64,000 nt of DNA from Candidatus Krumholzibacteriota bacterium (lineage in GTDB: Bacteria; Krumholzibacteriota; Krumholzibacteriia; JAJRXK01). This document shows positions 1 to 64,000 of this stretch, in pieces. A model generated the notes under the pieces. The model was not told the origin of the DNA and made no database searches. It saw only the letters and a program-made list of their open reading frames with translations. The stretch covers positions 288,001 to 352,000 of the forward strand of contig CAVSGG010000009.1 of the NCBI GenBank assembly GCA_963727455.1, written 5' to 3'. The translations under genes and the position numbers were made by a program. How positions within the stretch are numbered: position 1 is the stretch's first letter; each line of letters begins with the position of its first letter.

Positions 1-512
1 CCCAGCTCCTTGGCGCGGCGCTTGGCTTCCTCTTCACTCAAGAAGGGACCGATGGGTTTGGTGGGCGTGTTGAAGGCCTCATCGTTTTCGTCTACCAGGA
101 CTTGCGTGACCACAGTGACCACGTAGCGTCCGATATCGCGACTCCTCAGCTGGTTGAGAAGCGCCTGTTGCAAAATGTACCCCAGCGAACCCTCGGTCTG
201 CGCGACAAGTACGTCCAAGGGCATCGGGGCTACCTCGGGCTGCGCGGCCTCTTGTTGGATGAGAAGAGATCCGACCTGGGGTCCGTTTCCATGAGTGATC
301 ACCAGCTCGTATCCGCGCTCCACCAGGGTCATCAACTTGTCACAGAGAGCGAAGGCGCAGCGCTCATGCTCCTCGATCGTTCCCTTCCCTCCAGCTTCCA
401 TGAATGCGTGTCCCCCCACCGCGACGAGGGCGATCGGACGACCGCGTTCCGACGATTCGCTCTTGGCGAAGCGGACGCTCTGCTGCGTATCTTTTGAGTA
501 GTGATCTTCCAT
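1..512 (-). CDS. arcC: Carbamate kinase (5' part; runs off window start)
   Basis: Not in the ORF track; manual translation gives MEDHY...IALVAVGGHAF...LVITHGNGPQVG...MPLDVLVAQTEGSLGY...VVTQVLVD...PTKPIGPF. GGAGG SD upstream of ATG at 512. Confidence 0.92.
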   Translation of the reverse strand, partial: MEDHYSKDTQQSVRFAKSESSERGRPIALVAVGGHAFMEAGGKGTIEEHERCAFALCDKLMTLVERGYELVITHGNGPQVGSLLIQQEAAQPEVAPMPLDVLVAQTEGSLGYILQQALLNQLRSRDIGRYVVTVVTQVLVDENDEAFNTPTKPIGPFLSEEEAKRRAKEL

Positions 513-683
513 GTCTATCCGCCTCCAGGGGCCCCAGGGAGAGGTCAGAGAGTGTAGCGTCTATCCCACCGGGGATGAAAGCCCAAGTATGGGCGCGAAT
601 TTTGGCAAGCCAAGGAGCTTGCCTCGAGCGCTCGATTGCTCTTTCATGGCATTGGTGTCCTCATTCGCAGCGAGAAACACAAG

Positions 684-1805
684 ATGAGCTCCGATTTGCA
701 ACTGGCCGAACTCCTTTCCCGACAGACGGTGAACGCCGCTGCCGCGCTGGTGGAACCGCTCGAGGGCGGCCGCCTGCGCTGCCTGGCCTGCGGTCATCGC
801 TGTCGCCTAGCCAAGAGTCGTGCTGGAGTCTGCCGCGTGCGCTTTCTCCAGAACGGCGAGCTGCGCGTCCCCTATGGCTATGTGCATGCACTCGCGCTCG
901 ACCCCATCGAAAAGAAGCCCTTCTACCACGTTCTGCCCGGCGAAACAGCCCTGAGTTTCGGCATGCTGGGCTGCGACCTCCACTGTGGCTACTGTCAGAA
1001 CTGGATCAGCTCGCAGACCCTGCGCGACGAGAACGCGGTGGCCAGTTTTCAGACGTGCACTCCGGAGGAAATCGTGGATGCGGCCCGGCGGGCCAACAGC
1101 CGCGTGCTGATCAGCACCTACAACGAGCCACTGATCACGGCCGAGTGGGCGGCCGCTGTGTTCGACCGGTCAAAAGAAGCGGGTATGCTCACAGGCTTCG
1201 TGAGCAACGGGAATGCCACGCCAGAGGTACTCGACTTCTTGCGTCCCCGACTCGATCTTTACAAAGTCGACCTCAAAAGTTTTCGCGATGCGAACTATCG
1301 CCAGCTCGGCGGCACCTTGAAGGCAGTGCTCACTACGCTGGAGAGTTTAAAGACGAGGGGATTCTGGGTCGAGGTGGTTACCCTGCTTGTTCCGCAGTTC
1401 AACGATGATGAAGAGGAGATCCGCGAGATGGCGCGTTTCTTGGCCGCTCTCGACCGCGACCTCCCCTGGCATCTAACCGCGTTCCATCCCGACTATCGTA
1501 TGAACGACCGCGCATCAACTTCCTACGAACTCCTGGACCGCGCCTATCAGATCGCGCGCGCGGAAGGCCTTCGCTACGTGTACCTCGGCAACCTGGGCTC
1601 GGCCCAAGACGATCGAGAATCGACCCTTTGCCCGAGTTGTGGAACCAACCTTGTCTCGCGCCGCGGATTTCGGGTACTGAAGAGGACCCTGGCTTCGGCT
1701 GGCGGCAAAGAGAGTTCTTGCCCCGGCTGTGGGCAGGAGATTCCCGGGGTTTGGAACTGGCCGGCAATCGAAGGAAGCCAAGCCGGCGGCTTCGCGTTAC
1801 ACTAG
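684..1805 (+). CDS. amrS: AmmeMemoRadiSam system radical SAM enzyme
   Basis: N-terminal CxxCxHxC...CxxR, LDPIEKKPFYH, CxxxCxxC (GCDLHCGYCQN), TYNEP, YVYLGN, C-terminal CPxC pairs. Confidence 0.9.
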   Translation: MSSDLQLAELLSRQTVNAAAALVEPLEGGRLRCLACGHRCRLAKSRAGVCRVRFLQNGELRVPYGYVHALALDPIEKKPFYHVLPGETALSFGMLGCDLHCGYCQNWISSQTLRDENAVASFQTCTPEEIVDAARRANSRVLISTYNEPLITAEWAAAVFDRSKEAGMLTGFVSNGNATPEVLDFLRPRLDLYKVDLKSFRDANYRQLGGTLKAVLTTLESLKTRGFWVEVVTLLVPQFNDDEEEIREMARFLAALDRDLPWHLTAFHPDYRMNDRASTSYELLDRAYQIARAEGLRYVYLGNLGSAQDDRESTLCPSCGTNLVSRRGFRVLKRTLASAGGKESSCPGCGQEIPGVWNWPAIEGSQAGGFALH

Positions 1806-1860
1806 ACAGGCGAGCCCGAAGAAGGCTCGGGTAAGATTCCCTGACTCTCAAAGGAAGGCC

Positions 1861-2421
1861 ATGAGCACCGAGGCACAGATTCCCATCCATGTCCAGGGAA
1901 CCCCCAACCCCCGCAGCATGAAGTTTCTCACCGAGCGCACACTTTTGCCCACCGGAAGTGCGGACTTTCGCGATCCCCAATCGGCGTTGCGCTCCCCTCT
2001 GGCCCAGAGAGTCTTCGACATTGATGGAGTCGAAGGGGTGTTCGTGAGCCAGAACCTGGTCACCGTCACCGCGAATGCAGACGGTCTATGGGAAGAGATG
2101 ACTCCCAGAGTTTCCGAAGCGATTCGGGACTTCCTGCGCTCGGGCGAACCGGCGGTTCCCGGCGGACACGACGGGCACGCCGCAGGCGAAGGAGCGATCG
2201 TCGGCCGCATCAAGGAGATCCTGGACGATCAGATTCGTCCCGCGGTCGCCATGGATGGCGGCGACGTGGTCTTCGTGGATTATCGCGACGGCGTCGTATA
2301 CTTGAAGATGCAGGGGGCATGTGGTGGCTGCCCGAGTTCCACCATGACGCTCAAGCAAGGCATCGAGGCGCGGCTGCGTCATTTCATTCCCGAAATCAGC
2401 TCGGTGGAAGCCGTTCTCTAG
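1861..2421 (+). CDS. NifU/NFU1-like Fe-S cluster carrier (Nfu N-terminal + NifU C-terminal domains)
   Basis: TPNPRSMKF, SPLAQRVF, IRPAVAMDGGD, GACGGCPSSTMTLKQGIE. Confidence 0.9.
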   Translation: MSTEAQIPIHVQGTPNPRSMKFLTERTLLPTGSADFRDPQSALRSPLAQRVFDIDGVEGVFVSQNLVTVTANADGLWEEMTPRVSEAIRDFLRSGEPAVPGGHDGHAAGEGAIVGRIKEILDDQIRPAVAMDGGDVVFVDYRDGVVYLKMQGACGGCPSSTMTLKQGIEARLRHFIPEISSVEAVL

Positions 2422-2466
2422 GAAAGGGTGCACATGCTCGGCCCGGTGTCGAGGCTCTGAAGCCAC

Positions 2467-3306
2467 ATGCGTCAAACCAGCGGCTCCATCGTCTGTCCCT
2501 CCTGCGGCAAGCTCATCGATGTCAATGAAGAGCGGTGCCCCTTCTGTGGCCGCTGGCAGCCGGGGATGTTCGGGTACGCCACCAGCCTCTCCCACTTCGC
2601 AGAGTCCTTGGATCCCACCGCGGGGATCACCTGGTTCTGCATCCTGCTCTATCTCATTTCCCTCGCGCTGGATCCTCGTGCAGCGCTGTCCTCCCACGGG
2701 GGATTCCTTGAGATCCTGTCACCCTCGGGTCGCTCCTTGCTCATGCTGGGGATGACTTCGGGCGCGGCAGCGAGCCACGGCCACTGGTACACCGTACTCT
2801 CGGCCACCTTTTTGCACGGCGGTCTGCTCCACATCGGCTTCAATCTGCTGTGGATCCGGAGCATCGGTCCGACCATCGAGGACGGCTACGGCCCGGCCCG
2901 CTACTTCGTGATCTTCATGGTGGCCTCGATCGGCGGCTTTCTGGTCTCCGATATAATCAGCGGCGCGCCCACCGTCGGCGCTTCGGGGGGGATCTTCGGT
3001 CTTCTGGCCGCGACCGTGCTCTACGGACGCGCGCACGGGGGCCACCTGGGCGACGCCATCACCCGTCAGGCCCTATTGTGGGCCGGCATCCTGCTCGTCT
3101 TGGGATTCATGGGTTCCCGCACGAACAACCTGGCGCACTTGGGCGGCTTCGCCTTCGGATACGTCACCGCACGCTATTTCTTGCCCGAGGCCGATCGACG
3201 CGAAGGACTCGGCGTGGTGCTCACCGCCCTCGCGCTCGCGGCGGGGTCGGTCCTCGCGGTCGTCTTCTCCCTCATCACCTTCGCCCCCTACTTCATGAAG
3301 GGCTGA
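2467..3306 (+). CDS. Rhomboid intramembrane serine protease with N-terminal zinc ribbon
   Basis: CPSCG...CPFCG; FLHGGLLHIGFN, GASGG, AHLGG motifs. Confidence 0.9.
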   Translation: MRQTSGSIVCPSCGKLIDVNEERCPFCGRWQPGMFGYATSLSHFAESLDPTAGITWFCILLYLISLALDPRAALSSHGGFLEILSPSGRSLLMLGMTSGAAASHGHWYTVLSATFLHGGLLHIGFNLLWIRSIGPTIEDGYGPARYFVIFMVASIGGFLVSDIISGAPTVGASGGIFGLLAATVLYGRAHGGHLGDAITRQALLWAGILLVLGFMGSRTNNLAHLGGFAFGYVTARYFLPEADRREGLGVVLTALALAAGSVLAVVFSLITFAPYFMKG

Positions 3307-4713
3307 TCACCACAAGTCCCTGCGTCCCAGCTCGAGTTTTCCCCAACTCCGGTACCCCAGATAGGCTGTGAGGGCTCCCAGTCCGCAGAGCAGGAGTACG
3401 ATCGAGAGCCAGGCTCCCCACCCGGAGAAGCCCACTGAAGACCGAAGGGCAAGCCCCGCGCACCCACCCACGATCAACAAGAGCAGGCTCAGAATCAGAG
3501 CGGGTAACTTGTCACCGTTGAAACGCAGGAACCATGGAGAGAATCCGATTCCCAAGAGAGTGGTGCCGAGAGAGAGCAAAAAGAGATAGGGAATCGAATT
3601 CCACGACACGGTGGCGAACAGGCCCAGCATTCGCAGAGCCACGGTTCCCAGACAGAGAAAGCACCAACTCGAGAAGATGTCGAAAGAGGAAGCGTATCCG
3701 AGTTCGCGCACGAAGCGCTCGCGCGCGACCGGAAAGAGGGCTTCGCGTTCCAAGTAAGTACGCCGGCGTTGTGAATGCCCATAGCGGTTGAAGGGAAGCA
3801 TGACGAGATAGATGAACATCAAACCGGTCTCGGCGTGCGAATGCCGCTCCTTGTATATCAAGAAGAACATTCCCATCAGGGCCATCAACAGCGCCATGGA
3901 GAGTCCGCTCACCATGGGAGAGCGAGGTCCCATACCGCGACGCCAGTGTGCGATGCGCCGGAGTACCCCCGCCCGATACACGCTGAGACGTGGCTGGAGG
4001 GAGTAACGTCCAAACCAGGGCAGGAGATTCTGAAAGAGCGCGATGAAGGGCGTATCGGAATCGGGACTCGACCCGCTGCGCCAGCAGATCGAGGGATCGA
4101 AGCGGTATTCGAAGCTGCTCTCGCTCAGACGCAACATCCTGCGCATGGTGAAGGCGCTGAGAGCCAATGAGAACACGATCGCCAAGAGGCAATAGGCCGT
4201 ACCACTCCCGCTGATCTTGAGCCAGGCATTCCAGTTGTCTTCCCGCGGAAGCTCGGTGAGCGTCGAAACCATGAAGAAAAGTGAGGGACCGAAGAGCATG
4301 AGAAGGTTCCCGTGCTCGATGAAATAAGGCCAGCTCCAGTAGATACTGAAAACGAGCAGCACGAGCGCGAGCGAGGCCACGAGGCTGAGACCGGCGAGAA
4401 GAGCCCCAACGATCGCGAACACGAGCGGCGGAGACACCACGATCAGTGCCACTCTCAGTTGGACCATCCCGTAGTGGGGGGCCAGGCTTCCCTCGGGCCG
4501 GGCCAGAACCTGCTTCAGATGCCCGCTGACGAGCCCCGCCCACAGCATGAGCAGCATGCTCGTGATCAACAAACCGGCTTCGCCCGCCCACTCCCTGCCC
4601 TTGAGATGTCCCTCCACCGCGATTGCCAAAAGAACCACGGAGAGCAAGAGTGAAAGTGGAAAGCGCACGCGCCGCGGATAATCGCGGATGGCCGCGCCGG
4701 AGGCACTAGTCAT
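3307..4713 (-). CDS. Polytopic membrane protein, probable ABC exporter permease
   Basis: About 12 hydrophobic segments; translationally coupled downstream of an ABC ATPase in a YtrA-type operon. Confidence 0.65.
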   Translation of the reverse strand: MTSASGAAIRDYPRRVRFPLSLLLSVVLLAIAVEGHLKGREWAGEAGLLITSMLLMLWAGLVSGHLKQVLARPEGSLAPHYGMVQLRVALIVVSPPLVFAIVGALLAGLSLVASLALVLLVFSIYWSWPYFIEHGNLLMLFGPSLFFMVSTLTELPREDNWNAWLKISGSGTAYCLLAIVFSLALSAFTMRRMLRLSESSFEYRFDPSICWRSGSSPDSDTPFIALFQNLLPWFGRYSLQPRLSVYRAGVLRRIAHWRRGMGPRSPMVSGLSMALLMALMGMFFLIYKERHSHAETGLMFIYLVMLPFNRYGHSQRRRTYLEREALFPVARERFVRELGYASSFDIFSSWCFLCLGTVALRMLGLFATVSWNSIPYLFLLSLGTTLLGIGFSPWFLRFNGDKLPALILSLLLLIVGGCAGLALRSSVGFSGWGAWLSIVLLLCGLGALTAYLGYRSWGKLELGRRDLW

Positions 4714-5587
4714 GGCTCATCTCCAGGAAGATGTCCTCCAGATTCAATTCCTGCACCTGGACTTGGGCGGCGAAGCGCCGTTCCAGTTCCTTTGCCAACG
4801 ATCCGTTCTCGCAAATCACGCTGATCACTGCCTCGCGGCCCTGTACTTTCGAATGCAGGAGCCCGGGAATGTCCAGGTCGCGTGGCAACTCGGAAGTGGA
4901 CACGATCCGCATTCTCTTCACGCTGTCCTTCAACGAGTCGAGATCATCGTCGTACACGATTCTGCCCTCGCGCAAGATGGCCACCCGATCCGCCACGCGT
5001 TCGAGATCACTCAGGATGTGGGTCGAGAAGATGACGGTGCGCTCTCCCTCGCTCACCACCTCCAGAACCAGCTCGAGAAAGGCCCGCCGCGCGGCGGGAT
5101 CCAGACTTGCGGCGGGCTCATCCAGGATCAAGAGCTCCGGAAGATTCCCCAGAGCCGCGAGAAGTCCCAGCTTTTGCCGCTGTCCCACCGAGAGATCCTT
5201 GCTCAGGGTGTCCGAATCGAGTTCCCACTTGCGAAGCAGTTCGTCGATGAACAGCGCGTCCCAGTGGGGGTAGAACGCGGCGATGTAGTCGAGAACCTCT
5301 CGCGGCGTCATCCAGGGATAAGGGTGATACTCCTGTGGCACATAACCGATCCGCGACTTGGTTTCGTCGGACAGCTCCCAGGGATCCTCCCCCAGCAGCT
5401 CGATCTGTCCGTGGTCCGCGCGGAGAAGTCCCAGCGCCAGCTTGAGTAGCGTGGTCTTCCCCGCCGCGTTCCGTCCCAAGAGGCCGACCACCGAGCCGCG
5501 GGGGACACTCCAGTCCACCCCGTTGAGCACTCGCTTCTCGCCGAAGCGCTTCTCCACCGCCTGAGTTCGCAAAACGGTTTCACTCAT
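4706..5587 (-). CDS. ABC transporter ATP-binding protein (YtrB/CcmA-like)
   Basis: GRNAAGKTT, LSVGQRQK, LILDEP, STH. Confidence 0.93.
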   Translation of the reverse strand: MSETVLRTQAVEKRFGEKRVLNGVDWSVPRGSVVGLLGRNAAGKTTLLKLALGLLRADHGQIELLGEDPWELSDETKSRIGYVPQEYHPYPWMTPREVLDYIAAFYPHWDALFIDELLRKWELDSDTLSKDLSVGQRQKLGLLAALGNLPELLILDEPAASLDPAARRAFLELVLEVVSEGERTVIFSTHILSDLERVADRVAILREGRIVYDDDLDSLKDSVKRMRIVSTSELPRDLDIPGLLHSKVQGREAVISVICENGSLAKELERRFAAQVQVQELNLEDIFLEMSHD

Positions 5588-5981
5588 GGTCCAGGTCCTC
5601 CAGCAGGGGTTCGATGAGACTCAACAATTGCGATCGCGAAAGTCCGGCCTTTTTGGCCAAGTCCACCGATTCTCGCAAAAGGGGCAAGAGTTCGTGGCGC
5701 AGCCTGGCCTGCCACTCTTGGTCGGGATCCTCGGGCACTCGCATGCCCAGTCCCGCCACGCGCTCCAGAGTTCCCTCTTCATGCAGACGCGAGTAGGCCT
5801 TGGAGACGGTCATAGGATTGATCGAAAGCTCACGGGCGAGCTGGCGTACCGAGGGCAGCATGGTCCCCGCGGCCAAACGGCCGGAGAAGAGCTCGAGACG
5901 CAACTGGTCCATGAGCTGGCGGTACAGCGGTATCCCTGAGCTGGGCTCCAGGAGAAATGCGAGTGGTGGTTGAGCAGACAT
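5580..5981 (-). CDS. GntR family regulator, YtrA subfamily
   Basis: PLYRQL...LPSVRQLARELSINPMTVSKAY, short C-terminus, precedes ABC genes. Confidence 0.9.
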   Translation of the reverse strand: MSAQPPLAFLLEPSSGIPLYRQLMDQLRLELFSGRLAAGTMLPSVRQLARELSINPMTVSKAYSRLHEEGTLERVAGLGMRVPEDPDQEWQARLRHELLPLLRESVDLAKKAGLSRSQLLSLIEPLLEDLDHE

Positions 5982-5984
5982 GGG

Positions 5985-6005
5985 TGTATTACGGACTGTA
6001 ATACA
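5985..6005. promoter_or_regulatory. YtrA/GntR operator palindrome TGTATTAC-N5-GTAATACA
   Basis: Perfect 8-bp inverted repeat 3 nt upstream of the GntR ATG; resembles YtrA-family operators. Confidence 0.8.
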
Positions 6006-6129
6006 GTTGGGTTGCGAGAGAAATGCGGAATTTGACTGGCGAACCCAAATTCTCCGCGAACCCTTCTCCCAGGCCGGATCTCGGGTTAAAATGGCAGTTT
6101 TCCGGCGGAATTCAGCGAGGGAGGCCCCC

Positions 6130-6798
6130 GTGAACAGACCAGGTTTCGTGCCCTACCAAGCGCCGCGCCTCAGCCTGCAGGAGTCTCTGGCTCGCGGGCG
6201 CGCCTTCTACGACGAGATGAACAAGCGCCGCAGCGTCCGGCAGTTCAGCGACGATCCCGTTCCCCGCGAGTTGATCGAGCTGGCAATCCGCAGCGCATCC
6301 ACCGCGCCCAGTGGGGCCCATCGTCAGCCCTGGAAATTCGTGGCAATCGAGGATCCGCTTCTGCAGCGCGAAATCCGATTGGCGGCCGAGAAGGAGGAGT
6401 ACGCCTCGTACGAGAAGGGCCGGATGCCCGAGGAGTGGATCGAGGCGGTACGTCCCTTGGGGACCAATTGGCAGAAGCCCTACCTGGAGGTGGTTCCCTG
6501 GCTGGTCGTGGTCTTCGCGGAGAGCTACTCGCTCACGCACGAGGGCACCAAGCAGAAGAACTACTACGTGAGCGAGAGCGTGGGACTGGCCTGTGGGCTC
6601 TTCCTCACCGCACTGCACCGGATGGGGCTCGCCACGCTCACCCACACCCCCAGTCCCATGGGCTTTCTCAGCGAAATCCTGCAGCGACCACGCAATGAGA
6701 AGCCCTACATCCTCTTCCCGGTGGGCTATCCCGCCGCAGCTTGCGAGGTTCCGGATCTTCAGCGCAAGAGCCTGGACGCGGTGGCCCTCTTCCGCTAG
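6130..6798 (+). CDS. Iodotyrosine deiodinase-like nitroreductase family flavoprotein
   Basis: RRSVRQF, APSGAHRQPW, EKEEYASY, KPYLE, THTPSPM; GAGGGAGG SD before GTG at 6130. Confidence 0.85.
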   Translation: MNRPGFVPYQAPRLSLQESLARGRAFYDEMNKRRSVRQFSDDPVPRELIELAIRSASTAPSGAHRQPWKFVAIEDPLLQREIRLAAEKEEYASYEKGRMPEEWIEAVRPLGTNWQKPYLEVVPWLVVVFAESYSLTHEGTKQKNYYVSESVGLACGLFLTALHRMGLATLTHTPSPMGFLSEILQRPRNEKPYILFPVGYPAAACEVPDLQRKSLDAVALFR

Positions 6799-7748
6799 CG
6801 CTTCTCGGGTTCCGCTTCGTCCCGGGGCCTGCCCTCTCGATTCTCGAGGGAAGCCTGGTTCACCAACTGCGCGAGAACCGGTCCACTCGCCTCCCCGAAG
6901 TAGATCGAGCGGTGCGGGAAGGGGATCTCGATGCCGGCCTTGTCGAAGGCATGCTTGATGCGGCGCCTGAATTCGCGTCCGACTTCCCATTGTTTGATCG
7001 GACGGGTGCGCAGGCGGCCTTTGATCACCACGGCCGAGTCGGCGAAGTTGTCCACTCCGAAGACTTCGAGATCCGCCACCATGAGCGGGCCGTAGTGCGA
7101 ATCCTCTTTCAGCTCGGCGCCGACCTTCTTGATCAGCTCGATGACCTCGTCCACATCCTCCTTATAGGCCACTCCGATATCGTAGACATAGGCTGACCAT
7201 TCGCGGGTCATGTTCGACATGGTGTTGACCGTACCATTGGGAAAGACGTGCACCGTGCCGGAAAGATCGCGCAAGATGATCGTGCGAAAGTTGATCTGCT
7301 CCACCAGCCCGCCGGTGCCATTGATGATGGCAACGTCTCCCACGCGGACCTGATTCTCAAGAATCATGAAGAAACCGGCAATGATATCGCGCACGAGATT
7401 CTGGGCCCCGAAGCCGACAGCGACACCCGCAACGCCCGCACTGGCCAGGATGGGACCGATCTCCACCCCGAATTGCCGAAGAACCACCAGCCCCGCCACG
7501 ACCCAGAGCATGATGAGCACCGCTTGGCGCAACAGTCGGACCAGGGTTTCCGCGCGCTTTTCCGCCTCATTGGGCACGTCCCCCGTTTCCTTGCCCCGGC
7601 GCACCAGGTTCTCCTCAAGACGCCGCAGCCCCATTTTCACCAAACTCATGGCGATCCAGAACACCACCAGAACGAGCAGGACCCGCAGAGCGCCCAGGAT
7701 CACCTCTTCCCAACTGATATTCCCGATGAGGTTGGAGATCAAATGCAT
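6795..7748 (-). CDS. Small-conductance mechanosensitive channel (MscS/YbiO-like)
   Basis: AGVAGVAVGFGAQNLVRD, ENQVRVGD, GIEIPFP. Confidence 0.92.
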   Translation of the reverse strand: MHLISNLIGNISWEEVILGALRVLLVLVVFWIAMSLVKMGLRRLEENLVRRGKETGDVPNEAEKRAETLVRLLRQAVLIMLWVVAGLVVLRQFGVEIGPILASAGVAGVAVGFGAQNLVRDIIAGFFMILENQVRVGDVAIINGTGGLVEQINFRTIILRDLSGTVHVFPNGTVNTMSNMTREWSAYVYDIGVAYKEDVDEVIELIKKVGAELKEDSHYGPLMVADLEVFGVDNFADSAVVIKGRLRTRPIKQWEVGREFRRRIKHAFDKAGIEIPFPHRSIYFGEASGPVLAQLVNQASLENREGRPRDEAEPEKR

Positions 7749-7893
7749 CCGCGCATCCTTTCCAGGGCTTCGAACCTTGCGAGTGAAGGGTAGAATTCGG
7801 ACCCGAGTCCGTTGAGGGACTGACTAGAAGGTACTATCTTGCCGCATAGCTTCAAGACCGAGGGAAGTCGAAGCTGAAGGAGGTTTCGATTCC

Positions 7894-9063
7894 ATGCGTT
7901 CGATACGGCGGGACTTCGCCCTCTTGGTTGCACTCTTCATTCTTTTCTCTCTGCCAATTCCCTGGCACGAACTCACTTCCGCAGCGCGCGCGGAGGGGCC
8001 CAAACAGCTCATGGACGCCATTCCGGTGAAGCCGACAAACGATTTGCGCGGGCTCGCCGACAATTTGGGCTACGCAACCACGGCCGAACAAATGGACTCG
8101 GTTCTCACTCAGAGCCAAGCCCTCGCCGCCCCGCGCACCAAAGAGCTCATGCACGAGAAAGGCTGGGATCCCAACACTCCCTTCGCCGCGGCAGTCTGTC
8201 CCCACGACGATTACTATTACGCGAGTCGGCTCTATGCGCTGATCGCCCCACACATACGCGCCAAGACCGTCATCCTCTTCGGCGTCTTCCACAAGGCGAG
8301 CGCCTTCAACATCAGCAACAAACTCGTCTTCGGTTCTTACAAAGCATGGAGAGGGCCCTATGGACCGGTGAGCGTCTCGCCGTTGAGGGAGGAGTTGATC
8401 TCGCGTTTGCCCGCCGATCAGTACGTCGTCAACAACGACATGCAGATGGTCGAGCACTCCGTGGAGGGAATTGTACCCTGGCTCCAGGCCTACGACCACG
8501 AGGTGGAGATCGTTCCGATTCTCGTGCCCTACATGGACTGGGAGACCATGGACCACATCTCGCAATCGGTGAGTAAGGCACTGACACAGATCATGAAGGA
8601 AAAGGGATGGAGCTTGGGCAAGGACCTCGTGATCCTCGCCTCCTCCGACGCAGTCCACTACGGTGACAGAGGATGGGGCGGGAACAACTTTGCCGAGTTT
8701 GGCACCGACATCCAGGGCTATGCCAAAGCCGTCGATCGCGATCGTACTCTGGCCGAGCAAGAACTCACGGGCCCTGTGGATCGAAAGAGGCTGAAGCAGT
8801 TCCTCTACACCTGTGTCGACGACAAGGACGTGTCCCAGTACAAGCTCAGCTGGTGCGGCCGTTTCTCGGTGCCCTTCGGCTTGGACGTGGCCTCTCGCGT
8901 GAGCGAGGCCCTCGACTCGCATCCCCTCACCGGCACTCTGCTCGACTACGGAACGAGCGTGGCGGAGGCCTCCCTCGATTTGGACGAGATCCTGGGACTG
9001 GGCGCGACCGCCCCCAACAACCTGCACCACTGGGTGGGCTACGTGGCGATCGGCTACCGCTGA
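7894..9063 (+). CDS. amrB: AmmeMemoRadiSam protein B / MEMO1-like protein with signal peptide
   Basis: PHDDYYY, GVFH, EHSVE, SSDAVHYG, WCG, WVGYVAIGY; hydrophobic N-terminal leader. Confidence 0.8.
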   Translation: MRSIRRDFALLVALFILFSLPIPWHELTSAARAEGPKQLMDAIPVKPTNDLRGLADNLGYATTAEQMDSVLTQSQALAAPRTKELMHEKGWDPNTPFAAAVCPHDDYYYASRLYALIAPHIRAKTVILFGVFHKASAFNISNKLVFGSYKAWRGPYGPVSVSPLREELISRLPADQYVVNNDMQMVEHSVEGIVPWLQAYDHEVEIVPILVPYMDWETMDHISQSVSKALTQIMKEKGWSLGKDLVILASSDAVHYGDRGWGGNNFAEFGTDIQGYAKAVDRDRTLAEQELTGPVDRKRLKQFLYTCVDDKDVSQYKLSWCGRFSVPFGLDVASRVSEALDSHPLTGTLLDYGTSVAEASLDLDEILGLGATAPNNLHHWVGYVAIGYR

Positions 9064-9087
9064 GCCCCACTGAGCCCTCGGCCTTGC

Positions 9088-9133
9088 ATAAGTGTCACCG
9101 GAACACTATTTAGTGGGTGTCATGTTGACCAAG
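9088..9133. promoter_or_regulatory. Tandem NrtR-binding sites (GT-N7-AC core)
   Basis: AGTGT-caccgga-ACACT (9091-9107) and GT-catgttg-AC (9119-9129) directly upstream of nrtR-nadA. Confidence 0.7.
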
Positions 9134-9154
9134 GCCGAGAAACCCAGTCTGGAG

Positions 9155-9844
9155 ATGCCGGCCGCGCGCCGGCTTCCTTCCTTCCCCCTGACGGTGGATA
9201 CGGTCATTTTGACCATCCTGGAGGGGGAACTGAAGGTGGTGCTGGTGAAGCGTCTCGACGAGCCCTTTGCCGGTCTTTGGGCCCTTCCCGGCGGTTTTGT
9301 CCACGAGAAGGAGAGCCTCGAGTCGGCGGCCCGGCGGGAATTGCGAGAGGCCACCGGAGCGCAGGACGTCTACCTGGAACAGCTGTACACCTTCGGCGAA
9401 CCCCAGCGTGACACGCGGGGACGAGTGGTGAGCGTGGCGTACGTCGCCCTGGTGGCGGCGGATCGCTGTCCCCTCACCCCACACCGGCTCGAAGCCGAGG
9501 CCCGCTGGTTCTCGGTCTACGAGTTGCCCGCGATGGCCTTCGACCATCGCGAGATGTTGGACACGGCCCTGTCGAGGGTGCGCACGAAACTGGAGTATAC
9601 CACTCTGGGTTTTCAGTTGATGCCCGCGACCTTCACTCTCAAAGAACTGCAGTCGAGCTACGAGATCGTGTTGCATCGTTCCCTGGACAAACGGAATTTT
9701 CGCCGCCGCCTGAAGCTCCTGGATTTGGTCGAAGCGGTTGGAGAGAAGCGAGCGGAGGGTCCGGGACGTCCAGCCATGCTCTATCGATTCAAGGATGTCG
9801 ATTTCCTCCATCTCCGTGAAAAGGGCTTCTTTTTGCCCTTCTGA
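9155..9844 (+). CDS. nrtR: NrtR Nudix-related NAD regulator (start may be 9122)
   Basis: WALPGGFV...AARRELREATG, LEQLYTF, MAFDH, C-terminal wHTH DKRNFRR...GRPAMLY; precedes nadA. Confidence 0.9.
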   Translation: MPAARRLPSFPLTVDTVILTILEGELKVVLVKRLDEPFAGLWALPGGFVHEKESLESAARRELREATGAQDVYLEQLYTFGEPQRDTRGRVVSVAYVALVAADRCPLTPHRLEAEARWFSVYELPAMAFDHREMLDTALSRVRTKLEYTTLGFQLMPATFTLKELQSSYEIVLHRSLDKRNFRRRLKLLDLVEAVGEKRAEGPGRPAMLYRFKDVDFLHLREKGFFLPF

Positions 9845-9853
9845 TGTCTCGAG

Positions 9854-11014
9854 GTGTCTTCCATGCCAGAAGAGATGATGCAAAAGACCTATACACCTCT
9901 CCCCGAGGAACTCACGGGGCTTTCTGCCGAGGAAACGCAAACGCGGATTGCAGAGGCCAGGGCGAAGCTGGGTTCCAGGGTGATCCTCTTGGGCCATCAC
10001 TACCAGGCGGACGAGATCCTCCGTCACGCGGACGCCACCGGAGATTCTTTCAAGCTGGCACAGCACGCCGCCGCGCAGAAGGAGTCACCCTACGTGGTCT
10101 TCTGCGGAGTGCACTTCATGGCCGAGAGCGCCGACATCCTCACCGGGGGGAACCAGACGGTGCTCCTCCCCGACATGGGCGCCGGATGTTCCATGGCGGA
10201 CATGGCGCGGCTCGATCAGGTCGAGGAGGCATGGGAGATCCTGGAGGGACTCGGCGTGGACGAGATCATCCCCATCACCTACATGAACTCCACGGCCGAG
10301 ATCAAAGCTTTCTGCGGACGACGTGGTGGCGTCGTGTGCACTTCTTCCAACGCGAGCGCCGTTCTTCGCTGGGCATTCGAACGCGGTAAGCGCGCCTTCT
10401 TCTTTCCCGATCAACACCTCGGTCGCAACACAGGATACTCCATGGGCATTCCCCTTTCGCGAATGCCCCTTTGGGATCCTCGGATGCCGGACGGCGGAAG
10501 CGAAGCGCAGGTCTATCGCGATGCGAAACTCATCTTGTGGCGCGGACACTGTAGCGTGCACCAGATCTTCAATCCGCAGAACATCGATTGGCTGCGCGCC
10601 AATGATCCAAAGCGAAGGGTGCTCGTGCATCCGGAGTGCAACTTCGAGGTGGTGCAGAACGCAGACCTGGTGGGAAGCACGGAGTTCATCATCAAGCAGG
10701 TGCGCCAAGCTCCGGCAGGATCGAAATGGGCGATCGGAACCGAATATCACCTGGTGAACCGCCTGGCCAACGAACACCCCGAACAGGATATTCGCAGTCT
10801 CTCGGCTATCCAATGCGCCTGCGCCACCATGTATCGCATCGACCCCCCTCACCTCCTGCACAGTCTGCAGGAGCTGGTGGAGGACCGCGAGGTCAATCCC
10901 ATCCACGTGCCCGAGGACGTAGCTGCCGGGGCCCGCATGGCGCTTCAGCGGATGCTCGCCCTGAAGGGAGACGGACGCGTGGCGCAAAAGGCAAAGACGG
11001 TGATGGCCAGCTAG
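9854..11014 (+). CDS. nadA: Quinolinate synthase A
   Basis: LGHHYQ, GDSFKL, FCGVHFMAESA, GCSMADM, YMNSTA, CTSSNA, HPEC, GST, GTE. Confidence 0.95.
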   Translation: MSSMPEEMMQKTYTPLPEELTGLSAEETQTRIAEARAKLGSRVILLGHHYQADEILRHADATGDSFKLAQHAAAQKESPYVVFCGVHFMAESADILTGGNQTVLLPDMGAGCSMADMARLDQVEEAWEILEGLGVDEIIPITYMNSTAEIKAFCGRRGGVVCTSSNASAVLRWAFERGKRAFFFPDQHLGRNTGYSMGIPLSRMPLWDPRMPDGGSEAQVYRDAKLILWRGHCSVHQIFNPQNIDWLRANDPKRRVLVHPECNFEVVQNADLVGSTEFIIKQVRQAPAGSKWAIGTEYHLVNRLANEHPEQDIRSLSAIQCACATMYRIDPPHLLHSLQELVEDREVNPIHVPEDVAAGARMALQRMLALKGDGRVAQKAKTVMAS

Positions 11015-11110
11015 TCCGAGCCACTTAGTCCCCCGCGGGAATCACAGCGGGAAAAAGCGTGTATACTTACGAGTCGCTGTGTTTCGATTTCCCCTCAGAA
11101 AGACACGATC

Positions 11111-12052
11111 ATGTCTCAGCAATTCCGCTCCACCAAGTTCGCGGGCAACACCAGGCGTAACCTCGCTTGGGGCCTATGGGCCCCTCTCGCCCTCGCAGTG
11201 CTTCTGTGGCAATCCGCTCCCGCGCTGGCGAAGGCAGCACCGGCACTGGACCACGTCATCGTGGTGATCATGGAAAATCACAGCTATGACCAGGTCGTCG
11301 CTGCGCCCTACATTTCCACCCTCATCAGCGGCGGCGTGCTCTTCACCAACTCCTACGGAGTCACCCATCCCTCGCAGCCGAACTACCTGGCGCTGTGGGC
11401 GGGCGGTACCCAGGGCGTGACCAACGACGTCTGCCCCTCGCCCGGCCAGCCGTACTCCACCGAGAATCTGGGGCATGCCTGCGAAGCAGCCGGTGTCAGC
11501 TGGCGGGCGTACTCGGAGGATCTGCCCGCGGTGGGAAGCACTGTGTGCACCGCCAACAGTTCGCTGTACGCGCGCAAACACGAGCCCTGGACCGACTTTT
11601 CCAATCTCGATCACACCCGCGAGCGACCCTACTCCGAGCTCGCGAGCGACATCGCCGCCGGAACTCTTCCCCAGCTTTCCTTCGTGGTGCCCAACCAGTG
11701 CAACGACATGCACAGCTGTTCCGTGGCCACCGCCGACGCGTGGCTGGCTGCCAACATCCCGGCGATGCTGGATGCGGTGGGACCGCGCGGAATGGTGGTG
11801 CTCACCTTCGACGAGGACGACAGCCACTCGGGAAACCACGTACTCACCGTGTTCGCCGGACCTGCGGTGCAGGCGGGACAGACTTCCACCCAGCATCTCA
11901 ACCACTACACGGTGCTTCGCTGCCTCTGCGAAGTATTGGGATTGACTCCCTTCGCGGCAGCAACAAACGAGAGCTCCATCACGGGCATCTGGTCCCAGAC
12001 CGTGGCGGCGCAATCGACTGGGTTCGGCGGGCTCAAAGCCAGATTCCGTTGA
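11111..12052 (+). CDS. Secreted phosphoesterase / acid phosphatase (AcpA-like) with C-terminal tail motif
   Basis: Signal peptide; VIMENHSYD, THPSQPNYLA, YARKH, NDMH, LTFDE, NHYTVLR. Confidence 0.85.
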   Translation: MSQQFRSTKFAGNTRRNLAWGLWAPLALAVLLWQSAPALAKAAPALDHVIVVIMENHSYDQVVAAPYISTLISGGVLFTNSYGVTHPSQPNYLALWAGGTQGVTNDVCPSPGQPYSTENLGHACEAAGVSWRAYSEDLPAVGSTVCTANSSLYARKHEPWTDFSNLDHTRERPYSELASDIAAGTLPQLSFVVPNQCNDMHSCSVATADAWLAANIPAMLDAVGPRGMVVLTFDEDDSHSGNHVLTVFAGPAVQAGQTSTQHLNHYTVLRCLCEVLGLTPFAAATNESSITGIWSQTVAAQSTGFGGLKARFR

Positions 12053-12067
12053 GATGATGCCCTGGGG

Positions 12068-14692
12068 TTACTCGGGATTCTTCTGAGTTGTGCGTTCGAT
12101 GGTGTAGAGCACCGAGTCGTAGTACCAGCCGGAATAGGCGACCGATTTCAGGTCCTCCGCCATCGAGATCGAGACGATGTTGAGCAGGCCGGTTCGATCG
12201 CTCCCGCCGAGCGTCGCAACTCTCGTGCGCTCGCCAGTGGCGATCTCGACGCGATCCAGCAAGGTGGGAATCGTACTCCCTTCAAAGCAGTAGAGTGCGG
12301 ATCCGTCAAGACTCCAGCGAACGAGCTGGTCCCGGGATGACATCGATTTCACTTTCTGGGGCTCTTTCGCCCCCGAGATCGAGTACAGCGACCAGCCGTC
12401 CTGGGACAGCGCAACGAAGAGCTTGCCATCCGGAGAGGGCAGGCCCTCCCGGATGCCGGCCGGACCCACCGGCTTCGGCTCTGTCGCAACCCCGCTGATC
12501 AGGAAGCAGCGGGGCGGCTGGCCCGCCACGTTTCCACTCACCAGCACCTCGCTCTCGCCCGGTAGCCAGTACGTCGCTCCGATGTTTTCGAATCCCCCGT
12601 GGTCCAGGCGCACCGGCTGACCCGCACCCACCGGGTAGCGCATGATGCGTGGGGGTGTGCTGGGAACGACCGCAAGTACGGACTTGCCGTCCTGTGAGAG
12701 TTGCTCCGCAATTCCCTCTCCCAGGCGAACGATCGCGCCTCCTTCGGTGGAGCGGAGGGTCACCCCGTAATTCGGTCCGCCGTCTTCAGCCTGATCGCAG
12801 AACACCACCGTCTTGGCATCGGCTGAGAGCACCGGAGCAACGGAGCCGTCGAGCCAGGAGATGTCCCTTGCCTCTTTGTCGCCGGCGCCCTTGAACATGA
12901 TTCGAAACGGATAGTCGTCCCGGGTCGCGAGCCAGGTACCATTCACTGCGATATCGTGGATCGTCAACAGTCCAGCGCTCTGACGTACCAGTCTTGCGTT
13001 TCCCTGAAGGCCGACGCGGAACACCGAGAAATCGCTCCCGTTGAGGGTTGCACTGAAGAGTACTGCGGCACCGTCCTGCGACCAGGCCAACCCCTCCATG
13101 CCCCAGTATCCCGAGCTAAGCACCCGCACATGGCCCTTGCGATCGACGAGCTTGACCGATCCCCGATCGTCCCAGCGCCAGGGATGCTCCATGAACGCGA
13201 CCTGTTCACCGTCGCGTGAGACCCTCAGGTCGCTGAGGTAGCCGGCCGATTCGTAGAGGACCCTTCCGATGGGATACTCCAGCCGATCTTTCCCATCGAC
13301 CTCGTGGATGATGGCAAACTGCGTGCCGTCAGGCGACCAATCCGCTTCGCGGACGCCCTCCAGGACTTCCCGTGGGGCAGCACCTTCCAGTGGCATGCGC
13401 GCCAGGGTGCCGCTGAAGAGACGGTGATGTCCCGTGTAACGCGCATTGACCAGAACCGCCAATTCACCCTGCGAGGAGATGGCAAGCAGATGGACGTTCT
13501 GCGTTCCGAGTGGCTGTGGCGCGGGATACTCGGGACGGATGATGTAGAGTTGGGTCCGGTTTCCCTCCAGTGCGCTGCTCAAGACGATGGTCTTTCCGTC
13601 GGGCATGAAGCGAGCGGTGAAGATGGCCTGCTTGCGGTAGGTCTTGCGGTGGTACTGAACCTCGGTTGACTCGCTGGCCGGCCGATCTCTGCGACCGAAG
13701 ACGAAGGCGGTGGCCGAGGCCGCGAGAACAGCTAAGACTACCGCCGCCCAGAGCGGCCAGCGCGGACCGCGCCGTGCCCAAGTGGTGGTGGAAGCGGTGT
13801 TGTACTGCGTACCGCTCTCGTCTTCGGTCTGCAGCCACCGCAGTTGCAAACCGACATCGTGCACCGTCTGCACCCGCTCCTCGGGGTCCTTGGCCAGGCA
13901 GGCCTGAATCAAGCGGTCCAGAGCGGGCGGCGAGGCGGGCGCGAGTTCCTTCAGCGCACGCGGTGCTTGACCCATAATGGCAGCGATGAGGCTGGCCTGG
14001 CTGTTTCCGTCGAAGGCTCTCTTGCCCGTGGCCATTTCGTAGAGGACACATCCGAGCGCCCATACGTCGCTCCGCTCGTCAGCCTCTTTGCCTTCGAGCT
14101 GCTCGGGAGACATGTACTGGAAGGTGCCGAGGATCGTGCCCGCCGCAGTCAAGGGCTGCGCGATGGTCGGCGACTCGGCGAGCTGGCTCACGCCCACTGC
14201 GCCGGCTTGGGAGGAACCCCCAGCGCGCGCCAAACCGAAGTCCATCAGCTTGGCCCCCGCCTTGGAGAGCATGATGTTCCCCGGCTTGAGATCACGATGG
14301 ACGATTCCGGCGCGGTGAGCACGGGTGAGGGCGCTGCAAATCTGCGTGCCCAAAGTGAGAATTTCGGCGAGCGGCAAGGGATCCCTGTCGAGTCGATCGG
14401 CCAGGGTCTCCCCCTCGATGAGCTCCATCACCAGGTAGTGGGTGTCCCCTTCGCGGCCGACGTCGAACAAAGTGCAGATGTGGGGATGATTGAGCGAGGA
14501 CACCGCCCGCGCTTCACGCTCGAAGCGGGAGCGCACCTCCGGCTGAGCCGAGAGATGCTCCGGCAGAACCTTGACCGCGACCTCACGGTCCAGACGCGTA
14601 TCGCGCGCACGATAGACCTCCCCCATTCCCCCGGCGCCGAGCTGAGAGAGGATTTCGTAGGGACCGAGCTTTGTGCCGGGTGAAATCTGCAT
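12068..14692 (-). CDS. Hanks-type Ser/Thr protein kinase with TM helix and TolB-like beta-propeller
   Basis: LGAGGMGEVY, VAVK, HRDLKPGN, DFGLA, YMSPEQ; TM helix; repeated WSPDG/WSQDG blades. Confidence 0.93.
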   Translation of the reverse strand: MQISPGTKLGPYEILSQLGAGGMGEVYRARDTRLDREVAVKVLPEHLSAQPEVRSRFEREARAVSSLNHPHICTLFDVGREGDTHYLVMELIEGETLADRLDRDPLPLAEILTLGTQICSALTRAHRAGIVHRDLKPGNIMLSKAGAKLMDFGLARAGGSSQAGAVGVSQLAESPTIAQPLTAAGTILGTFQYMSPEQLEGKEADERSDVWALGCVLYEMATGKRAFDGNSQASLIAAIMGQAPRALKELAPASPPALDRLIQACLAKDPEERVQTVHDVGLQLRWLQTEDESGTQYNTASTTTWARRGPRWPLWAAVVLAVLAASATAFVFGRRDRPASESTEVQYHRKTYRKQAIFTARFMPDGKTIVLSSALEGNRTQLYIIRPEYPAPQPLGTQNVHLLAISSQGELAVLVNARYTGHHRLFSGTLARMPLEGAAPREVLEGVREADWSPDGTQFAIIHEVDGKDRLEYPIGRVLYESAGYLSDLRVSRDGEQVAFMEHPWRWDDRGSVKLVDRKGHVRVLSSGYWGMEGLAWSQDGAAVLFSATLNGSDFSVFRVGLQGNARLVRQSAGLLTIHDIAVNGTWLATRDDYPFRIMFKGAGDKEARDISWLDGSVAPVLSADAKTVVFCDQAEDGGPNYGVTLRSTEGGAIVRLGEGIAEQLSQDGKSVLAVVPSTPPRIMRYPVGAGQPVRLDHGGFENIGATYWLPGESEVLVSGNVAGQPPRCFLISGVATEPKPVGPAGIREGLPSPDGKLFVALSQDGWSLYSISGAKEPQKVKSMSSRDQLVRWSLDGSALYCFEGSTIPTLLDRVEIATGERTRVATLGGSDRTGLLNIVSISMAEDLKSVAYSGWYYDSVLYTIERTTQKNPE

Positions 14693-14921
14693 GTGGATCA
14701 GTCTACAAGAAGCCTCGACTCGCGCCCATCACTCTGTAAACGCGCGAGCTGCAGTCGTCCGCGGTTAGCCAGCGAGAACAATCCGAGAAATAACAGAAGA
14801 TGCGGAGGTCTTCTGGAGGAAAGTTCGTCTCTCTTATCAAGACGGTGAACCGCGGCGCGGAGGGCAGCGGTCGACACCTGGGACATGTTGATTTCTCACG
14901 AAGCTCCCAGGAGGCAAGATC

Positions 14922-15311
14922 ATGAAATTCCACGCCCGGAACGAAGGTTCCCTCACCATCGTCACGGTCGCCGGCAGCATGGTCGGTGGACCCGCCGCCG
15001 ACAAATTCCGCGAATTCATCTTGAAGCTGGTCGAGGATGGTGCGCGCCGAGTGATCCTCGATCTCACCCAGGTCCCCTACGTGGCGTCACCGGGAATCGG
15101 CATGATCGTGGCTGCCCAGGCCTCTCTCTCCAACCGAGGCGGGGAGCTGAGGGTCGCGATCGCCACTGAGCGCGTGAAGAACCTCTTTCACATCATTCGG
15201 CTTGCCAGAATGATCCGGGTCTTCGAGGGCCTGCAGGAGGCGATCGACTCCTTCCGCGAGAAGAACAAGGTCTACGCAGAGGCCGCACAGACCGCGCGCG
15301 CCGGCCACTGA
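14922..15311 (+). CDS. STAS domain anti-sigma factor antagonist
   Basis: VILDLTQVPYVASPGIGMIV, SpoIIAA-like size and pattern. Confidence 0.85.
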   Translation: MKFHARNEGSLTIVTVAGSMVGGPAADKFREFILKLVEDGARRVILDLTQVPYVASPGIGMIVAAQASLSNRGGELRVAIATERVKNLFHIIRLARMIRVFEGLQEAIDSFREKNKVYAEAAQTARAGH

Positions 15312-15382
15312 GCACTGGCGCGCGGTGTCGAGCTTCGCCACAGAATTCCAGGGCTCATAGGGACGGAGCGAGCTGCCGTCAG

Positions 15383-17026
15383 CTACTGGGCCATGGCCGT
15401 TGTAGAAGTAGTGTCTGGCGGCAAGAGGAACTGCTGGGGTCTCTCTTTGACCACCGTCTCGAGCCAGGTCTCGGGGTAGCCCTTCTCGGTGACTTTTCCC
15501 TTCTCGTCCTTCACGTAGCCGTCGTTGTACTTGGTCATCAGGTCCTCGCCCAAGCGCCGCCAGCGGCGCACGACCGCTTCACCGTGGCTCACCGAGTAGT
15601 CGGTCAGGTAGCGCGTCACCAGCGCAGGGTCCTTCTCGGCCAAACTCTCGGCGGTTTTCTCCACCACGGGTTGCATCGCGAAGAACTCTCCCTCGAGAGT
15701 CGCCTGTACGTCCTGGATGTCCTGGATCATGTAGGAGTATTTCAAGTTGGCGTAGTTGGAGACGAAGTTGAACACCCACCAGGCGGAATCCCAGGAGAAG
15801 TGATCCAAACTGCCAACGGTGAAAGCCTCGGGAAGCTCCTCGATGCTGCAGTACAGAGGCAGATAGCAAGTGAAGTAAGTGTCGTCCACTCCGTACCAGG
15901 TGAGCCCGCCGATGGCATCGGGCAGCCAGGCGCGTGACTGCGTGATCATCGAGAAGCCGGTCTGCTGGGTGGAAATGGGGCGTTCCCAAGTGTAGTGCTG
16001 GCCATCCACTTCGAATCCCATGGGCCGCCAGCGGTAGGGACTGCCGTAGGGGCCAGCGTCGACTCCCTTGGTCATGTCAAAGGGCGTGCCCTCGTAGTGG
16101 TCGCGCATCAGGGCGAACACATCCTGTACCGAGAGTTTGTGATCGGGCTTGATGAACAGGGGGAGCGGCTTCGCCCCCGCCACTCCGCGATGGTAATCGC
16201 TGGACCAATTTTCGGAAGGAACGCAGCGGCGATACAAACTCCATACGCGAGTCGCGGTGTAGCGTAGTTTCTCCGGAGTTACCGGATGGAACGCCTTGCG
16301 CCAGCTGAAGGCCTGGCTGGAGGAGGGATCGTACCAGCCGTGCGCGGCCGCGAATTCCTCCATTCCCGGCGAGTAGAGGCAGTTCTTCGGATCGTTCTTC
16401 TCAAAGGTGTCGATGCGTCCGAGGTTGGCGTGCGCACAGACATATCCGTCAGGCACGCGCAGCGCCACCCAGTAGGCACCAGGGCTGCCGGGCGGCGGGT
16501 TCTTCCCCGGACCAACCATCTCCATGATCCAGGCCTCTCTCTTGTCCCCGATGTAGAACGACTCGCCGCTGCTGCGATAGCCGTAGTCGTCGACCAGTTG
16601 GCCCATCACTTCCACCGCCTCGCGCGCGGTGGCCGCCCGCTGCAGAGCAAGGCGCATCAGGACCCAGTAGTGCAGCAAGCCGGCTGGGTTGATGAGCTCC
16701 TCACGGCCGTCGGTGGTCGTCTCGGCGATGGTCACTTGATGGTCGTTCATGAGGTTCACAACCCCGTAGGTATGCGGCGGCTGCGCCACCCACCCCAGGA
16801 CCTTTCCCGACCAGCTCCTGATCGCCAGCGAATCTCCCGGTTCGTGCGAGGCGGCCGGAACGCGCTCCAGATGCGGAAGGAATTCTCCGTCGCAGGTATA
16901 GGTGACGATGACCGAGCCATCGGTAGTGGCCTGGCTACTGGCGATGAAATTAGTGCAGGCAGACGCGCTCGCTCCCGCGAACGCGAACACCATCATGACC
17001 ACACAGCATGCAATGAACTTACGCAT
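15383..17026 (-). CDS. Secreted peptidase family C69 (dipeptidase/secernin-like)
   Basis: Signal peptide followed by Ntn nucleophile CTNFI; MNDHQVTIAETT, ERPISTQQTGFS. Confidence 0.88.
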   Translation of the reverse strand: MRKFIACCVVMMVFAFAGASASACTNFIASSQATTDGSVIVTYTCDGEFLPHLERVPAASHEPGDSLAIRSWSGKVLGWVAQPPHTYGVVNLMNDHQVTIAETTTDGREELINPAGLLHYWVLMRLALQRAATAREAVEVMGQLVDDYGYRSSGESFYIGDKREAWIMEMVGPGKNPPPGSPGAYWVALRVPDGYVCAHANLGRIDTFEKNDPKNCLYSPGMEEFAAAHGWYDPSSSQAFSWRKAFHPVTPEKLRYTATRVWSLYRRCVPSENWSSDYHRGVAGAKPLPLFIKPDHKLSVQDVFALMRDHYEGTPFDMTKGVDAGPYGSPYRWRPMGFEVDGQHYTWERPISTQQTGFSMITQSRAWLPDAIGGLTWYGVDDTYFTCYLPLYCSIEELPEAFTVGSLDHFSWDSAWWVFNFVSNYANLKYSYMIQDIQDVQATLEGEFFAMQPVVEKTAESLAEKDPALVTRYLTDYSVSHGEAVVRRWRRLGEDLMTKYNDGYVKDEKGKVTEKGYPETWLETVVKERPQQFLLPPDTTSTTAMAQ

Positions 17027-17044
17027 CTCTTCTCCTAAAGATTA

Positions 17045-17722
17045 TCAATCCGCATCTTCGGGGTCCTGTTTGCCCGGTCGAAATCCGATGCGGTCAAAAG
17101 GATTGACCACGCTACTGGCCAAATTGGACAAGTGGGCACTGATGCGCTTGGTATAGCGCGCGCTCAGCGCCACCATGACTGCGTCTTTCGCGCCTATTTG
17201 AGGATCCTCCACGAGTTCATCGAGCACCAAATCGAGCCGGCGACCGAAAATACTGTGATCCTTCATGATGGACTCCGCGGCCACAGCGTCCGCTTCCCGG
17301 AACGCTTCGGCGGCGCGGGGAAAGAGTTTCAGAACATCTTCGGCGATAGTACGCACGGTATCGAAGTGCCGGTTGCCGATGAAGGGGTGATGGTACCTCT
17401 CGGCGAGTTCGTAGATGTTCTTGGAATAGTCACCGATACGTTCGATATCGATAATCGTACTGGTCAGAACGAGGCTAGCTGTCATGTCCGAGACCTCATT
17501 CAGAAGCTGATACTCGAAGACCAGGCGTCTCACCTGCATCTCGCCGCGGTTGATTTCCCGATCGAGCGCATAGATGTCTAGATCTGGCTTCTTCCCGTCG
17601 AGAAGATCTCCGATCGAAGCGCGGGCCAAAAGCTCCGCCTTTTCCAAGCATCCGTAGCTCAGGTCCAAGGCCTTGCTAAGCTGATTCTTTTTTCGAAGCG
17701 CATTCAAGAGAGCTCGGAACAT
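17045..17722 (-). CDS. PhoU domain protein
   Basis: DREINRGE, DIERIGDYSKNI, KRISAHLSN. Confidence 0.85.
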   Translation of the reverse strand: MFRALLNALRKKNQLSKALDLSYGCLEKAELLARASIGDLLDGKKPDLDIYALDREINRGEMQVRRLVFEYQLLNEVSDMTASLVLTSTIIDIERIGDYSKNIYELAERYHHPFIGNRHFDTVRTIAEDVLKLFPRAAEAFREADAVAAESIMKDHSIFGRRLDLVLDELVEDPQIGAKDAVMVALSARYTKRISAHLSNLASSVVNPFDRIGFRPGKQDPEDAD

Positions 17723-17731
17723 GAGATTCTC

Positions 17732-18901
17732 CTAGCGAGTCAAAAAGATCAGGGCCAAGGGTACAATGAAAAATACGAGCAGAACATAGGCTACTGCGTA
17801 TCCCTTCGAGCGCACACTCAAGCGGCCCAAGATCTTGGCGGCGCCGATCGGTATTCTGCGTAGAGGATAGAGCACAAGTATCCCATAAACGTTGAAAAAA
17901 AGGTGGCTCAGGGCCACCACGAGAGCAGCCGGTGCTCCAGTGACCAGGCTGGCGAGAAGCGCCGTCACCGTGGTTCCCACGTTTGCCCCGAGTACCACCG
18001 GGAAAATCTGCTCCACCGTGGCAAAACCGGCAGCCATGAGGGGAACGAGCAGGCTTGTGGTCACGCTGCTGCTCTGAACCAGAACGGTGATGAGAGTGCC
18101 CGCCAGAATGCCTGCCGCGGCGTTCCGGAAAACGAACCGGTGCATCAGCAGCTCTACCCTGCCCAAAATGAGCCGGCGCATCAGCTTCACCAAAAAGTGC
18201 AGGCTCAAAAAAAGCAGGATGAGTGAGAGAACCACCAAGATCGATGCGGCCACTGAATCCGCCTCGATCGGCCGGCGTATCATGTCTTGGACCGACTCTG
18301 CAACCGGCTTGACAAGTAGTTTGAGGGGAGAGTGAAAGCTCACACCCGACTGTCCAACCAAAAATCGCGCGGCCCACTGAGAGGAGTGCTCGATGAAGTG
18401 AGTGAAAATCTCCAGAGGGAGGAAGATCGTGACGGCCATGAGATTGAAGAAGTCGTGAACGGTCGCGCCACTGAACGCTCGCTGGAACTCTTGGGGACGC
18501 GCCATGTGTCCCAGCGATACGATGGTATTGGTGACACTCGTTCCGATGTTGGCGCCCATGACGATGGGAATCGCGCCCGGAACGTTCAGTCCGCCTCCCG
18601 CCACCAGACCTACGACGATGGAAGTGACGGTCGAGCTGCTCTGGACCAGGCTCGTAGCCAAGACGCCGATCAACAGGCCGGTGAAGGGGTTTCCGGTCGT
18701 CTTGATGAGACCGACCGCGAAACTCTTACCCATGAGCTTGAAGGTCGATCCGAGTAACTCGATGGAAAAAAGAAAGACGTACAGAACCAGGAACAGGGCC
18801 GCAATCCTTGCCAGCATCGGCCAGAACCCGTCCCGGCTCAGAAAGGCCCGGGAACGCGCCATCTCCTTGTCGCGAGTCGCCAGTGAATCAGCCGACGGCA
18901 T
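17732..18901 (-). CDS. Na+/Pi cotransporter (NptA/SLC34 family)
   Basis: Two QSSS repeats, GANIGTS/GANVGTT, ATVHDFFN. Confidence 0.9.
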   Translation of the reverse strand: MPSADSLATRDKEMARSRAFLSRDGFWPMLARIAALFLVLYVFLFSIELLGSTFKLMGKSFAVGLIKTTGNPFTGLLIGVLATSLVQSSSTVTSIVVGLVAGGGLNVPGAIPIVMGANIGTSVTNTIVSLGHMARPQEFQRAFSGATVHDFFNLMAVTIFLPLEIFTHFIEHSSQWAARFLVGQSGVSFHSPLKLLVKPVAESVQDMIRRPIEADSVAASILVVLSLILLFLSLHFLVKLMRRLILGRVELLMHRFVFRNAAAGILAGTLITVLVQSSSVTTSLLVPLMAAGFATVEQIFPVVLGANVGTTVTALLASLVTGAPAALVVALSHLFFNVYGILVLYPLRRIPIGAAKILGRLSVRSKGYAVAYVLLVFFIVPLALIFLTR

Positions 18902-19997
18902 CCGCCTTCTCCCGCAAGGCCTCCAGCAAACCCTCGAAGCTCCGCTCGAACTTCTCCACCCCGTCCCTCAGGAGCTCGTCGGTCGCGGACTGCAGCGATA
19001 TACCGAGAGACTCGATCTCCTCGAGCGCCTCACTCGATTCCGGTTGGTCCCTCAGGATGGCATCCTCTTCCGGCCTCCCATGATCGCGGTAGGCGTCCAC
19101 GGTAACGGTCGGAATGGTATTGACTGTGTCCTTCCCCACGAGAGGATCCACGTACAGAGTGTCGGGATAGGCCGGATTCTTCGTACTGGTGGAGGCCCAC
19201 AGAGGACGCTGTACCCGAGCGCCCGCCCGGGCCAGTTTTTCCCAGCGCTCGCCGGAAAACACCTCGAGAAAATCGCGGTAGGCAAGCTTCGCGTTGGCCA
19301 CGGCCGCCCGGCCCATGAGAGATTTCGCCTGCTCGCCACCCACTTCGCTCAGCTTCGCATCCACCAAAGTATCGAGGCGACTTACGAAGAAGGATGCCAC
19401 CGAGGCGACGTTCTGCAGCGGCCTCTTGTGCGCGAGCCGGGCCTCGAGCGCGCCCAGATAGGCCTCCATCACTTCTCGGTAGGTCTGGCGGCTGAAGAGG
19501 AGGGTGACGTTGATCTTGCGGCCCCTCTCCAGAGCGGCACGAATGACCGGAATTCCCTCCTTGGTGGCGGGAATCTTCACCATGAGGTTCTCACAGTCCA
19601 CCCAATCCCAAAGCCGGTCGACCTCCTTCATCGTGCGTTCTCCGTCGTAGGCCAATCGGGGATCGACTTCGAGACTGACGAAACCGTCGTTTCCTTCGCT
19701 CTCCTCGAAGACCGGCAGCAACAAGTCGCAGGCCTCTTGGATGTCCCGGACCGCGAGTTCCCAGAAAACCGATTCGGGATCCAGTCCGGAGCGATGGAGT
19801 TTGGCGACCACTTTGTCGTAATCGTCACCATTGCTGATTGCCGCCTGAAAGATGCTCGGGTTACTCGTGATGCCGCGCATCCCGTCTTCGTCACGCATAC
19901 GCGCGATGCTACCGTCGTGAAGGGCACGCCGGCTGAGGGAGTCCCACCAAAAGGACTGGCCGAGTTCGTACAAACGAGTCAAGGGGTTCTGATTCAT
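18888..19997 (-). CDS. tal: Transaldolase
   Basis: GQSFWWD, GITSNPSIF, VSLEVDP, MVKIPAT, NVTLLFS, ASFFVSR, LWASTSTK. Confidence 0.95.
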   Translation of the reverse strand: MNQNPLTRLYELGQSFWWDSLSRRALHDGSIARMRDEDGMRGITSNPSIFQAAISNGDDYDKVVAKLHRSGLDPESVFWELAVRDIQEACDLLLPVFEESEGNDGFVSLEVDPRLAYDGERTMKEVDRLWDWVDCENLMVKIPATKEGIPVIRAALERGRKINVTLLFSRQTYREVMEAYLGALEARLAHKRPLQNVASVASFFVSRLDTLVDAKLSEVGGEQAKSLMGRAAVANAKLAYRDFLEVFSGERWEKLARAGARVQRPLWASTSTKNPAYPDTLYVDPLVGKDTVNTIPTVTVDAYRDHGRPEEDAILRDQPESSEALEEIESLGISLQSATDELLRDGVEKFERSFEGLLEALREKADAVG

Positions 19998-20068
19998 CGC
20001 GGAACTCCTCGAGGCGAGGTTGAGACGGACGAATGGAAGAGGGCGGAACAGGCCGCCGATTCGATTGA

Positions 20069-20524
20069 TTAGAGAGGTTTTCCCTGACCCTCCAGCTCAT
20101 CAACGAGTTGAAGGCGTCGCACATGGCGTTCTTTGCCGCTGAAACGGGCGTTCAAGAACGCAACTACAATCTCTTTCGCGAGACTTGGGCCCACGACCCG
20201 GGCCCCCAGGCACAATACGTTGATGTTGTCATGCTCCACGCCCTGATGCGCGGAGTAAGTGTCATGACAGAGTCCGGCACGGATACCCTTCACTTTGTTG
20301 GCAGCAACTGCGGCCCCGACACCGCTGCCACAGAGTACAATCCCGCGCTCTGCGTTTCCATCGAGCAGAGCTTTGGCGACTTTGGAGGCAAAACGCGGAT
20401 AGTCGACCGGGTCGGCGGAGTCGGTGCCACAGTCGATGGGCTCGTGGCCCTGTACGGCGAGCTCATTCAAGAGCTCCGCCTTGAGTGGGAATCCGCCATG
20501 GTCACAGCCGAGCGCCACACGCAT
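20069..20524 (-). CDS. rpiB: Ribose-5-phosphate isomerase B
   Basis: GCDHGG, DYP, CGSGVG, ANKVKGIRA, RHVRR. Confidence 0.95.
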   Translation of the reverse strand: MRVALGCDHGGFPLKAELLNELAVQGHEPIDCGTDSADPVDYPRFASKVAKALLDGNAERGIVLCGSGVGAAVAANKVKGIRAGLCHDTYSAHQGVEHDNINVLCLGARVVGPSLAKEIVVAFLNARFSGKERHVRRLQLVDELEGQGKPL

Positions 20525-20730
20525 TGCCCTCTGCCTCCCTTCTGTCAGCGCGACAAGAACACGAGCTCCGATGCCGGGTCATCCCGACCAGTCAGTGCCG
20601 CGAAGCGAGTGTAGGGAACCCGCTGCAGAGAAGCAATGCCGGAGCCTTCGAGTCGAGGAGAAATGAGATTCCTTCCCCCACGCTCCACCGGCTGGTATCC
20701 TGACCCACATTGCTCTTCAAGGAGGTAGCT

Positions 20731-21957
20731 GTGTCTCTGCCATCGCGTGTGCCGGGGGTTCTTCTGCTCTCTTGCCTGCTCGGCCTCGTACACCCCGTCC
20801 CCTCCCATTCCGACTCCGAGAAGCCGGTCCAACTGGTGGAAAGCTGGCCGGTGGAAACCAAACTCGACAATCCCGGCATTCCGGACGCGCCCCAAGTGTG
20901 GTTGCAGATGGTGAAAAGCGCGCGCGAGGAGCTCGATTTCGCCGAATTCTACGCGTCCAACGCCCCCGATTCCCTCCGGCAGGCGTATCCCGAAAGCGCC
21001 GGCCGGCTCGAAGCCGTGATCGAGGCAATCGAGGCGGCCGCAAAGCGCGGGGTGAAGGTGCGCTTCTTGGCCGAAAAAAACTTCTACAAAACTTACCCCA
21101 ACACCTTGAATCGTCTCGATGCGCAGCGAAACGTGGAGTTGCGCATCTACGACGTGGGCGCGCTCATGGGAGGAGTGCTGCACGCGAAGTACTTCCTCGT
21201 GGATGGGCGCGAAGCCTATCTCGGCAGCCAAAACTTCGACTGGCGCTCGCTGGCCCACATTCAGGAGTTGGGATTGAAAATCAACGACCCCCATATCAGC
21301 CGACGACTGAAGGAAGTATTCGACTACGACTGGGCGAGATCCAATGGCGAGGATCCTCCGCCGGTGAGCGCCACCCCGGATAGCCTTCCTGCGGGTTACT
21401 CAGCCGCGTTCAGCCCCACCGGATTTCTCCCGCACCAAGAAGACTGGGACTTGCCGCAGATCGTAAAACTCCTGGACGGAGCCCAGAACCACATACGCTT
21501 TCAGCTCCTCTCGTACCACGTCGTGGGACGCGATCACACTTATTGGAGCGTCCTCGACGACGCCCTGCGCAGAGCGGCTGCGCGCGGCGTCAAAGTGGAG
21601 ATGATCTTGGCGAACTGGTCAAAGGGAGGTAGCTCGATGCAGTACCTGAAGAGCCTGCAGACGCTCGATCAGGTCACGGTCAGAATCGCCACCATTCCGC
21701 AATGGTCCAAGGGTTTCATCCCCTTCGCCCGCGTGATTCACGCGAAATACCTCGTGGTCGATGGCGCATCGAGCTGGGTTGGAACCTCCAATTGGGGGAA
21801 GAGCTACTTTCATGACACGAGGAACGTGGGGCTCGTGATGCACGACTCCCGGATCGCTCTTGAACTAGAGGGCTTCTTCGCCCGTCTTTGGCAAAGCACT
21901 TACGTGGAGGATCTCGACCCCTGCAAGAAGTATGAGCGTCAAAGAGTCGCTCAATAG
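20731..21957 (+). CDS. Secreted phospholipase D superfamily protein (PLD3-like)
   Basis: Two HKD motifs (LHAKYFLVD...GSQN, IHAKYLVVD...GTSN); AAGGAGG SD before GTG; signal peptide. Confidence 0.88.
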   Translation: MSLPSRVPGVLLLSCLLGLVHPVPSHSDSEKPVQLVESWPVETKLDNPGIPDAPQVWLQMVKSAREELDFAEFYASNAPDSLRQAYPESAGRLEAVIEAIEAAAKRGVKVRFLAEKNFYKTYPNTLNRLDAQRNVELRIYDVGALMGGVLHAKYFLVDGREAYLGSQNFDWRSLAHIQELGLKINDPHISRRLKEVFDYDWARSNGEDPPPVSATPDSLPAGYSAAFSPTGFLPHQEDWDLPQIVKLLDGAQNHIRFQLLSYHVVGRDHTYWSVLDDALRRAAARGVKVEMILANWSKGGSSMQYLKSLQTLDQVTVRIATIPQWSKGFIPFARVIHAKYLVVDGASSWVGTSNWGKSYFHDTRNVGLVMHDSRIALELEGFFARLWQSTYVEDLDPCKKYERQRVAQ

Positions 21958-21990
21958 GACCGAGATATCACTCGACCCAGAGGTGATTCC

Positions 21991-22869
21991 ATGAAGAAGT
22001 TCATGATTGGCTGCGGAATCGTGGTGGGCGTCGTTCTATTGATCTCGATCGTCTCCTCTTGGATCTTCGTGCGTTCGCTCAAGAACCAACTCCCCGAGAT
22101 GAAGCCCCTGAAAGAGCGTGAAGAGCAACTGGTCAAGCTATACGGACGACTCGACGATTACACTCCACCCTTGAACGGACGCATTTCACCCGAGCGCATG
22201 GAACTCTATCTGCAAGTTCGCGAGAATCAACCGCACGATACCCGACTCTTCGTGGACGCCCTCGACGAGGTTTCCGAGCAGGAAGATGAAATGCACGAGG
22301 CGAAGGGACTCGAGAAGTTCAAACTCGGACTGAAGATGGCAAAGAGCGGAATGGCCGTGGCGCGTGTCACCATGGTCTATCTCAGCGCCCGCGATTCCCT
22401 CTTGCTCGCCAAGGAGATGTCTCCCGGAGAGTACCTCTATCTTACCGTCATCGGAGCCGTGTGCGACCTGCAATGGTCTCCCCCGCGCTGCCGGAACCAG
22501 AGCGATGCTGATTCCACCTCCAACCATCTCAAGTTCAACGGGAGCTACGGCAGCTTCGGTGATGTCTATCGGCAACAGCTCGAGAACGCCTTGCGCGATC
22601 TTCGGAGCAAAGAAACGCTCGACGAGGACGAACAGAAGTTCATGACAGCGCTGGAGGGAGCTCTCGAACACGGTCGGATCGGTGACGCCCGCGTTCCCTT
22701 CGAAGGCGAGCTTCCGGCTTCCCTAAAAGAGAGCGTCGAGCCCTATCTCACTCGATTGCAGGCGACGCTTCCCACCTGCCGGAGTGCTTGGACTCTGGAA
22801 CTGGCCACGATTTCCGGCAAGCACAATCGGGGAGTGAACATCGAGATCGGCGAGGATGACGACCACTGA
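21991..22869 (+). CDS. Hypothetical membrane-anchored protein
   Basis: N-terminal TM (MKKFMIGCGIVVGVVLL), GAGG SD, in operon order. Confidence 0.7.
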   Translation: MKKFMIGCGIVVGVVLLISIVSSWIFVRSLKNQLPEMKPLKEREEQLVKLYGRLDDYTPPLNGRISPERMELYLQVRENQPHDTRLFVDALDEVSEQEDEMHEAKGLEKFKLGLKMAKSGMAVARVTMVYLSARDSLLLAKEMSPGEYLYLTVIGAVCDLQWSPPRCRNQSDADSTSNHLKFNGSYGSFGDVYRQQLENALRDLRSKETLDEDEQKFMTALEGALEHGRIGDARVPFEGELPASLKESVEPYLTRLQATLPTCRSAWTLELATISGKHNRGVNIEIGEDDDH

Positions 22870-24208
22870 GGCCGGACCGGCGAAGATGAGCCGCGGGCGG
22901 CCGCGGAGCTTGAGCCGGCGATTTTGGCGGCTTTCCTCGCTGAACATCCTGGCCAATCTCATGGTCCCGTTAACCGGCCTGGTCGACATGGCCCTCTTGG
23001 GGCATCTCGGCGAAATTCGCTTCCTGGCCGGAGTGGCCTTGGGCGCGATCCTCTTCGACTACATCTACTGGACATTTGGTTTCCTGCGCATGGGGACGAC
23101 GGGAATGACGGCGCAGGCGGTGGGACAGGAGAACTCCGAAGAAGTCGCGGTGGTCGCTTTGCGGGGGGTGGCCATGGCTCTCGGATTGGGACTTCTCATC
23201 CTCTTGCTGCAGAAGCCCCTCTCGCTCCTGGGTTTCTGGATTCTGCAGGGCGATACGGGCGTGAAGGCCGCCGGTCGCGCCTACTTCTCCGCGCGCATCT
23301 GGGGAGCCCCGGCCGTCCTCTTGAATTTCGTCTTTCTGGGGTGGTTCTTGGGACGCGAACAGGCGGGGCGCGTATTGATCATGTCGGTGGTGGGAAATCT
23401 CTCCAATGTGATCCTTGACTTCTATTTCATCCTCCACCTGCACCTGGCCGCGACGGGAGTGGGAGCCGCCACTGCCATCGCCCAGTACCTCATGCTCTCT
23501 TGCGCACTGCTCTTCGCGGCAAGAGACCTTTCTCTGAGGCGTATCCGCCAGCTTATCCCGACCTGTCTCTCCATGAAGGGCCTCCGCGCCACCTTTTCCC
23601 TGAACAATGACATCTTGGTGCGAACTCTGGCGCTGATCAGCGTCTTTGCCCTCTTCACCAACATCGCATCCACCATGGGCGCCGTCCTCTTGGCGGCCAC
23701 GGCGGTGGTAAAGCAAGTGGTCACGCTCGCCGCGTTCTTCATCGACGGCTATGCATTCGCGACCGAGAGTCTGGCGGGCATCTTGGAAGGAGCCAAAGAC
23801 CGCGTCCAGCTACGGCGACTCCTTCTCATGTCGGTCTCTTGGAGTGCGGTCACCGGGGTGTTGTTCGCGAGTGGTTTCGTGTTCGCACCAAGGCTCTTCC
23901 GTTTGCTCACGGACCACGCTGATGTCCTGCGCCAGATCGACGGCCTGAAAATGTGGCTGTGGCCGGTCCTGGGCGTGGGATCGATTGCGTACGCCTTGGA
24001 TGGTTACTTCATCGGACTAGTGAGAGGACGAATTCTCAGTCTCGCGATGGTCTTCTCCGCGCTGGTTGGTTTCGCTCCCCTCGCATTCTTCGCCTATCGC
24101 GCGCAGAGCATCCAAGTTCTGTGGCTGGCCCTTGGCGTCTTCATGCTTGCGCGGGTTTCAAGCCTGGCAGTCTGCGTGCCCTCGACTCTGCGTCTCAAAG
24201 GGCAATGA
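22856..24208 (+). CDS. dinF: MATE efflux transporter (DinF-like)
   Basis: PLTGLVDMALLGHL, FGFLRMGTTGMTAQA, DGYAFATESL. Confidence 0.88.
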   Translation: MTTTEAGPAKMSRGRPRSLSRRFWRLSSLNILANLMVPLTGLVDMALLGHLGEIRFLAGVALGAILFDYIYWTFGFLRMGTTGMTAQAVGQENSEEVAVVALRGVAMALGLGLLILLLQKPLSLLGFWILQGDTGVKAAGRAYFSARIWGAPAVLLNFVFLGWFLGREQAGRVLIMSVVGNLSNVILDFYFILHLHLAATGVGAATAIAQYLMLSCALLFAARDLSLRRIRQLIPTCLSMKGLRATFSLNNDILVRTLALISVFALFTNIASTMGAVLLAATAVVKQVVTLAAFFIDGYAFATESLAGILEGAKDRVQLRRLLLMSVSWSAVTGVLFASGFVFAPRLFRLLTDHADVLRQIDGLKMWLWPVLGVGSIAYALDGYFIGLVRGRILSLAMVFSALVGFAPLAFFAYRAQSIQVLWLALGVFMLARVSSLAVCVPSTLRLKGQ

Positions 24209-24458
24209 CGCCTTCGATTTTCAGAGCCTCCGCGTAAATTGCGATGACTGCATCGCTCGACTCCATCACCTTCTGGCAACTGAGGCTCAGGTATTTCCCC
24301 GTCCGTGAAGAGCGAAGAGTGTATTCCTCTTCTTTGAACAGTTCTTTCAGCTCGTGGATCTTCCCGCGTGGAGCGATGAACTTGAAGAGATAGGGGCCGG
24401 GCCACTTCTCGAAGACGGCCAGCTTGGCGCGCAGAGTGTCCAGGGGATCGCGGCTCAT
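24195..24458 (-). CDS. DUF493 (YbeD-like) protein
   Basis: WPGPYLFKFI...SSRTGKYLSL...IEGVIAL; ATG overlaps egtB stop. Confidence 0.85.
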   Translation of the reverse strand: MSRDPLDTLRAKLAVFEKWPGPYLFKFIAPRGKIHELKELFKEEEYTLRSSRTGKYLSLSCQKVMESSDAVIAIYAEALKIEGVIAL

Positions 24459-25735
24459 CGCTTCAAGTCTCTGCAGAGTCGAAGTCCCGAGAACATCCAG
24501 CGAGACGACGGCGCATAGAAGTTGCGATAGCTCGCGCGCAGATGCTCCCGGGGACTCACGCAACACCCACCGCGCAGAACGATCTGGTTCGCCATGAACT
24601 TCCCGTTGTACTCGCCCAATGCGCCGCCGGCCGGCCGGTAACCCGGATATGGTCCGTAGGAAGAAGCGGTCCATTCCCACAGATCACCAAAGAGCTGCCC
24701 CAAACCGCTTCCTTTGGCACCGCGGGCTTGCAAATATCCATTCTCGAGGAAGTTTCCCTCCTCCAGAAGATCCGGATCCTCCGCGAGCGTCACAGTCGCG
24801 GCCTTCTCCCACTCATACTCGGTCGGCAAGCGAGCGTGGCTCCAACGGGCAAAGGCATCCGCCTCGAAATGACTGATGTGAGCGACGGGAAGATCGCTTC
24901 GAACCCTGGCCCGACCGAAGAGGCCGCGACGGTACCACTCCCCCTCTACCTTCTCCCAGTACAATGGTGCTCGCCAACCCTCCTCCTGGGCCAGAGCCCA
25001 ACCGTCGGAGAGCCATAGTTCCGGACGCTCGTAACCTCCATCGCTCATGAACTCCAAGTACTCGCCGGCAGTGACGAGACGATTTGCCACTTCGAAGGCT
25101 TCCGTCCAAACTCGATGGCGCGGCTCTTCGTTGTCGAAGCAAAACCCCTCCTGCCCGTGGCCGATCTCGAAGAGCCCCTCCTGGAATCCTCTCCATTGGA
25201 GGTCCTCGGTGGGGCATGCAGGACAGCCCTTCAACTCGCGGTAGGCGCCGCCCACTGGATTCGTGGCCAGCACGTGCTGAATGTCCATGAGAAGAAGTTC
25301 TTGATGCTGTTGCTCGTGTTGAAGTCCAAGCTCGACCACTGGATGCAGTTCGGGCGGGAGTGTCCCTTGGGTCAGAATTTCCTGCATCCTCTCTTCGACG
25401 TTGCGGCGGTACTCGAAGACTTCGCGCAGGGAAGGTCGCGAGAGGAAGCCGCGTCTTTCCCGCGGGTGCTTTTCTCCGACGGTCTCATAGTAGGAATTGA
25501 AGAGAACCCGGAATTCGGGGCGAAAGGGCCGAAACTCACGCTCGACAGCCTCCAGAACGAAGGTCTCGAAGAACCAAGTCGTGTGCGCCAAATGCCATTT
25601 GGTGGGCGATACCTCGCGCATAGTTTGCACCTGGCAGTCCTCGGGGCTGAGAGGCTCGATCAGCTGCAGGGTGGTCTGGCGAATCCGAAGGAATCGCTCG
25701 GCCATCGGAACGAGTCGGGCGGCGGCGTCGATCAA
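24455..25735 (-). CDS. egtB: Ergothioneine biosynthesis sulfoxide synthase (start uncertain)
   Basis: [46 protein letters not shown] (DinB + FGE-sulfatase domains). Confidence 0.9.
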
Positions 25736-25920
25736 GGTCTCTCCCCCAAGAACAGGTCGATTTGGAGCTCGAGTTCGCTGATTCCAGTCTACGGTTTCGC
25801 GTTCACTCTGGCCAGAGCGGCTGGACGATCGCGCCTGAAGCCTTATATTTGCGCCGGACCACCACGCGAGCACGAGCACTCATTCGGAGCCTCGCTCCAA
25901 CTCATCGAAGGGGATTCGCA

Positions 25921-28191
25921 ATGCAGAAGAACTGGTTGGACGCCATCCATACCGTCTACGAGAATCTCGCCTCCCACCACGCGAAGGGCCGCGAGGTATT
26001 GGGACATCCGCTCACGCTGGCCGAGAAGATCCTCTTCGCTCATCTGCGAAACAAGGATGAGGCTCCCACCCGCGGCAAGAGCGTTGTCGATCTCGTTCCG
26101 GATCGCGTGGCGATGCAGGATGCCACGGCGCAGATGGCACTCCTTCAGTTCATCGCGGCGGAGAAGGCCAAGGTCGCGACTCCGACCACGGTGCACTGCG
26201 ATCACTTGATTCGCGCGCGGGTCGGAGCCGAGAAGGACCTCGAGGTCGCGAACGACGAAAACGGCGAAGTCTTTCGTTTCCTCAAGAGTGCTTCCAAGAA
26301 ATACGGGATCGGGTTCTGGAAGCCGGGAGCCGGCATCATCCATCAAGTGGTACTGGAGAACTACGCCGCCCCCGGTCTTTTGATGATCGGTACGGACAGT
26401 CACACCCCCAACGCGGGCGGCTTGGGTATGGTCGCGGTCGGCGTGGGTGGAGCGGATGCGGTCGACGCCATGGTCGGAATGCCCTGGCAGGTGCTGTGGC
26501 CGCGTCTCATCGGGGTGAAGCTCACCGGCAAGCTCAGCGGGTGGACCGCCCCGAAGGACATCATTCTCAAGCTGGCCGGCCTGCTCACGGTGAAGGGGGG
26601 CACCGGCAAGATCGTGGAGTACTTCGGCGAAGGCACGAAGAGCATCTCCTGCACGGGCAAGGCCACGATCTGCAATATGGGAGCTGAACTCGGTGCTACC
26701 ACAAGTCTCTTCCCCTTCGACGAACGGATGGCGACTTACCTTCGGGCTACTCGGCGGGCCGCAGTGGCGGAGATGGCAGAGAAGCACCAAGACGAATTAG
26801 TGGCGGACCCTCAGACCGCGAAGGACCCCGAGAAATATTACGACGAGATCGTGGAGATCGACCTCGACAAACTCGAGCCACACTTGGTCGGACCCCACAC
26901 TCCCGACCTCTTGCATCCTCTCTCACGCATGGGTCAGGATGCGCGCGAGAACGGATACCCCATCGAGCTCTCGGCCGCCCTCATCGGTTCGTGCACCAAC
27001 TCGAGTTACGAGGACATCGATCGATCGACCCACATCGCCCGGCAGGCCGCGGCCAAAGGCATCAAGGCCAAGACCAAGTTCATGGTCACTCCCGGAAGTG
27101 AACAGGTCCGCGCCACCATCGAACGCGACGGACAGCTCGCCGAGTTGGAAAAGATGGGTGGGGTCGTACTGGCTAATGCCTGTGGGCCCTGCATAGGACA
27201 GTGGCAGCGCGACGATGTCTCCGAGGGAGAGAAGAACTCCATCCTGACCTCGTACAATCGCAATTTCCGCAAGCGCAACGATGGTAATGCCTCGACCATG
27301 GCCTTCATCGGCAGCCCGGAAATCGTCACGGCGATCGCGCTGGCCGGCCGTCTCGACTTCAACCCCCTGAAGGACACCCTGAAGGCGGCCGATGGCAGTG
27401 AGTTTCGGCTCGAAGCTCCGCAAGGCGACGAGCTCCCCCGTCAGGGCTTCGACCGCGGCGATACCAGCTACTTCATTCCGGTGAGCGAGGATGGCGACGA
27501 GATCAAGGTGGAAATCTCGCCCGAGAGTGACCGACTACAGTTTCTCACACCCTTTAAAGCCTGGGATGGAGAGGACTTCGAGGACTTGTTGGTGTTGGTG
27601 AAGGCCGATGGAAAATGCACGACCGATCACATCTCTCCGGCCGGTCCCTGGTTGAGCTACCGAGGGCATCTGGACAAGATCTCCGACAACATGTTCATCG
27701 GCGCGGTCAATGCCTTCCGTGAGGAGACGGGTCGCGGCAAGAATCAGCTCGACGGATCCATCGACAGCTTTTCCAAGATCGCTCGCGCCTACAAAGCGGC
27801 CGGCAAAGGTTGGATCGCGGTGGGTGACGAGAACTACGGAGAGGGCAGCTCTCGGGAGCATGCAGCCATGGAACCGCGCTTCTTGGGCGCGCGCGCCGTT
27901 CTGGTGCGCTCCTTCGCGCGAATCCACGAGACAAATTTGAAGAAGCAGGGTGTTCTGCCCCTCACCTTCGCGAATCCAGAGGATTACGACAAAGTGCAGG
28001 AGGATGACCGCGTGAGCATCCTGGGACTGAGCGATCTGGCCCCGGGAAGCGAAGTGACGGTGGTGCTCAAGCACTCCGACGGCAACGAGGATCGATTCAA
28101 GGCCAAGCACACCCTGACCGGCGAACAGATCAAATGGTTCAAGGCCGGGTCCGCGTTAAACCTGATCCGGCGCCAAGAGCAGGCGGGATAG
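25921..28191 (+). CDS. acnA: Aconitate hydratase (mitochondrial-like type)
   Basis: [68 protein letters not shown]. Confidence 0.95.
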
Positions 28192-28198
28192 ATTCGCG

Positions 28199-29002
28199 GT
28201 GGGTACGCAAGCGGCGCTTAGACTGGGGGTGAGCCGCTGCCTTCTGGGCGAAGCGGTGCGCTACGACGGTGCCATAAAGGAGAGCATCCAAGGCTGGTGG
28301 CCGGCCGGAATCAGCATCGAGTGGATCGGAGTCTGTCCGGAAGTTGAACTCGGGATGGGGGTGCCGCGCGAACCAGTGCAGCTCGAAGGGGAAGCGACGG
28401 CGCCTCGAATGCTCGGACTGGAGAGTCGGATCGATCACACCTGCGCCATGCACCGCTGGGCAAAGCAACGCCTGGCCGAACTGGGCGTCGAGGACCTGGA
28501 CGGATTCGTGCTTAAGAGCCGATCGCCGAGTTGTGGTCTGTTCGATGCGAATCTCGTCCGAGGCGAGGAAGTCCTGGGCCTCACGGACGGGCTCTTCACT
28601 GCTTCTTTGCGCACCGCCTTTCCCTTCTTGCCGTTGACGAGTGAGAGTCAACTCGAAGATCCCGCTGCGCGCGCGCCGTTCTTGATGCGCGCGCGCCTCT
28701 ACCGGTCTTATAAGGAGATCGTGGCCAAGGGCGCGAACTCCCACGAACTGAAGTCCCATTGCGAAGCCACCCTAAAAGCCTACCGGAATTCTCGAACGAG
28801 CCTTTCCCCCGCGCTGGATGGCGTCGCCGGAACGCCGGCGAAGGCCCGGCAACGGGAAAGGGGATCGGAGAAGGACTCTCTGGCGCGCAGCCTGAAGGAC
28901 GCGTGCGAACGAGTCTGCCGTCTCGAGGGTGCGGACAAAGCAAAGGAGCTGACCAAGTACGGTCAGCTCCTGCATGATCTGCTCGACCCCTTGCGGGCCT
29001 GA
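28199..29002 (+). CDS. DUF523 (2-thiouracil desulfurase-like) protein with divergent C-terminal extension
   Basis: GVSRCLLGEAVRYDG, CPEVELGMGVPRE, LKSRSPSCG. Confidence 0.85.
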   Translation: MGTQAALRLGVSRCLLGEAVRYDGAIKESIQGWWPAGISIEWIGVCPEVELGMGVPREPVQLEGEATAPRMLGLESRIDHTCAMHRWAKQRLAELGVEDLDGFVLKSRSPSCGLFDANLVRGEEVLGLTDGLFTASLRTAFPFLPLTSESQLEDPAARAPFLMRARLYRSYKEIVAKGANSHELKSHCEATLKAYRNSRTSLSPALDGVAGTPAKARQRERGSEKDSLARSLKDACERVCRLEGADKAKELTKYGQLLHDLLDPLRA

Positions 29003-29016
29003 ATCGCCTCGATCGA

Positions 29017-30489
29017 CTACTGAGCGCTTGGCTCGGCCCCGTAGGTCTCGAAAACGTACCAGCCCTCTTTCTGACCGTGCCTCTCCGCCTCGAGGGAGAT
29101 CTTCAACAGATTTAGCTTTCCGGATTTCGCGAAGGCCTCCGAACGGATCTTCTTGTTGTAGGCCTTGATCTCGCTGGAGAGACCCGGCTTCGGGTAGAAC
29201 ATCTGCGCCTTTCCCCAATCCGCGGGCAGAGTGCCGGCATCGCAGTCCGAACATTGCGGAGCGTAGTAGCGGCTGTTCTTCGCGCCGCAGCGCACGACCT
29301 GGGTGAGGAACGAGTTGAAGCCATGTTCGGCCTCATCGTCCAACTTCCCCCATTTCTCCGGCCGGGCGAGCGCGAATTCCGACTTGATGCCCACCGCATC
29401 GAGCATGGCGATCATCAAGGCCGTTTTCTCCACCGGCGTCCCCTCCTTGGTCGAGAGGACTTTCTTGAGGCTTCGGAGCGCGCCTCGTTCGTATTGCTCC
29501 CCGCTGACGTTCTGGATCTTGTCGCGTACGAACTCGCAAATCGCCTTTTCCTTGGCCACCTCATCGCTCAATCCGGAGGTTACCGCGGACGCGCTGATGT
29601 CGACGCCCCCGGCGTCCGTGAGCATCTTCTCCTTGCCCGCGGCAAGAAAGCCGGCCAGGGTTACCCATCCGTTGGTCGGCACCCAGCCGGTATAGAAGTT
29701 TGGCTGGGCGATGTGACGAGCCTTGAGGGCGATCGAAAACACGGGGGTTCCGAGAGGATAGGGCCCGGTCCAGGGTAGCGAAGCGATCGGCGCGAAGTTC
29801 TTCGCGTTTGCGCTCCACTCCTTGGTGTGGTCGTTGACCAGACCGTTCGTCTTCAGTGAAAAATTGTCCGCATCGATGCCGTGCGATTGGACCACGAAGT
29901 CGGAGTTTCCATCGTTGAGTATCCTCACGCTGGCATAGATGACGGGATAACGGTCGGCTGCGGGAGAAACCCATGCCATGAGGGGCCCCTTGTGCACCTC
30001 CACGATGGACCACCCGACCACATCGCCCTTCTTCAGCTCGCCCCACTGGATCTCAATCTGATCGCGCACAAACTCGCCATCGCCCTTCGTCACCTCGATC
30101 TTCTTCTCGTCGAAGCGCTGGATCTCGTCCTTGCGCATGATGAATGCGGAGCGCTCGGGATAGTCGTCTCCCGGGCCGAAGTAGGGTTTCGTGAGCTCCA
30201 TCGCCAAGTTACCGGGGTCCTCTATCTCGTACACCATATTGGTGCATACCCGATACCCGTTCTCTTCCATCTGGAAGAAATGCTGTTTGTACATGATGAT
30301 GGCGGTTGCCCCATCCGCACCGGGCACCGTTTTCAAATGAGGAGCCAGCGTAGCGATCAGCTTCTTTAGCCCTGCGTCCTCCCTGCGGGCGACGGCCCAG
30401 TTCGACTGGGCCTGCGCTGCGGAAGCAAAGAGAAGCACGAGAGCCGTGGCTGTCGTGAGAATCCGCCCAAAGGCGCGGGGAAAAGACAT
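29017..30489 (-). CDS. Secreted DUF3857/transglutaminase-like protein (catalytic Cys absent)
   Basis: Signal peptide, LKKGDVV, ICEFVRDKI, GTPVEKTALMIAML. Confidence 0.6.
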   Translation of the reverse strand: MSFPRAFGRILTTATALVLLFASAAQAQSNWAVARREDAGLKKLIATLAPHLKTVPGADGATAIIMYKQHFFQMEENGYRVCTNMVYEIEDPGNLAMELTKPYFGPGDDYPERSAFIMRKDEIQRFDEKKIEVTKGDGEFVRDQIEIQWGELKKGDVVGWSIVEVHKGPLMAWVSPAADRYPVIYASVRILNDGNSDFVVQSHGIDADNFSLKTNGLVNDHTKEWSANAKNFAPIASLPWTGPYPLGTPVFSIALKARHIAQPNFYTGWVPTNGWVTLAGFLAAGKEKMLTDAGGVDISASAVTSGLSDEVAKEKAICEFVRDKIQNVSGEQYERGALRSLKKVLSTKEGTPVEKTALMIAMLDAVGIKSEFALARPEKWGKLDDEAEHGFNSFLTQVVRCGAKNSRYYAPQCSDCDAGTLPADWGKAQMFYPKPGLSSEIKAYNKKIRSEAFAKSGKLNLLKISLEAERHGQKEGWYVFETYGAEPSAQ

Positions 30490-30625
30490 GAGATTCCTCC
30501 GATAGGGATTAAGATGGCCTCAGATTGCCGACAAGATGGGAAAAATCCCGGGGAGAGGGCAAGTCCTATCTCTCTCGCCAAACTACGGGGCTTTGAGCCC
30601 TCGAGCCACGCCGGCAAAACGAGGC

Positions 30626-31288
30626 TCAGGTTTTCTTCTCCTTGACCACGACATTCAAGTCGTGGATGAGTTTTTCGACCCCTTTCTCGTTCGATTCGTA
30701 ATACCCACGCACTCTTCCCACCTGGTCCACCAAGATGAAGCGTTCGCTGTGAGCGATGTTGTAGAGCCCGGTATTCTTGTTGGACTGAGGTTCCATGACC
30801 TGAAAGAAACCGTCCACCACGACCTTCTGCACGGCATCCAGATCCCCGGTGAGAAACTTCCAGTGACCGGGGATGGCGCCGTAACCCTTGGCGTAGGTCC
30901 TCAGTCTCTCCGGCGTGTCGTGCTTGGGATCGACGCTGATGGAGACGAGCCGCATCTGATCGCCCAGAGACTTGGTCCGTTCCTGAATTCGGGTCATCCA
31001 ATCCGTGATCCTGGGACAGACGGTGGTGCAGGACGTGAAGAAGAACTGCACGACATACGCCTGACCCTTTAGATCTTGGGAGCCGAACTTGGCGCCGGTT
31101 TCATCCACCAACTCGAAGGAGGGTGCGGAGGTGACCACTTCCGGACCGGATTGCGTCGAATGTAGAAAGAACCACGCGGCCAAAGCACTGAGCGAAGCTA
31201 CGATCAACAGTAGGACCAGGACGAAGCGCAGGGTCCGCATGGCGGAAGGCGAGGACGGTGGGGATTCTGGCGGAAGTTCTGGTTCCAA
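30626..31288 (-). CDS. SCO1/SenC copper chaperone
   Basis: FFFTSCTTVCP (CxxxC), SISVDPKHDTPE, HSERFILVD. Confidence 0.92.
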   Translation of the reverse strand: MEPELPPESPPSSPSAMRTLRFVLVLLLIVASLSALAAWFFLHSTQSGPEVVTSAPSFELVDETGAKFGSQDLKGQAYVVQFFFTSCTTVCPRITDWMTRIQERTKSLGDQMRLVSISVDPKHDTPERLRTYAKGYGAIPGHWKFLTGDLDAVQKVVVDGFFQVMEPQSNKNTGLYNIAHSERFILVDQVGRVRGYYESNEKGVEKLIHDLNVVVKEKKT

Positions 31289-31481
31289 GTTTCGAACCTC
31301 TAGTTCACGAGAATGGCACTACAAAGCGCGAGAGAGAAACTCCTCGCAGGTCCCGCGGACCGTGGGGTGCCGAAAGGCCCGATCTCAAGCTTAAGGGATT
31401 CGGCCATTTTGGCTAGACTCTGGATGCCGTATCGGCCTGCAGGGTTTATCATTGCGCGGTTCTCTTTCGGGAAAACTCAGG

Positions 31482-31913
31482 ATGAGCTTCGATCAGTTGC
31501 CAGCATTCAACGCATTCTTCAACGGTAGCGCGGCCGTTTTGCTCCTCTGTGCCTATGCGGCGATCCGCCGGGGCAAAGAGCGCCTTCACCGGCGCCTCAT
31601 TCTGAGCGCCGTGGCCTCGTCTATTCTCTTTTTGATCGGCTATCTGAGCTACCACTCGGTCCACGGGACCACGCGCTTCAGCTACGGCGGCGGAGTGCGG
31701 GTACTCTATTTTTCCATCCTGATCAGCCACACCATTCTGGCAGCTACTGTGATCCCGCTGGTCATCGTCACCTTGCGGCACGGTCTCAAATACAACCGGA
31801 GCCGTCATCGCAAGTGGGCGCATTTCACCTTCCCCATCTGGCTCTATGTCTCAATTACCGGAGTCATCATTTACTTCATGCTCTACCATTGGTTCCCTTC
31901 TCATGGCGCCTGA
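31482..31913 (+). CDS. DUF420 (CtaM/YozB-like) membrane protein
   Basis: LPAFNAFFN, FLIGYLSYH, ILISHTILA, HRKWAHFTFPIWLYVSITGVIIY. Confidence 0.88.
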   Translation: MSFDQLPAFNAFFNGSAAVLLLCAYAAIRRGKERLHRRLILSAVASSILFLIGYLSYHSVHGTTRFSYGGGVRVLYFSILISHTILAATVIPLVIVTLRHGLKYNRSRHRKWAHFTFPIWLYVSITGVIIYFMLYHWFPSHGA

Positions 31914-33825
31914 GGATCCAGGCAGAATCGGTCTTTTTCGAGCGTGCTTGGTGCTCACGCTCATGGTGTACGCACTCATTCTGGTGGGAGGCCTCTTGCA
32001 CATCCTGGGGGCCGCAATGAGCTGCCCCGATTGGCCGCTCTGTTACGGGGAGCTTCTCTCCACTCGCCCGGGGACGATTCTCGCCCAGACCCACCGCTAT
32101 CTGGCGGCTGCTCTCGCCCTGTTCACCCTGGCTATCGCCATTGCGATCGCGCGCCGGCCAGCTCTGGATCGGGGACTCTTGGAGCTCAGCCGCTCTGCCC
32201 TGGTGCTCGTCCTGCTGCAGGCGGCCCTGGGCGGTGTGGCCGTGATTCTGATGCTTCCCACTTTGATTTCGGTGGCCCATCTGGCACTGGGACTCGGGCT
32301 CTTCGCGCTGTGCCTCTCCATGACCTTCCGCACCCGTCCGGAGTGGATCGCGCCGCCGGCCACCGAGGTGGATTCGAGGATCACCTCGCTGCACTCCTGG
32401 GCCGATCTGGCGATCTCCGCGACCTTCGTGGAGATGCTCTTGGGAGCCTTCCTGCACCAGACCGGGGCCGGGTCCGCACTCGGACTGGGCAAGAGCGCGG
32501 CACTTCTGGGCGTGGATCCCGCCACCTCGGTCCACGTCTTTTGGCCCGACGACGCCCCGGGACGCTGGAACATGATCCATCGGCTCTCGGCACTGGTCAC
32601 CGCCACTTTGGTCGTGACCAGCGCTTGGAAGGGCCTTCGCTTCGCGCTGAGCGGGGCGGATCGTGGGAACTCCTCGCCCGGCGGGGGGGCCGACCGGGCC
32701 GGCCTCATTCTCTCGGTTTCGGCCATGGCTCTGGTGGCAACGCAGCTCTTTCTCGGTGTTTTCGGGCTGATCCACAACCTGGCCCCCCTGTGGGTCTTTC
32801 TCCATCTCGCGGTCGCGACTGCGCTCTTCGGGGTCCTCTTGGCCAACCGTCTTCACCTGGGCGCGAGCGTCTTGCCCGAGTTGGACGGACTGGACGCCGC
32901 TCTGCGATCGCCTCGCGTCGAGGGCGCAACATCGCGGGGACTCTTCGGTCAAAGCCTGCTCGACGCCTTCGTCTTGACCAAGCCGCGGCTGGCCTTCTTG
33001 GTAATCTTCACTACCGCTGCGGGAATGAAGCTGGCGCCCGGTGGGCTGCCGCTGGGTGAGGCCGCGCTGACCATCCTGTTCGTGACCCTGGTGGTTGCCG
33101 CGGGGACGACCTTGAACATGTACCAGGAACAGGAACCCGACGCCAAGATGGAACGAACCAAGGAGCGACCGCTCCCCGCAGGACGTCTGCATCCACGCGT
33201 GGCTCTGATCCAGGGCTGGGTGCTCGCGTTGAGCGGTTTGGTCGGACTCGCTCTGGTCTCCAACCTGCTTACTACAGGTTTGGCCGCGCTGTCGCTCTTC
33301 GTCTACCTCGGCCTGTACACGCCGATGAAGTCGCGCAGCGTGAGCGCGGTCTATCTGGGGGCCATCCCCGGTGCGCTTCCCATCGCGATGGGTTGGACCG
33401 CGGTGACCGGCGGTTTCGACGGGGGCGCGATCGCGCTCTTCGCGCTTCTCTTCGTCTGGCAGATTCCCCATTTCATTGCGATTTCCCTGTACCGCAAAGA
33501 GGAGTATGCCGCAGCTGGCTTCAAGATTTTTCCCCTGGTCTATGGCGAACGTGTCAGCCTGCGTCACATTTTCGGCACCAGCGTGGGGCTTGCTCTCAGC
33601 AGCCTGTTCCTGAGCCGGTTCTTGGCGCTCCACCTGGGCCTCAGCACCGAGGGTAAGGGAGGGATCTTCTATTTCGCGGTCGCCCTCTCCCTGGGCGGCT
33701 TGATCGTGGCGTCGGCGGTGCGGGGATTTTCACCCCTACGGAACGAAAACTGGGCCAGACGCTTCTTTTTCATTACACTCGTTTACCTGCCGGTTGCGCT
33801 CGGCGTCTTGCTGCTCGACTCGTGA
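31903..33825 (+). CDS. ctaB: Fusion of heme A synthase (CtaA/COX15) and protoheme IX farnesyltransferase (CtaB/CyoE)
   Basis: SCPDWPLCYG plus His helices, followed by LTKPR, DAKMERTKERPLPAG, YTPMK, WQIPHF. Confidence 0.88.
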   Translation: MAPEDPGRIGLFRACLVLTLMVYALILVGGLLHILGAAMSCPDWPLCYGELLSTRPGTILAQTHRYLAAALALFTLAIAIAIARRPALDRGLLELSRSALVLVLLQAALGGVAVILMLPTLISVAHLALGLGLFALCLSMTFRTRPEWIAPPATEVDSRITSLHSWADLAISATFVEMLLGAFLHQTGAGSALGLGKSAALLGVDPATSVHVFWPDDAPGRWNMIHRLSALVTATLVVTSAWKGLRFALSGADRGNSSPGGGADRAGLILSVSAMALVATQLFLGVFGLIHNLAPLWVFLHLAVATALFGVLLANRLHLGASVLPELDGLDAALRSPRVEGATSRGLFGQSLLDAFVLTKPRLAFLVIFTTAAGMKLAPGGLPLGEAALTILFVTLVVAAGTTLNMYQEQEPDAKMERTKERPLPAGRLHPRVALIQGWVLALSGLVGLALVSNLLTTGLAALSLFVYLGLYTPMKSRSVSAVYLGAIPGALPIAMGWTAVTGGFDGGAIALFALLFVWQIPHFIAISLYRKEEYAAAGFKIFPLVYGERVSLRHIFGTSVGLALSSLFLSRFLALHLGLSTEGKGGIFYFAVALSLGGLIVASAVRGFSPLRNENWARRFFFITLVYLPVALGVLLLDS

Positions 33826-33912
33826 GTCAAGCTGGGCTGGACCCGAAGCGGATGAAAGTGGCATGATGGGCCACGCTGGAATTTCCCCCCGATCTACGAT
33901 GAGGCCAGCCCC

Positions 33913-34362
33913 ATGACCGAACACGAAATGGAAATATTCCATGGCAGCCTGGAGCGCTGCCTGGGAGGGGACGGATTTGTCGAGAGGTTCTACGAACTGC
34001 TGTGCGACCGCTCCCCGGACATCGCCGAGAAGTTCAAAGACACGGATTTCAAGATTCAAAAGCGCAAGCTCACCTCCTCCCTCTACATGACGATGCTCTT
34101 GGACGATCAGACTCCCGAGGGCGACGTCCACTTCGAACGCATCGCTCAGCTCCACAGCCGCAATGCCCTCGACATCCGGCCCGAGTACTACACCGTCTGG
34201 ATCGAATGCCTAATCGAGGCCGCGCGCGAATACGACCGTTACTTCGATGAGGAGACGGAGAAGGCTTGGCGTCACTTGATGGCGCCGGCGATGGAATTCA
34301 TGAAAACGCGCTACCGGCGAAGCGCGGGGCCGACAGACGAGGATCTCGGGGTCGACTCGTGA
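33913..34362 (+). CDS. Single-domain globin
   Basis: FVERFYE...SPDIAEKFKDTDFKIQK...HSRNALDIRPEYY...W. Confidence 0.85.
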   Translation: MTEHEMEIFHGSLERCLGGDGFVERFYELLCDRSPDIAEKFKDTDFKIQKRKLTSSLYMTMLLDDQTPEGDVHFERIAQLHSRNALDIRPEYYTVWIECLIEAAREYDRYFDEETEKAWRHLMAPAMEFMKTRYRRSAGPTDEDLGVDS

Positions 34363-34422
34363 GTTTCTTCCGAACCCTACCAGACAACGTCCTCTTTCCC
34401 GTATGGGGGTAAAGCTGGATCC

Positions 34423-36648
34423 ATGTCCCTGCTCTCACCAAACGCGGCCGGCGGTTTCCCCGCGATAGCCTATGTTCTCGCCAAAGCGAGAGAGGCCGGG
34501 GGCCTCTTGCAGTTCGTGAAGCGGCTGCGCGGAAGAAACACCTGCAAAACCTGCGCACTGGGAATGGGTGGCCTTTCGGGGGGAATGGTCGACGAATCTG
34601 GCCACTTTCCCGCGATCTGTAAGAAGTCCGTCCAGGCGGTGGCGGGGGATCTGGCCGCCGCCATTCCCGAGGGTTTCTTCAATCGGAACTCGCTGCGCGC
34701 TCTGGCCGCGATGAGTTCGGCGGAACTCGAGAGCCTTGGCCGCCTTTCCTTTCCCATCTTGGCGCGTGCCGGTGATACCCACTATCGGCGTATCTCGTGG
34801 GAGGATGCGCTGAACCTCGCTGCACGCGCGTTCCGGCGGACTCGACCGGAGAGGACCTTCTTTTACGCCAGCGGGCGCTCCTCCAACGAAGCTGCGTTCC
34901 TCCTGCAGCTCGTGGCGCGGGCCTACGGTACCAGCAACGTCAACAACTGCTCGTACTATTGCCATCAGGCCAGTGGAGTCGCGCTCAGCAAGGTGTATGG
35001 CTCGGGAACTTCCAGCGTAGTGCTCGCTGACCTTGCGCGCACCGATCTCGCCGTGGTCATTGGTGCCAATCCGGCTTCCAATCACCCCCGTCTGATCACC
35101 CAGCTCATGCAGCTACGGCGGCGCGGGGGGCAGGTCATCGTCATCAATCCCCTAAAGGAGTTGGGACTGACGAGATTCCGCGTGCCCAGTGATCCACGCA
35201 GTCTTCTCTTCGGTTCGGAAATCGCCAGTCTTTACCTGCAGCCTCACGTGGGAAGTGACATTGCCCTGCTCAAAGCCCTGCTGAAGGGAGTGCTGGAACA
35301 AGGCGGACTCGACGAGACCTACATCGAACACTACACGAGCGGATTTGAAGCGCTGCGAGAGGACCTCGAAGAAAGCTCTTGGGGCGAACTGTACGAAGCT
35401 TGCGGGGTCGACCCTTACCAGATCGAGGGCGCCGTGCGGATGCTCTGCTCCGCGCGCAGCGGAATTCTGCTCTGGGCGATGGGACTCACCCACCATGCCT
35501 TCGGCGTGGACAACATTTTGGCCGTGGCCAATTTGGCGTTGGCGCGCGGCTGGTTGGGACGTCCGGGCTGCGGCCTCTTGCCGATTCGCGGCCACTCCAA
35601 CGTGCAGGGAGTGGGTTCGGTCGGAGTGACTCCGGCGCTGAAGCAGGCCTTCGCCGAGAAGCTGGAGGGCCTCTACGGAGTACCCACCACGCTCCCGCCG
35701 GGGATGGACACCTACGCCTGCATGGAAGCCGCACAGCGCGGAGAGATCGATGCGGCGCTGCTTTTGGGAGGAAATCTTTTTGGCGCCAATCCGGACGCGA
35801 ATTGGGCCTCTGCTGCGCTGAACAAGATCCCCTTTCTCATGCAGGTTTCCACCAAGCTGAACACGGGCCACCTGGCCGGACGCGGACGCGAGACTCTCGT
35901 GTTGCCGGCCCTGACCCGCGACGAGGAACTGCAGGCAACGAGCCAGGAAAGCATGTTCAACTTCGTGCGTCTCAGCGTGGGTGGAGAGCAATCGCCCGCA
36001 AGCGGACTGCGTGCCGCTACTCAGAGAGATCGGCCGCTGGAGAACGGGCGGGGAGCGCGGGGAGAGGTCCAGATCCTGGCTTCGCTGGCCCATCGGATTC
36101 TCCCCGAGGGGCGTTTCGATTGGAGCAAACTGAGAAACCACGAGTCGCTGCGCGAAAGCATCGCGGCGGTGGTTCCCGGCTACGAGGCGATCGCCAAGCT
36201 GGGCGTCGGGGGCGAGGAATTCCAGATCGCAGGAAGGACCTTCCATCGGCCCAGCTTCGCCACCGCGGACAAAAGAGCCCACTTCCACACGACTCCCCTG
36301 CCCCACTGGCGCCCCAAGGCCGGTCGTTTTCGCCTCATGACTCTCCGCAGCGAGGGGCAGTTCAATTCGGTGGTCTACGAGGAGGAGGACTTTTACCGCA
36401 ACTCCGCGCCGCGCAATGCCGCACTGATGGCGGCGGCAGATCTACGTCGTCTCGCGCTACGGAACGGTCAGCGAATCCGCGTAGAATCCGCCGCGGGCGG
36501 AATGGATGCCGTGGCCTGGGCAGCGGATCTGCCGGCCGGCAACATCGCCATGTACTATCCAGAAGCCAACGTACTCGTGCCCCGCAATCTCGATCCCCGC
36601 TCGCACACCCCTGCCTTCAAATCGGTCGAAGTCCGGATTCGGACTTGA
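34423..36648 (+). CDS. FdhF/YdeP family molybdopterin oxidoreductase
   Basis: CKTCALGMG, YASGRSSNEA, NNCSYYCHQAS, PIRGHSNVQG, RSEGQFNS, TPAFKS. Confidence 0.9.
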   Translation: MSLLSPNAAGGFPAIAYVLAKAREAGGLLQFVKRLRGRNTCKTCALGMGGLSGGMVDESGHFPAICKKSVQAVAGDLAAAIPEGFFNRNSLRALAAMSSAELESLGRLSFPILARAGDTHYRRISWEDALNLAARAFRRTRPERTFFYASGRSSNEAAFLLQLVARAYGTSNVNNCSYYCHQASGVALSKVYGSGTSSVVLADLARTDLAVVIGANPASNHPRLITQLMQLRRRGGQVIVINPLKELGLTRFRVPSDPRSLLFGSEIASLYLQPHVGSDIALLKALLKGVLEQGGLDETYIEHYTSGFEALREDLEESSWGELYEACGVDPYQIEGAVRMLCSARSGILLWAMGLTHHAFGVDNILAVANLALARGWLGRPGCGLLPIRGHSNVQGVGSVGVTPALKQAFAEKLEGLYGVPTTLPPGMDTYACMEAAQRGEIDAALLLGGNLFGANPDANWASAALNKIPFLMQVSTKLNTGHLAGRGRETLVLPALTRDEELQATSQESMFNFVRLSVGGEQSPASGLRAATQRDRPLENGRGARGEVQILASLAHRILPEGRFDWSKLRNHESLRESIAAVVPGYEAIAKLGVGGEEFQIAGRTFHRPSFATADKRAHFHTTPLPHWRPKAGRFRLMTLRSEGQFNSVVYEEEDFYRNSAPRNAALMAAADLRRLALRNGQRIRVESAAGGMDAVAWAADLPAGNIAMYYPEANVLVPRNLDPRSHTPAFKSVEVRIRT

Positions 36649-36664
36649 TCCTCCCCGGCCTCGT

Positions 36665-37414
36665 TCAGCTCTTCCGTTTGGCCTGATCGGCGACTGCCTT
36701 GGCTGCGGCCGCGATCGCGTCGGGATCTCCCAGATAGTAGTGCTTCAGGGGCTTCAGGTTTTCGTTTAGTTCGTAGACGAGAGGAACCCCGGTGGGGATG
36801 TTCAGGGAGACGATCTCCTCGTCGGAAACCGCATCCAAAAATTTTACCAGCGCGCGCAGACTGTTGCCGTGCGCGACAAGAAGGAGTCGCTGTCCGCTCT
36901 TCACCAGAGGCGCGATGTCCTGTTGCCACAGCGGCAAAAAACGTTTCACGGTTAGTTCTAGGCTCTCAGTGCAGGGAATCTCCTCTGGAGCGAGAGAAGC
37001 GTAGCGGCGATCGTGCCCTGGCCAACGAGGATCGCTCGTTTCGAGCGCGGGCGGCGGCGTGGCGTAGCTCCGCCGCCAGAGCATCACCTGCTCGTCGCCA
37101 TGTTTCTCGGCCGTCTCCGCCTTGTTCAGGCCCTGGAGAGCTCCGTAGTGCCGTTCGTTCAGCCGCCAGTCTCTGATCACCGGCAACCACATGCGATCCA
37201 TCTCCTCCATCACCAACCACATGGTCTTGATCGCACGCATGAGAACCGAGGTGTAGATCAAATCGAAATCGTAAGCTTCGGCCTTCATGATCCGGCCGGA
37301 TTGGATGGCCTCGTTGATCCCCTGTTCGGTGAGATCCACGTCAGTCCAGCCCGTGAAACGGTTTTCCAGATTCCAAGTGGACTGGCCATGACGCAAAAGA
37401 ACCAGCTTGTGCAT
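36665..37414 (-). CDS. gpmA: 2,3-BPG-dependent phosphoglycerate mutase
   Basis: [32 protein letters not shown]. Confidence 0.96.
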
Positions 37415-37611
37415 ATCGATTCCCTTCGGGAAAGGACGGCGTGATCGACTGCCCGCTGGTCACATTCTAACACCTGGGCCGCCAGGATGCACCGACTCCG
37501 GCGCTCTCAGTTGCCCTTGTGACCGGGCCGTTCGCTGAGTAGGCTTGAGCCTTAAGGGGTGAGCTGGAGCGACCTTCCCACAATTCAGCCTCTGAACTCT
37601 CGGGAGTGAAC

Positions 37612-39144
37612 ATGGCGATCGTAGTGACGGGCAAGAACCTGCGGATCGAGGACCTTGTGCGCGTGGCACGGCAGGGCGAAGCGGTCGAACTTGATTCCGA
37701 TGCCCGGCAACGGATCTCTCAATGCCGCGAATTGCTCGAACGAAAGATCGACGAGGGCGAGGTCATGTACGGGGTCAACACCGGCATCGGAGAGCTCGCC
37801 AGTGTCGCGCTCGAGCCCGAGCAGGTGCAGAAATTCCAGCGCTACCTCATCTACAACCATTCTGCGGGGATCGGTGAGCCCGCACCCTTGGAGCATGTGC
37901 GCGCCGCCATGTTGGCGCGCGTCAACGTTCACGCACACGGGAATTCCGGGTGCCGTCCCATCATCACCCAGACTTACTTGGACATGCTCAACCGCGGAGT
38001 CACCCCGGTGGTCTGCGAGAAGGGCAGCGTGGGGGCCTGCGGGGATCTCGCGCCCATGAGTCAGATCGCGCTCTCCCTGATGGGAGAGGGAGAATGCTTC
38101 TACCGGGATCATCGCATGTCCACGCGGGAGGCCATGACACAGGCCGAGATCGAAATCCCCGGTCTTCAGGCCCGTGACGGTCTGGCCGCGATCAACGGTT
38201 CCAATCTGCTCACTGCGATCTCCGCGCTGGTGGCGTACGAGGCCGAAATCTGGCTGAAACACGCGGAAATTGCCGCGGCCATGAGTCTCGATGCGCTCGG
38301 AGCAAATCTCAAACCCTACGATCGCCGCCTGCACGAGCTTCGCGGTTTTCACGGGGCGGTCGTCTCGGCCGAGAACTTGAAGCTCGTTTTGGCGGGAGGA
38401 GATCTGGCCGAAGGCGGAAAACTGAAAGTGAAGGTCCAGGATTCCTACAGCATGCGTAGCACTCCCCAAGTCATTGGCGCTGCGCGCGATCAGCTTCGCT
38501 GGACCAAAGAACAGATCGAAGTGGAGCTGAACGGGGTCGGCGATAATCCCATTTTCTTGCCCGAGGAAGATACTGTGCTCACCGGCGCCAACTTCCAGGG
38601 GACGCCAGTCTCCTTGCCGATGGAAGGCCTGGGAGCAGCCATCACCATGGTCTGCGTCCTGAGCGAGCGTCGCCTCAATCGGCTCCTCAACCCCAAATTA
38701 TCGGACGGTCTGCCTGCGTTCTTGACCAAGGGCGCGGGGATGTTCAGCGGTCTCATGCTGAGTCAATACACGGCGGACGCGCTCATCGTGGAGCAACGCA
38801 TCCTCTCCACTCCGGCTTGCACACAGAGTATCCCGGCCGCGGCCGACCAGGAGGACTTCGTGAGCATGGGAATGAACACCGCACTCAAGAGCCGACAGAT
38901 CATGGACAATGCCTACGGAGTGCTTGGCATCGAGTTGATGGCCGCCGCGCAGGCTCTGGATTTTCGCGGGTGGAAGCCGGGCCAAGGCTGTGAGGCGGCA
39001 CGGGGCGCCATCCGGAAGCAGGTCGAACATCTGGAGGAAGATCGTCCCCTCTTCAACGACCACAATGCCATGAGCAAGCTGGTGCGAAGCGGAGAAATTC
39101 TCGCCGCGGTCGAAGGAAGTGTCGGTCCCCTCGCAAGTTCTTGA
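37612..39144 (+). CDS. hutH: Aromatic amino acid (probably histidine) ammonia-lyase with Ala-Cys-Gly MIO motif
   Basis: MYGVNTGIG, GSVGACGDLAP, GLAAING, QDSYSMR, DNP, GANFQG, DQEDFVSMG. Confidence 0.8.
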   Translation: MAIVVTGKNLRIEDLVRVARQGEAVELDSDARQRISQCRELLERKIDEGEVMYGVNTGIGELASVALEPEQVQKFQRYLIYNHSAGIGEPAPLEHVRAAMLARVNVHAHGNSGCRPIITQTYLDMLNRGVTPVVCEKGSVGACGDLAPMSQIALSLMGEGECFYRDHRMSTREAMTQAEIEIPGLQARDGLAAINGSNLLTAISALVAYEAEIWLKHAEIAAAMSLDALGANLKPYDRRLHELRGFHGAVVSAENLKLVLAGGDLAEGGKLKVKVQDSYSMRSTPQVIGAARDQLRWTKEQIEVELNGVGDNPIFLPEEDTVLTGANFQGTPVSLPMEGLGAAITMVCVLSERRLNRLLNPKLSDGLPAFLTKGAGMFSGLMLSQYTADALIVEQRILSTPACTQSIPAAADQEDFVSMGMNTALKSRQIMDNAYGVLGIELMAAAQALDFRGWKPGQGCEAARGAIRKQVEHLEEDRPLFNDHNAMSKLVRSGEILAAVEGSVGPLASS

Positions 39145-39201
39145 GGGATCTTGGCAGAACCGCCCTGGGCGGAAGCGCTCGCGGCCTGGCCGAGGGAGGG
39201 C

Positions 39202-40236
39202 TCAGTAACTCGTTCCGTCCTCGCCGACTTTTCCGGCGAACTTGCGATACATCCAGCTCGAGTAGGCCATTGCGATCAACATTCCGGGGATCCACCAGTA
39301 GAGCCCCAGCTTGAGGCCCGAGAGCGGAGCGGCCGCGTTGTGAATATCGAGGCTCAATCCGGTGTCACCCAGGGCCGGAAGCACCAGGGGATAAACGCCG
39401 GCCACTACCGCACCCAGCATGCCCGCCAGATAGGCGCACGAAGCGTAGAATGCGCTCAGCTCCTTTCCACGGCGTGGAAACCAGAAAAGACCGAAGAGCC
39501 CGGCGAGCGCCAACAACGGGAAAAAGTAGCGCCAAGGCTGCGCGTTCAGGTGCTGCAGAATCACCGGCTGAATTCTAAAAGTGGCGACGGTGAGAATCAG
39601 GGTGAGAAGTAGCTGCACCGGCACGAGGATTCCAATCTTGTGCAGCGAGCGCTGCTGCATGGGACCACTCGTCTTCAGGTTCAACCAAGTGGCCCCCTGC
39701 AGCGTCAGCGCGACCACCGCGGTCACTCCCACCAGCACGGTATAGATATCCAGAACTCCCACGCTGTGACGCCCCCCCAGCCACATGGGCGCGAAGAACC
39801 TGCCGCTGGAATCCAGCGGGACGCCGCGCACGACGTTTCCCAGCGCCACTCCGAAGAACAACGCCAAGAGAAAGGAACTGAGCACGAAGATCGAGTCCCA
39901 CAGCGAACGCCAAATCGGGGCCTCGAGATGCGAGCGGAGTTCGATGGAAATTCCGCGACCCATCAAGAGCCACAACACCATGTTCAAGGGCAGATAAAAG
40001 CCGCTGAACGCGCTGGCGTAGAGTAGGGGAAAAGCGAAGTAGAGCGTTCCCCCCGCGGCCAGCAGCCACACTTCGTTGCCATCCCACACCGGCCCAATCG
40101 TGGCCAGGGCGAGACGACGCTCCTCGTCGCTTCGAGCGACGAGGCGATGCAGAATTCCCACTCCCAGATCGAAACCGTCGAGAAGCACGTACATCACGAT
40201 CATGAATGCCACAAAACAAAACCAGATCGTCTGCAA
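39202..40236 (-). CDS. cydB: Cytochrome bd oxidase subunit II
   Basis: LDGFDLGVG, GPVWDGNEVWL. Confidence 0.95.
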   Translation of the reverse strand: MQTIWFCFVAFMIVMYVLLDGFDLGVGILHRLVARSDEERRLALATIGPVWDGNEVWLLAAGGTLYFAFPLLYASAFSGFYLPLNMVLWLLMGRGISIELRSHLEAPIWRSLWDSIFVLSSFLLALFFGVALGNVVRGVPLDSSGRFFAPMWLGGRHSVGVLDIYTVLVGVTAVVALTLQGATWLNLKTSGPMQQRSLHKIGILVPVQLLLTLILTVATFRIQPVILQHLNAQPWRYFFPLLALAGLFGLFWFPRRGKELSAFYASCAYLAGMLGAVVAGVYPLVLPALGDTGLSLDIHNAAAPLSGLKLGLYWWIPGMLIAMAYSSWMYRKFAGKVGEDGTSY

Positions 40237-40250
40237 GGGAATCCTCCCGA

Positions 40251-41582
40251 TCAGTGTGAAGTTTCGCTTTCGGGACCACGCTGGATTTCACGCCACATCA
40301 ACAGGATGAAGAGGAGCGAAAGCAATGTGTACATGCCCATGAACCCCATGAGGGTGAAGATACCGTTGCCCGCCGAGACCGTATCGCTATAGCCATCTTG
40401 CGTGCGCAACAGGCCGTACACGAGCCAGGGCTGTCGTCCCAGCTCCGCGGTGAGCCATCCCGCCGTGTTGGTGATGTAGGGAAAGGGAAACAAGATCACG
40501 AGCGCCCAGAGAAAGAAGCGGCTCTGAAAGAGCTTCCCCCGCGCGAGCCAAATCATGCTCAACCCCAAGAGCAGAATGAAGATCGTGCCCAGACCCACCA
40601 TGATGTGATACGCGAAATAGAGCAGCGGAATGTTGTCCGGCCAGTCACGCTTGGGGAAGGTGGTGAGCCCCGGTACCTCCGAGCGCAGCCGGCTGGTAGT
40701 GAGGAAGCTCAGCGCCTTGGGAATCTTGATCGGATTGTCCAGGCTCTGCCGCTCCACGTCCGGTTGACCGATCAGAACCAACGGCGCGCCCGCTTCACTC
40801 TGAAAGAGACCTTCCATCGCGGCGAGAGCGGCCGGCTGATGCTTCGCCACCATCCTTGCGTGAAAATCCCCGGTGGGAAAGGCCAGGGCGATGGCCGCGA
40901 TCAGCCCGGCCGGTACCCCCACGCGCAAGAAGCGTCTAGCGACTTTGACTTCACGATCTTGCAAAAGGTAGAAGGCACCGGCCGCGCTCACGAAGATGGC
41001 GGCGGTGACGGTGGTGCCCATCATCGTGTGGAGGTACTGCCAGAGTCCCCAGGGATTCAGAAGGAACTGGCCCAAACTCGTCAGGGCCACTCCCCCGTTC
41101 GCTGTGAGCTCGAAGCCGCGTGGATACTGCATCCAGGCGTCCGTGATCACGATGAAGTAACCGGACAACCAGGATCCGACGAAGACTAATAGTGAAGCGA
41201 CCCAGTGTACGCGTGGACCGAAACGCTTTTCACCGAAGAGGAGAATTCCCAGAAAACTCGATTCCAAAAAGAACGCGAAGACGCCTTCCATGGCCAAACT
41301 CTGGCCGATCACTCCCCCTGCGAAGATGGAGAATCGAGACCAGCTGGTGCCGAACTGGAACTCCAGAGGAATGCCGGTTACGACGCCCATCGCAAAATTG
41401 ATGGCGAAAAGTCGAATCCAAAAACGCGCGGCATGGTTCCACTCTTCCTTCTGCGTCCTGATGGCCAGGCTCTTCATCAAGAAGATGAGCAGGGCCAATC
41501 CCATGGTGAGTTGCGGAAAGAGGTAGTGGTAGGTGACGGTGAACGCGAAGTGGAAACGGTGAACGGCGAGCGCAGTGTCCAT
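40251..41582 (-). CDS. cydA: Cytochrome bd oxidase subunit I (short Q-loop)
   Basis: RFHFAFTVTYHYLF, EFQFGTSW, AFFLES, AAMEG, ELGRQPW. Confidence 0.95.
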   Translation of the reverse strand: MDTALAVHRFHFAFTVTYHYLFPQLTMGLALLIFLMKSLAIRTQKEEWNHAARFWIRLFAINFAMGVVTGIPLEFQFGTSWSRFSIFAGGVIGQSLAMEGVFAFFLESSFLGILLFGEKRFGPRVHWVASLLVFVGSWLSGYFIVITDAWMQYPRGFELTANGGVALTSLGQFLLNPWGLWQYLHTMMGTTVTAAIFVSAAGAFYLLQDREVKVARRFLRVGVPAGLIAAIALAFPTGDFHARMVAKHQPAALAAMEGLFQSEAGAPLVLIGQPDVERQSLDNPIKIPKALSFLTTSRLRSEVPGLTTFPKRDWPDNIPLLYFAYHIMVGLGTIFILLLGLSMIWLARGKLFQSRFFLWALVILFPFPYITNTAGWLTAELGRQPWLVYGLLRTQDGYSDTVSAGNGIFTLMGFMGMYTLLSLLFILLMWREIQRGPESETSH

Positions 41583-41847
41583 CTTTTCGTCTGTACCTTC
41601 CTGAGAAGAGGCCAGGACTTGGAACCCGGAGCCCGTAGATACTACGGGCGAACTCAGGCTCGTCCATCCGTCCCAAGAACGTCCCTGGCGAATGTGATAC
41701 AAGGGATTGCGCTAGACAAGAACTTCCCCCGCGAATACAGCGGAGTGCGTAGGCGCGGAAGGCGCCGCTGGCTTGCGGCATCCTCGATTCGCCCTTACTC
41801 TGGGCCAGGCCGCCGCCAATCGAGGATACCCACAGGAGGAAACATCG

Positions 41848-42435
41848 ATGTCCCTGGTCGGCAAGCAAGCCCCGGATTTCATTCTCGAGGGCTATTTCAA
41901 CAAAAATTTCGAGACCTTCAAACTCAGCGATTATCGCGGGAAGTGGGTCTATCTACTCTATTATCCGCTCGACTTCACCTTCGTGTGCCCCACGGAAGTA
42001 CTCGAGTTCAGCAAGATGGCCGCGGAGTTCCGCAAGTTGAACTGTGCTCTCTTCGGAATCTCCATCGACAGCAAGTTCGTCCACAAGGCCTGGGTGGATG
42101 GAAAGGCCGAGGATGGCGCTCTGGGTGGAAGCCTGGACTATCCTCTACTCGCGGACGTCACGAAGACGACGGCGGCCAACTACGGCGTCCTGCTGGAGGA
42201 GTCGGGAGTTGCCTTGCGCGGACTCTTCCTCATCAGCCCCGAGGGCGTCGTCATGCAGGAGACGATCAACAATCTCTCGGTCGGTCGTAACGCCAAGGAA
42301 GCAATCCGCTTGCTGAAAGCCTTCCAATACGTAACCAGCCACGAGGGCGAGGTGTGCCCCGCGGGCTGGGACGAAGGCGCGGACACCATGAAGGCCAGCT
42401 CAGAAGGCATGGCGGAGTATCTCAGCAGCCACTGA
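41848..42435 (+). CDS. ahpC: 2-Cys peroxiredoxin
   Basis: YPLDFTFVCPTE, GEVCPAGW; AGGAGG SD. Confidence 0.93.
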   Translation: MSLVGKQAPDFILEGYFNKNFETFKLSDYRGKWVYLLYYPLDFTFVCPTEVLEFSKMAAEFRKLNCALFGISIDSKFVHKAWVDGKAEDGALGGSLDYPLLADVTKTTAANYGVLLEESGVALRGLFLISPEGVVMQETINNLSVGRNAKEAIRLLKAFQYVTSHEGEVCPAGWDEGADTMKASSEGMAEYLSSH

Positions 42436-42454
42436 GGACGAATCCAGCGCGATG

Positions 42455-42483
42455 AAAACGGGCGGAGCCGAATGGTTCCGCCC
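42455..42483. terminator. Intrinsic terminator hairpin between convergent units
   Basis: GGGCGGAGCC-gaat-GGTTCCGCCC stem, with AAAA on the left (U-tract on minus strand). Confidence 0.6.
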
Positions 42484-42495
42484 TCCTTGCGTTGA

Positions 42496-42660
42496 TCTCC
42501 CACCGTCGAATTTTCGACCGATGAGACTGGCGCCATGGCGGACTCCACGACAACCGGTACTCTCATGCACGATTTTCTGGCGCCCTTCACGATCGTATTC
42601 GATGTGGGTTCTCGGCGGATCGCGTTCCTGCCACACGACGAGCCCGCAGCAGCGCCCTAG
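42496..42660 (+). pseudogene. Possible remnant of a retropepsin-like aspartyl protease C-terminus
   Basis: Short frame SPTVEFSTDETGAMADSTTTGTLMHDFLAPFTIVFDVGSRRIAFLP resembles the G-x-L-x-x-DFL-x-x-F-x-I-x-FD motif. Confidence 0.4.
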
Positions 42661-42938
42661 GGAATCTCGAGTTCCGCCAAGCGCTGCAAACTGCGCACGC
42701 GCTCTGTGGGGACGACCACGCGCGGTATTTCGCCGCGCTGGCCCACCATGCTCACTCGCTGTAGGTATTCCTGGCGGCTCGATGCGTTCTCTCCTTCAAC
42801 GTGGGCCTCCACGTCCAGAAGAACGACTTGCTTCGCAGTGATGGTGTCACAGCGTCCGACGAAGAGCTCCGGCCCATCGGTCACGACGACCACGGTGATC
42901 CCGTGCAGCTCTCCTTTGTCGTGGTGAAAGGTCCCCAC
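42657..42938 (-). CDS. Conserved small hypothetical protein downstream of bacilliredoxin
   Basis: 93 aa, GGAGAG SD, MGTFH...LHGITVVV...VGRC. Confidence 0.75.
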   Translation of the reverse strand: MGTFHHDKGELHGITVVVVTDGPELFVGRCDTITAKQVVLLDVEAHVEGENASSRQEYLQRVSMVGQRGEIPRVVVPTERVRSLQRLAELEIP

Positions 42939-42964
42939 GCGGTCTCTCCTGAGCTTCGTGCTCC

Positions 42965-43390
42965 CTAGGCCGTCACGCAGTGCTTCTGGAAGGCCTCGGT
43001 GAGTTCCTGTGCGATCTCTTGCGCGCTGCGACTCTCGATACGATGCCGGGGCAAGAAGTGCACGATCTCGCCGTTCTTGAACATCACCATGCTGGGGCTA
43101 CTCGGGGGAAACTCAGCGAAATGGGAGCGAGCCTGCGCGGTGGCCTCCACATCCTGTCCCGCGAAGACGGTGGCGACTCGGGCCGGACGCGCCGCATGCT
43201 GCAGAGCGAGCGCCACCGCGGGCCGCGCTTGGCCGGCGGCACAGCCGCAAACGCTGTTGATGATGAGGAGTCCGGGGCTGTCGTTCTCGGCTATCCACTC
43301 GTCCACCGCTGCGGCAGTGGTCAATTCCTGAACTCCGAGACGAGTGAGCTCCTCACGCATGGGAGCTACGAGCTGCGGATCGTACGGCAT
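42965..43390 (-). CDS. BrxA/BrxB bacilliredoxin
   Basis: NSVCGCAAGQARP, TVFAGQD, PPSSPS. Confidence 0.92.
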   Translation of the reverse strand: MPYDPQLVAPMREELTRLGVQELTTAAAVDEWIAENDSPGLLIINSVCGCAAGQARPAVALALQHAARPARVATVFAGQDVEATAQARSHFAEFPPSSPSMVMFKNGEIVHFLPRHRIESRSAQEIAQELTEAFQKHCVTA

Positions 43391-43622
43391 GCAAATCACT
43401 CCTTGTGAACAAGCGCGGCCGAGGCTGCGGTATTGAAAACCGATTTCAATCCCCCACTAACTACGCCAAAAAGGCCTGCGCGGCAAGGCATACCGAGCTT
43501 TGGACTTGCCAAATTCGGTGCTTGTGATCTTCCTTTGCGGTCAGGGAAGCGGGAACAGGCCGGAGCCTGGTGCGTTTCAGACAGTGGGAGAATCCAGAGT
43601 CCTCCCCAAGGGGAAGGGAACC

Positions 43623-44348
43623 ATGATGGACCAATCGCGTTCCTTCGATCTTCAAGAGCGCCAACGCATCCTGAGCCACAGCTCGGTGGAGGCGCGAACT
43701 TCCTTTCTGAGCCAGGTCTACGCCTGGATGTGCACCGGACTGGTGGTGACCGCTCTCACCGCCTGGGGCCTGCTCCAGAACCGCGAACTGATGGCCCAGC
43801 TGGTGGGAGGCCAGGGTCGCTTTCTGCTTCTGATCGGGCTCCAGCTCGGAGCGGTGATCGTCCTGGCCGCAGCCTTCCAAAGACTCTCCTTCGCTGCGGC
43901 GGCCGGGCTCTTCCTGCTCTATTCGGCGCTGACCGGGGTGACCTTTTCCACCCTCTTCCTCGTCTACACCGGAGCCAGCATCGCCTCGGTGTTCTTCATT
44001 ACCGCCGGCACCTTCGGCGCGGTTAGTTTTTACGGTATGACGACCAAGCGCGATCTGTCTGGCTGGGGCTCCTATCTCTTCATGGGCCTCATCGGCATCA
44101 TCGTGGCTTCGGTGGTCAATCTCTTCCTGCACAGCGATGGACTGACGATGGCGGTTTCCTATCTGGCCGTCTTGATCTTCACCGGTCTGACTGCGTACGA
44201 CACCCAACGTCTGATGCTCGTGCACGAATCAGGGCGGGCCCACGGACGCGCGGGATCGAAGTTGGCAGTCTACGGCGCGCTGCAACTCTATCTCGATTTC
44301 ATCAACCTCTTCCTGGCGCTGCTACGCATCATGGGCCGGCGACGCTAA
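43623..44348 (+). CDS. Bax inhibitor-1/YccA family membrane protein
   Basis: VYAWM, FLLYSALTG, LTAYDTQR, GALQLYLDFINLFL. Confidence 0.92.
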   Translation: MMDQSRSFDLQERQRILSHSSVEARTSFLSQVYAWMCTGLVVTALTAWGLLQNRELMAQLVGGQGRFLLLIGLQLGAVIVLAAAFQRLSFAAAAGLFLLYSALTGVTFSTLFLVYTGASIASVFFITAGTFGAVSFYGMTTKRDLSGWGSYLFMGLIGIIVASVVNLFLHSDGLTMAVSYLAVLIFTGLTAYDTQRLMLVHESGRAHGRAGSKLAVYGALQLYLDFINLFLALLRIMGRRR

Positions 44349-44361
44349 AAGCGAGGGCCGC

Positions 44362-45612
44362 TCAGGGAGTTTGCGGGCTCTCCACCAAGCGATGGATCTT
44401 TCCCTGCGCGGCATATTCCAATACGTAGAGACTGCCGTCGGCTCCCAGGCCGAAGGAGGAGATTCGGAAGGGCGCGTCCAGGAGTTTCTTCAGATCCTGA
44501 CCCTCATGGTCGATGGCCCAGATGCGTCCGGAGGAATAGTCGCCAAAGACGTAGCGGCCCTCCAGCGTACTCAGACTGGCTCCACGTACCACGTAGCCGC
44601 CAGTGATCGCGGCGTTGCCTTCGGTGTGGGGATATTCGTACAGGGGATCCAGAAAGGGCCCAGCCGAGGCACACTGTGGAGAGGGGCCGCCTGGAGGCCC
44701 CAAATAGTCGTGGGCTCCCTCGCGACAATCCCAACCGTAATTGCCGCCGTTGACGATGCGATCGACCTCCTCCCACTCTCCCTGCCCCACTTCTCCCGCC
44801 CAGAGTTCGCCTCTTGTGGCGTCGTACGAGATGCGCCACGGATTGCGTAATCCGTAGGCGAAGATCTCTTCCCTGAAGCCCTCGCCATTGCCCACGAAGG
44901 GGTTGTCGGGCGGTATCCCGTAGTAAGGTGGGGTGCTCTCGTTGGCTCCTACGTCGATGCGCAGGATCGAGCCGAGATACTGGGTACGGTCCTGGGCGGA
45001 GTCGATAGGATTTCCGCCGCCACCCCCGTCGCCCAGACTCAAGTAGAGTTCGTTCCCCTGGCCGAAGCACATCCCGCCGCCGTTGTGGTTGGAAAAGGGT
45101 TCATCGAACTCCCTGAGGACCACCTCGCTGGAAGCCTGTGCGCTGAGTCCGTCACTCTCCGCGGTGAAGCGCGAGAGACGACCGTGATAGCCCGACGCAT
45201 CGGAAGTCGTGTAGTACACGTAGAACCAACGGGAGCTCTCGTAATCGGGGCGAAAGGCCAGACCCAACAACCCCAGCTCGCTGGACGCACTGGCGACGCT
45301 GTCGGCGATGTCCAGGAAGACCTTCGCGCTCGAAGAGTCGCCAGGATCGAGCACGAGGATCTTGCCCCGCTTCTCCACCACGAATAGCCGCTGGCCCAGA
45401 CCCGGGGCCGCGTACAGTCCGACCGGGTTCTCCAAGCTGAGCTGGGGATAGACGGTCTGAAGTTCATACTGGTAGACCTTGGGCGCGTCAGGAGTCGGGG
45501 ACACGGAGTCCGAGCAGCCGGAAACGGAGCCGACGAACAGGAGCATTCCGCAAGCGATGAAGAGAACGACGCGCGGCAAGGGGCAGCGAAGCGTGCGCGG
45601 GCGAGACGACAC
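44362..45612 (-). CDS. PQQ-dependent sugar/sorbosone dehydrogenase family lipoprotein
   Basis: Lipobox VSGC; GLLGLAF, NHNGG, GDGG, YGLRNPWR, GNYGW. Confidence 0.88.
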   Translation of the reverse strand: MSSRPRTLRCPLPRVVLFIACGMLLFVGSVSGCSDSVSPTPDAPKVYQYELQTVYPQLSLENPVGLYAAPGLGQRLFVVEKRGKILVLDPGDSSSAKVFLDIADSVASASSELGLLGLAFRPDYESSRWFYVYYTTSDASGYHGRLSRFTAESDGLSAQASSEVVLREFDEPFSNHNGGGMCFGQGNELYLSLGDGGGGGNPIDSAQDRTQYLGSILRIDVGANESTPPYYGIPPDNPFVGNGEGFREEIFAYGLRNPWRISYDATRGELWAGEVGQGEWEEVDRIVNGGNYGWDCREGAHDYLGPPGGPSPQCASAGPFLDPLYEYPHTEGNAAITGGYVVRGASLSTLEGRYVFGDYSSGRIWAIDHEGQDLKKLLDAPFRISSFGLGADGSLYVLEYAAQGKIHRLVESPQTP

Positions 45613-45708
45613 GAAGGGGCCTTTCGGCTGGGGAGAATCCAGACACAGTCTAGGCGAATCTTCGCGAAACTGCGCCTGCCGGCCTGCTGGGCGCAGTCAA
45701 AGTCAGAA

Positions 45709-48321
45709 CTACTGTCCTCCTCCGTCGTGGATTTCGATGGGGTCTGCGCGCAGAACGGGCTGCCCCGGCGACTGAAAGAGATCGCGCAGGAAACGCAGCT
45801 CCTGCTCGCTCAAGCCCATCCACGGACCCAGCGGGCGCACCGGACCCCCGGAGAGGGGATCGAGCGTGAGCTTTGCCTGCAGCGAGGGAAGCAAGTCCGG
45901 CCAAAGCGCGGCCAGATTGAAGGCTCCCAGACCGGGTCCCTCCAGCAAAGTCACCGGCTGCTGGGCGGGAATGCCCGCCATCTCCTTCGCGATACCAATC
46001 GCTGACCACAGTCCCCCGATCTCATCCACGAGTCCCTCGCGCACCCCGCGCGTCCCGCTCCAAATGCGCCCCTGCCCCACCGAATCGACGTGCGCTTCGC
46101 TCAGGCCTCTCCCCGTGGCCACCTGGCTCACGAAATCGCCATACATGGCGCGGATGATCTTCTCCACCCGCTCCTTCTCCATCTCGTCGAGGGGACGGTG
46201 CGGCACCGCCACGTCGAGGAAAGGAAGCACGATGCCACCGCCCATGTCGGCATGCGCGCCCCGTTGGACCTGACTGTAGTCGAAACCGATTTTCTTGGAG
46301 AAGCCATTGTCGTAAATCCAGCCCCCGATGACCCCGATGCTGCCGGTAAGGGTGAGAGGAGACGCGAGCAGGGAATCACAGTACATGCTGATCCAGTATC
46401 CGCCGGAGGCGGCGACGTTCCCCTGGCTGACGACGACTGGCTTTTCCTTCATCGTCTTGCGCATTTCTCGCGCGACCATGTCGCTGGGAAGGGGATCTCC
46501 GCCCGGAGAGTCGACGCGCAGGATCACCGCCTTGACCGCCGGGTCCTGCCGCGCTTGCTCGATCTGTTTGCTCAAGCGACGTCCTTCGATCCCTTTGTCC
46601 ATCGCGCACTCTCCGATGGCGTACAGGACCGCGATTCTATCCGGTTCGCCCCACTCGGCTCGCCGCCAACGCGGATCACCCGTGACACTCAGCAGAGCGT
46701 GCTCGCGCGCGGAGTGCGGGGACGGGGCCTGGGACTTCCCATCCTTCTCGGCGCCTTTGCGGGCTTCTTCATAGCTCCCCAACTTATCAACCAGGTGCAG
46801 CTGAAGCGCTTCGGGCGCTCTCAGGAAACCGCGGGTATCCACGATCTCGTCGAAGTTCTGGGCGCTCAAACCGCGGGCGGAACAAATCAGGGACCGTGCC
46901 TCTTCGTAGTAGTCGTCCAGGAGTGCCTGACGCTGCTCTCTGTCCGCCTCGCTCTGTGAGCTACGGGAGAGCACTTCGAACGCGGATTTGTACTTGAAGT
47001 AGCGCCAGGCCTCGACGCCCAGACCGAGCTTGGTCAGCGCGTTGTGGTAGTAGGTCTTGCCCCAGCTCAGTCCGCGCAGATCCAGATCGCCTTGTGGGTC
47101 GAGCCAGATCTCATCCGCACAACTCGCCAGCATGGTTCCCATGAGCGTCAGGCGATCGGCGTAGACCACGACGGTCTTTCCGCGCGCCCGGAATTCCTCG
47201 AGCTGTTTCCTCAGCTCCCAGAGCATGGCGCTGCTGATGTGCATGCCGGAGAGATTGAGCACGAGCCGGTCGACTCGCGGTTCATCGGCCCAATCGGAGA
47301 TACGTCTGAGAGTCGACAGGAAGGTGTTGCGATCGTCGAAATAGCGATATCGGCGATAGGGCATGGTTCCCTTCAGCGAGAGTTCCACCGTGGAACCGCT
47401 GCCCAAAGCGCCGCGCCACAGACGCAGTGGCGCATCCACTTGGGCGCCGAGCTGTACCGAGTGAACCTCTTGCAACACCCGGTTCTCATCCAATTCCACG
47501 ATCGAGCCGGCTTGCGATCCGCCGTCGAAACTCAAGGCAAGTCCAAAACCAAAGACTCCCCCGTCGCGGTAGCGCACGCTGGCGCGTAGGCCGGGGACGA
47601 TCTGACTCTCGATTCCCAGGCCACTGCGCCACTGCGCTTTCTTCGAGTCATCGGGGCGAGCGCTCAACTCACCGAAGAAAGTCCAGGCTGGCCCGAAGGG
47701 TCGAAGTCCCAGATCGGTCTGGCCCGCGAGGTCTCCCGTCTGCAGGTCCCAGTCGCCGCTGAGCCCAAAGGAAGCGAAGCGACGTCGCTCGATGAGTCCC
47801 GCGCTCAGGCGGCGATGACGCGGCATCAGGTCCCGATCGCCGCCGGCCCAGGAGTACGCCAGCCCGAGCGCATGGGAGCGGTCGCCTCCACTTAGGGCGA
47901 GGGAATACTCGTTCACGGTGGGAAGATCCACCGTCAGATCCTGCAAGAACGGTGAGCCGCTCGAGCTTCCGTCGAAGTCGAAGCGCCGGTAGGAAAAACT
48001 CAAGACGGGCAAGGAGACGATGGCGGCTAGATCGTGAGACTCCAACAGGAGAGGGCGATCGAAGGGGTGCGCGCTGAGCTGCTCGTTCCGCTTCCAGCCG
48101 AAGTAGATTCCCGACCTGGACCCGGTGCCGAAAGCCGCTGGATTGAAGAGCCCCGCCGCCAAGCTGGAGGACATTCCCGGCGGGCTCGAAAGCCAGCTCG
48201 ACTCCGTGGCGTAGTCGGGGAGGCCGTCGTCCTTTGCTGCCCGCGCAAAGCTCGCGGGAAACGACACGAGAAGCAAGCTCACGAGGCAAAGTAGCGGCGA
48301 ATACGGACCTGGGCTTCGCAT
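45709..48321 (-). CDS. sppA: S49 (SppA-like) peptidase with N-terminal predicted beta-barrel
   Basis: YKSA, RVDSPGG, AASGGY, TGSIGV, GRIWSG, GLVDEIGG; about 300-aa amphipathic beta-strand N-terminal region after the signal peptide. Confidence 0.82.
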   Translation of the reverse strand: MRSPGPYSPLLCLVSLLLVSFPASFARAAKDDGLPDYATESSWLSSPPGMSSSLAAGLFNPAAFGTGSRSGIYFGWKRNEQLSAHPFDRPLLLESHDLAAIVSLPVLSFSYRRFDFDGSSSGSPFLQDLTVDLPTVNEYSLALSGGDRSHALGLAYSWAGGDRDLMPRHRRLSAGLIERRRFASFGLSGDWDLQTGDLAGQTDLGLRPFGPAWTFFGELSARPDDSKKAQWRSGLGIESQIVPGLRASVRYRDGGVFGFGLALSFDGGSQAGSIVELDENRVLQEVHSVQLGAQVDAPLRLWRGALGSGSTVELSLKGTMPYRRYRYFDDRNTFLSTLRRISDWADEPRVDRLVLNLSGMHISSAMLWELRKQLEEFRARGKTVVVYADRLTLMGTMLASCADEIWLDPQGDLDLRGLSWGKTYYHNALTKLGLGVEAWRYFKYKSAFEVLSRSSQSEADREQRQALLDDYYEEARSLICSARGLSAQNFDEIVDTRGFLRAPEALQLHLVDKLGSYEEARKGAEKDGKSQAPSPHSAREHALLSVTGDPRWRRAEWGEPDRIAVLYAIGECAMDKGIEGRRLSKQIEQARQDPAVKAVILRVDSPGGDPLPSDMVAREMRKTMKEKPVVVSQGNVAASGGYWISMYCDSLLASPLTLTGSIGVIGGWIYDNGFSKKIGFDYSQVQRGAHADMGGGIVLPFLDVAVPHRPLDEMEKERVEKIIRAMYGDFVSQVATGRGLSEAHVDSVGQGRIWSGTRGVREGLVDEIGGLWSAIGIAKEMAGIPAQQPVTLLEGPGLGAFNLAALWPDLLPSLQAKLTLDPLSGGPVRPLGPWMGLSEQELRFLRDLFQSPGQPVLRADPIEIHDGGGQ

Positions 48322-48459
48322 CTCTCTCGCTTCCTGGTACCCGGTGGTGGTTTCGCTGCGGAGCCTAAGACTTTCGCGCCTCTCGGGCAAGACGAGCTGT
48401 CACTTGCCGGATGAGGACAGTGCGGGCATGCTCACTCCCCCGCAGAAAAGGAGACAGCC

Positions 48460-49146
48460 ATGCATCCTTCACGTAGTCTCGCGCTGTTCTCTCTCGCCTT
48501 CGCCTTCTTTCTATTGAGCCCGGCCTACCTCGTGGCCTCCGCGCCTCCTCACGGGCTGCTGCGCGTCGGGGACCTACTTGACATGCTCACTCCTCTGGCG
48601 CTCTTGCCGCTCTACGCTCTCCTCTTGTACCAACGCCACGGGGCTTGGCCCCGATGGCCCAAAATGATTTTGTTCTTGGTGCTCTCGGCTCTCTGGGTCG
48701 AAGGGCATTCGATGCACCTGGCCGCGAACGCGTTGGGGCACTTGCTCGACGCACGGCCGCTCACCGCGGCTTATCGCCTGGATTATTTTCTGGACGAACA
48801 CCTGAGCCACGTGCTGTGGCATGCCGCTATCATCCTGCTCGCAGTCCTGCTCTTGGTCCAAGCCAAACGCGAAGAAGTAGATTCGCCGGTGAGCTGCATC
48901 GTGGGCGCGGTGCCCTATGGCTTCAGCTACTTCGCGATCACGGTGGAAGGACAGACTGCGGCGCTAGGAATCCTCGCGGCGTTCGCACTCTCGGGGTGGA
49001 TCGCTTCGAGCTTCAAAGAGCGAAAGAAGGATGCGTACTCCGTCTTCTTTCTCTCAGCGCATCTGCTTGCACTCGCACTCTATCTGCTTTGGTACCTCAT
49101 GCACGGGGGACTGCCGCAATTCAGCGAAGTGGGACTGCTAAAATGA
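48460..49146 (+). CDS. Membrane protein resembling eukaryotic CLN6
   Basis: VGD...TP, GHSMHLAANALGH, YFLDEHLSHVLW, TVEGQ in the same order as CLN6 motifs; AAGGAG SD. Confidence 0.6.
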   Translation: MHPSRSLALFSLAFAFFLLSPAYLVASAPPHGLLRVGDLLDMLTPLALLPLYALLLYQRHGAWPRWPKMILFLVLSALWVEGHSMHLAANALGHLLDARPLTAAYRLDYFLDEHLSHVLWHAAIILLAVLLLVQAKREEVDSPVSCIVGAVPYGFSYFAITVEGQTAALGILAAFALSGWIASSFKERKKDAYSVFFLSAHLLALALYLLWYLMHGGLPQFSEVGLLK

Positions 49147-49270
49147 AGAAGAATGCTAACAGCAGCAACGAGAAGAGACCGCCCCCGATGGGAACGGTCT
49201 CTTGTTCGCGCTGCCGGCGCGACGCAGCTAACAGAAGGCGTGCGCCGTGGGAGCAGGAAAACTCGGGCTT

Positions 49271-49537
49271 TTACATGCTCACGAAATCGTGGGCACGTAC
49301 TGTTTTGCGGCCATTCGCCTTGGCGCGCTTCGCGGCCTGCTCGATGTACCAGTAGACAATGCCATTGAGACCATCGAGAGCGTCTCCGGCAACGTTGACC
49401 CCGTAGTTCTTGAGCGCGACTTTCGTCTTGCTTCCCACGAGCAACATCTCCATGGCGGCCTTCCTGGAAGCGGCCTTTTTTCTCGCCGTCTTCTTCTTGG
49501 CGGTCTTCCTCTTGGCAGCGGTCTTCTTCTTGGCCAC
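49271..49537 (-). CDS. Bacterial histone-fold protein with Lys/Arg-rich N-terminal tail
   Basis: AAGGAGG SD 6 nt before GTG at 49537; core LLVGSKTK...GDALDGLN...AAKRAKANGRKTVRAHDF carries the RKTVxxxD histone-fold signature. Confidence 0.9.
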   Translation of the reverse strand: MAKKKTAAKRKTAKKKTARKKAASRKAAMEMLLVGSKTKVALKNYGVNVAGDALDGLNGIVYWYIEQAAKRAKANGRKTVRAHDFVSM

Positions 49538-49777
49538 AGTGGGCCTCCTTGGGTTTTGATTGTCAAACGAGGAGCCGGCACCACACCGGTCCTTCACGAT
49601 CGACAACGAGTCCGAGGGAAGTCCTACCCTTGGTGCAGTGCACCGTGATGGAGTGGGGTCCCATTGCGACCCGTGCGCTGTAAGAGCCGGAAATAACTCA
49701 ATCGCGCCACGACGGCAAGCGTTTTCGCGAGAACTCGTCCCACCGCGAGCGATGTTGCCTCGGCTTGGGCACCAAAC

Positions 49778-50920
49778 TCAGTGGGCGGCTGCCTCGCTCG
49801 CGGCCACGGATTTGCGAATCGCGACCAACTCGAGGTGCAGGATAAGCGGACTGTTTGGAGGAACGACTCCCGGGATACCCCGAACTCCGAATCCAAGCTT
49901 CGCGGGAAGAAAGACCCAGCGCTCCTCCCCCACCTGCATTTTCAGGAAATTCATCTCCCACTGCAGACCTCTGCGAGGCTCGCCGGCCACCAACACCTCG
50001 GGCTTTCCGTCCTGATACGTCGATTCCACCACTTTCCCGTCGGGAAGGTAGCAGGCGTAATTCACCACGATGGTCTGTCCCTTCTTCGGCTTCTCGCCAT
50101 TTCCACTCACGGTCTTGACCATGCGGCTGCCATCATCTTGCTTGCGTGATTTCTTGCGCAGTGGATCGACCCTCTCTTGGAAGCGCTGCGTGTGCAACCG
50201 GGCGAGTTGGGTCGCATCCAGGTCCTTGAGCTCTTGAAACGTGGCCTCGGCATCGAACTCTTGCGCCGCTTTCCCGCGCCGGATGATCTTCACCGACCGC
50301 AAGTGCACATCCTCCTCGGGTTTGTTGTCATTGGTGGGTACCGAAGAAATCGCGGAGACGACATCCATTCCCATCACCACGCGCCCGAAAATGCTGAATC
50401 GCCGATCGAGCTCGGACTCACGCTTCTCGGTGATGAAGAACTGGCTTCCGTTGGTGTTGGGACCCTGATTGGCCATGGCCAGGACTCCGGGACGATCAAA
50501 ACTGAGGCCCGGTACGATCTCATCGCGAAAGCGGTAGCCGGGTCCGCCGGTACCACGCCCGGTGGGATCGCCGGACTGGATGAGAAAGCCACCGATCACC
50601 CGGTGGAAGGTCAGACCGTCGTAGAAGGGTTGCTTCGTCGATTCGTCGGATTGCCCATCGACGCCGCTCCTGGTTCCCTCAGCGAGGCCCACGAAATTGG
50701 CGACCGTGAGGGGGACTCGCTGGAAGAAGAGCTTACATACGATGACGCCCAGATCGGTCTGGAGCACTGCGTACAGACCGTCGGCGGCGGTCGCTTCCTC
50801 CACCGTACCGTAACTCGGACCTGTCGCCTCGTCGGTGGCATTCTGCGCGTGAACGGGGCTTCTCAGTGGAAGGAGAAGCAACACGACGCAAAGGAAGACT
50901 CTTGCAGAAGCGCGGTGCAT
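49778..50920 (-). CDS. Exported dual cyclophilin + FKBP peptidyl-prolyl isomerase
   Basis: FHRVI, QSGDPTGRGTGGPGY, LAMAN, NGSQFFIT; C-terminal FKBP-like LGFG...VPPNSPLILHLEL. Confidence 0.9.
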   Translation of the reverse strand: MHRASARVFLCVVLLLLPLRSPVHAQNATDEATGPSYGTVEEATAADGLYAVLQTDLGVIVCKLFFQRVPLTVANFVGLAEGTRSGVDGQSDESTKQPFYDGLTFHRVIGGFLIQSGDPTGRGTGGPGYRFRDEIVPGLSFDRPGVLAMANQGPNTNGSQFFITEKRESELDRRFSIFGRVVMGMDVVSAISSVPTNDNKPEEDVHLRSVKIIRRGKAAQEFDAEATFQELKDLDATQLARLHTQRFQERVDPLRKKSRKQDDGSRMVKTVSGNGEKPKKGQTIVVNYACYLPDGKVVESTYQDGKPEVLVAGEPRRGLQWEMNFLKMQVGEERWVFLPAKLGFGVRGIPGVVPPNSPLILHLELVAIRKSVAASEAAAH

Positions 50921-51157
50921 CGACGACGGACCTCCGGATTACGGTAGTGACGCCCCCCACGGGCGAACCTTTCGAATCTAGCATCAGCGGTGGATTTCCA
51001 ACAGGTCTTGCGGTTTTTCGCGCGGAGCTTCCCCGACCTGGCGCCCGAATGGCGGAACTGCGGTCCACTCCCGCAGCTTGAGAATTCAGGCAGCTGAAAC
51101 TACTCTAGAACACTCCGAAGTCGGCAATTCTCATTCGTTCGCGGATCAGGGAGCCCA

Positions 51158-52888
51158 ATGGACGCGCAAAGTGCACTGATCCTCGCCGCCGTGGCTCTCT
51201 GCTTCGGCCCCTTGATCGCGGGGGTGTTGCAGCGGCGATCCAATCTCCATGCCCTGCTGGATGGCTTCATCCTCGTGATGGTGGGAGGGCTGGCCCTTCT
51301 TCACCTCCTCCCCTACGCGCGGGATTCCATCGGTGCCTGGTGCATCCCCTTGGCTGCCATCGGCGCCTTCCTTCCGCTCTACACGGAAAAGAAGCTGCAT
51401 CGACACGATTCGGACGAATCGTCCTCGATCCTGTGGCTCGCTGTGATCGGTCTGGTGCTACACGCGGCCCTCGACGGTGCCGCGCTGGCCGCCAACCAGC
51501 ACGGCATGCACGAGCATCTCACCGAAGGGTGGAGTCTCCCCTTGGCCATTTTGCTCCACCGAGTTCCGGTGGGCCTGCTCATCTGGTGGTCGGTGCGACC
51601 TCAATTTGGATCGAAGATCGCGGTGACGATCCTGGCCGCGATTGGAGCCGCCACTTTCGTCGGTCACGGACTGAGCCGCTTCCTGCTTCCCCTCAGCGTT
51701 GGGCCGGTGTCGGGAATCATCTTCTCCCTCCTCGCGGGCGGCCTTCTCCATGTCGTGATGGACCACCGTCATCAAGGCAAGCATGGAGGCATTCGGGTGA
51801 GCCCTGCATGGGCTGCAACCGGCACAGTGCTCGCGTTGACGATCTTCTTCCTTTTGCCCGATACGGTGCCTCCCGTGCTCCAGCGCGGCTTCCGCAACAT
51901 GGGCTATCTGTTCATGGAAAGTTCGTACGCGGTGGTACTGGGCTTTCTGGGAGCGGGGCTGATGACGATGGTCCCCGCGCGCTCCCTCAAACAACTTCTG
52001 CGGGGAAGCACTGAGGCGTCCAGCGCACTCAAGGGAATCCTCTTCGGCCTGCCGCTGCCCATCTGTTCGTGCGGGGTAGTGCCGCTCTATCGCAGTCTTC
52101 ACGCGCGAGGAGTGCCCGCCGCGGCGGCGACCGCGTTCCTCGTGGCGACTCCGGAATTGGGATTCGACGCGGTTCTGATCTCGATTCCTTTGCTGGGAAC
52201 TTCCGTCACTCTCGTGCGACTTGCTGCGGCATTTCTCGTGGCCCTGATCGCGGGACTGGTGGCGGGAAAGCTCATGCCCTCCACCGCAGCCACCGCATCT
52301 CAAGATCCCGCCACCTTCCCTGCGAGGAATGATCTCAAAGGGGCTCTCGATTTCGGCGTCCGCGAACTTTTCGACGACTTGGGGCCGTGGGTGTTGGTGG
52401 GGATTCTGGTGGCAGGGCTCATCGAACCGATCCTGATGAATGGGCTGATCGCGCTCATTCCTGAAGTGATCCAGGTGCCGATCTTTGGGCTGGTGGCGAC
52501 CCCCTTTTACGTCTGCGCCTCGGGCGCAACGCCGATCGCTACGATTTTCCTGGCCAAAGGTGCCTCGGTGGGCGCGGTATTGGCCTTCCTCCTCACAGGT
52601 CCCGCCACCAACGTCACCACCTACGGTGCCATTAAGGGGGTCCACAAACGCCGCGCGGTATGGATCCTGATGTTCACGGTTCCTGTGAGCAGCATCCTTC
52701 TGGGTTGGCTCGTCAATCTTTTGCCCGGTCTCGCCGCGACGGTTCCCGAGCTGGGGAGCCACGCCCACGCCTATCACTGGTGGCAGAAGGCGGGAGTGGC
52801 TCTCTTCGCCGCGCTACTCTTGGGTTCGCTCTACCGACTCGGCCCACGGGGTCTTTTGCGCCAGGTGGGAATCGGTCGCGGAGCCTGA
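51158..52888 (+). CDS. DUF318/ArsP-type permease fused to an N-terminal ZIP-like domain
   Basis: HAALDG, LLHRVPVG; PICSCGVVP, FLVATPE, PFYVCASGATP, GPATN. Confidence 0.8.
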   Translation: MDAQSALILAAVALCFGPLIAGVLQRRSNLHALLDGFILVMVGGLALLHLLPYARDSIGAWCIPLAAIGAFLPLYTEKKLHRHDSDESSSILWLAVIGLVLHAALDGAALAANQHGMHEHLTEGWSLPLAILLHRVPVGLLIWWSVRPQFGSKIAVTILAAIGAATFVGHGLSRFLLPLSVGPVSGIIFSLLAGGLLHVVMDHRHQGKHGGIRVSPAWAATGTVLALTIFFLLPDTVPPVLQRGFRNMGYLFMESSYAVVLGFLGAGLMTMVPARSLKQLLRGSTEASSALKGILFGLPLPICSCGVVPLYRSLHARGVPAAAATAFLVATPELGFDAVLISIPLLGTSVTLVRLAAAFLVALIAGLVAGKLMPSTAATASQDPATFPARNDLKGALDFGVRELFDDLGPWVLVGILVAGLIEPILMNGLIALIPEVIQVPIFGLVATPFYVCASGATPIATIFLAKGASVGAVLAFLLTGPATNVTTYGAIKGVHKRRAVWILMFTVPVSSILLGWLVNLLPGLAATVPELGSHAHAYHWWQKAGVALFAALLLGSLYRLGPRGLLRQVGIGRGA

Positions 52889-52914
52889 TCGGGGCTCATA
52901 TGCTTCGTGCGCGC

Positions 52915-53505
52915 TCAAGCTGCCTTGGCGAGGGTGACGCTGAGGATGGCCTGGAGCAAGCCAATCACGAAGCCCAAGACGCCCCCAAAGAGCGTGATGT
53001 AACGAAACTGCTTGCGTGAGAAGCCCAGAATGAGCTCTTCGAGAGCGGCGATGTCCATCTCGTTGATGCGGTCTTCGATGCGGCGTGCCACGTCGAAGCC
53101 GCCATCCTGTTCAACCGCCTCCTCGGCCATCTCCTCGATCCCCTCCAGGAGGCGCTTGACGATCATGGGCTTGAAACCGGCGGCCATGGCGGCGATCGGT
53201 CCCAGACTGCGCAGCATTTCCTCGACCTTGGATTCGACCCTGCGGTGAACCTGCTCACCGGTGAAGAACTGATGGATCTCGCGGGTGGATAGGAGCTTCG
53301 TCTCAAAGGTCTCGGCGATGTTGCGCGCGATGACCGCTCGTTGCGCCGGAATCAAACCGGGCGTGAAGGGCAGACGCCAGGGGCCCAGCTTCCTTGCGGC
53401 GTAGGGGTGGAAGAGCATCCGGATGGCGATGTCGTTGGTGACCAGCCCGATCGCCGCCCCTACGAGCGGAAAGATCAGGAATTCCCAGGCAAAAACCGCT
53501 GGCAT
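52915..53505 (-). CDS. DUF445 family membrane protein
   Basis: GAAIGLVTNDIAIRMLFHP, GLIP, ITLFGGVLGFVIG. Confidence 0.88.
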   Translation of the reverse strand: MPAVFAWEFLIFPLVGAAIGLVTNDIAIRMLFHPYAARKLGPWRLPFTPGLIPAQRAVIARNIAETFETKLLSTREIHQFFTGEQVHRRVESKVEEMLRSLGPIAAMAAGFKPMIVKRLLEGIEEMAEEAVEQDGGFDVARRIEDRINEMDIAALEELILGFSRKQFRYITLFGGVLGFVIGLLQAILSVTLAKAA

Positions 53506-53595
53506 ACATGGACCTCCGCGAAAGACAGAGCAGATACACTAGCCCTGGCAGAAACCAGCGCAAGTGGGCGCGAGCTGGAGTGAGGGAGACTGACA

Positions 53596-53715
53596 TTTCC
53601 GTTTTGTTCGATATTATTAGTATTTTTGAGCTAACTATTATAATATTAGTCTAATTATATTACCACTCATTCTATACTTGTCGCTTTTTGAGCTTGGTTT
53701 TTTTATACTTATCCT
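53596..53715. promoter_or_regulatory. AT-rich divergent promoter region with inverted and direct repeats
   Basis: About 26% GC over 120 bp; near-palindrome CTAAcTATTATAATAtTAG (53631-53649); TTTTTGAGCT and TATACTT each occur twice. Confidence 0.55.
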
Positions 53716-54387
53716 ATGGAACTTGTAAAATCTCTGCCCTCATACCTGGTTGTGGCGGGCGAGCTCAGCCTCCCCGCGACAGAATCGGTGGCCTCGCGGA
53801 AGCGGCTGGAAGCGGCCTTGGAGGAGGTGTCGCGCCTGCACCGGCGCCAACTGCGGACGCCCCTTGAATGGAGCGGGGAGCAGGGGCGCGTCTTGACCGT
53901 ACTGCGCCATCCCTCCGCCTTCTGCGAGCTGGTAGCGGAGCTCGAGTCGGAAGCCCAGGGGCTGTCCCTGCGCTGGGGGCTCGGATGGGGACCTCTCCGT
54001 GGAGAGCTTCGTCCGCGCGTGCACGGCATGGGCGGCCCATGCTTCGACCGCGCGCGCGCGGCGCTTGCCACCGCGCACCGGGAAAAAGCCTGGGCTGCGT
54101 GCGCGGGACTCGAGGAAGAGCAGGAGCGCGTGCTGAATGGCCTTCTGCGACTCCTCGGTGCCGTGCGCATGCGTTGGAAACCCAAGCAACGGGAAACGAT
54201 CGCTCTGGCGCGCGCACACGCGCGCCGCAAGGATGTCGCGCGACTACGCGGGGTGAGCGAAGCCACAGTGAGCCGTTCGTTGGATGGCGCGCTCTTCGCC
54301 CCCGTGCTGGCCGCGGAATCCGCGTTCACCACTGCCCTGTCCCTATTCACAGAGCAGCGCGCAAGCCCTCCAGGTTCGCGCGCATGA
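53716..54387 (+). CDS. SatD family protein with C-terminal HTH
   Basis: LRWGLGWG...MGGPCFDRAR, WKPKQRE, VARLRGVSEATVSRSL. Confidence 0.75.
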   Translation: MELVKSLPSYLVVAGELSLPATESVASRKRLEAALEEVSRLHRRQLRTPLEWSGEQGRVLTVLRHPSAFCELVAELESEAQGLSLRWGLGWGPLRGELRPRVHGMGGPCFDRARAALATAHREKAWAACAGLEEEQERVLNGLLRLLGAVRMRWKPKQRETIALARAHARRKDVARLRGVSEATVSRSLDGALFAPVLAAESAFTTALSLFTEQRASPPGSRA

Positions 54388-55312
54388 CGCTCAGAAAATC
54401 TCCGTGGGCGGGACGATTCGCGCAGGGATCGAAGACGACGCTGTGAATGCCCATCTGCAGGAGCTTGCGCTTGCTCGCGGGCAAGGGCACGCCTTCCCAG
54501 ATCATCCAGTCTGCGGCGTCTTTCTTCCGAAGCTCGGCGAGGTGATCCCATTGCTCCTGGCTGGGGAACTCGCCGGGCTCCCACAGAACGGCCACCAAAT
54601 TCAGACCGTAGCGACGCGCGAAGTACTGGAAGATGGGATGAGAGGCGAAGAGAGTCTGGCCGCGGTGCCCCTGAGTGAGGGTGCGCAGGCCGGAATCCAG
54701 GTCCAAGAGGTCCCGCTCTAGAGCCTCGAAATTGCGCCGCAAGAGGAGACTGTCGGCAAAGTCGTGCGCGAGGAAAGCATCGTAGATCGCCCTCGCCTGC
54801 CGGCTCGCCTGGCGGAAGTCGATCCATGTGGTGAAGACGGTGCCGGCGTGCGAGTGCTTTCCCGAGGGTCCATGGGAGTGCGTGATCGCGTTGGGGATCA
54901 CGAGAAAGCTGTCCGCAAAGCTGGCGGAAGTGTCGACCAACTTCTCGGGAGGCAGGGTGGCCCGCTTGACCCACTTGGCATAGTCGGCGCCGTTCAAGAG
55001 GATCAAGTCCGCGCTTTGGTAGCGAAGAACTTCCTCCGCCGTGGGCATCCAAAAGGCGGGGTCCAAATCGGCGGGGGCTGGCAGGACGACTTTGATTCCC
55101 TGCCCGCCGATGCGCTCCGCGAAGTAGCTGAGCGGATAATTCACCGTGTACACAACGGGTTTGCCGCGCCGAAAGGAGGGTGTCCTTTCGCTCTGCTGCG
55201 AATCGTTGCCCTTCTGAGCGCAGCCATCGGCAAAAACCGATGCGAGCAAGAGAAGAGCCCAGAGCAGGACACTGGTTCTGCGTACTTTGAAAGAGCCTCC
55301 GATTGAAGCCAC
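54347..55312 (-). CDS. Metal ABC substrate-binding lipoprotein (ZnuA/AdcA-like)
   Basis: YTVNYPLSYFAERIGG, ADLILLNG, His loop HSHGPSGKHSH, SHPIFQYFARRYGL. Confidence 0.85.
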   Translation of the reverse strand: MASIGGSFKVRRTSVLLWALLLLASVFADGCAQKGNDSQQSERTPSFRRGKPVVYTVNYPLSYFAERIGGQGIKVVLPAPADLDPAFWMPTAEEVLRYQSADLILLNGADYAKWVKRATLPPEKLVDTSASFADSFLVIPNAITHSHGPSGKHSHAGTVFTTWIDFRQASRQARAIYDAFLAHDFADSLLLRRNFEALERDLLDLDSGLRTLTQGHRGQTLFASHPIFQYFARRYGLNLVAVLWEPGEFPSQEQWDHLAELRKKDAADWMIWEGVPLPASKRKLLQMGIHSVVFDPCANRPAHGDFLSVMRANLEGLRAAL

Positions 55313-55328
55313 TGGCCTGCCTCCCGCT

Positions 55329-56510
55329 TCAAGAGAGAATCAGACTGCGGATGATCGCCGAGCCGAAATGGGATGTCACCAGGGTCAGGCCACCGGCCAA
55401 GAGCACGCTCAACACCAGCACGGCGACGATCTCCGAGACCATGAGCGCGGCGATGCGTCGCTTCGATCCGCCGATTTTCACCATAGTGGTGATCTCGCGC
55501 CGGCGCAGCCGGAGAGACAGCATGAAGACCAGGATCGCCGTGGCCAGGGTGGCCAAGCCAACGATCAGCACGGCCGCGATCAAGTAGCTCTGCACGGTGA
55601 AAATTGTGGCGAGGAGATTGCGCATCACCTCGCGCGGGCTCACCAATTGCACCGGCTCCTTCTGTGAGAGATAGCGCCCACGCAGTAAAGTGGACGATTT
55701 TTCGTTCTTGGGGAGAACGATCGCAGCCGTGACCGGAAAGTCCTTCTTTTCGCCGTGGAAATGGAACGAGGCAATGTTCTCTGGGGTGACCTCGTTGTAT
55801 TGCATCAGCGAGGAACCGGCGACGACGGTGCTGCCGTCCTTCTGCACGACTCGCGTACCGCTTCCCGGTTTCGTCAGGTCCTGATGGCCGTGACCGATAC
55901 CCGCGATGATCCAGGTGGTCTTGAGATCGGTGAAGATCACGCGGTCGTCCGGCGTATAGCTGCGCTCCAATATACCCACGACACGCATCTTCAAGGGGTA
56001 GGCGCCGGCGAGATCGAATACGTTTTCCGCCGAAGACACCAGGTGGTCGCCGACCGCGACGCCCAGGCGATGCGCCACTTCCCAACCCACCACACACTCT
56101 CCCAACAGAGCCAGAGTGCGGCCGGACTGCAGCCGCAGACTACGGCATGCAAAGTAATCGAGGGTCGTGCCCACGATGGGAAAGCCGCGGCAGCGAAAGC
56201 GGGTGTAGAGAGGAATCGGCTGCGCCAGACCGGTAGAATCCACCCGTGAGATCTCGGCGTAGCGCATCGGGTCGGGTACGTCCGATTCGAAGTAGAGAGA
56301 ATTCAGGGTCAGCTCCAGAGGACTGCCCTTGGCCCCCAGCAACAGAGGGGTCAGCTTGGCGCGCGCGATCAATTCCGCTCTGCTCTGATTTGCCAGGACC
56401 CGCAAGCCGACCGGAAGATAGATGATGAGCGTAATCGAAGTCACCAGGATCGTGGTCTTCACCCGGTGGTAACTCAAGTAACGCGTGACGAGATAAATGA
56501 CCTCTCTCAT
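55329..56510 (-). CDS. FtsX/MacB-type ABC permease
   Basis: TM1, large periplasmic domain (GAKGSPLELTL, GHGHQDL), three C-terminal TMs, RRREITTMVKIG. Confidence 0.82.
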   Translation of the reverse strand: MREVIYLVTRYLSYHRVKTTILVTSITLIIYLPVGLRVLANQSRAELIARAKLTPLLLGAKGSPLELTLNSLYFESDVPDPMRYAEISRVDSTGLAQPIPLYTRFRCRGFPIVGTTLDYFACRSLRLQSGRTLALLGECVVGWEVAHRLGVAVGDHLVSSAENVFDLAGAYPLKMRVVGILERSYTPDDRVIFTDLKTTWIIAGIGHGHQDLTKPGSGTRVVQKDGSTVVAGSSLMQYNEVTPENIASFHFHGEKKDFPVTAAIVLPKNEKSSTLLRGRYLSQKEPVQLVSPREVMRNLLATIFTVQSYLIAAVLIVGLATLATAILVFMLSLRLRRREITTMVKIGGSKRRIAALMVSEIVAVLVLSVLLAGGLTLVTSHFGSAIIRSLILS

Positions 56511-57202
56511 AGGCCACCGTCCGCCGTTGAGGGCAGCCCGCTTGCCTCCGCATGGAAACGGCTGAAATCGACGACTCGCTCGAAGCGCTCGAGCAAATCA
56601 TGGTCGTGGGTCACGGTGAGCAGTGTCGCACCTTCGCGCTCCACGTACGAAAAGAGGATATCCAGGACCTTGCCCTTGTTGCGCGGATCCAGGTTTCCCG
56701 TGGGCTCATCGGCCAGAATCAAGCTGGGCCGGGGAAGCAGCGCGCGGCAGATGGCCACACGCTGCCGCTCGCCCTGGGAGAGCTGATCCACGTAACGATC
56801 CGAGTCGTGGGAGATGCCCACCACAGCGGCCAGCTCGGCTGCTCGCGCCTTCAGTGCCGGAGCCATCCTCAGCGCGGGATGAATCCGGTAGGGAAGCAGG
56901 ATGTTGTCGAGAACGGTGAGGTATTCCAGGAGTTCGAATTCCTGGAAGATGAGTCCCATGTTGAGAATGCGAAACGCCCTTCTCTCCGCATCGCTCAAGC
57001 TCGTGAGATCGGTTCCATCGTGCACGACTTTCCCCGCCGACGCGGTCACGATTCCGCCGACTAGGTTCAAAAAGGTCGTCTTGCCCGTACCACTGGGCCC
57101 GATCACGGCCACCGACTCCCCTGTTTCGAACCGGAGATCGGGGATTCGCAGGCTGAAATCGCCGTCCGGATAATGGAACTCGAGCTCGTCAACGAGGATC
57201 AT
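56507..57202 (-). CDS. ABC ATP-binding protein (LolD/MacB-like)
   Basis: GPSGTGKTT, LSQGERQRVAICRAL, LADEPTGNLD, VTHD. Confidence 0.93.
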   Translation of the reverse strand: MILVDELEFHYPDGDFSLRIPDLRFETGESVAVIGPSGTGKTTFLNLVGGIVTASAGKVVHDGTDLTSLSDAERRAFRILNMGLIFQEFELLEYLTVLDNILLPYRIHPALRMAPALKARAAELAAVVGISHDSDRYVDQLSQGERQRVAICRALLPRPSLILADEPTGNLDPRNKGKVLDILFSYVEREGATLLTVTHDHDLLERFERVVDFSRFHAEASGLPSTADGGL

Positions 57203-57221
57203 CGCACCTGCTGCCTTGCCG

Positions 57222-57920
57222 TCACCGGCTGTATCGGTCGTCGCGCCACGGATGCGCCGTATTGGAATAGCCTCTCTGCTCCCAAAATCCGGGCTGATCC
57301 TCGCTGAGGATCTCGATTTGCTGTATCCACTTGGCTCCCTTCCACGCATAGAGCTGGGGAGTGATCATTCGCACGGGCCCCCCGTGCTCATGGGGCAGAG
57401 CTTCTCCATTGGCTTCGTATACCAACAGGACGTCATCCTTGAGCGCCTCCTCCAAGGGGAGGTTCGTGGTGTATCCATCGTAGGCGTGGCAGAGCAGGTG
57501 ACTCGCGTCTTCTCGTGGTTCGGCCCGAGCCAGGATCTCGCTCACCCGGACTCCCTTCCAATGGATGTCCAGTTTGGACCAGGTCGTAACACAATGAAAG
57601 TCGCTGATGTCCTCCACCTGCTGGAAGGCGTGAAAACTCTCCCAGTCCAAGTTCAGAGGATTCTCGCAGGCACCGTCGACGCGCAGCCGCCAACTCTCGC
57701 GCGAGAGTTCGGGGCTCACACCCAGATCGAGCACCGGCCATTTCTTCGTTTCGGTCTGGCCCACCGGCAGACGCGGCATCCCGTGACGATTCTGGGGACC
57801 ACTTCCCTGAGGCTCTCGGTCGGAGGCGCCGGGCGTCTCCCGCATTTTGCGCAGAAAGCGCTCTCTGAGCTTCATGCGCTGTCTGACGATCCTCTCCTGG
57901 CTGGATTCTCGGCCGGACAT
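57222..57920 (-). CDS. Sulfite oxidase-like molybdopterin oxidoreductase (YuiH-like)
   Basis: RLPVGQ, DFHCVTTWS, EHGGPVR, YAWKGAKW, GFWEQRGY. Confidence 0.88.
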   Translation of the reverse strand: MSGRESSQERIVRQRMKLRERFLRKMRETPGASDREPQGSGPQNRHGMPRLPVGQTETKKWPVLDLGVSPELSRESWRLRVDGACENPLNLDWESFHAFQQVEDISDFHCVTTWSKLDIHWKGVRVSEILARAEPREDASHLLCHAYDGYTTNLPLEEALKDDVLLVYEANGEALPHEHGGPVRMITPQLYAWKGAKWIQQIEILSEDQPGFWEQRGYSNTAHPWRDDRYSR

Positions 57921-58073
57921 GCTCTTCTCCGCGTTCTCGGGGGAGGCAATCGAAGGAGGCGGGAGAAACTGGGACGAGACATAGTATGATCACGATGGAT
58001 GGAGCTCGCACCCGATAGGGGGATTCTGAACTCGATCGTGGAGCTGCCCCGGCACTCCAGGAAGGAAACGCAC

Positions 58074-59282
58074 TTGTCCTCACCGCTTCTGCGCGCTCTC
58101 GTGGCGCTCTACTGCGCGAGCCTGTTCTTGGCTTGGCCCTCGAGGACTCCACGCGCCCAGGAGAGCGGGCCCCGGGTTCGCTTCACATTGGTGGTGACCC
58201 TTCCGGATGCCACGCAACAAGACGAGCCGGTCTACCTCTCCACCGATCACGATGGATGGCGCCCGGACGATCCAAAGTACCGGCTGCAGGCGCGCCCGGA
58301 TGGACGATGGCAGCTGCACTTGAGCTCCCCTGTCGAACGACCGCTGCTGTTCTTGTTCTGCCGTGGAAGCTGGGACAGGGTCGAGGTGAACGCGGACGGC
58401 TCGTCTCTCGACGCGCGGCGATTGCGACCGCGAGACGGCGCGAGCTACGAGTTGACGGTGGCCCGATGGGCGGATACCGAGGTGTCGACGATCGCAGGAC
58501 ATGTCGAGTCTTTCGTGGCGCCTTCCTTCCTGCATGGTCGGCGCTGTTGGATCTACCTCCCGCCCGGCTATGCCGGAGGCGAGCGCCGCTATCCCGTGTT
58601 GTACATGCACGACGGACAAAACCTCTTCGACGAGGAGCGCTCCTACGCCGGGGAATGGCGGCTCGACGAAACCCTGGAGCGATTGATTTCCAAAGGAGAA
58701 CTTCCCGCACTCATCGTGGTCGGCATCGAAAATGGCGGCGCTGCGCGGATGCAGGAATACGGGCCCTGGTACGACGCGAAATGGAATGCCGGTGGCGGGG
58801 GGGACAGCTACCTGCGAGCGGTGGCGGACACCCTCAAGCCCGCCATCGATGCGAAGTACCGCACACTGCCCGAGCCAAAACACACCTACATGGCCGGATC
58901 CTCCATGGGCGGGTTGATCTCGGCCTACGCCGGCTTGAAGTACGCGAAGGTGTTCGGCGGTGGGGTCGCCGCCGTCTCCCCTTCCTACTGGTGGGCTCAG
59001 GAGCGCATTCTCGAAGTGGCCAAGCGAGCCGGCCGACCCGAAACCCGTCGTTTCTACCAGGACATGGGCAGCCTGGAATCCGGCGGTTTCGAGGACGAGA
59101 ACCACGATGGAGTCGAGGATTCCATCGGCAGACTCCGCGCCATGCGCGACATTCTCGTCGCCGATGGGATGAAGGAGGGCCAGAATCTCCTCAGCGTGGA
59201 AGCGGTGGGGGCCCGTCATCACGAACGCGACTGGGCGAAGCGGCTCCCCGAGCTCCTGCGCTTCCTCTTGGCGAAGGAGTAG
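58074..59282 (+). CDS. Secreted alpha/beta hydrolase (IroE-like esterase) with N-terminal CBM-like domain
   Basis: YLPPGY, YPVLYMHDGQNLF, GSSMGG nucleophile, HHERDW. Confidence 0.85.
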   Translation: MSSPLLRALVALYCASLFLAWPSRTPRAQESGPRVRFTLVVTLPDATQQDEPVYLSTDHDGWRPDDPKYRLQARPDGRWQLHLSSPVERPLLFLFCRGSWDRVEVNADGSSLDARRLRPRDGASYELTVARWADTEVSTIAGHVESFVAPSFLHGRRCWIYLPPGYAGGERRYPVLYMHDGQNLFDEERSYAGEWRLDETLERLISKGELPALIVVGIENGGAARMQEYGPWYDAKWNAGGGGDSYLRAVADTLKPAIDAKYRTLPEPKHTYMAGSSMGGLISAYAGLKYAKVFGGGVAAVSPSYWWAQERILEVAKRAGRPETRRFYQDMGSLESGGFEDENHDGVEDSIGRLRAMRDILVADGMKEGQNLLSVEAVGARHHERDWAKRLPELLRFLLAKE

Positions 59283-59444
59283 TCCCGCGCGCGGATTTGC
59301 TGCGCCGCGGTGGACCCGGGCCCGCTCCTCAATCTCAATACTTGTATACCCGGGTAGAAACGGATAACTCAGGGCGACGACTTTTTCCCGCGACCAAAGA
59401 GGCGTACTCTCCTTTCGCACCACACACTCTCGAAGGAGGATTCC

Positions 59445-60461
59445 ATGCTTCCACCGCCCCCCGAGTCGCACTGGAGCGGCATCCCCCGCCAACGCTTTGC
59501 CCAACTGCCTACCCCGCTCGTCGAGGCCCCTCGCTTGAGTGAGCGCCTGGGCGGGCCGCGCATCCTGATCAAGCGCGACGATCTGAGCGGCCTCGCGTTC
59601 GGTGGAAACAAGGTGCGCAAATTGGAATTTCTTCTTGGAGAGGCCCTGGCCCGTGGCTGCGACACCGTCATCACCGGAGGCGCGCAACAGTCCAACCACA
59701 GCCGTCAGACCGCGGCCGCCGCGGCGAGCTGTGGCCTGGCCTGTCACCTGGTCCTGGCGGGCGAGACCCCGACGGCGGTCCCCGAGGGAAATTTGCTGCT
59801 CGACCTGCTGTGCGGAGCGATTCCGCACTACTGCGGCGAGCATCGCAAGGGCGAGGACATTCCCGCGCTGGCAAAGCAGCTCGAGACCGAGGGCGCACGT
59901 CCCTACCTGGTTCCCTACGGCGGATCCAATCCCCTCGGCGCACTGGGCTTCGTGAACGCGGCGCGCGAGCTGGCTGAGCAGCTGAGCGAGCGAGGCGAGA
60001 AGCCCAGTCACGTGATCTTCGCCTCGAGCTCGGGAGGAACCCACGCCGGGCTGGCCCAGGGATTGGCCTGGTACGCGCCCGATGTCATTCCCTTCGGAAT
60101 TGGAATTGATCCGGAGGAGGGACGCTCCGAGGACTTCAAAGGCCAGGTGCTTGCGATCGCTCGCGGAGCAGCGCAGCTCCTCAAGAGCGAGTCCTCGCTC
60201 GACTCCAGAGACATTCACTACTCCGGCGAATTCCACGGCGAGGGTTACGGCGTGATAGGAGAGGGTGAGAAGGAAGCGCTGCGGCTGGTGGCCACCACGG
60301 AGGGGGTCGTCCTCGATCCGGTCTACACAGGCCGCGCCATGAAGGGGCTGATCACACTGATCCGGTCGGGGGAGTTTTCGTCCGACCAGACCGTGGTGTT
60401 TTGGCACACTGGTGGGCTCCCCACCCTCTTTCAACGCGCAAAGGAGCTGCTGTCTGCTTGA
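59445..60461 (+). CDS. dcyD: D-cysteine desulfhydrase family PLP enzyme
   Basis: KRDD, GGNKVRKLE, QSNH, SSGGTHAG, DPVYTG (Thr rather than the ACC deaminase Glu), HTGG. Confidence 0.88.
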   Translation: MLPPPPESHWSGIPRQRFAQLPTPLVEAPRLSERLGGPRILIKRDDLSGLAFGGNKVRKLEFLLGEALARGCDTVITGGAQQSNHSRQTAAAAASCGLACHLVLAGETPTAVPEGNLLLDLLCGAIPHYCGEHRKGEDIPALAKQLETEGARPYLVPYGGSNPLGALGFVNAARELAEQLSERGEKPSHVIFASSSGGTHAGLAQGLAWYAPDVIPFGIGIDPEEGRSEDFKGQVLAIARGAAQLLKSESSLDSRDIHYSGEFHGEGYGVIGEGEKEALRLVATTEGVVLDPVYTGRAMKGLITLIRSGEFSSDQTVVFWHTGGLPTLFQRAKELLSA

Positions 60462-60615
60462 GATCGGCGAGAGCCCAAAGCCGCCTCGAGCCATCTGGGA
60501 GCCGAGGCAAGCCAGAGTTTCGCTTGGCTGGAGCTCGAGTTGGTGCTAGGCCTTTAGGTCGAGACGAAACGAAGATAGTCTTTCGTTCCCCGGTTCCACC
60601 TAGAGAGGAGCTGTC

Positions 60616-62439
60616 ATGAAGATCACGAGCATCCAGAGGGATGCCAGCTTCGCATTCATCATTCTGTTCTGCGGTGTCCTCTTCGGACCATCCGGTTGCA
60701 GCGATAGCAAGACCAGCACCGAACCAACGACGAATCCGGTTGCGCCTCAGGTGGTGACCGTACAACCCAGCAATCTGGATGCCTCAGTGGATCCCATGCA
60801 GACAGTACGGGTGACCTTCGATCAGCCTCTCGACACCACTCAAGATCTGAGCGGACTCATCGGACTGGGTTCGGCCTCCGTCACCCAGGTCAACCGACCG
60901 GCAAACAACGTGATCGAGGTGGAACACACGAGTTGGAACCAGGGAGAGCACGTGATGGTGACGCTCGATTCGAGCATCAAGAGCGCCAGCGGCGGCACCC
61001 TGGGAAGCCCCTATTCCTGGAGTTTCTGGACCCAGACCAGTTCCGTGCTTTTCCTGAGCAGCATCCCCGCCGATCAAGCCACCGGAGTGAACACCAACGC
61101 GCAGATGACTCTGCTCTTTTCCACCACGATGGACGTCTCTTCGCTCTCCAGCGAAATCTCGGCACAAGAGGTGCTCCCGGATCCCCCGGGCGGATTCAAT
61201 GATCTCGCATTCCATGTCACTGCAGGGGGGGACAGCTGGATCACCCTGAGTTTTGATTCGGCGCTCCCTGCCAACGCCACGATCCGGGTGACCATTCCCG
61301 TCACGGCGCAGGCCGATGACGGGCGCAACCTCAGCACCCAAGCGGTCATCGAGTTCGAGACGGGGGCTACGGGGGATACCACGCCGCCGAATCTCGTGTC
61401 GATGGAACCGGCCAATGGCTCGACGATTTCACCAAACACCTCGTTCATTCGCTTCACCTTCGACGAGCCGATCGATCCGAACGACTTCGACCCCTCGGTC
61501 GTCGGGGCCCAGCTGTTCTTCCTGGTAAACTCGGCGGGACAGCAAACGCAGTGGTCGGACAATTTCACCGTCTTCACGGTTCCATTGCCCCACCCGCTCC
61601 CCAGTGGGCTTCCCCTGCGCGCCACCTTCGACCATTTCACGGACATGGCGGGCAACGCCAACACCTCGGGACTGGACCTCTCGCTCACCGTGAGCGGCGA
61701 TGTCGACTACTACCCCTTCCTCGACGGCTTCAAGTTCGGTTTCGAAAGCATCAGCTACTACGACCAGGGTTCTGGTCAGATGGGTCCGCAATTCTACGGG
61801 ACCTACGAGAGTCTGCGGCGTGAGGACGCAACGACCTGGAATCGCGTGAGCTATGACGATGTCTTCCAGACGGAGAACGGCTGGGACATCCTGAGCCGCA
61901 CCAGCAACGCCGTCAAACTCATGGGCTTCACCGAGTACGATGGCGGCACGCTGGTCGAGACAACGCTGAGCCCGCCGGTGGATTGGCTGAAACTCCCCCC
62001 CAGCGCCCAGACTTGGAGTGGAACCACCACCGCATCCAACACCGGTGGCACCATTCAGATCGAATACTCGGCGCAGCTCGTGGGGCAGGAGGATCTACCT
62101 CTGTCGCCCGACATTCCATTCAGCGGGCGGTCCGGCTGGCCCATCTTGTCCAAGCAGATTGTGGGACCACAGATCATCTGGTACGACTGCTGGAAGTGGA
62201 TCCTCGACTTCGCGATGAAGGACGGCGGGGTTACCGTCCAATCGGGCGCGGACACCCTCTGGTACGCAGCCGGCATCGGCAAGGTGTGGGAACGCGACCG
62301 GGAGGAAGATAATTCGGGCAACTGGGACTGGACGCAGAATTACCTCATGGATCTGTCCCTGCCGGGTTACGACTTCCCGGAGGCGAAGTCGGCCAAGATG
62401 ATAAAACCTGAGAGCTCCTCATTCTCTCGGTGGCGGTAG
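60616..62439 (+). CDS. Lipoprotein with three Ig-like (Big_5/SbsA-type) domains
   Basis: Lipobox PSGC; repeats of P..VQP/IPA/MEPA...VTFDQP/LLFSTTM/FTFDEPID; C-terminal WYAAGIGKV. Confidence 0.75.
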   Translation: MKITSIQRDASFAFIILFCGVLFGPSGCSDSKTSTEPTTNPVAPQVVTVQPSNLDASVDPMQTVRVTFDQPLDTTQDLSGLIGLGSASVTQVNRPANNVIEVEHTSWNQGEHVMVTLDSSIKSASGGTLGSPYSWSFWTQTSSVLFLSSIPADQATGVNTNAQMTLLFSTTMDVSSLSSEISAQEVLPDPPGGFNDLAFHVTAGGDSWITLSFDSALPANATIRVTIPVTAQADDGRNLSTQAVIEFETGATGDTTPPNLVSMEPANGSTISPNTSFIRFTFDEPIDPNDFDPSVVGAQLFFLVNSAGQQTQWSDNFTVFTVPLPHPLPSGLPLRATFDHFTDMAGNANTSGLDLSLTVSGDVDYYPFLDGFKFGFESISYYDQGSGQMGPQFYGTYESLRREDATTWNRVSYDDVFQTENGWDILSRTSNAVKLMGFTEYDGGTLVETTLSPPVDWLKLPPSAQTWSGTTTASNTGGTIQIEYSAQLVGQEDLPLSPDIPFSGRSGWPILSKQIVGPQIIWYDCWKWILDFAMKDGGVTVQSGADTLWYAAGIGKVWERDREEDNSGNWDWTQNYLMDLSLPGYDFPEAKSAKMIKPESSSFSRWR

Positions 62440-62444
62440 AAACG

Positions 62445-62475
62445 AGCGCGCGGGGCAGAACAGGCCCCGCGCGCT
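62445..62475. terminator. 12-bp GC-rich hairpin between convergent genes
   Basis: AGCGCGCGGGGC-agaacag-GCCCCGCGCGCT. Confidence 0.65.
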
Positions 62476-63001
62476 ATTTCGTGAACTCGAAGTTCTGGGG
62501 ATCGTAGCCCGCCTCCTCCAAGCGAGAGAGGATGCGGGCGAGAGTCGCGTTATCGAGGGATGGCTGCCGGGCCAGAATCCAGCCGTACTTGCGCTGCGGA
62601 TGGCCCACGATCGCCCACTGGTAGTCCTCCCCCAAACCGATCACCCAGTAGTCTCCCCAGAAGAGCTGCTTTCCCAGGATGCTCACGAAGCTCACTTGGA
62701 GTCGTGCCGGGTTCCCTCCGCTGGCGATACGCGCAATCCCGCGGGCCTGCAGGATCTTCCCGTTCTCCTTGCGACAGCGATTGGTCACCTCGATGCGACC
62801 GTCGTTTCGCAGAGTGTACTCGGCCGTCGTGTTCGAAGCGCACTCGCGCTGGAAGCGGTTGGGTATGCGAGCTATCTCGTACCAGTGACCGGCATAGCGT
62901 TGCAAGTCGAGCCCGTCGACCACGCGCGGAGCATGCTCGGCGGTGGACTCCGCACGAGCACTGGTGGCCATCATGGCCAGAAAACACAGAGCAAGGATCA
63001 C
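62474..63001 (-). CDS. blc: Bacterial lipocalin
   Basis: DLQRYAGHWYEIAR, GDYWVI, YGWILAR. Confidence 0.9.
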   Translation of the reverse strand: MILALCFLAMMATSARAESTAEHAPRVVDGLDLQRYAGHWYEIARIPNRFQRECASNTTAEYTLRNDGRIEVTNRCRKENGKILQARGIARIASGGNPARLQVSFVSILGKQLFWGDYWVIGLGEDYQWAIVGHPQRKYGWILARQPSLDNATLARILSRLEEAGYDPQNFEFTK

Positions 63002-63552
63002 CTTGTTTCTCTCCTATCTCTTTCGTCCGGCATCTCCGCGAGCCTGGGGCGGGGACGGTAGAAGCTCTGGGAAGCAAGATAGCGCTCGTCGAAACGCAGA
63101 ATCCAGGACCACAGGAGAGTCAACAGGGCGCTCAGAGGGAGCCGCTGCGCGCGATAGTCTTCGATCAATCCTAGAAAGTGTGCCCTCTCCGGCGGGGAAA
63201 CTCGATCCTTGAAATAACCGAAGGCGTGCTCCAGCGCGTTGATGGTGCTGCCCGTCCGCGGAGTTCTGGCCAGTGCGCTTTTTAGTAATCGTCCGTACTC
63301 GGGTAGGATGTCTTCGAGGGGGCGCTGGCCGCAGGAGGCAACGAGCGGTCCCATGCGGCGCAAGTTTCCCTCATCGCAGGCGAGTAGAAGGTGCTTGTGC
63401 CGACGATGGAAGTCGACCAGAGCGCCGCGCGAGGGATTCTCGCGCAGCATCTGCCGAAATTCGGCCAAGGCGAAGCTCCGTGTCAGAAGCTGCTGCCGCG
63501 CGACCGGATCGTTGATCGTACTCAACGACTCAAAACAAGTTCTGGTTTGCAT
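62998..63552 (-). CDS. DUF1722 (YbgA) protein
   Basis: LVDFHRRHKHLLLA, NALEHAFGYFK, YLASQSF; next to photolyase as is typical. Confidence 0.85.
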   Translation of the reverse strand: MQTRTCFESLSTINDPVARQQLLTRSFALAEFRQMLRENPSRGALVDFHRRHKHLLLACDEGNLRRMGPLVASCGQRPLEDILPEYGRLLKSALARTPRTGSTINALEHAFGYFKDRVSPPERAHFLGLIEDYRAQRLPLSALLTLLWSWILRFDERYLASQSFYRPRPRLAEMPDERDRRETR

Positions 63553-64000
63553 AGCGTTCGAGGTATTCCTTCACGCGCAGCTTGCGCGCCGTGTTCTTGC
63601 AGCTCATGTAACGGATCTTGCCGAAGACCTCTCTCTCAGGTCCCCAGGCTCGGTCGTAGCGCCCCAGAACCCAGAAGATACCGCTTGATGGAATTGGGAT
63701 CGCGTCCATCCAGGGCATACTTGTCGTTCAGCTGCAGCATGGATTCGAGTGCTTCGCGGGGGCTAGAGCTCCAGTGCAGGATCTTCTTGCCCCAGAGCAT
63801 GCGCAGGTAGTTGTGGATTTCTCCTTTGCGCACGAGTTGTGTCTGCGCCGCATTCCACAGTGGATCGTGGGTCCGCGCTTCCTCAAATTCCTTCAAGGCG
63901 TAGCTATACGGACGCGGGTCATTTTCGTGCTCCTGCAGCGTCGCCCGCGCCCAGTCCGGCAGCGAATCGTATTCGCGTAGTCCTTCAAAAAGCGCGCCGC
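63530..64000 (-). pseudogene. phr: Class II CPD photolyase, 3' part, with a 1-nt frameshift at about 63685
   Basis: [38 protein letters not shown] in one frame; [26 protein letters not shown] in another. Confidence 0.8.

What the first reader, a model, noticed from the sequence alone, without database searches (positions are those of the whole stretch)
49271..49537. Bacterial histone with a eukaryote-style basic N-terminal tail
Seen: a strong AAGGAGG SD precedes GTG at 49537, giving an 88-aa protein. Its first 28 residues (MAKKKTAAKRKTAKKKTARKKAASRKAA) hold 11 Lys and 3 Arg, no acidic residue, and repeated KKKTA/KRKTA units. The remaining 60 aa end in ANGRKTVRAHDF. Established: RKTVxxxD with a truncated third helix marks bacterial histones such as Bdellovibrio Bd0055 and the Leptospira face-to-face type; from memory the GDALDGLN...RxTVRxxDF pattern is closest to the latter, which lack a comparable basic tail. 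Inference: the K/T/S-rich tail (TARKK recalls histone H3 TARKS) could compact or bridge DNA and carry acetylation or phosphorylation, implying tail-regulated bacterial chromatin. How novel tailed versions are in this lineage needs checking.
Basis: partly seen in the sequence, partly recalled or inferred. Interest (0 to 1): 0.9.

Follow-up and report, generated by a model that had tools for sequence, protein, structure and literature searches.

The report
Lysine-tailed face-to-face bacterial histone
This gene encodes a small bacterial histone of the recently described tetramer-forming type, carrying a floppy lysine-rich front tail; such tails have already been reported as common on these bacterial histones, so it is a clear but fairly ordinary example whose tail function is still untested.

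Summary
Window 49537..49271 (-) is an 88-aa ORF with a GTG start and an AAGGAGG 6 nt upstream. Residues 1-28 hold 11 K and 3 R and no acidic residue.

**What the core is:**
- It is an alpha3-truncated histone of the face-to-face (FtF) type.
- The best solved relative is Leptospira HLp (phmmer E 4.4e-10; Foldseek TM 0.96, rmsd 0.8 A).
- The HLp tetramer and RD-clamp residues are present: R71, N75, R77, D84.
- A four-copy model scored 0.89 against 0.00 for the best control. This may be memory of the solved HLp tetramer.

**What the tail is:**
- It is predicted disordered.
- It is kept in composition, not sequence, in 119 of the 120 closest homologues.
- The H3-like reading fails: ARK[ST] is in 0 of 117 tails and TARK in 7 of 117.

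**Novelty:** Schwab et al. 2024 (PMC11390915) already state that tails are common on bacterial FtF histones and are mostly positively charged.

**Host:** a Krumholzibacteriota MAG. It also encodes a tailless HTkC-like histone and three HU/IHF genes.

**Verdict:** a new member of a known kind. The likely mechanism is a DNA-wrapping tetramer whose four H1-like tails add affinity and bridging. PTM regulation is untested.

The parts
49271..49537 (-). Histone gene, 88 codons plus stop (GTG start, TAA stop)
   Evidence: There are 2108 homologues at E<=0.001. Orthologues in the genus keep the same start.
49454..49537 (-). N-terminal tail, residues 1-28: 11 K, 3 R, no acidic residue, net +14; predicted disordered
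   Evidence: One search gives the composition. In one search, pLDDT is 46, 48 and 66 for the first three blocks of 10 residues, with no secondary structure before residue 35. A basic tail is present in 119 of 120 listed homologues. An imperfect 15-18-nt tandem array lies at 49488-49534.
49274..49453 (-). Histone-fold core, residues 29-88: alpha1 35-43, alpha2 53-74, one-turn alpha3 82-84; G35-S36-K37, K39, K43, R71, N75, R77-K78-T79, D84, F85
   Evidence: One search is the AlphaFold2 model, with pLDDT 93-97 over residues 31-80. One search gives an ungapped phmmer alignment to HLp 9qt0 (E 4.4e-10). One search gives Foldseek TM 0.96 and rmsd 0.8 A to 9qt1. In one search, N75, R77 and D84 are invariant in 150 sequences.
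49544..49550 (-). Shine-Dalgarno AAGGAGG, 6 nt before the GTG
   Evidence: It is invariant in the four genomes of the genus aligned.
49538..49665 (-). Probable 5' untranslated leader, conserved within the genus, with predicted hairpins
   Evidence: Searches show the conservation (mean column identity 84%; 45 predicted pairs, only 1 with a compensatory change). In one search, metatranscriptome contigs of two studies end at 49645-49665 while a DNA contig runs on to 49852, which is a weak hint only. No Rfam match.
49162..49214 (-). Strong hairpin after the stop codon, between the histone gene and the convergent gene that ends at 49146; terminator-like but without a clear U-run
   Evidence: the 126-nt 3' region folds at -58.1 kcal/mol, z -4.6, and 0 of 200 shuffles fold as well. 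The simple terminator scan did not list it.

Best explanation
The gene encodes a nucleoid-associated histone of the alpha3-truncated, face-to-face (FtF) family.

**Shown by computation:**
- The 60-residue core has the HLp fold.
- It keeps the HLp residues that make the dimer-dimer hydrogen-bond network (R71, N75, R77, F85).
- It keeps the RD clamp (R77-D84).
- It keeps most HLp DNA-backbone contacts (S36, K37, K39, K43, G51, T79).
- The 28-residue N-terminal tail is predicted disordered. It is conserved in charge and make-up but not in sequence.

**Inferred by analogy with HLp:**
- Two monomers form the handshake dimer, and two dimers close into a ring-like tetramer.
- DNA (about 60 bp in HLp) wraps around the tetramer without sequence preference.

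**Inferred for the tail:**
- It leaves the fold directly before the G-S-K 'paired ends of helices' DNA contact.
- The four tails of a tetramer (about +14 each) would therefore lie on or between DNA gyres.
- There they would neutralise phosphate, raise affinity, slow dissociation and bridge or condense neighbouring DNA.
- This is how the C-terminal domain of linker histone H1 and the Lys/Ala-rich tails of actinobacterial HU are thought to work.

The protein works alongside three HU/IHF proteins and a second, tailless FtF-type histone in the same genome.
For: **Homology**
- phmmer against PDB gives HLp 9qt0 at E 4.4e-10, HBb at 2.5e-4 and HTkC at 3.6e-3.
- Foldseek TM (target) is 0.96/0.95 with rmsd 0.8 A to HLp, 0.85-0.89 to HBb and 0.89 to HTkC.
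- a weak match to NCBIfam archaea_histone (E 0.019, below cut-off).

**Signature residues**
- The ungapped alignment, read with PMC12701072 sections 7 and 9, maps HLp R49/N53/R55/F63/D62 to R71/N75/R77/F85/D84.
- N75, R77 and D84 are invariant and R71 is at least 90% conserved in 150 sequences.
- The R-x3-N-x-R-[KR]-T-x4-D motif is in 118 of 119 close homologues.

**Tetramer**
- modelled four copies of residues 27-88.
- The score was 0.89 in each of three runs; the best of 3 controls was 0.00.
- The runs agree in at least 98% of contacts, and the partner pLDDT is at least 92.
- The tool's calibration: the mark was reached by 20 of 30 proteins solved as pairs of one chain and by 1 of 23 solved as single chains. 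These counts hold only roughly here, because I used my own alignment and four copies.
- The second interface uses residues 67, 70-71, 73-75, 77, 81, 83-84 and 86-88, which is the HLp tetramer surface.

**Tail**
- Real and translated in frame: 119 of 120 listed homologues carry it. The genus keeps the GTG and SD.
- Position 29 is M in only 63 of 119, so an internal start there is not conserved.
- Disorder.
- Transcription across the tail codons and leader: RNA-library contigs. This is weak, since these are contigs only.
Against: - Nothing here is experimental, and the organism is an uncultured MAG.
- Pfam gives no histone hit for this protein.
- The tetramer model may simply recall the solved HLp (9QT0) and HTkC (9F2C) tetramers. 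The tool warns of this.
- Two of six HLp tetramer-network positions differ: HLp S52 is A74 here and HLp T61 is H83.
- HLp T27, a DNA contact, is V49 here.
- The role of the tail is inferred only from charge, position and analogy. It could be cleaved or could serve another purpose.
- The genome has three HU/IHF genes, so the histone need not be the main architectural protein.
- Within the phylum sample the orthologue was found only in one family: own genome plus 7 of 8 others, and none outside it among 101 genomes searched. That fits an accessory, possibly transferred gene.
- RNA evidence comes from assembled contigs, which cannot show level, strand or true ends.
Confidence: 0.62

Rival explanations
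1. Eukaryote-style regulated tail. The tail's main role would be to carry reversible acetylation or phosphorylation that switches chromatin states, as H3/H4 tails do.
For: - The tail has 11 Lys and 4 Ser/Thr.
- The genome has four HDAC-family (PF00850) matches.
- There is a precedent on another bacterial NAP: deacetylase CobB1 raises the DNA affinity of the Lys-rich-tailed HupS in Streptomyces. I saw only the title and the start of the abstract (PMC11229371, listing).
Against: - No sequence motif is conserved beyond the first M-A-K-K: TARK is in 7 of 117 tails and ARK[ST] in 0 of 117.
- Tail length ranges from 11 to 37 residues.
- Some tails are almost pure Lys runs with no Ser or Thr; 17 of 117 have none.
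- No modifier gene is adjacent. No Sir2 was found in this 88.9%-complete genome.
- PF00850 is found in 9 of 14 control genomes, so its presence says little.
Confidence: 0.12
2. It acts as a dimer that bends or coats DNA, like Bdellovibrio HBb/Bd0055, and not as a wrapping tetramer. The tails would then give the extra contacts.
For: - HBb is a clear relative (E 2.5e-4; TM 0.85-0.89).
- Two HLp tetramer-network residues differ (A74, H83).
- A single R-to-A change turns HTkC towards dimer-like behaviour, according to the preprint 10.64898/2025.12.06.692711 (passage seen).
Against: - Bacterial dimer histones are described as lacking the R and N of the dimer-dimer contact (PMC11390915). Both are present and conserved here as R71 and N75.
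- The four-copy model closes the second interface with a score of 0.89 against 0.00 for the best control (this may be from memory).
- HLp is the better match by both sequence and fold.
Confidence: 0.15
3. The tail is not made: translation starts at Met29 or Met31 and gives a tail-less 58-60-aa histone like HLp.
For: - An A/G-rich stretch (AGGAAGG) lies 5 nt before the ATG of Met29.
- For HLp itself the longer database form was judged wrong from the SD position (PMC12701072 section 7).
Against: - A strong AAGGAGG sits 6 nt before the GTG.
- The tail frame stays open and Lys-rich in 119 of 120 homologues. Most of them begin M-A-K-K: 101 of the 117 tails analysed.
- Met29 is present in only 63 of 119.
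- Purine-rich Lys/Arg codons create SD-like strings by themselves.
Confidence: 0.04
4. It is not a chromatin protein. A histone-fold scaffold with a polycationic tail might instead bind RNA or ribosomes, or polyanions such as polyphosphate.
For: - Lys/Ala-rich extensions also occur on ribosomal proteins.
- Schwab et al. caution that not all histone-fold proteins need be genome organisers (PMC11390915, passage).
Against: - The DNA-contact residues of HLp are kept.
- The nearest characterised relatives all bind DNA.
- The gene is not in a ribosomal or RNA-processing context.
Confidence: 0.05

Closest known systems
HLp, the tetrameric face-to-face histone of Leptospira perolatii (PDB 9QT0/9QT1/9QT2; Hu et al. 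2025, PMC12701072)
   Same: - Same fold: TM 0.96, rmsd 0.8 A, 46% identity.
- Same one-turn alpha3, RD clamp and R/N/R tetramer network.
- Same S-K and K DNA contacts on alpha1.
- Predicted tetramer through the same surface.
   Different: - HLp is 63 aa. Its short N-terminal stretch (about 7 disordered residues) is not basic in the aligned chain. This protein has a 28-residue, +14 tail.
- HLp S52, T61 and T27 are A74, H83 and V49 here.
Basic-tailed bacterial FtF histones as a class (Schwab et al. 2024, PMC11390915)
   Same: [quoted passage not shown] That is what I see in 119 of 120 close homologues.
   Different: - In the passages I saw, the paper names Spirochaetota, Planctomycetota, Bdellovibrionota and Myxococcota. 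Krumholzibacteriota is not mentioned there.
- A library search for 'Krumholzibacteriota' with 'histone' found 0 papers.
HBb / Bd0055, the bacterial dimer histone of Bdellovibrio bacteriovorus (PDB 8CMP, 8FVX, 9EZZ)
   Same: Alpha3-truncated singlet with RKT...D and the S-K motif on alpha1.
   Different: It is a more distant relative (E 2.5e-4). The dimer class lacks the R and N of the tetramer contact, which this protein has. HBb has no long basic tail.
Lys/Ala-rich 'eukaryotic-like' tails on bacterial HU: mycobacterial HupB and Streptomyces HupS
   Same: A disordered polycationic Lys/Ala-rich extension on a small nucleoid protein. For HupS it is linked to acetylation-dependent DNA affinity. 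I saw titles and the starts of abstracts only (PMC5676037, PMC2932737, PMC11229371).
   Different: The tail there is C-terminal and is attached to an HU fold, which is unrelated to the histone fold. This is an analogy of mechanism, not homology.
Eukaryotic and Asgard histone N-terminal tails
   Same: An N-terminal, disordered, basic extension of a histone fold.
   Different: There are no conserved modification motifs: ARK[ST] is in 0 of 117 tails. The core is an alpha3-truncated homotetramer former, not a nucleosomal histone. The best nucleosomal or Asgard structures reach only TM about 0.5-0.6.

Membership tests
alpha3-truncated prokaryotic histones (Schwab et al. 2024) | alpha3 helix cut to 3-4 residues | tested here: met
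   In the AF2 model alpha3 is residues 82-84, and the chain ends 4 residues later. It superposes on HLp at rmsd 0.8 A.
alpha3-truncated prokaryotic histones (Schwab et al. 2024) | RKTxxxD loop-2 motif with the R-D clamp | tested here: met
   R77-K78-T79 ... D84. R77 and D84 are invariant in 150 aligned sequences.
Face-to-face (FtF) histones | Conserved R and N at the end of alpha2, plus the loop-2 R, that make the dimer-dimer network (HLp R49, N53, R55) | tested here: met
   R71, N75 and R77 by the ungapped alignment to 9qt0, read with PMC12701072 section 7. The motif is in 118 of 119 close homologues.
Face-to-face (FtF) histones | Confident predicted tetramer in which both sides of each dimer engage | tested here: met
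   - score 0.89, best of 3 controls 0.00.
- Tool calibration: 20 of 30 homo-pairs and 1 of 23 single chains reach the mark. These counts hold only roughly here.
- The runs agree in at least 98% of contacts; pLDDT is at least 92.
- The interface residues 67-88 match the HLp surface.
- A like complex is solved, so the pass shows likeness and may come from memory.
Face-to-face (FtF) histones | Tetramer in solution, and DNA wrapped around it | not testable with these tools
   This needs SEC-MALS, TPM, MNase or crystallography, as was done for HLp.
Bacterial dimer histones (HBb/Bd0055 type) | Lack of the tetramer-contact R and N; no confident multimer beyond the dimer | tested here: not met
   Both residues are present, and a tetramer is modelled with confidence. 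I do not file it here.
Pfam histone families (PF00808 CBFD_NFYB_HMF, PF09123 DUF1931) | Score above the Pfam gathering cut-off | tested here: not met
   No histone family was reported even at E up to 10. The models miss this clade. The paralogue L082:1501-1671 just passes DUF1931 (22.5 against 21.8 bits).
Eukaryote-type modifiable histone tail (H3/H4-like) | Conserved sequence motifs around modifiable residues (such as ARKS/ARTK) | tested here: not met
   ARK[ST] is in 0 of 117 tails and TARK in 7 of 117. Only the first M-A-K-K is conserved, in 101 of 117.
Eukaryote-type modifiable histone tail (H3/H4-like) | Demonstrated reversible modification with a regulatory effect | not testable with these tools
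   This needs mass spectrometry and genetics.

The most novel reading that the evidence does not exclude
The long-tailed subclade would be a one-polypeptide 'core histone plus linker histone'. In this reading:
- An FtF tetramer wraps about 60 bp.
- Its four H1-like Lys/Ala/Thr tails bridge and condense neighbouring DNA.
- Tail charge is tuned by lysine acetylation, using the genome's HDAC-family enzymes.
- The tailed form mixes with the tailless HTkC-like paralogue to set the degree of compaction.
- The module has moved horizontally between at least six bacterial phyla.

That would be tail-regulated histone chromatin in bacteria, arising independently of eukaryotes.
Probability: 0.1. Interest if true: 0.75.

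Novelty: new member of a known kind. Interest (0 to 1): 0.35.

Why it matters
Bacterial histones were recognised as real chromatin proteins only in 2023-2025. In the papers I read, only tail-less or nearly tail-less examples have been studied at the bench: HBb, HLp and the archaeal HTkC.

This gene is a clean, typical example of the much larger untested group with long polycationic tails. There are at least 2108 sequence clusters at E<=0.001, and the 120 best listed are nearly all tailed.

It therefore offers a simple test. Comparing the full-length protein with a 1-28 deletion would show whether tails on a prokaryotic histone change wrapping, bridging or condensation.

It does not overturn current views. 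The existence and positive charge of such tails are already in print.

Tried and rejected
- **Pfam scan.** It gave only a meaningless DUF6465 match (E 1.8). NCBIfam gave sub-threshold archaea_histone and LIC_13387 matches. I did not use them for classification.
- **Promoter and terminator scan.** It found no sigma-70-like promoter and no minus-strand terminator near the gene. The two plus-strand 'terminators' lie inside the coding region and are chance matches. The hairpin after the stop was found by folding.
- **Rfam on 49100-49900.** No match.
- **Consensus fold of the leader.** Only 4 close sequences were used, and 1 of 45 pairs showed a compensatory change, so no structure is shown.
- **Read laying.**
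  - All runs are assembled contigs, so they give no expression level, strand or true 5' end.
  - The RNA-library contigs did not cover 49271-49424. I draw nothing from that.
  - Many 30-45-nt contigs pile up on 49483-49534. They are Lys-codon repeats that also fit other organisms.
  - Habitat labels of small-share runs are not used.
- **Tree.** It used 59 columns for 84 rows; 3 of 79 inner branches were starred. The window's 17-row clade has SH-aLRT 87 only. It is not proof of transfer or of a single origin of long tails. Rows left out: L049, L057 and L068 (doublets) and L078 (partial or masked).
- **Start-codon heuristic on the 80 species loci.** It mis-called L001 by missing the GTG start. 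It over-extended L048, and probably L036 and L072. Tail lengths from that call are approximate.
- **Doublet flag.** It under-counts doublets, giving 16. Several doublets whose first repeat aligned best were not flagged.
- **HDAC and Sir2 searches.** They are too unspecific to bear on tail modification.
- **Idea rejected: a conserved internal start at Met29.** M is there in only 63 of 119 homologues.
- **Idea rejected: an H3-like motif.**
- **The search of earlier findings was closed.** No earlier notes were seen.
- **Supplementary files were closed.** Supplementary Fig. 13 and the tables of PMC11390915 could already show this clade or this phylum.
Full report
**1. The observation**

- On the minus strand a GTG at 49537 opens an 88-codon frame that ends with TAA at 49273-49271.
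- AAGGAGG lies at 49550-49544, 6 nt upstream of the GTG.
- Residues 1-28 contain 11 K, 3 R, 9 A, 3 T and 1 S, with no acidic residue.
- The three KKKTA / KRKTA / KKKTA units correspond to an imperfect 15-18-nt tandem array at 49488-49534.
- The list of ORFs also shows a longer form from TTG 49606 (111 aa). One database entry (P0004) uses that start. The extra residues are not shared outside the genus, where homologues begin M-A-K-K.
- Within the genus, the GTG, the SD and the tail are all kept.

**2. The core**

*Family libraries and solved structures*
- Pfam finds nothing useful. NCBIfam gives only a sub-threshold archaeal-histone match (E 0.019).
- Against the sequences of solved structures the picture is clear:
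  - 9qt0, the Leptospira perolatii histone HLp, matches at E 4.4e-10. The alignment is ungapped over query 25-85.
  - The Bdellovibrio histone HBb/Bd0055 (8cmp, 8fvx) matches at about 2.5e-4.
  - 9f2c, the archaeal FtF histone HTkC, matches at 3.6e-3.

*Structure model*
- I built an AlphaFold2 model on an alignment of 150 sequences (A1). They were chosen as 117 of the 120 listed hits, plus 32 of the 150 representatives, plus the query.
- The model has pLDDT 93-97 over residues 31-80. It shows helices 35-43 and 53-74 and a single turn at 82-84.
- Foldseek ranks HLp first (TM normalised to target 0.96/0.95, rmsd 0.8 A, 46% identity). HBb follows at 0.85-0.89 and HTkC at 0.89. Nucleosomal and Asgard histones reach only about 0.5-0.6.

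*Residue mapping*
- I read sections 7 and 9 of Hu et al. 2025 (PMC12701072). Paper numbering equals query numbering minus 22.
- The tetramer network R49/S52/N53 with F63/T61/R55 maps to R71/A74/N75 with F85/H83/R77.
- The RD clamp R55-D62 maps to R77-D84.
- The DNA contacts A13-S14-K15, K17, K21, T27, G29 and T56-T57 map to G35-S36-K37, K39, K43, V49, G51 and K78-T79.
- The three residues the paper calls conserved among tetrameric bacterial FtF histones (R49, N53, R55) are all present.
- In A1, N75, R77 and D84 are invariant and R71 is at least 90% conserved.
- The combined motif is in 118 of 119 close homologues and in 128 of 150 representatives.
- Schwab et al. 2024 describe bacterial dimer histones as lacking exactly this R and N (PMC11390915, passage). 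The protein is therefore of the FtF type, not the HBb type.

**3. Oligomer**

- I modelled four copies of residues 27-88 with alignment A1.
- The score was 0.89 in each of three runs. The best of 3 controls scored 0.00.
- The runs agree in at least 98% of contacts, and the partner pLDDT is at least 92.
- The tool's calibration: the mark was reached by 20 of 30 proteins solved as pairs of one chain and by 1 of 23 solved as single chains. The tool adds that these counts hold only roughly here, because I used my own alignment and four copies.
- The scored copy makes a full handshake interface with one copy. It makes a second, smaller interface with another copy through residues 67, 70-71, 73-75, 77, 81, 83-84 and 86-88, which is the HLp dimer-dimer surface.
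- Tetramers of HLp and HTkC are solved, so this pass shows likeness and may come from memory. It does not show that this protein forms tetramers.

**4. The tail**

*Disorder and conservation*
- It is predicted disordered: pLDDT is 46, 48 and 66 in the first three blocks of ten residues.
- The word-indexed search found 2108 proteins at E<=0.001 among 2227 candidates of 48-154 aa.
- Of the 120 listed, 119 carry a basic N-terminal extension of at least 8 residues. The exception, P0005, is a tailless doublet.

*Make-up of 117 tails*
- The set was the query plus 116 homologues. I dropped P0004 and P0005 before the count, and P0088 and P0107 failed my core pattern.
- Composition: K 44%, A 28%, R 6.5%, T 5%, S 4%, P 4%.
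- Length is 11-37 residues, median 23. Net charge is +4 to +17, median +12.
- Acidic residues occur in only 2 tails.
- The only conserved sequence is the start: M/V-A-K-K in 101 of 117.
- TARK occurs in 7 of 117 and ARK[ST] in 0 of 117.
- The tail is thus conserved as a polycation, not as a set of sites. In make-up it resembles linker-histone or HU tails more than H3/H4 tails.

*Wider survey*
- The exhaustive search of 50%-identity representatives gave 255 proteins at E<=0.001, of which 150 were listed.
- By my script, the 150 split as follows:
  - 57 with a basic tail of at least 8 residues;
  - 38 with a non-basic or probably over-called extension;
  - 49 with fewer than 8 residues;
  - 6 partial.
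- At least 16 of the 150 are doublets.
- Among 80 species-representative loci, 11 have K-rich tails of 11 or more residues. They are Krumholzibacteriota, Planctomycetota, an Acidobacteria MAG, Nitrospirales, Chloroflexota, Myxococcota and one Bacteriovoracaceae.
- Many Elusimicrobiota and Bdellovibrionota have only a 4-10-residue M-A-K-K stub. The archaeal ones (Iainarchaeota and others) have none (the start choice there is heuristic).

*Where the tail leaves the fold*
- It comes directly before G35-S36-K37. The equivalent residues in HLp touch the DNA backbone.
- In the model the N-terminal segments 30-35 of the two protomers of a dimer lie against each other.
- The tails should therefore emerge at the DNA-binding face.

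**5. Start codon and expression**

- Position 29 is Met in only 63 of 119 close homologues. An internal start there is not a conserved feature.
- Metatranscriptome contigs cover the tail codons and about 110-130 nt of leader with 1-3 differences:
  - X11: 223 nt, 49443-49665.
  - X19: 152 nt, 49494-49645.
  - X23: 160 nt, 49503-49662.
  - X11 and X19 are one sample, so the RNA runs represent two studies.
- A DNA contig (X2) runs on to 49852.
It is not proof of transcription or of its level.

**6. Organism and distribution**

- A named MAG record of Candidatus Krumholzibacteriota (L001) is syntenic with the window over 10 kb, at 82-97% amino-acid identity in the flanking genes. The window therefore comes from that phylum.
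- The genome held is 3.46 Mb in 18 contigs, 88.9% complete, with 6.7% contamination.
- In a sample of 101 genomes of the phylum, 64 have some match at E<=0.001.
- The full-length orthologue (E<=1e-29) was found only in family f1: the own genome plus 7 of 8 others. The missing one, G058, is 93% complete. Outside f1 the best E is 4.8e-9.
- A quick tree of 84 cores over 59 columns is poorly resolved. It puts the f1 sequences in a 17-row group (SH-aLRT 87, not starred) with Planctomycetota, Acidobacteriota, Myxococcota, Verrucomicrobiota and Nitrospirota rows.
- This fits the horizontal spread that Schwab et al. suggest for alpha3 histones, but it does not prove it.
- Neighbouring genes are unrelated to chromatin:
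  - a CLN6-like membrane protein;
  - a cyclophilin-FKBP fusion;
  - an S49 peptidase;
  - an ArsP-type permease.

**7. Other nucleoid proteins in the genome**

- There are three HU/IHF (PF00216) genes.
- There is a second alpha3 histone at G000:C5:132991-133158. It is 56 aa with no tail. Its best solved relative is HTkC (E 6.1e-7), and it just passes Pfam DUF1931.
- The weaker matches across the phylum are mostly of this second type.

**8. What is in print**

- Schwab et al. 2024 (PMC11390915; passages seen) define the alpha3 family and the FtF category. [quoted passage not shown] - Hocher et al. 2023 (PMC10627809; passages) say most bacterial singlets lack long tails.
- Hu et al. 2025 (passages; abstract and outline; sections 7 and 9) characterise the nearly tail-less HLp.
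- The HTkC preprint (10.64898/2025.12.06.692711; passages) calls HLp the only FtF histone characterised functionally before it.
- My searches found no bench study of a long-tailed bacterial FtF histone. 'Krumholzibacteriota' with 'histone' found 0 papers.
- The library is not complete, and supplements were closed.
- Lys-rich 'eukaryotic-like' tails on HU, one of them linked to deacetylation, are in print (PMC5676037, PMC2932737, PMC11229371). I saw only titles and the starts of abstracts.

**9. Verdict**

- The feature that earned the high first-stage score, a basic tail on a bacterial histone, is already described as common for this family. The H3-like reading of the tail fails the conservation test.
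- Three things remain of interest:
  - the tailed majority of bacterial FtF histones is untested at the bench;
  - this is a typical and tractable example, in a phylum not named in the text I could read;
  - the genome pairs it with a tailless FtF paralogue.
- I rate it a new member of a known kind, with interest 0.35.

Noticed in passing
own genome G000:C5:132991-133158 (L082:1501-1671, +): A second, tailless alpha3-type histone of 56 aa in the same genome. Its best solved relative is the archaeal FtF histone HTkC (9f2c, E 6.1e-7). It just passes Pfam DUF1931. Matches of this weaker type occur across the phylum sample. Whether it mixes with the tailed histone is open.
   Followed up: partly
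window 49538-49787 (-): The 240-nt spacer between the cyclophilin-FKBP gene and the histone start is very well conserved in four genomes of the genus, with long invariant runs and several hairpins. RNA-library contigs stop at 49645-49665. There is no Rfam match. With only 1 compensatory pair among 45, it may be a leader or promoter element, but no structure is shown.
   Followed up: partly
proteins P0146, P0152, P0157, P0159: Close relatives of the core with no N-terminal tail but a 34-60-residue acidic, Glu/Ala/Pro-rich C-terminal extension. This is the opposite charge arrangement.
   Followed up: no
proteins P0166, P0176, P0267: Doublet relatives that begin with a hydrophobic, signal-peptide-like segment. 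This hints at exported or membrane-anchored histone-fold proteins.
   Followed up: no
proteins P0257, P0178, P0241: Relatives with very long tails. P0257 has 72 residues and P0178 has 49, both of near-perfect A-K-K-A-P/A-A-K-K type repeats. P0241 has an 85-residue Ser/Thr/Arg-rich tail. Tail length seems to change by repeat expansion.
   Followed up: no
window 48460-49146 (+): The convergent neighbour is a 228-aa membrane protein that matches Pfam CLN6 above its cut-off (E 6.6e-8, 32.7 against 27 bits). CLN6 is a family named for a eukaryotic lysosomal-disease protein.
   Followed up: no
window 49778-50920 (-): A 380-aa fusion of a cyclophilin-type and an FKBP-type prolyl isomerase with a hydrophobic N-terminus lies directly upstream of the histone on the same strand.
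   Followed up: no
own genome: G000:C8:302790-303704, C9:42205-43122, C8:166305-167093, C3:211689-212489: Four HDAC-family (PF00850) matches above cut-off in a 3.5-Mb genome, and no Sir2 match (genome 88.9% complete). None is near the histone gene.
   Followed up: no
window 49483-49534: Dozens of 30-45-nt contigs from both RNA and DNA runs pile up here. The Lys-codon repeat of the tail is shared, at 90% or more identity, with many other organisms' genes in the same samples.
   Followed up: no
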